Source: an uncultured bacterium (GTDB lineage: Bacteria > T1Sed10-126). Taken from it: a stretch of 36,430 nucleotides of DNA. The stretch covers positions 1-36,430 of the forward strand of contig CAYTSZ010000002.1 of the NCBI GenBank assembly GCA_964440635.1. Reading direction: 5' to 3'. A program made the translations under genes and the position numbers. Positions within the stretch are counted from its first letter, which is position 1; every line of letters starts with the position of its first letter. The notes beneath the pieces were generated by a model. That model searched no databases. It saw nothing but the letters and a program-made list of their open reading frames with translations, and was not told where the DNA came from. Shown piece after piece: positions 1 to 36,430 of this stretch.

Positions 1-51
1 TTTCATTTCCCAGCGGGCGGCCAGTTGATCCACAAGTTCAGAATAAAGCAT
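1..51 (-). CDS. partial CDS, first 17 codons only, product unknown
   Basis: ATG at 51-49 on the minus strand with GAGG 8 nt upstream. The frame (MLYSELVDQLAARWEMK) stays open to the window edge. It lies directly downstream of the RNase H gene on the same strand. Confidence 0.25.
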   Translation of the reverse strand, partial: MLYSELVDQLAARWEMK

Positions 52-123
52 TTTACGTACCTCTATTGAAAAAATATTTGCAATTGTCGTAAATATATAA
101 CTTCGTTCTTGAAATTAAAACGG

Positions 124-711
124 CTACAGCCGGCGATCAAGAGCACGGTTGGCGAGGGCATCGGCTTCGCTATTTTTTTCCCGGGGGATTGCTTTAAACT
201 GTATTTCGACATCACCCAGTTCATCCAACCGCTCCTGCACCTGTTCGTAGTAGGGACGCAGGTTAGCACTTTTAACCGAATATTTCCCCTGAAGCTGCCT
301 CACAATCAACTCACTGTCCATACAGATGGTAAGCAGTGGGCAATCATCGGGAACAAGGTTTAAACCCAGGAGCAGCGCCCTGTATTCGGCTGCATTATTG
401 GTTAAAGAGGGGGAAAAATAGCGGCAATCCTCAGCTAATTTTTCGCCGGTATCATCGTATAAAACGGCTCCTCCGGCAGCGTGGCCGGGATTATTCCGGG
501 AAGCACCATCGGTATATAATACATACCCGCTCGCGCCGTTACCTTCGGGGGGAGAATTAACCCCGCTGGATTTATCGACGACGAGTTCGCCGAGCAGCTC
601 ATCTACCTGGCGGGGGTCAAGTCCAAGGTTATCAGCTACAGTCTCAACCATGAACGGCATTCGAAGCAGTTTTAACAGTTCCTCCGGGCTGGAAATCTCA
701 CTCCTGGTCAT
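124..711 (-). CDS. RNase H type-1 domain protein with a roughly 70-aa N-terminal extension
   Basis: ORF 124..750. The C-terminal part (YTDGASRNNPG...NNAAEYRALLLGL...DSELIVRQL...REKNSEADALAN) matches the RNase HI catalytic pattern. I prefer the start at M14 (711) because 750 is a GTG with no RBS and would overlap the upstream gene by 53 nt. The start is uncertain. Confidence 0.8.
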   Translation of the reverse strand: MTRSEISSPEELLKLLRMPFMVETVADNLGLDPRQVDELLGELVVDKSSGVNSPPEGNGASGYVLYTDGASRNNPGHAAGGAVLYDDTGEKLAEDCRYFSPSLTNNAAEYRALLLGLNLVPDDCPLLTICMDSELIVRQLQGKYSVKSANLRPYYEQVQERLDELGDVEIQFKAIPREKNSEADALANRALDRRL

Positions 712-1429
712 CTTTGCCGCCCCAGTAAAGAATCCGGGAACAGCTTTCACAGGTATAGATTTTATTCATTTCCCGAACTTCATTAATCCGCTGGGCGGGG
801 ATGCGGCTGTAGCAACCACCGCAGGCGTGTTCGGTAATGGGAACAACAGCTTGCTGTCGTTTTTTACGCACCCGGTCGTATTTGTTAAGCAAATCTTCGT
901 CGGCTTCTTTGACCTTTTCACGGGCTGATTTGCGTTTTTCACGCAACTTTTCCAGTTTTTCTTCGTTTTTTTCCAACTGTTTTTGCCGTTCGGCTTTAAA
1001 TTTTTCAACCTCACCCTCAGCTTCCTGAACCAGCACCGTCTGTTCGCGAATTTCATCCTGAACCCGGTCGATTTCTTCATCAAGAACAAGATATTCTTCG
1101 GAAGCGGTTTCTATTTTTTGATTGAGATTTATAATTTCCTGATTAATAGAATTGAATTCCTGCTGGGAATTCACGCTGAATTTTTTGGCTTTCTTATCTT
1201 CAACCTTTTCCTCAAACCCTTTAACGTCAACCTCCCGGCTATCCCGTTTTTTCATCAGTTCCAGCCGCTGCTGTTTTAACTCTTCCAACTCCTCCTCAAG
1301 ATCGGCCAGTCGTTTTTCTTCCTCACCAATCTGATTAGGAATTTTTTCATTTAACTCTTCCAATCGATCAATCTCTTTATCAACTTTCTGCAGTTGTACC
1401 AGAGCTTTTAACTGTTTTGAAACACTCAC
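698..1429 (-). CDS. coiled-coil C4 zinc-ribbon protein (COG1579/DUF164 family)
   Basis: Long Glu/Lys-rich coiled coil followed by a C-terminal CGGC...CESC zinc ribbon. Its start overlaps the Nif3 stop by 1 nt, the classical Nif3 partner arrangement. Confidence 0.85.
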   Translation of the reverse strand: MSVSKQLKALVQLQKVDKEIDRLEELNEKIPNQIGEEEKRLADLEEELEELKQQRLELMKKRDSREVDVKGFEEKVEDKKAKKFSVNSQQEFNSINQEIINLNQKIETASEEYLVLDEEIDRVQDEIREQTVLVQEAEGEVEKFKAERQKQLEKNEEKLEKLREKRKSAREKVKEADEDLLNKYDRVRKKRQQAVVPITEHACGGCYSRIPAQRINEVREMNKIYTCESCSRILYWGGKDDQE

Positions 1430-2247
1430 TATATTTCCTCCCTGCTTGAATAACTTTCATCGAATCTATGTCTATATGGGTTACGTCTGACAAACTGTTC
1501 AACAGGCCCTTCATAGCCTATTTTATTTTTTAAAATATTGCGGGCAAAATCAAAAAACACTGTTTCCATCTCGTAATGATCAATAATTATCAATTCCAGT
1601 CCCCGCAGGCGAGCTTCTTCGACCTGGTGGTGTTTTATATCGCCGCTTATGTAAACATCGGCCCCCAGGACTTCATCCCGGGTTATCAAATCTCCACCAC
1701 TGCCGGTGCACAGAGCCACTTTTTTCAACTCCCGCTGCAAACAGAGCGTGGAGCGCAGATGGTTGATATGCGGATGTTCCAGTATTTTTTCTTCCAGTTC
1801 CTCTCCGGAGAGAGGGACCGCAAGTTCACCCACCCGGCCAAGACCAATCGCGGAAGATTCTTCAGCAGGTAAAATCGGATAGCAATTTTCCAGACCAAGC
1901 CGGGCGGCAAATAAATCGTTCAATCCACCCAAGCAGGAATCGGCATTGGTATGCATGGAATAAACTCCACACCTGCGGCGGACCGCACGGATTGCAAGTT
2001 CCTCCAGAGCCACATCCTCGCGCAAGCGATCAAGCGAATTAAAAAACATGGGGTGATGGGCCAGAATTAAATTAAAACCCTTATCAGAAGCCATTTCAAA
2101 TGCCTCGGGAGAGGGATCTACGCAGAGCAAAACACCGCTTAATTCCTCCGATAGCGGAGCAATCATCCAGCCCACACTGTCCCAGTCCTCGGAATAACAG
2201 GATGGAACACAGGACTCAAGTTCGCGGCCGATCTCTCCAAGTAACAC
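1429..2247 (-). CDS. Nif3-family dinuclear metal-centre protein (GTP cyclohydrolase 1 type 2 homolog)
   Basis: Nif3 pattern present: N-terminal WDSVG, AHHP, and C-terminal GDIKHH...DHY. GTG start with GGGAGG 10 nt upstream. Confidence 0.88.
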   Translation of the reverse strand: MLLGEIGRELESCVPSCYSEDWDSVGWMIAPLSEELSGVLLCVDPSPEAFEMASDKGFNLILAHHPMFFNSLDRLREDVALEELAIRAVRRRCGVYSMHTNADSCLGGLNDLFAARLGLENCYPILPAEESSAIGLGRVGELAVPLSGEELEEKILEHPHINHLRSTLCLQRELKKVALCTGSGGDLITRDEVLGADVYISGDIKHHQVEEARLRGLELIIIDHYEMETVFFDFARNILKNKIGYEGPVEQFVRRNPYRHRFDESYSSREEI

Positions 2248-2560
2248 TCGTTTGCTGCCTCCCGTCTTTTATTCTAATCTGAAACAGAGCAAATAACTGG
2301 AACGACTCTAAGAAACAATAATGATATCACATCTGATAGAATTGTAATAGCACTGTTTCAAACTCCATATAAACGGATGATAATCATCCTCTCAAAAACA
2401 CATTTTGAGGTAAAAAGGAAAGCTACGATAGAAAATATGCTTTAAATACTCAGTTTTTTAATGTAATCTGATTTCTACTTAAAAATCAGACAACTTCCCG
2501 GGTTGGATGAACCCGGGTTCAGAGAATGAACAAAAATTTATTTGTTAAGGAGTGTTTTAG

Positions 2561-2743
2561 ATGAGTGTTGACCCGGAACTACTTGAAATTCTGGTCTGCC
2601 CCCAGTGCAAAGGAGAACTTGACTATCAGGACACTGAAGAGGATGAAAGCCTGATCTGTCACAAATGTGAACTGAAATATGAAATCCGCGACGGTATACC
2701 GGTTATGCTGGTCGACGAAGCTGAAGCAATTAACAAAAAATAA
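2561..2743 (+). CDS. Trm112/YcaR-family small zinc-finger protein
   Basis: 60 aa with [12 protein letters not shown]...CHKC...[10 protein letters not shown], the typical Trm112/UPF0434 signature. AAGGAG lies 8 nt upstream of the ATG. Confidence 0.9.
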
Positions 2744-2785
2744 TTCTTCTCGGACCAGACGACACTGACCGTCAAAAGCTTCCAG

Positions 2786-2830
2786 CGTCATTCCGGGCAA
2801 GACAACGTAGTGACCGCAGACCCAGAATTT
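2786..2830 (-). repeat. degenerate REP-B hairpin (CGTCATTCCGGG...AGAAT) with expanded loop
   Basis: It shares the CGTCATTCCGGG 5' arm with REP-B copies at 9155 and 12807 and occupies the same position relative to the following REP-A units. Confidence 0.5.
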
Positions 2831-2845
2831 ATTGTAACTTCAAAA

Positions 2846-2875
2846 TGGATTGCCGGGTCAAGCCCGGCAATGACG
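2846..2875 (+). repeat. REP-A hairpin TGGATTGCCGGGTCAAGCCCGGCAATGACG
   Basis: 9-bp perfect stem (ATTGCCGGG/CCCGGCAAT) with a 5-nt loop. The same motif occurs at 9229, 9270, 12732 (inverted) and 25456. Confidence 0.85.
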
Positions 2876-2886
2876 ACGAAGGGGGA

Positions 2887-2979
2887 TGGATTGCCGGGTC
2901 ATCCAGCACTCAATCGGGGAATTGCAGAAAAAACATAAAATTTTCACTGGTAGTTCCCGATTGAGTGCTGGACGGCAAT
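2887..2979 (+). repeat. long-hairpin element copy 1: REP-A arms split by a 16-bp inverted repeat plus a 37-nt loop
   Basis: TGGATTGCCGGGTCA | TCCAGCACTCAATCGGGG ... CCCGATTGAGTGCTGGA | CGGCAAT. The inverted repeats are at 2903-2918 and 2956-2971. It sits between the convergent 3' ends of trm112 and the GT4 gene. Confidence 0.85.
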
Positions 2980-3018
2980 GTTGGAGATGATGGAAGGTTC
3001 GGCCTGACCGTAAGTTCT

Positions 3019-4113
3019 TTAAATCAGTTCTTTATAAAGACGGGCTGCTTGAGTGATAGATTTTTTCCAGGTGAACTTTTTAGCGTGGGCAACGCAGCGT
3101 TTATCAACCCGGGGCCCTTTTATTTCCTCAGCAATTATCTCCTGAAACTGCTGAGCATATTCATTGTCTTCGAGGCGAAAAGCGGCAGCGGCCACTATCT
3201 CACGAATGGATCCCACATCTCTGACTACCGGACGGGTTCCGCAGGCCATAGCCTCCAGAATCGGAAATCCAAATCCTTCGTAACGGGAGGGGAAAAGAAG
3301 TAGCCGGGCTCCGCTGTAAAGACAGGCCAGCTCACCGTCATTTACATAATCAGTGAAGATCAACAGATCATCTCGACCCTGCCATTTCGCCTTTAGAATA
3401 TCACTGTAATCTCCTTTTTTGCCAGCTATGACCAGGGGAATATCCGAGAGCAGGCGATGATCCCAGTTTTCTACAACTTCCTCCAGATTCTTGCAGGGAT
3501 CAAAACTACTCAAATCAGCCACCATCAGAAAATAGGGTCGATCAATATCATGCTCGTCACATACTGTTTGTATTTCCTCTGATGTCCGTGGGTAAAACCG
3601 CTGATGGTCGATTCCGTGATGGATTGTTTCTATATTTTTTTTATCCATCCCAAAGCTCATAACAAGATCATCGGACGTGCTGCGGGAAGGCGTAATGATC
3701 TTATCCGAATTTTTTATCTGTCTTTTCATCCGCCAGTATAAATAACGTTCCAGAATATCTGTCTGGTATCGCTCGCGGTAATGATAGGGAATCAGATCGT
3801 GGACCATACCGACAACAGGAACAGCAGCAAACGGCGGGGTTTTCATGGGATCAATTATCTGAATTAAATCCAGTTCCATTTTTTTGTAGGCCCAGATAAG
3901 ACGCCAGCGATCCCAGAGGCGATCGCTCCACTCCTCTTTTTTCGCCCCTTTTTCACTGGGGAAATCTCCGCGAGAATAGGGAAGAATATCAAAATCCGGG
4001 TGGGCACTGAGTCCTTCCAGATAAGCCTGAGCAACCCGTCCCGCCCCTCGGGTGCGATGCGAAGTATGTAAAGCTGTAAGTTCCAGCCCTATTCGATATT
4101 TTCTTTTTTTCAA
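3019..4113 (-). CDS. glycosyltransferase family 4 (GT1_RfaG-like)
   Basis: 364 aa. The C-terminal half carries the GT4 pattern ([23 protein letters not shown]-like: [25 protein letters not shown]). Confidence 0.88.
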   Translation of the reverse strand: [364 protein letters not shown]

Positions 4114-4163
4114 AATTATTCACTTCCAAACAGATTTAAAATTTAAAAACCAGTTAGCAGGTT

Positions 4164-5876
4164 TTATTCCTTGGAAACAGGGTGGCTGTTCGGTTCAAAA
4201 AGGTACCGTTTTATCTTTCGAGTCGGCGTCCGGGGAAAAGGCTCACACCTGTGTTCATAACCTCTCACTCTCTGATGTTCAGGTAGCTTTTCTCCGTATT
4301 TTTTTAGTTCTTCACCGATCACCCGGTTAATCAGTTCATTCCCGGGGGAGGCTACGTCTCTGTCATCCGCAATGGCATCCTCATTTGGATAAACAATAGC
4401 TTTTGCACGTTCCCCGCTTCCATCCTGGCGTGGTTCTCCCACAACGAGTATTTCCTCTATAAAAGGACTTCTTTTGTAAAACTCTTCCAGTTTCTCCGGA
4501 TAAATATTTTTACCTCCAGAAGTAACTATTATACTTTTTAACCGCCCGCTAATGAAGAGAAACCCATCCTTGATGTAACCAATATCTCCCGTATGAAAAG
4601 GGCCATCCTCTGTCTCCTGAGGACATTCAGGACAAAGATATCGTCTGCAGACGATAGAACCCTCTATCACTATTTCCCCCGCAGCGTCCTCATCGGGATC
4701 AAAAATACCCACCCGACAGCAGGACAGTGACTTACCCACCGAAGCAGGATACGACGTTCCGGGCAGATTAACTGTGGCTACCGGGCTTGTCTCGGTCAAA
4801 CCATAACCCTGGAGCATCTCCAGACCAAGCGCACGGAATTGTTCGGGAATTTCCCCATTAAGCGGAGCGCCACCGGAGATTAAAAGACGCAGATGCTTGA
4901 ATCCCATTTTTTTCAGCAGTTTTCTATTCACATTGTCCCTGATAAATTCACCTATTTTATTATCCATTCGTCCCAGACCGAGCATACTTTGGCCGGCCCA
5001 GCGTTTAAGAAAAGATGCCTTTTTTTGATTACGTTTTATTCTATCAACAATTTTCTGATAGACGAGAGGAACCGCCAGCATTATTGTGATTTGATCTTCC
5101 CGGAAATGTTTCATCAAAGTTTTACTGGTTAATCTTTTGGCGTAGACAATTGCCGCTCCCGAAAACAGGGGCAGCATCTGGCCACCTGTGAATTCATAGG
5201 TATGAAAACTTGGTAACACAGACAGAAAACGATCCTCGGGGCCAAACTTTTCTATCCTGTAAAGAGCCCTGAGGTCAGCGCAGAAGTTAGCATGTGTGAG
5301 GCAAACACCCTTTGCAGCTCCGGTAGTGCCTGAAGTAAAACAGATACTGGACACCTGGTCGGAATCAAAATTTTCAACCGGAAAATCAATATGCGATTCC
5401 GAAGAATAACGGTTTAAAAATTCGCGAAGATCATCCAGAACATACATTTCCAGATTGTCACCGTCATATTTATATATATCCTGTTCCACATCAGGGCTGA
5501 GGATTATTAATTCAGGATGGGCCAGGCGCAGCACACGTTTGATCCCATATTCGCTGCGATCTTCGGCAAGCGGGATAACTCCCACACCCAGAGCAACAAG
5601 TGAAAAGTAGCAAATAATCCAGCCAGGAGAGGAAGGGGCCTGTAGAACCACCCGGTCACCCGCGCTCAAACCCCGTCGGGAAAAACCACTGGCCAACCGG
5701 CGGACACTATCTGCTAACTCGCCGTAGGTTATCCGGATATCCTTATTTATAAGCGCAACCCTGGCAGGCCATTTCGCTTCACCCCGCCAGACAATATGAT
5801 CGAGACGTTCCAGATTCGGAGCTTCGCGTAAAAGGGGGGTCTCGGCTGCCCACTGGATGTTTCTGTTAGAACTCAC
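4164..5876 (-). CDS. AMP-dependent synthetase/ligase (long-chain acyl-CoA ligase-like)
   Basis: 570 aa with the AMP-binding motif FTSGTTGAAKGV, then GYGLTETS and TGDIGY. Confidence 0.88.
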   Translation of the reverse strand: MSSNRNIQWAAETPLLREAPNLERLDHIVWRGEAKWPARVALINKDIRITYGELADSVRRLASGFSRRGLSAGDRVVLQAPSSPGWIICYFSLVALGVGVIPLAEDRSEYGIKRVLRLAHPELIILSPDVEQDIYKYDGDNLEMYVLDDLREFLNRYSSESHIDFPVENFDSDQVSSICFTSGTTGAAKGVCLTHANFCADLRALYRIEKFGPEDRFLSVLPSFHTYEFTGGQMLPLFSGAAIVYAKRLTSKTLMKHFREDQITIMLAVPLVYQKIVDRIKRNQKKASFLKRWAGQSMLGLGRMDNKIGEFIRDNVNRKLLKKMGFKHLRLLISGGAPLNGEIPEQFRALGLEMLQGYGLTETSPVATVNLPGTSYPASVGKSLSCCRVGIFDPDEDAAGEIVIEGSIVCRRYLCPECPQETEDGPFHTGDIGYIKDGFLFISGRLKSIIVTSGGKNIYPEKLEEFYKRSPFIEEILVVGEPRQDGSGERAKAIVYPNEDAIADDRDVASPGNELINRVIGEELKKYGEKLPEHQRVRGYEHRCEPFPRTPTRKIKRYLFEPNSHPVSKE

Positions 5877-5941
5877 AATTAAACACCGTTTTTGACAGAA
5901 TATCCAGGGAGTGACATACTACGATCAATTCAGAAAATAAT

Positions 5942-6826
5942 TTAAACAATATCAAAACGTCCGCCCTTGCGGCGGCTGACCTTTTTTAATTTTTCCAGAT
6001 GTTCATATTTCAACCGCAAATCACCAAGTTTGACCTCCGGCTTAACCGAACCATGAAAATCGGTACCTCCGGTAATTAACAGTTCATCGGACAGGGCCAT
6101 CATTTTATACTTATCCTCCTGCTGTTGGTTATGATCAGAATAATAAACTTCCAGGGCTTCCACTCCCAGGACCGAAAAACGCCGGAGCTTAAAATTTTCG
6201 GCGTAATAAAGCGGATGCGCGAGAGAAATAACTCCCCCGGCCTCCTCGAGCAAAGTAATTGCTTCGCTGACCCCCATGCGTTTTTTGGGTACGCGGTCAA
6301 GAATCCGGCCGTGGGCCAGATATTCATCGAAAGCCTGGCGGACGGAAGAAACAATACCTTTCTCAAACATTGCCTGCGCGACATGAGGTTTACCGATAAG
6401 TTTTTTCCCGGCCAGATTGGCCACATCCTCAAAAGTCAGCCCCGCACCAATTTTATCCTCCAAAATATCAATCATTTTTCTAACCCGCTCGGCGCGGGCT
6501 TCTTCATAATACTGAAGTTTTTTTATAAGACGGGGTTTCTGCCAGTCAAGATAATAACCAAGAATATGGAAACGACCGACAGAATTTTCTGCACTTATTT
6601 CAAGACCGGGAACCGCCTCCACGGGGGAGGATTGCGCTGCCCGCATGAATTCATCCAGGCCGGCGACCGTATCATGATCTGTAAGGGCCAGTGCTTCAAG
6701 CCCGGCTTCTTCGGCCAGAGTTATTAACCGGGAGGGTGAAAATTCTCCGTCGGAAGCTGTGGAATGGCAGTGCAGATCCACGCCGCCTTCAAGGACAAGA
6801 TCTTCGTTTTCTCTTTGTTTACTCAA
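5942..6826 (-). CDS. PHP-domain metal-dependent phosphoesterase (COG0613/TrpH-YciV-like)
   Basis: N-terminal DLHCHSTASDG, then LALTDHDT and C-terminal GGTDFHG. The start overlaps the folE2 stop by 4 nt. Confidence 0.85.
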   Translation of the reverse strand: MSKQRENEDLVLEGGVDLHCHSTASDGEFSPSRLITLAEEAGLEALALTDHDTVAGLDEFMRAAQSSPVEAVPGLEISAENSVGRFHILGYYLDWQKPRLIKKLQYYEEARAERVRKMIDILEDKIGAGLTFEDVANLAGKKLIGKPHVAQAMFEKGIVSSVRQAFDEYLAHGRILDRVPKKRMGVSEAITLLEEAGGVISLAHPLYYAENFKLRRFSVLGVEALEVYYSDHNQQQEDKYKMMALSDELLITGGTDFHGSVKPEVKLGDLRLKYEHLEKLKKVSRRKGGRFDIV

Positions 6827-7641
6827 TATATTTTCCCCGAATCTTTCCAGAACTCGCCGTGACTGACCGAAGCGTAAGCATTATGATTATGGATGGACTC
6901 AAAGCTGGTACATTCCAGCCAGAAATCTTCAATGGCCGGCTCTTTTTGCAGGGAGAGACTTAAATCACGAACAATATCCTCGACAAATTTTGGGTTTTGA
7001 TAGGCCTGGTCTGTTACATAAGCTTCATCCTCCCGTTTGAGAAGCGAATAAAGCTGACTGCTGGCCTCACTTTCAATTAATTCAATGAACTCCTCAAGCC
7101 AGAGCATTTTGTTTATAACAGCTCTGCTGCGGACTATCGCCCGTTGATTGTGAGCACCGGATGCGCTGTTTTCTTTACTGCAGGGACACAGAGTGGTCAG
7201 GGGAACTTCAGCCTCCAGCCATGTTTTTGTATCTCCGCCTTCGGAAAATCCCCCGAAACCACAGTTAAAATCCATCAGACCTCTATTTTCACTGGCGGGA
7301 GAAGTTTTCTCAATGAAATAGTCGAATTTAAAACTGGCGTAGGCGTTGGTGGAATTAAGCCGCTGCTTTAATTCCGCTAAGAATTCAGGCACTGATTCAA
7401 AAGTAAACTCTGAACGGCGATATTTTTCGGCAATTTCGACAAAACGACTGAGATGCGCCCCTCGCTGATCTTTACTCAAATTCACCCCGATATTCAGGTT
7501 TGCAACCACCTGCTGGTGGCCCTGACGGCGGTCGACAATTTTCAACGGTAGTTTTAAATCCCGGATGCCCACTTTATTTAATTCGACCTTTCTGGGGTCA
7601 CTCTGAGCCTGAGTGTCAGACAAAATATCATTTTTCTTCAC
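6823..7641 (-). CDS. folE2: GTP cyclohydrolase IB (FolE2/MptA family)
   Basis: 272 aa with the family pattern: SDTQ...VGI..L..P, HLSRF, TLCPCSKE. GTG start with AGGAAG upstream. Confidence 0.85.
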   Translation of the reverse strand: MKKNDILSDTQAQSDPRKVELNKVGIRDLKLPLKIVDRRQGHQQVVANLNIGVNLSKDQRGAHLSRFVEIAEKYRRSEFTFESVPEFLAELKQRLNSTNAYASFKFDYFIEKTSPASENRGLMDFNCGFGGFSEGGDTKTWLEAEVPLTTLCPCSKENSASGAHNQRAIVRSRAVINKMLWLEEFIELIESEASSQLYSLLKREDEAYVTDQAYQNPKFVEDIVRDLSLSLQKEPAIEDFWLECTSFESIHNHNAYASVSHGEFWKDSGKIY

Positions 7642-7740
7642 AAAAAAATCACTTCCTGAATTCTATTTTTAAGTTTTAATTGTATATCAAAAGGCCAGAT
7701 AATAATAGTTACTGTATCCTCCCTACAGCGGGGGGCCAGG

Positions 7741-8055
7741 ACGTGACTGCGTGATGAGGCTATAAGTCAGGGGTCGAAGGTCGAAGGTCGAAATGACAAA
7801 GTCAAGGGCGGTTACCATAGAGGTCACATAGGGACACCGCGTAAATTCAAAATATTTTAAAAGGGGAACCTTCAACGGTAATGACAAACTGTTTTGGGTC
7901 GTTATTCCGGGGCCTGACGCACACGGATGTGCTAATGCTGCAAACACAAGGATGTGTAAGAACAGTGCGAGCCAGAATCCATTGTTGTTGGCTTGCTATT
8001 TTTATTATTGGTTTTAACTTGTGGACTCTAAACGATGAACCGTGTTTCAGGGAGG
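7741..8055 (-). repeat. mosaic long repeat, copy LR1 (modules F-tail, C-core, G, B-variant, E)
   Basis: The reverse complement of 7741-7915 aligns along about 170 nt with 21969-22140, roughly 85-90% identical by eye. 8008-8055 resembles the E module at 13098-13145. Confidence 0.8.
7772..7792 (+). repeat. three tandem heptamers GGTCGAA
   Basis: GGTCGAAGGTCGAAGGTCGAA read directly. The homologous site in LR4 has four units. Confidence 0.85.
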
Positions 8056-8139
8056 AAAATGATGACTTTTTTTTGATAATCAGCTAAAGTTATGCTGTTG
8101 AAATTACTTTCTGACTACGCTGATAAGGATTGTCCTCGA

Positions 8140-8976
8140 ATGACTAATAAAAATATACCCGGTTTTTTCAAGCGGATAAAATATGCCTGCACTGAACCTA
8201 TGTTCTACAAACAGGTGACTGCTGAATCCGGGAAAAAGACCGCCTTTTACCTGATCAAACTCCTGCTTCTTTTGTTTATAATACAGGCCCCTTTCATTTT
8301 TTACACCGGCTGGAAAGCCAGTTCTGAAATCGCAAATAATCTCCAGAAAAACCTGCCCCGGATCGTATTTCAAAACGGTAATCTAAAAGTGAAGGCCGAT
8401 GTCCCGCTTAAAATACCAATTTACGAGGACTACAAGATGCTGATAGATCCGCAGGGAACTATCCCGCGTAGACGGTTAGAACCGGAAGTATTAGTTGTTG
8501 CTTCCAATAAAGTTCTTTTCATCCGGTCAAATAAAGAGTTCAGAAGCATCTATACAAATTTCTACTCGGAAGAAGAAACAGCCCCAAAAATTATTATAGA
8601 TTCTAAGTTTCTCAATACCTGGCTGCCCCGGCTCCGCATTATTATGTCGTTCACCACTGTCTTTGCCCTGCTGATGTCATTAATAACTCTGACAATTTTA
8701 CGGCTGCTGCTCTTAAGTATAGCCGGTTTAATAGCGCGCAGCCGGCACGAAAAATCTTTTAGCTGGAATCAGCTTTTAAGTATAAGCGTATATGTTCTCA
8801 CACCAATATTTCTGGTTGAAACTCCACTTCTAATAGCCGGCCTGACCTTTTCACATTTCGATTTCTTCCTGCTGCTGGGAGGGGCCCTGTGGCTCTTCTA
8901 CATTATAAATACACTGGCTGATACAGAAATAAATAACCAACAAAAGAATGGCAGAATACTTGATAAAGAAGCTTGA
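8140..8976 (+). CDS. DUF1189-like polytopic membrane protein
   Basis: ORF 8092..8976. The N-terminus (FFKRIKYACTEPMFYKQV...KKTAFYLIKLLLLL) and several TM segments resemble DUF1189. I prefer ATG 8140 (AAGGA 10 nt upstream) over 8092, which has no RBS. Confidence 0.55.
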   Translation: MTNKNIPGFFKRIKYACTEPMFYKQVTAESGKKTAFYLIKLLLLLFIIQAPFIFYTGWKASSEIANNLQKNLPRIVFQNGNLKVKADVPLKIPIYEDYKMLIDPQGTIPRRRLEPEVLVVASNKVLFIRSNKEFRSIYTNFYSEEETAPKIIIDSKFLNTWLPRLRIIMSFTTVFALLMSLITLTILRLLLLSIAGLIARSRHEKSFSWNQLLSISVYVLTPIFLVETPLLIAGLTFSHFDFFLLLGGALWLFYIINTLADTEINNQQKNGRILDKEA

Positions 8977-9019
8977 ACAGATTTTTTTCTTAATACAAAA
9001 ACGGTTTTTTCTGATTTTT

Positions 9020-9112
9020 ACTCTGTGCCCCTCTATGATCTCTATGGAGAAATCGGGTTTGCTTTAAGGTTTTGTTTCCAACTATAAACGCACAACTATG
9101 AACGGTATTTGA
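9020..9112 (+). repeat. D-like and E-like repeat modules
   Basis: CTCTGTGCCCCTCTATGATCTCTATGG resembles CTCTGTGTCCCTCTGCGACCTCTGTGG at 12976. GGTTTTGTTTCCAACTATAAACGCACAACTATGAAC resembles GGTTTTAACTATAAACTACGAACGATGAAC at 13105. Confidence 0.6.
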
Positions 9113-9154
9113 TCCTTGGTATGTCAAACGTGGAAATAACTGTCTGTTTTAGAT

Positions 9155-9184
9155 CGTCATTCCGGGGCTTGACCCCGGAATCCA
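9155..9184 (-). repeat. REP-B hairpin CGTCATTCCGGGGCTTGACCCCGGAATCC
   Basis: 9-bp perfect stem (ATTCCGGGG/CCCCGGAAT) with a 5-nt loop. The inverse copy is at 12807-12835. Confidence 0.85.
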
Positions 9185-9228
9185 ACTTGATTTTTAATTA
9201 AAATTGTGAATCAACTTCAAATTCAAAA

Positions 9229-9310
9229 TGGATTACCGGGTCAAGCCCGGTAATGACGGGCAGGTGAAATGGATTACCGGGTCAAGCCCGGTAATGACGG
9301 GCAGGTGAAG
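9229..9310 (+). repeat. two tandem 41-bp units, each a REP-A hairpin plus GGCAGGTGAAR linker
   Basis: TGGATTACCGGGTCAAGCCCGGTAATGACGGGCAGGTGAAA is repeated at 9229-9269 and 9270-9310 with one mismatch. A third unit starts at 9311 but is interrupted by the long-hairpin element. Confidence 0.9.
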
Positions 9311-9403
9311 TGGATTACCGGGTCATCCAGCACTCAATCGGGAGCTACCAGTGAAAATTTTATGTTTTTTCTGCAATTCCCCGATTGAGTACTGGACGGC
9401 AAT
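9311..9403 (+). repeat. long-hairpin element copy 2, with its loop inverted relative to copy 1
   Basis: The flanks are the same as copy 1 (TGGATTACCGGGTCATCCAGCACTCAATCGGG ... CCCGATTGAGTACTGGACGGCAAT). The 37-nt loop AGCTACCAGTGAAAATTTTATGTTTTTTCTGCAATTC is the reverse complement of the copy-1 loop, 36/37. Confidence 0.88.
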
Positions 9404-9538
9404 TGCGAAACCGTTAGAATGATCTGACAGTGACGACTGGATGGTTTCTCCTTTTGATTTATTATGCGAAAATATATGAACTACAGATAAAACCGGTCAC
9501 ACCGGAATCAATACTGCTTTAATGGAGTGATTGAAGAA

Positions 9539-10789
9539 ATGGTGTTTGAAAAAATATCTTCCCGAATAGATTCTAAACGGGATAAAATAAACGATTATAT
9601 CTCAGAAAGATTAAGTGAACAGCCCTTGCCTTTTTACAGTTCGTTCGACGTCAGGGCCAGCAGTTGCAAAGCGGCGGTAGTTGACGCTAATCTTTTTCCT
9701 GCAGGATTTAATAATATTTGTCCCGGCGGGCTGCGGGCCGCGGCCCAGCTTGCAGAACAGATACTGCTCAAGCGCCAGGACAAAAATCTGAGAGTAATAG
9801 GCATCTACTCGGAAAATCATACCCGCAACAGCTACTACTTTCAGAACCTGCACGCCCTGCAAAAGCTCCTCAGCCAGGCGGGTTTTCGTGTCTTTCTGGT
9901 GACAGATAATGACTATTTCAAAGATGACCCGGCTACTTTAAACACAGCCCGGGGAGATGAAATTAAATTGCATCAACTGTCCAAAAATAACGGTAATTTG
10001 ACCGCGGGCGGAGAAAATATCGATCTGCTTCTTTCCAACAATGATTTTTCGGATGGAGTACCTGATTTGTTAAAGGAATGTCAAACTCCAATAACCCCGC
10101 CACCGCTGGCCGGCTGGTGGAACAGGAGAAAATACCAGCATTTTTCAGAGGCCAGAAAGATTATTAGCGAACTTGCTGAAATACTGGAAATTGATCCCTG
10201 GCACCTTTTTCCACAGACTGAATTTGTTTCCGGGGTAAACTTTGAAACCAGGGATGGTTTTGAGGAGATCGCAGAAAAAATAGAACTGATAAACACCCGG
10301 ACCCGAAACAAGCTGGCCGAGATCGGCGAAGAGGAACCGGTTGCCGCTTTTGTGAAGAGCGCGCGGGGGACCTACGGAATGGGCGTTTACGCCTTTGAAA
10401 GCGGCTCGGATTTTTTAAATATCAACCGCAGTCGTCGCGACAGCATGGCCCGGCGCAAAGGGGGCGGAACAAATAACTCTGTTATTATCCAGGAATCAGT
10501 GAGAACCGCCGACCGGGTCGAAGATCTTGTAGCAGAGCCGGTTATCTACTGCCTCGAACACCAACCAATCGGTGGATTTCTCCGGACCAACAAAAAAAGA
10601 TCCGACCTGGAGAATCTAAATTCCCGGGGAATGAAATTCACTTCCGAGGATCTGTGTCCGATGTTCATCCACGATGCCAACAAAAACGAGGGAACAAACA
10701 TCACCCAGGCGCGAATAGACACCTATAAATTGCTGGCAACCGCAGCCACACTGGCCTGCGGCCGGGAAATAGAAGAACTTACTTCTTAA
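9539..10789 (+). CDS. glutamate-cysteine ligase-like protein (GshA, T. ferrooxidans-type family)
   Basis: About 416 aa. The N-terminal pattern (PFYSSFDVR...KAAVVDANLFPAGFNN) and overall length match my recollection of TIGR02049-type GshA. ATG 9539 has GGAG 11 nt upstream; the alternative is GTG 9527. Confidence 0.65.
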   Translation: MVFEKISSRIDSKRDKINDYISERLSEQPLPFYSSFDVRASSCKAAVVDANLFPAGFNNICPGGLRAAAQLAEQILLKRQDKNLRVIGIYSENHTRNSYYFQNLHALQKLLSQAGFRVFLVTDNDYFKDDPATLNTARGDEIKLHQLSKNNGNLTAGGENIDLLLSNNDFSDGVPDLLKECQTPITPPPLAGWWNRRKYQHFSEARKIISELAEILEIDPWHLFPQTEFVSGVNFETRDGFEEIAEKIELINTRTRNKLAEIGEEEPVAAFVKSARGTYGMGVYAFESGSDFLNINRSRRDSMARRKGGGTNNSVIIQESVRTADRVEDLVAEPVIYCLEHQPIGGFLRTNKKRSDLENLNSRGMKFTSEDLCPMFIHDANKNEGTNITQARIDTYKLLATAATLACGREIEELTS

Positions 10790-12404
10790 TTACTTTGCCG
10801 GGGAAAGAGTCGGCTGACTGCTCACCGACGCTGATCACCGGCTGTCCGTTAACAAACAAATATTCCACTCCGGCGGCAAGTTTATGGGGTTGTTTATAAG
10901 TGGCGCGATCTTTTAATTTGTTCGGATCAAAAACAACAATATCGGCCGCGTACCCATTTTCCAACAGACCACGATCTTCAAGACCGAGTTGCCCGGCCGG
11001 CAGCGAGGTCATTTTACGCACAGCTTCTTCCAGGCTCAGCAGATCGTCTTCTATAGCAAACCGGCGCAGCATCCGGGGGAAAGTTCCATAATAGCGGGGA
11101 TGGGGTTTAGAATCCAGCCAGTGGCCTTCCGGTGGGATAGCCAGACCGTCGGAGCCGACCGAGGAAACCGAATGTGAATATAGAAAACTAATATCCTCCT
11201 CGCACATGTATTCGTAAAGACCAATTACGTTTCCTTTTTCTTCGACAAGAAGATCAAAAAAACATTCCCAGGGATCACAGTTTCGTTCCTTCGCAATCTC
11301 TGCCAGGGTTTTACCGACCAGACCACGGTTTTTTTCTGAGCCGACAGAACTTATTGTGGTTCCCTCCGGGGTGAGAGAGCCAGGTCCATTGTAACCGGGC
11401 CAGTCCTCATCACCTTCAAGTATGGCCCGGCGCAGACGGGTACGATTTGAGCTATCAGAGAGACGCTCAACAAGATCCTGCCGGCTGCCGCGGCGAGCCC
11501 AGCGGGGCAGCAGAGCACTCAGATAGGTGCTTCCGACCAGATACGGATATACATCAAATCCTACATCCAACCCCTGATCGCGGGCATTATCGATTCTATT
11601 TACCGCCGGGCGAACAAGACCCCAGTTTTTTTCTCCGGCTGCCTTCAGATGGGATATTTCTGTCCTGACCCCGGTTTTTTTAACAATTTCCAGGGTTTCA
11701 TCAACCGCTTCAAGCAAACGATAACCTTCATTTCTCATGTGAATTGACAAAAGAGAATCATGCTCAGAAACAATCCCGGCCAGCTCTATAAGTTCATTCG
11801 TCTTGGCATAACAGCAGGGGGAATAAACAAGTCCGGTTGACATCCCGAATGCTCCGGCCCGAAGACACTGGCCGAGCAGCTCTTTCATCTGCTCAATCTC
11901 TTTTTCGGTGGCCGGACGGGGTTCAAATCCCATGACCGCAGCCCTAATAGAACCGTGGCCAACCAGAGGAACAACATTAGGAGCAGTATCACTGTTCGAA
12001 AGAAACTCAAGATAATCCGGAAAGCTGTCCCATTCCCAGTCAACATCGGCGGCCATATAGGTAAATGTATCCCGGACTCTGTTTTTATTTTCTTTGGTCA
12101 CGGGAGCCGGAGACATAGAACAGTTACCGGTCACTTCAGTCGTCACACCCTGGTAAGTTTTACTGAGCCCCCGACCGTCTTCGAGCAAACTTAAATCAGA
12201 ATGGGAATGGATGTCAATAAATCCGGGCGCGAGGATGCAGCCACTCATGTCAAGACGGGGACAATCCAATTTTTCAGGTAATTTTCCCATTGCGGCGATC
12301 TCACCGGATCTAACCGCCACATCTTTAGCAGAACGAACAGCACCACTGCCATCAATAACCTCGGCTCCGACTAAAACAAAATCAAAATTACTATCCCTGC
12401 CCAT
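10779..12404 (-). CDS. N-acyl-D-amino-acid deacylase (D-aminoacylase, amidohydrolase superfamily)
   Basis: 541 aa: DGSG...PGFIDIHSHSD metal-binding N-terminus, HMRNE, and C-terminal ADIVVFD...VNG. The 3' end overlaps the convergent gshA-like gene by 11 nt. Confidence 0.85.
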   Translation of the reverse strand: MGRDSNFDFVLVGAEVIDGSGAVRSAKDVAVRSGEIAAMGKLPEKLDCPRLDMSGCILAPGFIDIHSHSDLSLLEDGRGLSKTYQGVTTEVTGNCSMSPAPVTKENKNRVRDTFTYMAADVDWEWDSFPDYLEFLSNSDTAPNVVPLVGHGSIRAAVMGFEPRPATEKEIEQMKELLGQCLRAGAFGMSTGLVYSPCCYAKTNELIELAGIVSEHDSLLSIHMRNEGYRLLEAVDETLEIVKKTGVRTEISHLKAAGEKNWGLVRPAVNRIDNARDQGLDVGFDVYPYLVGSTYLSALLPRWARRGSRQDLVERLSDSSNRTRLRRAILEGDEDWPGYNGPGSLTPEGTTISSVGSEKNRGLVGKTLAEIAKERNCDPWECFFDLLVEEKGNVIGLYEYMCEEDISFLYSHSVSSVGSDGLAIPPEGHWLDSKPHPRYYGTFPRMLRRFAIEDDLLSLEEAVRKMTSLPAGQLGLEDRGLLENGYAADIVVFDPNKLKDRATYKQPHKLAAGVEYLFVNGQPVISVGEQSADSFPGKVIKK

Positions 12405-12504
12405 ACTACCTCTACCTCACTCATAATAAAATTATTCGCGCATCTATGGTGGAAATTATAAATTGGGTTCCTGCATATGGCAATGCATCAAAATCAAAAC
12501 ATTT

Positions 12505-12614
12505 TTCACCACAGAGAGGTCACAAAGGTAAAATCAAAACCGATAAACAAAGTGCATAGTTCAAACTATAAATCAAAACCAATGGATTGCGGATCGCTGA
12601 CCGGGATGACAACC
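12505..12614 (+). repeat. mosaic repeat modules D'/E'/B' (left part of copy LR3)
   Basis: 12526-12614 is 87/89 identical to 21894-21982 in direct orientation. It includes the diverged REP-B hairpin TGGATTGCGGATCGCTGACCGGGATGAC (12583-12610). Confidence 0.88.
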
Positions 12615-12627
12615 AAAAGAAGCCATC

Positions 12628-12720
12628 ATTGCCGTCCAGCACTCGATAGGGAGTTACCAGTGGGAACTTTATACTTTTTCATCAACTCCTCGATTGAGTG
12701 CTGGATGACCCGACAATCCA
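12628..12720 (-). repeat. long-hairpin element copy 3 (whole element inverted, stem decayed)
   Basis: ATTGCCGTCCAGCACTCGATAGGG ... CCTCGATTGAGTGCTGGATGACCCGACAATCCA is the reverse complement of the copy-1 architecture. The loop orientation matches copy 1. There are about 3 stem mismatches. Confidence 0.8.
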
Positions 12721-12731
12721 CTCTACCCCCG

Positions 12732-12762
12732 CCGTCATTACCGGGCTTGACCCGGTAATCCA
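12732..12762 (-). repeat. REP-A hairpin (inverted)
   Basis: CCGTCATTACCGGGCTTGACCCGGTAATCCA is the reverse complement of the 9229-type unit. Confidence 0.85.
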
Positions 12763-12806
12763 TGTTGAAGTTGATGTTGGTTGACAGGTGTAATTCAAAA
12801 TAAAAA

Positions 12807-12835
12807 TGGATTCCGGGGTCAAGCCCCGGAATGAC
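12807..12835 (+). repeat. REP-B hairpin TGGATTCCGGGGTCAAGCCCCGGAATGAC
   Basis: Exact reverse complement of the core of the 9155-9184 hairpin. Confidence 0.85.
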
Positions 12836-13145
12836 AACCTAAAACAGGTTGCCTTCGCCGTTAAAGTTCCCCAGTCACCTCATCACGCAATCACGACTCA
12901 GCTTTTGAATCTACTCCTTAACTTCTTCACTCTGGTGGTTTAGGATTTTATCCCTCTCGAATGCCTTTGAATTTCCTCTGTGTCCCTCTGCGACCTCTGT
13001 GGTAAAAAAGTAGTTGATATTGAATTTGATGTTGATGTTGCTGTCCTACTGTCTCCCCTTCCCCTTGTCCGCCTCATTCTCTGTGGTAAAACGGGGGTTG
13101 AATTGGTTTTAACTATAAACTACGAACGATGAACTATAAACTGGG
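12836..13145 (+). repeat. mosaic repeat modules G, F, X, D, E (right part of copy LR3)
   Basis: 12878-12932 is 55/55 identical to 22124-22178. 12976-13100 is an inverted relative of 21800-21893 (TTTTACCACAGAGG..., GACAAGGGGAAGGGGAGACAG, CAACATCAAC motifs). 13098-13145 is the E module. Confidence 0.85.
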
Positions 13146-13152
13146 TTTTTAA

Positions 13153-13539
13153 TTACTTTTTTTCGAAAAGTTCGCTTAATTCTCTTTCTATGAGGCTTGA
13201 GTCACCTACGTTTAGCTCGAGCATGCGGCGGAGATGATCGAGGCTGTCGATATCAATTTCATCCCAGTCAAGCCCGACTTCTTTTTTTTCACAGTGAGCC
13301 GTATGGGCTTTCATTTTAATTTTTTCTGTCTCCCCCAGTTCTATTTCAATATTTACTGTTTTTCCTTCTTCACAGGAAAAATCCGCGGGTTTTTCAAGCA
13401 AAACTCCTTTTAAAGAAATATCAAGTAACTCCGCCTGCCAGGTCTTTCCGTCCACTTCAATTTTAGCTGGTTTGTGGATCGAAATTCGTCTAAACTTTCG
13501 ACGTTCATTTGAATTACCCTTTTCGTTTTCTGAATTCAT
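13153..13539 (-). CDS. PilZ-domain protein
   Basis: 128 aa with RRKFRR followed by DISLKG, which is the RxxxR ... D/NxSxxG c-di-GMP-binding signature. Confidence 0.8.
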   Translation of the reverse strand: MNSENEKGNSNERRKFRRISIHKPAKIEVDGKTWQAELLDISLKGVLLEKPADFSCEEGKTVNIEIELGETEKIKMKAHTAHCEKKEVGLDWDEIDIDSLDHLRRMLELNVGDSSLIERELSELFEKK

Positions 13540-13600
13540 AGTTTTACCACCTTTACAATTTTTTTATTCCCAGCTCATCTTAAGTCAGATTAATATCAAT

Positions 13601-15724
13601 TCAAATCCGAGCAATAGAAGGTGCTTTGAACTTGATAATAAACTCCGTGTAGCCATTCGAGTTATAGCTCAGTTCGCCTTCAAGCTGTTTTTCAACCATG
13701 GTGGTCACCAGTTTTAAACCAAGCGAGGTGCCTTCTTTAAGACTGAATCCTTCCGGCAAACCCACTCCATTATCACGTATTTTTAGTTCATGATATTCCT
13801 CGCCAGTTTTAAATACTAATTCTATCTCCCCCTCTTTTCGACCTTTAAAACCATGTCTGACTGCATTGGTCAGCAATTCGTTTATAACCAACCCGCAGGG
13901 GATCATCAGATCAAGAGAAAAATTTGCCTCATCCAGATCAAAATTAATATTTATATCCAATTCCGGATCCTTGAGAGTGGTAATCACCTCAGTGGTTAAT
14001 TCCTTAAGATATGAAGTGAAATCTATCCGGGAAAGTTCTTTATTAGAATAAATATTTTTATGGACAAGAGCCATTGCATTTAAACGGGTTATAGCTTCTT
14101 CCAGAACCTGGCAGGTTTCTTCACCGGAAGCTGAAACAAGCTGCATTTCCAGAAAACTTATCATGGTAAAAAGATTATTCTTTACGCGGTGATGAACTTC
14201 CTGCAGCAAAGTTTTTTCCTCCTCCAGTGAGTCACGTAGATTTTCCTGATTCCTGAGTGCTTTCAAGCCAAAAGAAATATCTACAGCAAACTCTTTTAAC
14301 AATTCAATCTCCGAGGCTGAAAAAACTGACATTTTTTTTGAATAAAGTGCGACAACACCGACCGCCTGATCTTTTATTTTTAAAGGGAAAATAGCCAAAC
14401 AACGATACCCGTATTCCCGGACTTTTTCCCGGGAAAAATTTACTGTTTGTTGATTATCAAGATTTTCAATTATCTTTCTTTCCCCGGTTTCAAGGACCAG
14501 CAATGAAGGATCGTTTTCATTAATTATTTTAGAATCAGAATCTGTTATCTCATCCAGGTAGCCGTCCTCGCCGCCACAATGGGCGCATACTTCCAGGCCC
14601 TCATTCTCCCGCCCGATCCAGGCCAGATCATAACCTCCGGTTTCAACAATAATCCGACAGACTTCAGCAAACAGTTTTTTTTCATCAGGCGCCCTCATCA
14701 TCGCCTGATTTGAATCTATCAAAATATTGAGAGCCCGGTTTCTTTCCTTTAGCCTGCCGGTCTGACTCTTAACACGTTTTCGAAGTATAAAAGTACCCAC
14801 GGCCAGAAAAATAACAGCCCCACCTCCGACAATCAAGGCCCAGATCAACCAGGGCGGAACCAGGGTTATGGGTTCGTAGAGGTCGGCCATATATTTTTCC
14901 TTGACCTGGTAGAAAAAGGATTCGGGGTTGCGTTTCATCCGCTCAAGTTGAAAGTCAATCCTCTCAACAAGATACGGGGTAAGCTTAGCTTCCGGTGGAA
15001 AAGCGGCATACATGCGATAGGGGGAAAAGCTAATGGTGGACGGAGCAATATGATCTTTAGTATCCATGTTATTTTTCAGATATCTTCCGGTAAGCCTTCC
15101 GAAAACTCCCGCATCAACCTCTCCTTTCAGCAACGCTTTAAAAAGTAACCTGTAACTACTATAACCACGGTATCCAGCTTGAAAATCAAATCTACTCATG
15201 AGTTCTTTTATAGACTGCGAACCTTCTTCAAAAAATATATCCCGCGACAATCCCCCGATCTTTTTCCCGGCCAGATCCTTAAAGCTTTCAATATTCATAT
15301 CGCGGGGAGCATATACCTGTGCCCAGTCGGAAATAAACGGCTGCTGGTTATACTTATATTTCTCGAGTCTCCCCGGAGAACGGCCTATCCCAAGTAAAAC
15401 ATCTATTTTGCCACTCTCCAGACGGTTCAGACATTCCTCCCAGCTCAAGAACAGATATTCGACAGACCAACTCTCCTTCTGGGCAATCCGGGAAAAAACT
15501 TCAGGCAAAATCCCCGCCGCCTGACCAGCCTTATTCTTAAACAACAACGGATAATAATCATAGTAGGCTACTCTCAGTTTAATATCGGGGGAGGAGGGTT
15601 CGGTCCGGGCAAACACCACCAGAGAGGTAACCCCGGAAACGACGGTGATTAAGACCAGAAATACAGAAAACCAAGTTCTCCATTTTGACATCCAGTTCAT
15701 ATCAATGACCAGATCACTCCGCAT
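13601..15724 (-). CDS. sensor histidine kinase: periplasmic solute-binding (SBP_bac_3-like) domain, TM, GAF, HisKA_2, HATPase
   Basis: ORF 13601..15760. It has an N-terminal TM, a roughly 250-aa periplasmic domain, a second TM, a GAF-like region, the H-box EVHHRVKNNL (HisKA_2/HWE-type), and NELLTNAVRH...DNGVG...GLGL ATPase boxes. The start is ambiguous (15760 GTG, or 15724, 15700, 15691 ATG); none has a strong RBS. Confidence 0.85.
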   Translation of the reverse strand: MRSDLVIDMNWMSKWRTWFSVFLVLITVVSGVTSLVVFARTEPSSPDIKLRVAYYDYYPLLFKNKAGQAAGILPEVFSRIAQKESWSVEYLFLSWEECLNRLESGKIDVLLGIGRSPGRLEKYKYNQQPFISDWAQVYAPRDMNIESFKDLAGKKIGGLSRDIFFEEGSQSIKELMSRFDFQAGYRGYSSYRLLFKALLKGEVDAGVFGRLTGRYLKNNMDTKDHIAPSTISFSPYRMYAAFPPEAKLTPYLVERIDFQLERMKRNPESFFYQVKEKYMADLYEPITLVPPWLIWALIVGGGAVIFLAVGTFILRKRVKSQTGRLKERNRALNILIDSNQAMMRAPDEKKLFAEVCRIIVETGGYDLAWIGRENEGLEVCAHCGGEDGYLDEITDSDSKIINENDPSLLVLETGERKIIENLDNQQTVNFSREKVREYGYRCLAIFPLKIKDQAVGVVALYSKKMSVFSASEIELLKEFAVDISFGLKALRNQENLRDSLEEEKTLLQEVHHRVKNNLFTMISFLEMQLVSASGEETCQVLEEAITRLNAMALVHKNIYSNKELSRIDFTSYLKELTTEVITTLKDPELDININFDLDEANFSLDLMIPCGLVINELLTNAVRHGFKGRKEGEIELVFKTGEEYHELKIRDNGVGLPEGFSLKEGTSLGLKLVTTMVEKQLEGELSYNSNGYTEFIIKFKAPSIARI

Positions 15725-15803
15725 ACCAGTATTCGCAGGACCACCAACCGCCTGCCACACAGTAAAGTATAATTACTTTTTTGCAGAATAAAACAAGAAT
15801 ATT

Positions 15804-16928
15804 TTAATCGAGTGTGGAGCGCACCAGGTTGCGAGCGTCAGTGTCAGCGGAAAGGAGGTTGGAAAGTTCAAGCGGATTCGAAGGAGAATGGTTATCAAGG
15901 GCCATTTCAACAAGTTCTGAGATCTGCATGAACCCAATATCCCCGGTAAGAAAAGCCTGCACGGCCACTTCGTTTGCAGCGTTCAAAACCGCAGGATAGG
16001 TTTCACCTGCCTGTAAAGCCCTCCGGGCAAGAGCGAAAGCCGGAAATCGTTTGGTATCTACAGGTTCAAAATCCCAGCTAAACGGCTGGCTGAGATCAAT
16101 CGCTTCGACTACCGCCCGGCGACGGTTCGGATAAAACATGGCGTATTGAATCGGCAGGCGCATGTCGGGAGCGGCACACTGGGCCAGAAGGGAATTATCC
16201 TGAAAACAGACAAAACCATGGACCGAAGACTGGGGATGAACAACCGCGTCTACCTGATCGGGTTCAAGTCCAAACAGGTAACAGGCTTCTATTACCTCCA
16301 GTCCTTTATTCATCATAGTTGCCGAATCAATGGTAACTTTAACCCCCATATCCCAGTTAGGATGATCCAGGGCCTGCTCGGGTGTAACATCCTTTAATTC
16401 TTCCAATGATCGGCTGCGAAAAGGGCCTCCGGAAGCTGTGATTATAACCTTTGACACTTCTTCTATTTTTTCTCCGTTCAATATTTGAAAAAGAGCGCTG
16501 TGTTCACTGTCCACGGGTATAAGCCGGCCATCACTTTCAGATTCAAGTTTTGATATCAGTTCTCCGGCCACGACCATAACTTCTTTATTGGCAAGGGCAA
16601 CGGTAGTTCCCGCTTTTAAGGCAGTAATACAGGGCGCGAGTCCCGCTGCTCCCACCACGGAAAGGACCAGGATATCAAGATCCATCCCTGCTATTTCATC
16701 CAGGGCCTCCGGCCCATTCAACCAGTCTCCACATTCTTCGTGGAGACGGGGATCGGTGACTCCCACCGTGGAAACATTAAACTCCCGGGCCTGCTCGGAA
16801 ACCTGTTTAAGGGAAGAATGAGTGCTCAGGGCAACCACATCAAACTGCCGGGGAAAACTGCGTACAACATCGAGTGTTTGAGTTCCAATCGAACCGGTTG
16901 AACCCAGGATGGCTATTTTTTTGCTCAT
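15804..16928 (-). CDS. dxr: 1-deoxy-D-xylulose-5-phosphate reductoisomerase
   Basis: ILGSTGSIGTQTLDV N-terminus, LANKE, DSEHSA and NAANE motifs. 374 aa. Confidence 0.95.
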   Translation of the reverse strand: MSKKIAILGSTGSIGTQTLDVVRSFPRQFDVVALSTHSSLKQVSEQAREFNVSTVGVTDPRLHEECGDWLNGPEALDEIAGMDLDILVLSVVGAAGLAPCITALKAGTTVALANKEVMVVAGELISKLESESDGRLIPVDSEHSALFQILNGEKIEEVSKVIITASGGPFRSRSLEELKDVTPEQALDHPNWDMGVKVTIDSATMMNKGLEVIEACYLFGLEPDQVDAVVHPQSSVHGFVCFQDNSLLAQCAAPDMRLPIQYAMFYPNRRRAVVEAIDLSQPFSWDFEPVDTKRFPAFALARRALQAGETYPAVLNAANEVAVQAFLTGDIGFMQISELVEMALDNHSPSNPLELSNLLSADTDARNLVRSTLD

Positions 16929-17689
16929 TATATTAATCCGGCCCCGGACAGAATCGTATAATAGACAGCCGTATTTATCAGCAGTGCATCCACCCGATCC
17001 AGCAGGCCCCCATGGCCGGGAAATATTTTCCCGGTATCATCAAGCTGCGAACAGCGTTTCAGACCTGAAAACATCAAATCTCCACAGGAACCGCTAACAC
17101 CCAGACAGACTCCCAGCAGGAGTGAAATCCAGAGGGGGAAAAACACATAATACGAAGCAAGTAAAAAAACAGCCAGTCCTCCCAGAAGGCCGGTTATAAA
17201 ACCGGCCCATGTCTTGCGCGGACTCAACCCGGGAGAGAAAGTCGGTTCACCGCCAAACAACATCCCCCCGTAGAGGGCCATAGTATCCTGGGCGATGGTG
17301 GCGATAATTAGAACCAGGACCAGAAAAAAACCTTCCGTTTGAATGCGGAGGCTGTAGAGAAGACCCACGGGCAAAGCAAGCCAGATCATTCCCGCCGCAC
17401 TCCAGGTTATCAGTTTTGAAAAATCAGGTTCCTGGCTGGCAAGCATCCTGAGAGCCGGCAGAAGCAGAAGAACCGGAAGAACATAAAATTTTTCAGTAAT
17501 AATAAAAATAAGTGACAGAAAAATAACAACACTAATCAACACCCGGGGGTGGCCGGCTAAATTTGCCCATTCCACGCCGGCAATTATCAGACACAGACTC
17601 AGAAAAACAAACCATCCCGTCCCCCCGAACCAGAGGGCAGTAAACGCAATCAAAGCAAACACAATACCGGTCAGCCAGCGTAATATCAT
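16928..17689 (-). CDS. cdsA: phosphatidate cytidylyltransferase
   Basis: Polytopic membrane protein with the C-terminal S.LKR...KD.G...PGHGG.LDR.D signature (SGLKRCSQLDDTGKIFPGHGGLLDRVD). I prefer the start at M39 (17689), 14 nt after the uppS stop. The longer ORF (to 17803) would overlap uppS by 101 nt. Confidence 0.9.
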   Translation of the reverse strand: MILRWLTGIVFALIAFTALWFGGTGWFVFLSLCLIIAGVEWANLAGHPRVLISVVIFLSLIFIITEKFYVLPVLLLLPALRMLASQEPDFSKLITWSAAGMIWLALPVGLLYSLRIQTEGFFLVLVLIIATIAQDTMALYGGMLFGGEPTFSPGLSPRKTWAGFITGLLGGLAVFLLASYYVFFPLWISLLLGVCLGVSGSCGDLMFSGLKRCSQLDDTGKIFPGHGGLLDRVDALLINTAVYYTILSGAGLI

Positions 17690-17702
17690 ATTATCAGTAC
17701 TC

Positions 17703-18470
17703 CTAGTTTTCAGATTCCCGGCCGCCAAAACGGCGCTCGCGATCCTGGTAATCAAACAAAGCGGACAGGAAACAGGAACGGTCAAAATCAGGCCAGAGAA
17801 CATCCGTGAAATAAAGTTCCGTGTAGGCCACCTGCCAGAGCATAAAATTCGAAAGTCTCTGTTCCCCGCTGGTTCTGATCAAAAGATCAGGCGAGGGCTG
17901 GCCGGCCGTATCCAGATAACCGGAAAACATCTCTTCAGTGAACTCTCCGGCCACCATTTCCCCGCTCTCAAGCTCGTTTCCAACTTTTTTGATAGCGCGA
18001 ACTATCTCGTCCCGGCCGCCATAGTTCAAAGCAAGATTAAGTATGAATTTATTGTTGGCAGCAGTTTTTGAAACTACATTATTAAGTTGCCGGCGAACAA
18101 ATGAGGGAAACTCGCCGGGTTCACCAAGAATATTTAAACGTATGTTGTTTTTTTGCATGGTGGGAAGTTCCTGCTTTAAAAACCGGACCAGTAATTTAAA
18201 TAAAGTTTTAATCTCCATCTTCGGGCGCTTCCAGTTTTCGGTACTGAAAGCATACAAAGACAAAATATTCAAACCATCGATATGGGAACAGAACTCAACT
18301 ATTTCCCGTGCCCGCTCGCTGCCCGCGCGGTGACCTTCAGCAAGTTCAACCGACTGTTTGTGGGACCAGCGTCCATTACCATCCATGATAATAGCCACGT
18401 GGCGGGGAATTTGACCCCGGCTGTGAATTTTTTGCAGATTTTCCTGCAAATCTGCAGGCAACTGTGACAT
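17703..18470 (-). CDS. uppS: isoprenyl transferase (undecaprenyl diphosphate synthase family)
   Basis: HVAIIMDGNGRW, FSTENW.RP and RTSGE.RLSNF..WQ motifs. 255 aa. Confidence 0.95.
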   Translation of the reverse strand: MSQLPADLQENLQKIHSRGQIPRHVAIIMDGNGRWSHKQSVELAEGHRAGSERAREIVEFCSHIDGLNILSLYAFSTENWKRPKMEIKTLFKLLVRFLKQELPTMQKNNIRLNILGEPGEFPSFVRRQLNNVVSKTAANNKFILNLALNYGGRDEIVRAIKKVGNELESGEMVAGEFTEEMFSGYLDTAGQPSPDLLIRTSGEQRLSNFMLWQVAYTELYFTDVLWPDFDRSCFLSALFDYQDRERRFGGRESEN

Positions 18471-18471
18471 C

Positions 18472-19029
18472 TCAAACAGTCATAATCTCTTGTATTTTTT
18501 TCTCCTGAAGCTCGTCGATCATTTCTTCATAACGGTCGGTAAATTCCTGAATTTTTTCTCGGGCGCGGTGGGCATCATCTTCCGAGATTTCCCCTTCCGA
18601 TTCCAGAAGGTCCACCTCATCGCGAGCCTCCCGGCGAATACCTCTCAGAGCGATCTTACCTTCTTCGGAATATTTTTTGACAACGGAAGTAAGTTCTTTG
18701 CGGCGCTCCTCGGTCAGATCGGGGATCTGGATCCGGATAATCTCACCATCATTATTGGGGGTGAGACCGAGATTGGACTCCATTATCCCCCGCTCAATAT
18801 CTTTGATGGAACCGGTATCATAGGGTTGAATTACAACCTGTTTGGCATCCGGTATCTGAATCTTGGCCAGTTGGTTAAGCGGGGTGGGTGTACCGTAATA
18901 ATCAACTTTTACCGTTTCAAACAAAGAGGGTGTCGCGCGGCCGGTGCGAACGGAGTTAAAGTTTTTTTGAACCACCGCGATAGCTTTTTGCATTTTTGCT
19001 TTTGTTTCACTGTAAAGTTGTTTAATCAT
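18472..19029 (-). CDS. frr: ribosome recycling factor
   Basis: 185 aa with the typical RRF sequence (VRTGRA.P.L...V.VDYYG..TPL.Q...I...D...L.I.P.D). Confidence 0.96.
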   Translation of the reverse strand: MIKQLYSETKAKMQKAIAVVQKNFNSVRTGRATPSLFETVKVDYYGTPTPLNQLAKIQIPDAKQVVIQPYDTGSIKDIERGIMESNLGLTPNNDGEIIRIQIPDLTEERRKELTSVVKKYSEEGKIALRGIRREARDEVDLLESEGEISEDDAHRAREKIQEFTDRYEEMIDELQEKKIQEIMTV

Positions 19030-19765
19030 TGTCGTTTCCTCCGGATATTAATGTACCGATCTTTGCTCCCTGAACAACCTGTTTAAGATTACCTTCTTTT
19101 CTGATATCAAAAACCACAACCGGTAGATCATTATCCCTGCAGAGGGAAGTTGCAGTAAGATCCATAATCCGCAGGTCCCGTTTAAGAGCTTCAATGTGAG
19201 TGAGGCGGCCAAAACGGATAGCATCGGGATTTATTTCGGGGTCACTGTCATATACACCATCAACTTTTGTTGCTTTCAGCAGGGCATCAGCTTTAGTCTC
19301 CAGGCCGCGCAGGGCGGCAGCCGTATCTGTGGTAAAAAACGGACGACCGGTACCGGCGACGGCAATATTTATACCGCCGGCAAGCAGATGATCAATGGCT
19401 TTTTCACGAGTAAACGGTTCGGTGATCGCTTCAATGGCAAGGGCGCTAAACAGGCGAGGTTTGGCATCCAGCCGACCAAGGGCATCTTTGAGGGCCAGAC
19501 CGTTAATTACCGTGGCCATCATTCCCATATAATCAGCATCGGCCCGGTCAATACCAAGTCTGCTGGCGGGCAGTCCCCGGAATATATTTCCGCCGCCGAT
19601 CACCACAGTAACCTGGGCACCCAGGTTACTTATTTCTGCTATCTGACCGGCAATGGAATCTATCATCAGGGCAGAAACGCCGTAATCTTTTTCACCCTGC
19701 AGGACTTCACCGCTCAATTTGAGGACAACACGTTTAAACCGCAGTTCGTCGCTCATATGGCTCAT
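19022..19765 (-). CDS. pyrH: UMP kinase
   Basis: KRVVLKLSGE...GGGNIFRG...TTDTAAALR motifs. The 3' end overlaps the frr start by 8 nt. An alternative start is at 19756. Confidence 0.96.
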   Translation of the reverse strand: MSHMSDELRFKRVVLKLSGEVLQGEKDYGVSALMIDSIAGQIAEISNLGAQVTVVIGGGNIFRGLPASRLGIDRADADYMGMMATVINGLALKDALGRLDAKPRLFSALAIEAITEPFTREKAIDHLLAGGINIAVAGTGRPFFTTDTAAALRGLETKADALLKATKVDGVYDSDPEINPDAIRFGRLTHIEALKRDLRIMDLTATSLCRDNDLPVVVFDIRKEGNLKQVVQGAKIGTLISGGNDND

Positions 19766-19917
19766 CCTTTAAGAACTACAAAGTATTCCTGGCCTGTTAT
19801 TTCGATTATAATCAAACCAGCATAGACCTAAAACCCTGCAACTGGTCATCTCCGCCTGAGTCAGTATTCACAGTAGCAAAGAAGTTTTCAATTAGAAAAC
19901 AGCGATCAGTTCTAAAA

Positions 19918-20571
19918 CTAACCGATTTCCTTTGCCACTTCTTCAGCGAAGTTTTCCTCTTCCACTTCAATTCCTTCGCCAACCTCAAAACGATCAAAAC
20001 GCCGGACCCGGACATTTTCATCCACGTCGGCAATAACTTCCTCCACTAATTCCTGAATGGTTTTTTCGGGTTCTCGAATATAGGGTTGCTCCAGCAAAAC
20101 TTCTCTGGCAAGAAACTGTTTGCTCAGTTTACCGGAAAGAATCTGTTCCTTAATACTGTCCGGCTTACCCTCCAGTTCATCGGCCATCTGGGTGGCGATG
20201 ATCTCTTTCTCCTCCTGCATAACTTCCTCAGGAACATCCGCCTGGGAAACATAACTGGGGGACTGGGCGGCAATCTGAAGGCAGAGTTCATCCACCAGTT
20301 TTTTGAAACTATCAGTTTTAGCCACAAAATCAGTCTGGCAGTTAACCTCCACCATGACCCCAATTGAGCCACCCATATGCAGGTAGGTACCGATGAGACC
20401 TTCTGCCGCCTGACCGGTCTTCTCACGAGCTTCTTCAAGACCTTTTTCCCGCAGATAGCGGGCAGCGGCTTCAGTGTCACCATCACATTCTTTCAAAGCT
20501 TCTTTACAATCCATAATTCCAGCCCCGGTTTTATCACGCAGGGACTTTACTTCACTTGCTGATATTGCCAT
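19918..20571 (-). CDS. tsf: translation elongation factor Ts (short form, 217 aa)
   Basis: N-terminal UBA-like VK.LR..TGAG.MDCK.AL, then HMGG.IGV.VE.NC.TDFVA. Confidence 0.95.
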   Translation of the reverse strand: MAISASEVKSLRDKTGAGIMDCKEALKECDGDTEAAARYLREKGLEEAREKTGQAAEGLIGTYLHMGGSIGVMVEVNCQTDFVAKTDSFKKLVDELCLQIAAQSPSYVSQADVPEEVMQEEKEIIATQMADELEGKPDSIKEQILSGKLSKQFLAREVLLEQPYIREPEKTIQELVEEVIADVDENVRVRRFDRFEVGEGIEVEEENFAEEVAKEIG

Positions 20572-20607
20572 TCCTAATACACTCCTCTTTAAAACCTGTT
20601 TTTCAGT

Positions 20608-21522
20608 TTAAGCCTTCTCTGCTGTTTCTTCCTCGACCACGTCAGCGGCTTCTTCTTCATCCACTTCTTCCGGATCAACCTTTTCGGGTTCTTCCGGAGC
20701 CGGTTCTTCAATCGCATCTTCAGCGGATTCCAGTTCCGGTTCCTCTCCGGGAGAAATGATTTCCGCTTCTGTTTCAATTTCCTGTTCGGCAACTTTCTCG
20801 GCCTGAAGGGCAGCCTGTTCTTCGGCAATTCTTTTTTCCTGGATTTTCTTACCTTCCATGACGGCATCGGCGATAATCTTGCTGTAAAGAGCAAGCGCGC
20901 GGATTGCATCGTCATTGCCGGGAATACCGTAATCAATAAGTTCCGGATTACAGTTGGTGTCAATAATACCAATAACCGGGATATCAAGTTTACGGGCTTC
21001 CTTAACAGCTATTTCCTCCGCCACAACATCCGTGACAAACAGCATATCAGGCAGATCTTCCATATCACGCACACCGGAAAGATTACGCTCAAGACGATTC
21101 TTTTCGCGTTCCTTCTGGCGGGCCTCCTTGTTAGAAAGACGATCCATAATATTTTCTTCTTCCATTTTTTCCAATTCTCTGAGTTTATCCACACTTTTGC
21201 GGATAGTCTTAAAATTGGTCAGAGTTCCACCCAGCCAGCGGCGATTCACAAACGGCATACCGCAGCGTCGGGCATGCTCTTCCAGGGAATCGGAAGCCTG
21301 GCGTTTGGTTCCGACGAAAAGAATAACTTCGCCCTCGGCCACACGCTGAGTTATCATTTCCGTAACCTGTCTGAACCGTTCGATGGTCTGCTGAAGATCA
21401 ATAATATGGACACCTTTACGTTCGGTGAAAATATACGAATCCATTTTAGGATTCCATCGGCGGGGTTGGTGGCCAAAGTGGACACCGGTTTCCAACAAGC
21501 TCTTCATAGGTACTTCAATCAC
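20608..21522 (-). CDS. rpsB: 30S ribosomal protein S2 with a roughly 70-aa acidic C-terminal extension
   Basis: LLE.GVHFGHQ.RRWNPKM, F.GTK and D.N.DP motifs. GTG start with AGGAGG 8 nt upstream. The C-terminus is Glu/Ala/Pro-rich low complexity. Confidence 0.95.
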   Translation of the reverse strand: MIEVPMKSLLETGVHFGHQPRRWNPKMDSYIFTERKGVHIIDLQQTIERFRQVTEMITQRVAEGEVILFVGTKRQASDSLEEHARRCGMPFVNRRWLGGTLTNFKTIRKSVDKLRELEKMEEENIMDRLSNKEARQKEREKNRLERNLSGVRDMEDLPDMLFVTDVVAEEIAVKEARKLDIPVIGIIDTNCNPELIDYGIPGNDDAIRALALYSKIIADAVMEGKKIQEKRIAEEQAALQAEKVAEQEIETEAEIISPGEEPELESAEDAIEEPAPEEPEKVDPEEVDEEEAADVVEEETAEKA

Positions 21523-21573
21523 AATAAAAACCTCCTACGGGTTAATCGACCGCTTCCTTCAACTTGAAGACAA

Positions 21574-21680
21574 TCCCGCACTCAATCGGGCTTTAGCAGG
21601 GAATAATAAAGAATAGCTCTGTAACACAGTTATTTTGATTACCTGTGAATCAAACTGCTACTCCCCGATTGAGTGCGGGA
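21574..21680 (+). repeat. long-hairpin element copy 4 (variant arms, 72-nt loop) in the rpsB upstream region
   Basis: Arms TCCCGCACTCAATCGGG (21574-21590) and CCCCGATTGAGTGCGGGA (21663-21680). The loop ends resemble copy 1 (TTAGCAGGG..., ...ACTGCTACT). There are extra internal hairpins (CTGTAACACAG; TGATTACCTGTGAATCA). It lies 52-158 nt upstream of the rpsB GTG. Confidence 0.8.
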
Positions 21681-21779
21681 CACCCTTCTTCAAATCCAGA
21701 AACGTGATTGATTTAAGTTAATTCAGTTCACAAACAATAGAGTTTAGCAAATAAACCCCTTAAAAACAAACATAAAAAT

Positions 21780-22178
21780 CAAAACATCCAGTCAAAACCA
21801 GTTCCACCACATAGAGAAGCAGACAAGGAGAAGGGGAGACAGGGGGACAAGGGGCAACGTCAACATCAACTACTTTTTTACCACAGGTCACAGAGGTAAA
21901 ATCAAAACCGATAAACAAAGTGCATAGTTCAAACTATAAATCAAAACCAATGGATTGCGGATCACTGACCGGAATGACAACCTAAAACAGGTTGCCTTTA
22001 CTGTTGAAGGTTCCTTTAAAATGTTTTGAATTTACTTGGTGTCCCTCTGTGACCTCTATGGTAACCGCCCTTGACTTTGTCATCTCGACCTTTGACCTTT
22101 GACCTCCGACCCCTGACTTATAGCCTCATCACGCAATCACGACTCAGCTTTTGAATCTACTCCTTAACTTCTTCACTC
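21780..22178 (+). repeat. mosaic long repeat, copy LR4 (modules E/D, E'/B', G, C-core, F)
   Basis: It contains segments 87/89 and 55/55 identical to LR3 in direct orientation, and about 170 nt homologous to LR1 in inverted orientation. Confidence 0.88.
22084..22111 (-). repeat. four tandem heptamers (GGTCGGA GGTCAAA GGTCAAA GGTCGAG on the minus strand)
   Basis: The plus strand reads CTCGACC TTTGACC TTTGACC TCCGACC. This is the homolog of the 3-unit array at 7772-7792. Confidence 0.8.
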
Positions 22179-22199
22179 GGGCGGTTTCGACTCTTCGAT

Positions 22200-22802
22200 C
22201 TATTCCTTTTTATTTTTCTCCGGCGAGGGGATATTCGCTTTGTCGGCTACGTAAACACGGGCCGGGAATATATTGAGCCAGACACGGTGGAGGCCGACGG
22301 GGCCAAAAATAGATTCTATATCATCCTTGTAGTCAAGCGAATACTGGAATTGAACATAACGACCGGTAGGTTTTAAACTATCTCTTACCGTACGAAGAAT
22401 CGACATTGCAAGACTGTCGGGCAAGGTGCTCAAAGGCAAGCCGCTAACTACATAATCGAGACCTTCCATGCCTTCTTCGACACATATCTGATCAAGTTCA
22501 TCTGCACTGCGATTCAAAACTTTAATAGCCGATGATTTCTCATGATCACTGTACATTTCTTTAAGCTGCTTGCTAAAAAAATCATTGATTTCGATCAGCA
22601 GAAGTTTTGAATCGGGATGTAATCTTTCCACAATTTCCTCGGTCAAAGCACCATCACCGGGACCAAGCTCTGCTATACAGCACGGTTGATCAAGATCCAT
22701 TTGATCGGCTATCTTTCGGGCCAGAAAACGGGAACTGGGGAATATGGTGGAAAGTTCACGCGGATTTTTGAGAGCCTGAATAATCCAGTTAAATAATCTC
22801 AT
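22200..22802 (-). CDS. class I SAM-dependent methyltransferase (COG3963 phospholipid N-methyltransferase / rRNA adenine methylase-like)
   Basis: 200 aa with N-terminal FPSSRFLARKI followed by the ELGPGDGALT SAM-binding motif. Confidence 0.7.
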   Translation of the reverse strand: MRLFNWIIQALKNPRELSTIFPSSRFLARKIADQMDLDQPCCIAELGPGDGALTEEIVERLHPDSKLLLIEINDFFSKQLKEMYSDHEKSSAIKVLNRSADELDQICVEEGMEGLDYVVSGLPLSTLPDSLAMSILRTVRDSLKPTGRYVQFQYSLDYKDDIESIFGPVGLHRVWLNIFPARVYVADKANIPSPEKNKKE

Positions 22803-22884
22803 AATATAATCACCTGAATAAGAAATCGGGAATTAAAATTATCCAAATTAAATCGAAAAATATATTTTATATTCTTTCAAGCTA

Positions 22885-23949
22885 TTAGGCCAGTTTTTTA
22901 ACTTCGGCCACCAGAGCATCGACCAGTTTTTCCTCGGGCAGTTTTTTTATAACCTTGCCTCGAACAAAAAGCAAACCCTCACCCTGGCCGGCGGCTATAC
23001 CCACGTCGGCCTCGCGAGCTTCCCCGGGGCCATTCACCACACAACCCATAACGGCCACCCTGAGAGGAGCCTTGCATCCTTCAAGACGCTCCTCAACTTC
23101 AGAGGCAACCTTTTCAAGATTTATTTTTGTTCGGCCACAGGTGGGGCAGGTAATGATGTCAGGATGGGTCAAACGGCGGCCGCTGTCCTGCAAGATTGCG
23201 TATGCGACATCTATTTCACGGTTCGGATCACCGGTCAGCGAAACCCGAACAGTATCCCCTATTCCATCGACAAGCAATCCCCCGAGGCCGGTGGCGGTTT
23301 TAATAGCTCCTCGAGGATAAGAGCCCGCCTCGGTAACTCCCAGGTGCAGTGGATAATCGGTCTTTTCGGCAAAAAGGCGGCAGCTTTTAACGGTCACCGG
23401 AACCAGGGAAGACTTCAACGAAACAATCGTATCGTAAAAACCCAGCGACTCAAAGAAATCCAGAAACTCGACAGCACTGGCAACCAGAGCCTCCGCGGTG
23501 GGCCCGTCAAATCTATCTAACATTTCTTCGCCAAGCGAGCCGGCATTTACACCTATACGAAGCGGCACATTCGCTTCTTTACAGGCCAGCACAATCTCCC
23601 GGGTCCGTTCCCGCCCGCCGATATTGCCGGGATTGATCCGCAGCTTATCTACACCCTGCTCGAGGGCAAGAAGTCCGAGCCTGTAATCAAAATGAATATC
23701 AGCCACAAGTGGAATATCAATAGCTTTTTTGATTGAGTTGAGACAGAGCGCCGATTCGCGGTCAGGCACAGCAACCCGTATAAGTTCGCAATCCCTCTCC
23801 TGCAGCCTTTTTATCTGGCTCACTGTAGCTTCTATATCTGTGGTGGCGGTATTTGTCATTGATTGAACTACAATAGGGTTTTTACCACCGATTGGCACGT
23901 CTCCCACTTTAACCACCCGGGAGGAACGTCTTTCGGAAAGAGACTCCAT
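22885..23949 (-). CDS. ispG: 4-hydroxy-3-methylbut-2-en-1-yl diphosphate synthase (flavodoxin-type)
   Basis: V.VG.V.IGG..PI.VQSMTNT, RINPGNIG and C-terminal CP.CGR...MGC.VNGPGE motifs. I prefer the start at MESLSERR (23949), directly after the rseP stop. The ORF-track start at 24003 overlaps rseP. Confidence 0.93.
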   Translation of the reverse strand: MESLSERRSSRVVKVGDVPIGGKNPIVVQSMTNTATTDIEATVSQIKRLQERDCELIRVAVPDRESALCLNSIKKAIDIPLVADIHFDYRLGLLALEQGVDKLRINPGNIGGRERTREIVLACKEANVPLRIGVNAGSLGEEMLDRFDGPTAEALVASAVEFLDFFESLGFYDTIVSLKSSLVPVTVKSCRLFAEKTDYPLHLGVTEAGSYPRGAIKTATGLGGLLVDGIGDTVRVSLTGDPNREIDVAYAILQDSGRRLTHPDIITCPTCGRTKINLEKVASEVEERLEGCKAPLRVAVMGCVVNGPGEAREADVGIAAGQGEGLLFVRGKVIKKLPEEKLVDALVAEVKKLA

Positions 23950-23950
23950 T

Positions 23951-25285
23951 CTAACCGGAAAAAAATCCGAAAATATATTCAAACAAACCAATCCGGGATA
24001 CATCCACCCAGGTCACCAGTATAAAAATGGCTAAAAGCAGAGCCAGACCAAGCCGGTTGGCATATTCATAAACAGCGTCTGGAAGCTGACGACCGGTGAA
24101 TAATTCGGGCAGTGAAAGAAGTATATGCCCACCATCCAGAACGGGAATTGGTAAAAGATTTATCACGCCCAGATTTATGGACAAAAATGCGGTAAATCCC
24201 AGCAACTGAACAATACCCAGCCTGGCCACCCGACCGGTAATCATAACAATTCCCACCGGGCCGGCCATGGAACTTACTGAAAGCTGACCGCTTATCAATC
24301 CCCAGAGACCCAGAAACATTAATTTTATTACCTCAACCGTTTTTCCGGCAGCGTAGGGCCAGACAGTTATTAAATCGTATTGATTGTGTTCATAGGGAGG
24401 GCGGGCACCGAGACTGACATAAAAATCTCTTTTACTTTCCTCTTCGACGGGGACGGTAAGATAAGCGGTATCCTGGCTGGTACTGTCGCCGTAAACCACA
24501 GGAACCGTATCGTTCAACTCGGCCAGTAAATAATTAAATTGATCCCAGGATTTAACTTTTTTTCCGGAGACAGAAAAAATAGTATCCCCGACGCTGACAC
24601 CCTTTTTGGCCAGCAGTGAATCTTCCTTCAGACCTCCAATGACAGGGGGCAGATAGGGAGAAATGCCAATAAGATATTCCGGTTGAAATATGGATCTCTC
24701 CTCCAGTTTTTTCGGGGTCAACCGAACAGTTTTTACTTCACCATCCCGTTCAATTTTTAAAACTCTTTCGACCCCTCCGAGCAAACTGTTTCGGGTTTGA
24801 ACATCCTGGAAATTTTCTACTTTTTTATCATTAACCTCAAGTATCTTATCGCCAATTTCCAGCTTACCCGCGGCAGGCATCTCCGGTTGAACAAAACCCA
24901 CCCTGGCCGGTAAAGCCATTTCACCGACAAAATAACCAAGCGGGACGTAAAGAAAAAAACCCAGGAGCAAATTACAAAGAGCACCGGCCACCAGAACAGC
25001 AAGCCGAGCTTTCACGGGCCGGTTTTGGAACGAACGCGGATTTTCAGACGCCTCCCCGGGTTCTTCCCCGGCAAGTTTTACATACCCGCCCAGCGGTATT
25101 ATACAGAGTCGGTATTCTGTCTCAGGACCCTGATACGAGAAGATTTTTGGTCCCATCCCCAGTGCAAAAGCTTCGATTTCGACATCATTATAACGAGCAA
25201 CCAAAAAATGGCCCAGTTCGTGGATAAAAACAACAATACCAAATACAAAAATAAAACCCAAAAAAGGAATCAACCAGCCAAACAT
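23951..25285 (-). CDS. rseP: RIP site-2 zinc metalloprotease RseP
   Basis: HELGHF HExxH motif in TM1, central PDZ region, C-terminal NLLPIPVLDGGH. 444 aa. Confidence 0.93.
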   Translation of the reverse strand: MFGWLIPFLGFIFVFGIVVFIHELGHFLVARYNDVEIEAFALGMGPKIFSYQGPETEYRLCIIPLGGYVKLAGEEPGEASENPRSFQNRPVKARLAVLVAGALCNLLLGFFLYVPLGYFVGEMALPARVGFVQPEMPAAGKLEIGDKILEVNDKKVENFQDVQTRNSLLGGVERVLKIERDGEVKTVRLTPKKLEERSIFQPEYLIGISPYLPPVIGGLKEDSLLAKKGVSVGDTIFSVSGKKVKSWDQFNYLLAELNDTVPVVYGDSTSQDTAYLTVPVEEESKRDFYVSLGARPPYEHNQYDLITVWPYAAGKTVEVIKLMFLGLWGLISGQLSVSSMAGPVGIVMITGRVARLGIVQLLGFTAFLSINLGVINLLPIPVLDGGHILLSLPELFTGRQLPDAVYEYANRLGLALLLAIFILVTWVDVSRIGLFEYIFGFFSG

Positions 25286-25455
25286 TACTATCTCTCCATT
25301 ACTGCAGGATACTTAAAATCAGATAACATTATAGCATTAAGTGAAATCGAAGCGTAGGAAGTCCGGCTAAAAACAAAACCTTCCAATGGTCATTTCCGTC
25401 TCCGGGCGAAAACCATAATTTACATTTTTACCTCGATTTAATTAAAACTAAACTC

Positions 25456-25486
25456 TGGATTACCGGGTCAAGCCCGGTAATGACGG
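25456..25486 (+). repeat. solo REP-A hairpin
   Basis: TGGATTACCGGGTCAAGCCCGGTAATGACGG is identical to the 9229 unit core. It lies between the phosphonate operon 3' end and the rseP start. Confidence 0.85.
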
Positions 25487-25624
25487 GGAGGGGGAGTAAA
25501 ATACCAGGACAGGACCAATAATAAAAAACCGGTAGAAGTTTCTGGGTGAAAAACAGACCTGTCAAATCCCAAACCGCCGACCGGAAGATACCCGCGAAAA
25601 TTGGTTTGCCTTCGATTTATATTT

Positions 25625-27343
25625 TCAATCCACAATTATATTTGTTAATCTCTGTATCCCGCGACCGTCTACCACATCCCGGGTTGAGGAGGCCCAGTTG
25701 ACTCTTGTTTCGTAATCAAGCGCTTTATTTAATTTTTCCCGCCAGGCTTGAGGTTCGGAATTCGATGCTATAAGCGGCCAGCTTATATCGTTTTTTTCTA
25801 CAAACCGGCGGCTATTTTGATACTGCTCATCATGTTGAGCAATAATAATAGCCGGAATCTGCAGTGCCGCTATTTCAAACTTAATCACTCCTCCGGATAT
25901 ACACATCAAATCGAGTGAAGAAAACGCCAGGGCCGGATCATCCACACTTCCTCTGTTTATAAGATTGCCGGGGTGGGGAGAAGTCGCCGGAGGACCGAAA
26001 AGATGAAATTCTATTCCTGGATAATCCGAAACAATATTTTTGACAAACTGCCGGGCCAGACCGGCCGGATCTGTCCCCCCGAAACAGAGACCCACTTTTG
26101 TCATCTTTTCTTTTATCTCTTCGACTTTGTTTTTAGCAAACCGGGGATCAATCAGGGCAAAACGGGGACCATAACACTGATTGTGAGACGGCAGCTTGTC
26201 TTCCGTAAGTGTACCCGGATAAATATTCGGATCAAAAACAAAATCCATCCGTCCCCTGCCTGTCCCCCTGTCTTCAATTCCTATTACAGTGCAGCCGTTT
26301 TCCCGTAATTTTTCTACCGTTTGTATATCGGTGTATTTACGATCAAGGATTAATTTCCGGGCACCGCTTCTTATTTGCCAGCGACAAACATCTTCCTCCG
26401 TCAGCGGAGACGGTAATACAGCCAGGCTCTGGAAATTTTTGTTTTTCTCCCTCTCGCACACTTTTGACTCTGAAGTTTCCCCGACCAGAAAATAGTTTTT
26501 ATATTTTTTACCTTCTGATTTTTTCAAAAAACTCGCTATGTTCCGACAGCGGTGCCAGTGCCCGTGCCCCCACTGACGCCCGCAATTAAAAGAATATAAA
26601 ACAGATTTTCTTTTACCGTATACTTCCTGCTTGATTTCTGAATTTAACCCGGCAATGTCGGGATTCTCACATAAGTACTCAATCACTTCCGGAAGCGACA
26701 GTTCCCAACCACGCTCAGGGAAATGCGCATATATATGTCTGATCAACTCAAGATCTTTTTCTGTATCCACGGTCAACCGCAAACCGGGAGCCCGGTATTC
26801 AACCGGCGCCGGACGGCGCAGAGGTCGGCTCCGGGGATGTCTTTTTATCCACAGTGTAACATGCTCTCGATCTCGAAGGGTGCTGGCTTTGCGGTGGGCT
26901 TCCTCCAGCCAGTAACGCCGAAAAACAGCACAGGCCGAACCCAGCGGCAGCAAGGTATGAGCGGCCCAATCAGCTCCCGTCCTCATCAATTCTTCTATAT
27001 TACTTTTTATCAGAGAAGTGGCAATAAGAGGATTATCACCGGTAACCCTCACCACCGGATCGGCGGCAGGAAAACGCTCAAGAACACTATTAAATCTCCC
27101 CAGAACATCAAGTTCCGAACCGCGGACAATCTCGCAGGGCCAGGCAGCGGCTACCTCGGCCAGCCGGTCATCACCCGGATTTTCAGGCAAAGCAAGAACC
27201 ACTTTTTCTACACCCTGCCGGACCCGTCTGACAACATATTCCAGCAGCGGGCGCTCATTTATTTTCATTAAAGATTTACCGGGCAGACGGGTCGAACCGA
27301 TACGGGCCTGAATAATAGCCAGCGGATAGTTTTTCATTATCAA
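25625..27343 (-). CDS. fusion protein: N-terminal cytidylyltransferase (SpsF / CTP_transf_3-like), C-terminal PseG/SpsG-like (GT28-type) domain
   Basis: N-terminus AIIQARIGSTRLPGKSL (acylneuraminate/SpsF cytidylyltransferase signature). The C-terminal half has GHGHWHRCRNIA and GGTDPAGL, as in PseG-type UDP-sugar hydrolases/glycosyltransferases. It is the last gene of the pepM operon. Confidence 0.7.
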   Translation of the reverse strand: MIMKNYPLAIIQARIGSTRLPGKSLMKINERPLLEYVVRRVRQGVEKVVLALPENPGDDRLAEVAAAWPCEIVRGSELDVLGRFNSVLERFPAADPVVRVTGDNPLIATSLIKSNIEELMRTGADWAAHTLLPLGSACAVFRRYWLEEAHRKASTLRDREHVTLWIKRHPRSRPLRRPAPVEYRAPGLRLTVDTEKDLELIRHIYAHFPERGWELSLPEVIEYLCENPDIAGLNSEIKQEVYGKRKSVLYSFNCGRQWGHGHWHRCRNIASFLKKSEGKKYKNYFLVGETSESKVCEREKNKNFQSLAVLPSPLTEEDVCRWQIRSGARKLILDRKYTDIQTVEKLRENGCTVIGIEDRGTGRGRMDFVFDPNIYPGTLTEDKLPSHNQCYGPRFALIDPRFAKNKVEEIKEKMTKVGLCFGGTDPAGLARQFVKNIVSDYPGIEFHLFGPPATSPHPGNLINRGSVDDPALAFSSLDLMCISGGVIKFEIAALQIPAIIIAQHDEQYQNSRRFVEKNDISWPLIASNSEPQAWREKLNKALDYETRVNWASSTRDVVDGRGIQRLTNIIVD

Positions 27344-27413
27344 AAGCTCCGGGAAATAATTTTCGTCAGAAAAAACAGAAAGAAAAAACAGGGGAAATTT
27401 TTCTCTTTACTCA

Positions 27414-28547
27414 TCAGAGGGAAGCGGTAATGATCCGTTTTATATCCGTTTCACTGACACTGCGGATATTATTTCCTGCTCGCTGGGGAGTATACATTTC
27501 TCCCGAAAGTTCTTCCAGCCGGACCGAATCGGGAAGATACTTATCAAGCCAGGAATTTATCTGTATCTTATCCAGCCAGGCCTCCAGCTCATCAGCAAAC
27601 TGCCGGTGACCGGCGAACCCAAGCTTGTCCGGTAATGAAACAAAAGGATGGGAGGGCACCAAAGCTGCATCAGCATTAAAACGCAAAATTTCCGGCAGAG
27701 TAAAACCGCAGGCCAAACCGTGCGGCAGACCAAACCGGGCGGTCAGGGGATACGAAATAGAATGAGCCAGGGCGGTTCGAGTCTGGCTTATAGCCAGACC
27801 ACTGAGCAGGCTGGCCTGCATCAGATTAGAACGGGCTGAAAGATCCTGTGGATTATTTAAAGCAACGGGTAAAAATTCTAAGACAAGCTTGATTCCTTCC
27901 AGCGCCCAGCCAGCGGTAATCCGGGTGGAATTTTTATTCCATATCGATTCCAGGCACTGACTCAGAGCATCAAGTCCTCCACTGACCGTGACTACCGGAG
28001 GTAAAGTTTTAGTTAACTCAGGGTCAAGAAGAGCCGTGCCGGCAAAAATATTTTCACCGGCAAGAGAATATTTTTTCCTGGCTTCCTCATCCCAGACAGT
28101 AGCAAAAGGAGTTACCTCACCCCCGGTTCCGGAAGTGGTGGGAATTGTAATTAAATCAAGCGGCTTAAAGGAGGGCAGCGGAGTCGAATTTTTCAAATGT
28201 TCACCAAGTTTGAAACTTTTCCCCAGCGGATGTAAAAGGAGACTGAACGCCTTGGCACTATCCATAGCACTCCCTCCGCCCAGGCCTATCAAGGTCATAT
28301 TTTCGGAACAAGCCAATTCATCCCGGGCAGATTCTAACTGCCGGAAAGAAGGATTGGGGGTAACCCGGTCGTAAACCTCAACTCTGGTTTCGGAAAGCAA
28401 ATTGGTTACTTTTTCACTCACTCCCCGGCGGCTGGTGCCGGGGGTGGTAACCAGCAAAACAGAATCAGCAGAGACGATCTCTTTTAATTTCGACAGAGAA
28501 TCAAAATATACCCGGACCGGATTGTAAAACTGCCAGCTTTTATTCAT
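27414..28547 (-). CDS. iron-containing (group III) alcohol dehydrogenase, probable phosphonoacetaldehyde reductase
   Basis: GLGGGSAMDSAK and the histidine-rich C-terminal Fe-ADH pattern (ALAHSISYPL...HG). The functional call rests on its position in the pepM-ppd operon, like FomC/PhpC. Confidence 0.75.
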   Translation of the reverse strand: MNKSWQFYNPVRVYFDSLSKLKEIVSADSVLLVTTPGTSRRGVSEKVTNLLSETRVEVYDRVTPNPSFRQLESARDELACSENMTLIGLGGGSAMDSAKAFSLLLHPLGKSFKLGEHLKNSTPLPSFKPLDLITIPTTSGTGGEVTPFATVWDEEARKKYSLAGENIFAGTALLDPELTKTLPPVVTVSGGLDALSQCLESIWNKNSTRITAGWALEGIKLVLEFLPVALNNPQDLSARSNLMQASLLSGLAISQTRTALAHSISYPLTARFGLPHGLACGFTLPEILRFNADAALVPSHPFVSLPDKLGFAGHRQFADELEAWLDKIQINSWLDKYLPDSVRLEELSGEMYTPQRAGNNIRSVSETDIKRIITASL

Positions 28548-28594
28548 TTGAATTCATCAGTTCCCCGGCGCACAATACACGTATAATATACATG

Positions 28595-29302
28595 TTATTT
28601 TTCGAAAAGTTCACGGGCGGTCTGCCAGTCTGCTTCATCGTCTATTTCCATCCAGGGCCGACTGCGGGTGGCGATCAATTTGAACGGAACACCCCCGGCA
28701 GCCAACCGGTTGAAGGCGACCGTGTCATAATCGTTAAATTTTTCTTCCATCAATAACTCTGTCATTATTTCGTATAGATTACGCTGACGGGCGACAGGAA
28801 AACTGGTTAACCCTATCCATTCTCCGGCAGCTTCATCTAACGGTATTTCCTTGCTGGATTCTATGAATTGCTGTTTATCGCAGCGAACTTTCATAGCTTC
28901 GGGATGAACGCTGTCGAAATCCACGCTCAAAGAAATTTTATCTCCGGAAGATTGTTCGACAAAATCAGCAAGTATTCTTTCATCATAAATAAGATCGCTG
29001 TGCAGGTATAAAAGATCGGCATTTTCTACCCGGGGCAGAGCAAACCACAGCGAGGCCATGTTATTTGTGGTCGCATAAAAAGGGTTGTGAAAAATTTCGG
29101 CCCGGCCTTCCAGATGTTTTTCGAGTTTTTCGTTCTGAAAACCGACAACAACATAAACCGTCTCAACTCCGTTTTCTTTCAATAATCGGATACTGCGATC
29201 TATTAAGGCCTCCCCGGCAAGCTCAAGCATGCATTTGGGTGTTTCCAGAGTTCGGGGATAAAGCCGGGACGACTGCCCGGCGGCAACAATCAAAGCATTC
29301 AT
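28595..29302 (-). CDS. LicC-like nucleotidyltransferase (cytidylyltransferase family)
   Basis: N-terminal ALIVAAGQSSRL...PKCML, central GEWIGL, C-terminal WMEIDD. It is a paralog of the C-terminal domain of the PepM fusion. Confidence 0.8.
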   Translation of the reverse strand: MNALIVAAGQSSRLYPRTLETPKCMLELAGEALIDRSIRLLKENGVETVYVVVGFQNEKLEKHLEGRAEIFHNPFYATTNNMASLWFALPRVENADLLYLHSDLIYDERILADFVEQSSGDKISLSVDFDSVHPEAMKVRCDKQQFIESSKEIPLDEAAGEWIGLTSFPVARQRNLYEIMTELLMEEKFNDYDTVAFNRLAAGGVPFKLIATRSRPWMEIDDEADWQTARELFEK

Positions 29303-29323
29303 TATTTTTCTACTCCTGTTTTT

Positions 29324-30469
29324 TTAGTCTTTTATAAATTTCATGAACCGTTTTTTTACTTCTTCCGGTCTAAGATGCGGACGGGGCAAATCCGGCGGCG
29401 AACCGGGTTTTATTTTAAGATGAATCAAACTCGGGCCATCTTTAACGGTGGCATCCTTCAGCGCACCGGTAAAACTTTTCGCTGTCTCCGCGCAGTAGGT
29501 ATGTCTGTAGTTGCAACCGGCAGCCACTGAAGTGAAATCAACCACTTCGCTGACCGTTTTCTGTCCCCCGGTTGAGTCGTGACATTCATTATCCAGAATT
29601 ATGTGCAACATATTTTTAGGTAGATAACCACCGATGGTAGCCATATTACCCAGTTTCATTAAAGCCGCTCCATCTCCGTCCAGCACAGCCACCGGCTGAC
29701 GGGGGCTGTTAAGGGCCAGACCACAGCCTATAGCCGAAGCGGTTCCCATACCACCTACCACATAGAGATTATTCTCGCGATCATTGCGGCTGTAAAGTTC
29801 CCTGCCTATTTTCCCGGTCGACCCGATCAGTGCAGTATCCTGCGGAATATTTTCATCTATTATTTTTATCGCCGAACGGCGGTCAAGTTCATAGCCTCCG
29901 GATTCTTTTGGACGATTCAAACGCTCAGTTTCAATCGGCCGGGGACTGAACTCTGTTTCCCGTTCATAGGGTTCCACATTCCCGCGCGACAGCAGCAAAG
30001 CGAAGGGAAACTCATTTTCATTCATCCATTCATCGGCTTCGGTTAATACTTTGGAGATATCTTGCGGATTATCAGGAAACCGCCTCCAGGGAATACCGAT
30101 TGTTTCCAGCAGTTCCGGCAGTATCTTCCCCATAAGCGTATGCTGGGGCTCATCCCCACTACCGGGTTCACCCCGCCAGGTAATAATCAAGAGGGTGGGA
30201 ATTCGAAATGGTTCACAGAGTGAAGTCAGGGGATTGACCATGTTTCCAAATCCGGAATTCTGGCAGATTGTTACTGTCTTTTTACCGGCCAGGTAAGCCC
30301 CGATATTAATTCCCACTGCCTCTCCCTCACTGGAGGCAGCAACATAATCAATCCGCTCGTCATCAATTACCCGGTTAATAAAAGGTTTTAGCAGTGAACA
30401 GGGCACACCACTGCAGTTTGTGTATCCTCTTTTTTGAAGTGCACTTATAAAACGGTCGGCTTTAATCAT
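29324..30469 (-). CDS. ppd: phosphonopyruvate decarboxylase (ThDP-dependent)
   Basis: 381 aa with the N-terminal GVPCS.LK pattern and the ThDP-binding motif LDGDGAALM...N. It lies 2 nt downstream of pepM. Confidence 0.88.
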   Translation of the reverse strand: MIKADRFISALQKRGYTNCSGVPCSLLKPFINRVIDDERIDYVAASSEGEAVGINIGAYLAGKKTVTICQNSGFGNMVNPLTSLCEPFRIPTLLIITWRGEPGSGDEPQHTLMGKILPELLETIGIPWRRFPDNPQDISKVLTEADEWMNENEFPFALLLSRGNVEPYERETEFSPRPIETERLNRPKESGGYELDRRSAIKIIDENIPQDTALIGSTGKIGRELYSRNDRENNLYVVGGMGTASAIGCGLALNSPRQPVAVLDGDGAALMKLGNMATIGGYLPKNMLHIILDNECHDSTGGQKTVSEVVDFTSVAAGCNYRHTYCAETAKSFTGALKDATVKDGPSLIHLKIKPGSPPDLPRPHLRPEEVKKRFMKFIKD

Positions 30470-30471
30470 TT

Positions 30472-32073
30472 TTAAAATTTCTGGGCTTCGGTGAGATCTT
30501 CCAGTTCATCCACATCAAGCCAGTGACCGGAAATATAATGAACTTTAATCTTATGACCGCCGGCGAGTAATTTGTTAAACAGGTCCTTAAAACGAAGTTT
30601 TTTAATATTACTTTCACCGGCTAATTTCTGTAAGGATTCTTTGATTATTGCCGTCCCGACGGCGGTTGTTTTTACAAGTCCAATCCATTCTCCGTCTATT
30701 TCAGATTGATCAATATCCGGATCAATATCCTCAAGGAAAACTTCATCCTCACTATATTCGAGCGTGTAGGGGCGCGATGTTTTTACATAATCAACGTACT
30801 GGCGGTCGCGGGGCCTCTCTTCCCAGTTGCTATCCACCGTTATAACGATATCCCCTTCCTCGTTCAGAAGAGTATTCAAAATATACTGACGAAACAGGAT
30901 ATCACCGTAAGAGATGATCATCTCCCCGTCCATAACCTCTCGTGATTTATAGAGGGAATAAAGTTCCCCTGTTTCTTCATATTCCTCCAGATCTATATAG
31001 CTGGCACCTTCCACCTCGACCTCTTCTTTCTTGTAACCCCGAGCCACATTGATATCCCTGATTCCGACATCACGCAGTTGATCAGCCAGTTTGTGCAAGA
31101 TCGGCTCACCGCTTATGTTCAGCATTGTTTTGGGTTTAAATTCAGTCAAATCCTGAAGCTGCTTGCCCTGGGAGGCGGCAAGGATTAAAGCCCGGCGGGT
31201 CTGGTGAGTGGATGGCAGATACTGTTCTTCCGCCTCCTGGAGTTCCCGGGCCTGCTGGAGGCGAAATATCTCGCTGACCGGAACAATCTCATCCTCCACG
31301 TCTCGCAAAGAACGATCCTCATATATTTTTTGGCTGGTCTCTTTCATGGCTGTTATGGCACTGCGCAGGTTATGATTGGCCCAGATAACCATGCTGACGC
31401 CGGCATTTTCAAATACCTCGGAGGGGGTACTGTAATACATAGTGGGAACAAGAAAAACCGGCACATCACGGTCCCAGTTATCCATGAAAGACAGAACCTG
31501 TTCGGGACCGGATATTTTACTGTGACAGAGAATTGCGTCCGCTCCGGCATCTGCATAACGGTTAGCGCGCAAAAGAGCCTCATCCAGACCCCAACCGGCA
31601 ATAAAAGCTTCAATTCGGGCTACAATACAAAACTGCTCGCCGCGGCGCGCGTCACAGCCGGCGGTTATTTTACCGGCAAACTCTTCCATATCCGCAAGCG
31701 GTTGCTGCTCGCTGTTAATAAAAGAGTTGGTTTTGGGAAACTCTTTGTCTTCAATGCAGACCCCTCCAACCCCGCGCTGTTCCAGCTTTTCCACCAGACG
31801 GCGCATATTGTTAAAATTACCGAATCCTGTATCTCCGTCAAGCAAAACGGGGATATCAACGGCATCAGCCATAAACTCTGTGCTTTCCAGCACCTGCGTC
31901 CAGGAGAGTTCGTTATTGTCTCTCACCCCGTGAGCAGCCGAGATGGACAGACCACTGCCCCAGATCCCTTTAAAACCTGTCTCCTCTACAATCCGCGCGC
32001 TGAGCCCATCGTGAGCTTCCATTATAAATTCAAGGTTTGGGCTATGAAGTAACTCTTTCAGAGTTTTGGCCAA
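30472..32073 (-). CDS. pepM: phosphoenolpyruvate phosphomutase fused to a C-terminal LicC-like nucleotidyltransferase domain
   Basis: The N-terminal 290 aa belong to the isocitrate-lyase superfamily and carry the PepM-diagnostic EDK-x5-NS motif ([13 protein letters not shown]) plus DGDTGFG. Residues from about 295 to 533 are an NTP-transferase fold ([12 protein letters not shown]...PKTML...GEWIGL...WLDVD). Confidence 0.9.
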
Positions 32074-32161
32074 AAGTAAAACTCCTTATATCAGGATACG
32101 GGTTAATCAAATCACACCTATTTCCGGCCAAGGCTGCTGTCAAACCGGCATTAATAAAATA

Positions 32162-32189
32162 TTTTTACACATTTTGCATCTATTAACAA
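32162..32189 (-). promoter_or_regulatory. candidate sigma70-type promoter for the pepM operon
   Basis: On the minus strand: TTGTTA (32189-32184), 16-nt spacer, TAAAAA/T (32167-32162), about 90 nt upstream of the pepM ATG. Pattern match only. Confidence 0.3.
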
Positions 32190-32231
32190 GCTTCGGACTA
32201 CAAATAAGACTTTCCGCTCTCCACCGTTATA

Positions 32232-33425
32232 TCAGCGAAAACGCAGCGGCGGACGTTCAATATAAGGAGCCGAGGTTCCAAAACCTATACTTTCAACAAT
32301 TTTGCGGGCCAATACGACCAGGGTGGATTTTTTGGTCCGACCGGTTGCCCGGACCAATTGCCGGCCCCGGGGATCATGCAGAACCGCCGACGCATCATAA
32401 TGGATACCATCATAACTAAAAAAACCGGTGATCAACAAGTTTTGATCCAGCAGTTTAAGAAATTTTTTAATTTGCTGCCGGGAGAGACGATTCTGAAGTA
32501 TGGCCCGTTCCAGTGAATCTCTCCTTTCATATACCGATATTTTTTTCATACCGAGACTTTGCAGCTCTTCAGCAAGCATTTCGGCTTCAAATTTAAGATC
32601 GGGTTCCGTCTGCCACTGCAAAAGAGCAATTTTAACCTCTTCGGCCGCGGTCAGCATTTCTTTGGACGGAAGCTCCCGCGCGGGGTAAGTATCCGTTTTA
32701 AGATCGGGATTGTAATCCTTCATAACCTCAGGATCATAGCCGAAATTTATGCCAACACCAAAATCAAAACGAATATCCTCTAAATAACGGGCTTCAAAAT
32801 TCAGAGTATAAAAACTATCTCTCGCCGGCGTGGTGTCAGCAAAGGGAATAGCTATATTCACCCCGGCAAAAACACCCTGCGATTTTTTCTGACGAAAAAT
32901 AGTATTCCCGCCGTCCAGAGCTCGCTGCTGAAAATAAACAAGCCCGCCGTACGGATGAACCCCACTGCCGGCATCATAATCAAACCCGGTATGAAAACTG
33001 TATTCACGCTGATCAAAATTCTCCCCGTCATCATTTTCCGGACGCCAGAACAAGCCGGAAAAACCACAGCCCCAGGAGAGGCGGCCAAAATCAACCAGCT
33101 CAAGCCGGGTCCCGACTCCTCCGACCGGCCGAAAACTGCTGTTGAAGTCTTTGCCCTGGTCAGCCCCGCCCATTAGACCAAAAACGTCCCAGGTCGGGCC
33201 GCCGTAACCCACTTCCAGCAAAAACCGGCTGCTACTCATTTCTGCAGTCTGATTGCCCTTCTCAACCTCATCGAAAAAACGCTCCCCAAAAATGCTCGTA
33301 TGAATCCCACGGTTGACAACCGAGGCTCCACCCAGACGAACCGCATATAGTTCCGCCGGAAAAACCAGCGGCAGTAATAAAAACAAAAAAACAACAATTC
33401 GTTTCAAAACTGATACACTCCTCAA
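32232..33425 (-). CDS. secreted or outer-membrane-associated protein of unknown function
   Basis: 397 aa with an N-terminal signal-peptide-like segment (KRIVVFLFLLLPLVFPAELYA). The N-terminal half is Gly/aromatic-rich with alternating beta-strand character. I recognise no family for the C-terminal roughly 150 aa. Confidence 0.5.
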   Translation of the reverse strand: MRSVSVLKRIVVFLFLLLPLVFPAELYAVRLGGASVVNRGIHTSIFGERFFDEVEKGNQTAEMSSSRFLLEVGYGGPTWDVFGLMGGADQGKDFNSSFRPVGGVGTRLELVDFGRLSWGCGFSGLFWRPENDDGENFDQREYSFHTGFDYDAGSGVHPYGGLVYFQQRALDGGNTIFRQKKSQGVFAGVNIAIPFADTTPARDSFYTLNFEARYLEDIRFDFGVGINFGYDPEVMKDYNPDLKTDTYPARELPSKEMLTAAEEVKIALLQWQTEPDLKFEAEMLAEELQSLGMKKISVYERRDSLERAILQNRLSRQQIKKFLKLLDQNLLITGFFSYDGIHYDASAVLHDPRGRQLVRATGRTKKSTLVVLARKIVESIGFGTSAPYIERPPLRFR

Positions 33426-33496
33426 CTGACAACAGCAGTTGTAACTTCTGGACGGCTAAAAAAATCTCCGCGCCCTATCTTTCCCGCAAGAGGTCT

Positions 33497-33525
33497 TTTT
33501 GAACTCAACCTATACAGGTTATAAT
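33497..33525 (+). promoter_or_regulatory. candidate sigma70-type promoter for pyrF-orf94-LOG
   Basis: Perfect TATAAT at 33520-33525. The -35 is imperfect: TTGAAC with a 15-nt spacer or TTTGAA with a 16-nt spacer. It lies about 62 nt upstream of the pyrF ATG. Pattern match only. Confidence 0.3.
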
Positions 33526-33587
33526 ACTTGTAACAGGGAATAAATTGCAAGATCATTGACTTCGTTTTACTATTCTGGAGGCTAAAT

Positions 33588-34247
33588 ATGTGGCCACAAA
33601 AAAGCGGTATTATGCTTGCACTGGATCTGCCAGATAAAGGCAGCGCATTTTCATTGCTCGATAAAATCATCCCGGATATTGATGTAATCAAGTTCAACTA
33701 TCCGCTTGTATTGAGAGAAGGAATTGAGCTGCTGGCTGAGACAAAAAAACGCTATGACAAACCAATTTTTGCAGATTTTAAAATAGCCGATGTTCCGGTA
33801 ACCAATAACAGGATTATCCAGCTCTGCCAGGACAATGGAGCTGACGCGGTGATGATTCATGGTTTTGTCGGTATCGAGGCCCTTCAAAAAGCGCGTGAGA
33901 TTGCCGGTTCCATCAAACTGTTTCTGATGACCCAGCTTACCAACCCGGGCGGGCTGGACTTTTACGCACCTTATTCGAAAAAATTCTGTGAGATCGCGCG
34001 CACTCTTGGAATGGACGGTATCCAGGCACCGGGGAACAGACCGGAGGCAGTCAAAAAAGCAAGAGAGATTGTCGGAGAAGATCTGCTCATCGTTTCCTGC
34101 GGTATAGGAGCCCAGGGAGGTAAATTTGGCGGTGCTCTTAAGGCGGGTGCTGATTATGAAATCATCGGCAGGGCTATCTATCAGTCAGAACAACCGGAGC
34201 AAAAAGTAAACGAAATAAAAAAAGTTCTTCAAGAGCACCTGACATGA
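33588..34247 (+). CDS. pyrF: orotidine-5'-phosphate decarboxylase (short archaeal-like type)
   Basis: LALD near the N-terminus, the DFKIAD (DxKxxD) catalytic motif, and C-terminal IIGRAI. GGAGG lies 6 nt upstream of the ATG. Confidence 0.85.
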   Translation: MWPQKSGIMLALDLPDKGSAFSLLDKIIPDIDVIKFNYPLVLREGIELLAETKKRYDKPIFADFKIADVPVTNNRIIQLCQDNGADAVMIHGFVGIEALQKAREIAGSIKLFLMTQLTNPGGLDFYAPYSKKFCEIARTLGMDGIQAPGNRPEAVKKAREIVGEDLLIVSCGIGAQGGKFGGALKAGADYEIIGRAIYQSEQPEQKVNEIKKVLQEHLT

Positions 34248-34528
34248 AAAAAATAGAGTTGACCCAGCATGAATACTGCGCCGAAGATGACACCTATACA
34301 CTTCAGGCCCAACTTAAAAATAAACTTGAGCTGGATGAAATAGCCCGAAAAGCTCGCCGGCTGGGCTACAAGGTTATTAACATGCAGAATTTAAACACAG
34401 TGGTAGTTATAACCTCCGGCCCCACAATCCACCTGCATGGAAACGGTAAAATCGTGGCGAACAGAGCCCGGGATAAAAATAAGGTGGCCGGCATACTAAA
34501 AGAAATAATAGGGGATGAAGAAAAATGA
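34244..34528 (+). CDS. hypothetical 94-aa protein
   Basis: The ORF is translationally coupled at both ends, with ATGA overlaps to pyrF and to the LOG gene. I can name no family with confidence. Confidence 0.55.
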   Translation: MKKIELTQHEYCAEDDTYTLQAQLKNKLELDEIARKARRLGYKVINMQNLNTVVVITSGPTIHLHGNGKIVANRARDKNKVAGILKEIIGDEEK

Positions 34529-35049
34529 AAACTACAATTTCCGTGTTTGGCAGCGCCCGGGTAAAAAATGATTCTCCGGAATACGTTGAGGCTCAAAAAA
34601 TCGGAACCATACTTGGCCGGCACGGATTTGACCTTCTCTGCGGAGGATTTGCAGGAGTAATGGAAGCGGTATGCAGGGGCGCAATTGAAACGGGAGCAAA
34701 AACCACCGGGGTCGGCTTAAACAGTTTCACCGCCAGCCCCAACCCCTACATAGAAAACTACCTCAGCGTTGAAAATCTCAGTGATAGACTCGAATATTTT
34801 CGGGAAAATTCAAATTTAATTCTGGGGATGCCCGGAGGCATCGGAACTCTAACAGAAGTGATGTTCTTCTGGGATATGAGCAAAGCCGGTATAGAAGCCG
34901 ACCGCGACATTTTCCTCTACGGAAACTGCTGGAAAAAACTGATTCCCCATCTGAAAGAAAATTTTATCATTGAGGATAAATGTTTCGAATATGTCAGGCT
35001 ATTTTTAAAACCCACCCAACTGGAAGAGTATCTTAAAAATATTTCTTAA
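34525..35049 (+). CDS. LOG-family / TIGR00730-725-like Rossmann protein (so-called lysine decarboxylase family)
   Basis: VFGSA..., CGGFAGVMEAV and the PGGIGTLTE motif characteristic of LOG phosphoribohydrolases. Confidence 0.8.
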   Translation: MKTTISVFGSARVKNDSPEYVEAQKIGTILGRHGFDLLCGGFAGVMEAVCRGAIETGAKTTGVGLNSFTASPNPYIENYLSVENLSDRLEYFRENSNLILGMPGGIGTLTEVMFFWDMSKAGIEADRDIFLYGNCWKKLIPHLKENFIIEDKCFEYVRLFLKPTQLEEYLKNIS

Positions 35050-35053
35050 CCCG

Positions 35054-35494
35054 CTAAGAAAAAGAATCGAGACACTTTTTGAAACTTTTTCGAAACCGCT
35101 CCCTTTCGGCGGGAGTGAATGGAGGCGGGCCTTTAGTTTTATGTCCGGCGCGGCGGCTTTTTGCGGCGGTATGGCGAATGAGGAGCCGCTGTTCGATCTG
35201 CTCATTATTTATTCTTTCTCCACGAAATCTTACCACATGGCAGCCGGCCCCCAGGACAAGTGCTGCCAGACCAAGATCATCAGTCACCACTATATCCCCC
35301 CGGCTGCTATGATTATATATGTAATAATCAGCACCGTCCGCCCGATCCGAACTACAGTGAACAGTAACACTGTCATCATCACTGCTTATTTCATGATGCC
35401 GATTACATACCAGATGTACCGGATGGTCGCCGCTAAGTTCTATTACATCGGAAATCACCGGGCAGGCATCGGAATCGACATAGATAGCCCTCAT
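35054..35494 (-). CDS. YaiI/YqxD family protein (UPF0178/DUF188)
   Basis: IYVDSDACPV N-terminus, D..I......GDIVVT.D..LAA, and a C-terminal basic region. The length (146 aa) is typical. Confidence 0.8.
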   Translation of the reverse strand: MRAIYVDSDACPVISDVIELSGDHPVHLVCNRHHEISSDDDSVTVHCSSDRADGADYYIYNHSSRGDIVVTDDLGLAALVLGAGCHVVRFRGERINNEQIEQRLLIRHTAAKSRRAGHKTKGPPPFTPAERERFRKSFKKCLDSFS

Positions 35495-35503
35495 TTTCTC
35501 ACC

Positions 35504-36430
35504 TTATTGAGGTTCGGGGTGTTCTCGCAGGTAATCCAGGGTTTCCTCAATCTCTACCCCGGATATGGCAACATCCTCTAATTTATCCTCAAAATAAGCA
35601 TTGTAGCTGCCTATATCCAGCAGACCGTGGCCGCTCCAGTTGAAAACAATAGATTTTTCTTTCCCCTCTTCCCGTGCCTTAATTGCTTCTTGAATTGCAC
35701 AGTGGATTGCGTGGGTGGTTTCGGGTGCCGGTATAAATCCTTCGGTTCGGGCAAATAGAACACCGCTTTTATAACAGTCCAACTGTTCAAAAGAACGAGG
35801 AGTGATCAGCTTATCTTTCACAAGCTGGCTTACCAGAGGTGCCATACCGTGATATCTGAGGCCACCAGCATGAATTGGCGGTGGAACAAATTTGTGGCCC
35901 AGGGTATGCATCGCCAGAAGGGGAGTCAGACAGGCCTCATCCCCGTAGTCATAAGCATAAGGTGCTCTGGTTAAGGTGGGGCAGGCGGATGGTTCCACCG
36001 GATAAATATCGATCTCTTTGCCCTCTATTTTATCCAGCACAAACGGAAAAGCCAGACCGGCAAAATTACTGCCACCACCGGCGCAACCTATTACAACATC
36101 GGGTGTTCCTTCGTTTATTTCTGCAAGCTGTTTCTTTGTTTCGAGGCCTATCACTGTCTGATGCAGCAGCACATGATTAAGGACGCTGCCCAGAGCATAA
36201 CGGGTCTTACCGCTTTCGTCGCTGACCGCCTGTTCAACCGCTTCGCTGATGGCTATTCCGAGGCTACCGGGAGTATCGGGATCTTTCTCTAAAACCCGGC
36301 GGCCGGATTCAGTCTCTTCGCTGGGACTGGGGATACAATTACCACCCCATATTCTCATCAAACCCTTCCGGTAAGGTTTTTGGTCGTAACTGGCCCGGAC
36401 CATGAAAACTTTACACTCGAGATCAAACTG
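35504..36430 (-). CDS. TrpB-like PLP-dependent enzyme (tryptophan synthase beta, TrpB2 type), 5' end outside the window
   Basis: The frame stays open to 36430 ([22 protein letters not shown]...). It has the GGGSNFAG glycine loop and the [23 protein letters not shown] pattern typical of TrpB2. No trpA is adjacent. Confidence 0.85.

Follow-up and report, generated by a model that had tools for sequence, protein, structure and literature searches.

Hairpins whose asymmetric interior occurs in two inverted forms are known from the ends of linear replicons: the ITRs of parvoviruses and the telomere hairpins of poxviruses exist as flip/flop isomers, which are produced by hairpin transfer or resolution. 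Repeat-derived hairpins that replace the apex of a helix are known from the intervening sequences (IVS) of 23S rRNA and from the STRR repeats in P12 of cyanobacterial rnpB. The Correia elements (CREE/nemis) of Neisseria are small and non-coding, possess long inverted repeats (26-bp TIRs), occur in full-length and internally shorter classes, are transcribed as long hairpins, duplicate a TA target, and carry an IHF site and promoters at their ends. An in-situ inversion of the enclosed core between strains has been reported for them (Elbeyioglu 2017, as cited in PMC10969869). In Coxiella, IS1111 is nested at a fixed point of the QMITE2 REP hairpin, and a 'QMITE2 inversion in other strain' was noted (PMC5896051). 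Template switching between the arms of an inverted repeat makes the two arms uniform and leaves the spacer or loop inverted (PMC8794818, PMC8604942, PMC5941160), and the loop inversions reported for this process are mostly 4-8 nt (PMC8794818).

We analysed a 36,430-nt stretch of DNA from an uncultured bacterium, hereafter the window, in which a small hairpin core is nested in REP hairpins with its interior in either orientation. This hairpin family is previously undescribed, and its host is an uncultured lineage. The closest functional parallels appear to be the Correia elements and the QMITE2/REP/IS1111 nesting of Coxiella. The core shares with the former the small non-coding form, the long inverted repeats, the two size classes and the long hairpins, but it has no target duplication and no promoter-like site, its arms are different, and it is nested in a REP hairpin. 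Unlike the guest in Coxiella, it is a 71-bp non-coding hairpin without a transposase, and it replaces four nucleotides of the REP. As a multi-copy, dispersed sequence with terminal inverted repeats it agrees with a prokaryotic MITE, except for the target-site duplication. It resembles template-switch quasipalindrome mutations in its perfect arms and in an interior that is reverse-complemented with its length preserved, but this interior is 37 nt, much longer than those reported, and exchange between copies is partly needed in addition. As in the viral hairpins, the two inverted forms of the interior stand in a fixed outer stem and flank; here, however, the repeats are internal to a chromosome and have neither a HUH enzyme nor a resolvase linked to them. 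Relatives of the core replace apices in rnpB and in an rpsB leader in the manner of IVS and STRR repeats, with the difference that three helices of a single RNA carry members of one family, which is found nested in REPs as well.

Structure of the REP-nested composites

The window is an ordinary chromosomal segment with the genes rpsB-tsf-pyrH-frr-uppS-cdsA-dxr, rseP-ispG, folE2, gshA and a PEP-mutase cluster, and all four elements of the arm family in it are intergenic. No transposase, integrase or invertase was found among its approximately 30 ORFs when they were scanned against Pfam, and no RAYT (Y1 transposase) or IS110-family gene was found in the window.

Three of the four elements are composites with the order left REP half (TGGATTRYCGGGTCA), arm (TCCAGCACTCAATCGGG), 37-nt interior, complementary arm and CGGCAAT, and the REP flanks TGGATTRCCGGGTCA / CGGCAAT are common to all three. 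Copy 1 (2887-2979, forward strand) reads TGGATTGCCGGGTCA / TCCAGCACTCAATCGGG / 37-nt loop / CCCGATTGAGTGCTGGA / CGGCAAT, with the left half of REP-A at 2887-2901, the arms at 2902-2918 and 2956-2972, the loop at 2919-2955 (defined as orientation A) and the right half of REP-A at 2973-2979. Copy 2 (9311-9403, forward strand) has the layout of copy 1, with TGGATTACC... on the left; its REP-A halves are at 9311-9325 and 9397-9403, its arms at 9326-9342 and 9380-9396, the latter with one mismatch (GAGTACTGG), and its loop at 9343-9379 is in orientation B, the reverse complement of copy 1. Copy 3 (12628-12720, reverse strand) is inverted as an entire unit, with arms at 12635-12651 and 12689-12705 and the loop at 12652-12688, which is in orientation A relative to its own flanks.

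The flanks, the inverted repeat and the loops of the three copies read exactly as an initial annotation of this DNA had described them, apart from the length of the arms. The inverted repeat is shared by the copies as stated, but it is 17 bp in copies 1-3 and not 16 bp, because a further T...A pair extends it. The annotation had also claimed that the loop of copy 2 is flipped against that of copy 1, and this was borne out: the loop of copy 1 shares 36/37 positions with that of copy 2 once the latter is reverse-complemented, and only 19/37 in direct alignment. Across all 71 nt of the core, copy 1 and reverse-complemented copy 2 have 69/71 positions in common (97%). Its description of copy 3 as the copy-1 configuration inverted as a whole fits as well, with 27/37 identical loop positions after reverse complementation versus 16/37 directly. 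Chance was excluded as the source of these motifs: with up to three mismatches the arm motif matched eight times in the window against 0.25 expected, the flank motif matched ten times against 1.08 expected, and no shuffled sequence reached either count.

A plain REP reads ...GGGTCAAGCCCGGCAAT, and the plain REP-A in the window is TGGATTRCCGGGTCAAGCCCGGYAATGAC, so the inserted core replaces AGCC between GGGTCA and CGGCAAT. The junction is invariant, which agrees with the earlier proposal that another element is lodged precisely within REP-A. In the predicted single-strand fold the composites form long hairpins of -15 to -30 kcal/mol, built from a 7-bp REP stem, a 5-nt bulge and the 17-bp arm stem. 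The 71-bp core is placed in the apex of the REP-A hairpin, and it is a small, non-coding, non-autonomous hairpin repeat.

The interior of the core is polar and 36-39 nt long, with the consensus AGCTACCAGTG...TTTTTCAGCAACTC. Among 22 aligned copies the 17-bp arms were nearly invariant and the interior was variable, loops differing by up to approximately 35-40% between loci; RNAalifold supported the 17-bp arms only and no conserved fold of the interior. No Rfam family matched anywhere in the window at gathering thresholds, and with permissive thresholds the core gave nothing meaningful (a miRNA family, E = 2.2).

The host REP-A is a conventional REP, a short imperfect palindrome that forms tandem arrays with a 41-nt period and inverted doublets, as in REP/BIME/REPIN arrays. 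A plain REP-A unit (TGGATTGCCGGGTCAAGCCCGGCAATGACG, 2846-2876, forward strand) lies directly 5ʹ of copy 1. On the 5ʹ side of copy 2, two tandem plain REP-A units with the 41-nt period occupy 9229-9300 (forward strand), preceded by a REP-B-type unit (GTCATTCCGGGGCTTGACCCCGGAATCCA, 9155-9184, reverse strand) that makes an inverted doublet with the next REP-A. Copy 3 adjoins an inverted doublet of REP-A (reverse strand) and REP-B (forward strand) at 12733-12836, which is homologous to 9144-9259 in inverted orientation (116 nt, 88%), and a solitary plain REP-A unit is located at 25456-25486 (forward strand). The array upstream of copy 2 has two units in the window and four in an ENA assembly (L135:93-274) that is otherwise approximately 99.5-99.9% identical; the extra units represent copy-number variation or assembly collapse. 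Both doublets (window 9136-9275, forward strand, and 12715-12855, reverse strand) matched RF02625, the Wolbachia sRNA WsnRNA46; the first scored 50 bits (E = 6e-8) and the second 41 bits (E = 2e-5), both short of the gathering score of 65. This Rfam family may model a widespread palindromic repeat of the GTCATTCC...GGAATCCA type.

Loop orientation across loci

Family members were collected by exact-pattern scans of genomes and metagenomes, the metagenome scan covering the short-interior class. A scan of genome contigs with the 16-mer arm gave mostly single matches by chance, with approximately 11 real loci among the matches listed. The family DNA came from the JGI metagenomes Ga0182238 and Ga0182239, in which sequence 100% identical to the window is present, from the MAGs JBKGYI01 (C1M08_32), JBNJDC01, CAZVWJ01 and CAZKRS01, and from a few other contigs. 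Members of the family are 71 or approximately 107 bp long; the window has four of them, and related DNA contributed more than 30. The REP-nested set contains at least 21 distinct loci after those found twice were merged, from the window, the two JGI metagenomes and three related MAGs, among them JBKGYI01 and CAZVWJ01.

The junction GG(G/A)T(C/T)A / TCCAGC...GCTGGA / CGGCAAT was present at 21/21 of the listed REP-nested loci, each with the 5-nt GGTCA bulge on the TGG side, and the same junction with the same loss of 4 nt was found in at least three genomes. When the interior was compared with the flanks at these 21 loci, four of which have degenerate flanks and were scored by eye, 15 were in orientation B and six in orientation A. 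This split indicated that the uncoupling of interior and flank, which the initial annotation had noticed in three copies, is general and not peculiar to copy 2.

The direction of the loop relative to neighbouring transcription was random (11:9). Against the sequence of the loop itself, the distribution was less even. The 'AAAATTTTATG' loop clade contained four A and one B, and the remaining loci two A and 14 B (Fisher approximately 0.011, for a clade chosen post hoc). A permutation test of orientation over the whole tree was weak (p = 0.10). From these distributions, loop orientation appears to be partly inherited.

One explanation of such a pattern is that the core entered REP-A twice, once in each orientation, and that the two founder composites were amplified separately with no later flipping. 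The partial clade specificity above is what this predicts. On the loop tree of the 21 listed loci, however, at least four orientation changes are required. Copy 2, a B locus, lies in an otherwise A clade and is separated from copy 1 (A) by 2/71 differences only, and two A loci, copy 3 and L114, fall within the B clade. Both founders must also have arrived at an identical junction. We regard separate founders as quite improbable.

Each orientation was stable at its own locus. That of copy 1 was reproduced in the Logan assembly L133, whose contig ends inside the loop, that of copy 2 in Logan L134 and in ENA L135, which spans the element completely, and that of copy 3 in ENA L105, the independent assemblies being approximately 99.5-100% identical to the window at copies 1-3. 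Because these assemblies agree, copies 1-3 are not assembly artefacts, and the suspicion that copy 2 might be one can be dropped. The two JGI samples likewise agreed in orientation at three loci (L111=L121, L124=L129 and L127=L131), and all loci represented in two or three assemblies or samples had one orientation each, as judged from consensus assemblies and not from reads.

This bears on the first of two explanations offered by the initial annotation, a miniature invertible switch. In a programmed switch of this kind, the 37-bp segment at each locus would be turned around between the 17-bp repeats by a site-specific recombinase, and phase variation would result. Perfect inverted repeats do flank the segment, copies do occur in both orientations, and copies 1 and 2 are opposite in spite of their near identity. 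Nevertheless, each independent assembly or sample showed a single orientation per locus at consensus level, there is no recombinase among the approximately 30 genes of the window, no promoter-like site was found inside the loop, and the loop is random with respect to flanking transcription. Loops that diverge by up to approximately 35-40% between loci carry no common cargo. In addition, two sites occupied by recombinase on the same duplex lie much too close together at 37 bp to synapse. A programmed switch is therefore hardly credible here, and the two orientations look like an evolutionary polymorphism between loci rather than a reversible regulatory switch.

Related genomes were compared at the orthologous sites. 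In the sister genome L137 (GshA 96% identical), the spacer between the DUF1189 gene and gshA keeps its edges and contains only degenerate REP remnants without a core, and the region of copy 3 has no counterpart. In the relative L138 (MAG C1M08_32, GshA 72% identical), the spacers are 135 nt at the site of copy 2 and 7 nt at that of copy 3. The repeat arrays and the cores nested in them are therefore recent lineage-specific additions or losses. No clean pair of a plain REP and a composite was present among the related genomes compared. An orthologous locus with the opposite loop orientation was not found among them either, so we infer, and did not observe, a flip at a fixed site.

A 13-nt module with the consensus TTGGAAGGTTCTG follows some of the composites. 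It starts 10 nt after the CGGCAAT of copy 1 (ATGGAAGGTTCGG, 2990-3002, forward strand), and a degenerate copy starts at the same distance from copy 2 (TTAGAATGATCTG, 9414-9426, forward strand). The module stood exactly 10 nt after CGGCAAT in 6/18 composites, namely these two and L111, L114, L125 and L130, and in 0/19 plain REPs (Fisher 0.008), the latter being a small sample biased towards the neighbourhoods of composites. Three of the six module-bearing composites were in orientation A and three in orientation B. The reverse complement of the module also occurs in a short, ancestral-like spacer of L138 (approximately 1940-1952).

Family members outside REPs

The fourth member in the window, absent from the list of the initial annotation, lies outside any REP. 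Its arms TCCCGCACTCAATCGGG enclose a 73-nt loop, the core is at 21574-21680 and the unit at 21564-21693 (reverse strand), and it forms the apex of an rpsB leader hairpin with the outer stem 21564-21570 / 21687-21693. The MAG C1M08_32 (L140:2315-2460; RpsB 91% identical) has a long-loop member in the same place and orientation, with both arms identical to those in the window and the interior 76% identical. In L141:1550-1600 (RpsB 80% identical), the same leader stem is present (7-bp outer stem, GGGTG, apex, TT), and the apex is a 17-nt hairpin, TTACGTCTTTTACGTAA. From this short apex on the same stem, we conclude that the element replaced the apex of a conserved rpsB leader hairpin. The outer stem of the leader covaries between genomes, and for this reason the leader may be autoregulatory for S2.

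Further members were found within RNase P RNA. The rnpB genes of two related MAGs (L063:1566-2187, reverse strand, and L074:240-834, forward strand) match RF00010 with 131 and 126 bits, and in both of them helices P3, P12 and P14 are each replaced by a family member of approximately 108 nt with arms CCCMGCACTCAATCGGG. The three members borne by rnpB are all in the same orientation, their interiors are 69-72% identical between the orthologs in L063 and L074, and rnpB reaches approximately 620 nt. No relevant report of hairpin repeats in rnpB emerged from a literature search. In practice, hairpin repeats of this kind break short-read assemblies and inflate rnpB to this length.

Among the remaining members outside REPs, a 9-bp inverted repeat lies flush against both sides of L117, and L034 and L027 are not in hairpins, so hairpin apices are frequent but not obligatory sites for the family. 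Within functional RNAs, selection alone could explain the placement at apices. The main interest of the family lies in this habit of occupying hairpin apices, in REPs, in the rpsB leader stem and in three helices of RNase P RNA, and in arms of 17 bp that are identical across genera while the interiors drift. It offers a natural system for the colonisation of structured DNA and RNA by hairpin repeats.

The members outside REPs also bear on the second explanation of the initial annotation, a MITE inserted into the loops of REP-A in either direction. In this reading the core is moved in trans by a transposase that recognises the 17-bp TIRs and targets hairpin apices, REP-A above all, and the orientation of insertion is random because the ends are symmetric. 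Solo cores outside REP-A (21574-21680, L034, L027, L117, L044 and three rnpB helices) make it plausible, as do the hairpin apices at several of the non-REP sites, the occurrence of cores of different subfamilies in the same outer unit, and the sister genome, which has no core at the sites of copies 2 and 3. IS1111 in the QMITE2 REP of Coxiella provides a precedent (PMC5896051).

Several observations speak against such an insertion. No target-site duplication was found at any of approximately 30 sites, where the flanks are GGGTCA / CGGCAAT or inverted repeats, and no core-less site with GGGTCA joined to CGGCAAT was present in the DNA collected. The loss of AGCC would be needed at every insertion into REP-A, in at least three genomes; loop subfamily and orientation are correlated, and the split within each subfamily is not 50:50; and the module at +10 follows composites only, with 0/19 among plain REPs. 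Neither distant arm pairs nor a full-length IS bounded by the arms was found in approximately 185 kb of family loci, and viral contigs contained neither the short nor the long size class and no IS with matching ends. We therefore hold the trans-mobilised MITE to be a possible but doubtful explanation and do not favour it.

A less probable alternative, unlikely in our judgement, is that the arms define self-propagating hairpin modules, which home to the apices of existing hairpins by a structure-directed single-strand mechanism. If so, a HUH/RAYT-like enzyme or template switching from hairpin to hairpin would replace the old apex, flip/flop isomers would be inherent in the process as in parvoviral hairpin transfer, and the mode of mobility would be distinct from that of cut-and-paste MITEs.

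Several other sequences resemble parts of the family. In L030, L071 and L084, distant arm 'pairs' were considered as ends of an IS and rejected as being at chance level. A solitary left arm, GTCAT followed by CCAGCACTCAATCGGG, lies at L083:574-589 (MAG CAZKRS01) with no partner arm in the 2.2-kb contig, perhaps as a truncated element, perhaps as one end of a longer element. Contigs of other organisms (L112, L113, L120, L122, L123, L126 and L128) contain hairpins with different outer arms and an inner arm shared with the family, (C)ACTCAATCGGG / CCCGATTGAGT(G), for example GGGGACACTCAATCGGG in three contigs. These may belong to a wider superfamily or may be a coincidence of the search pattern.

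Copying of the composite and origin of the two orientations

The core and its flanks have histories that disagree. Copy 1 and L121 share an outer unit of 228 nt, of which the upstream part is identical at 119/129 positions (92%), whereas their interiors are identical at 23/37 positions (62%) and opposite in orientation. Conversely, copies 1 and 2 are only 78% identical when the upstream REP, the spacer and the composite are aligned directly, though their cores agree at 69/71 positions and are opposite.

Four observations led us to favour the composite as the unit that is copied: the module follows composites only, no core-less site exists in the DNA collected, there is no target-site duplication, and the junction is always the same. 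Taken together with the disagreement of core and flank histories and with the partial inheritance of orientation, these sequence comparisons suggest that the composite is copied as a unit and that its interior is then flipped or exchanged. We consider it reasonably probable, as the overall explanation, that the composite is copied with its REP host, that the interior is flipped or swapped by means of the arms, and that the result is a set of fixed states and not a switch.

Under this explanation, the REP::core composite, often with the downstream 13-nt module, would be copied along the genome with the REP-A arrays. Because the arms are exact reverse complements, the interior can be restored in either orientation. 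A template switch across the hairpin during replication would restore it either way and leave the REP flanks untouched; by an alternative route, arm-templated repair or gene conversion from another copy could do the same in either register. Loci would then each become fixed in one of two 'flip/flop' states. We infer both the mechanism of exchange or flip and the enzyme that would mobilise the composite.

Copies 1 and 2 have the features of a template switch: the interior is a near-exact reverse complement (36/37 versus 19/37 directly), and its length is kept at 37 nt. Template switching between the arms would also explain why arms are near-invariant while interiors drift; this contrast would fit homogenisation of the arms, or arms that serve as substrates for recombination or template switching. 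Within the favoured explanation, we give a flip or swap by means of the arms, inside a propagating composite, slightly better than even chances, and we regard independent re-insertion of the core as a tentative and lesser contribution. The members outside REPs (21574-21680, L034, L027, L117 and the rnpB helices) count against the explanation, since a core that occurs there could also have inserted into REP-A independently in either orientation.

The polymorphism of orientation is an ordinary consequence of a repeat with palindromic ends, and for that reason it does not merit pursuit as a switch for phase variation. The same loci offer a natural system for the study of how palindromic arms drive concerted evolution and loop inversion.

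Other insertions and mosaics were seen among the intergenic repeats of the window. In a REP-B-like hairpin at 2790-2835, GTCATTCCGGG...CCCAGAAT, 23 nt of unrelated sequence, CAAGACAACGTAGTGACCGCAGA, stand in place of the loop, and L121 has the same loop-replaced variant; REP apices seem to tolerate other insertions as well. A mosaic of further intergenic modules is common to three spacers (7742-7910, 12517-13075 and 21816-22187), with matches of 96 nt at 91%, 102 nt at 96% and 64 nt at 97%, and it includes a short tandem run of GGTCGAA/GGTCAAA. The motif CTCTGTGYCCCTCTRYGAYCTCT occurs at 9011-9050, 12966-13005 and 22025-22064 of the window and is also present in the sister genome L137.
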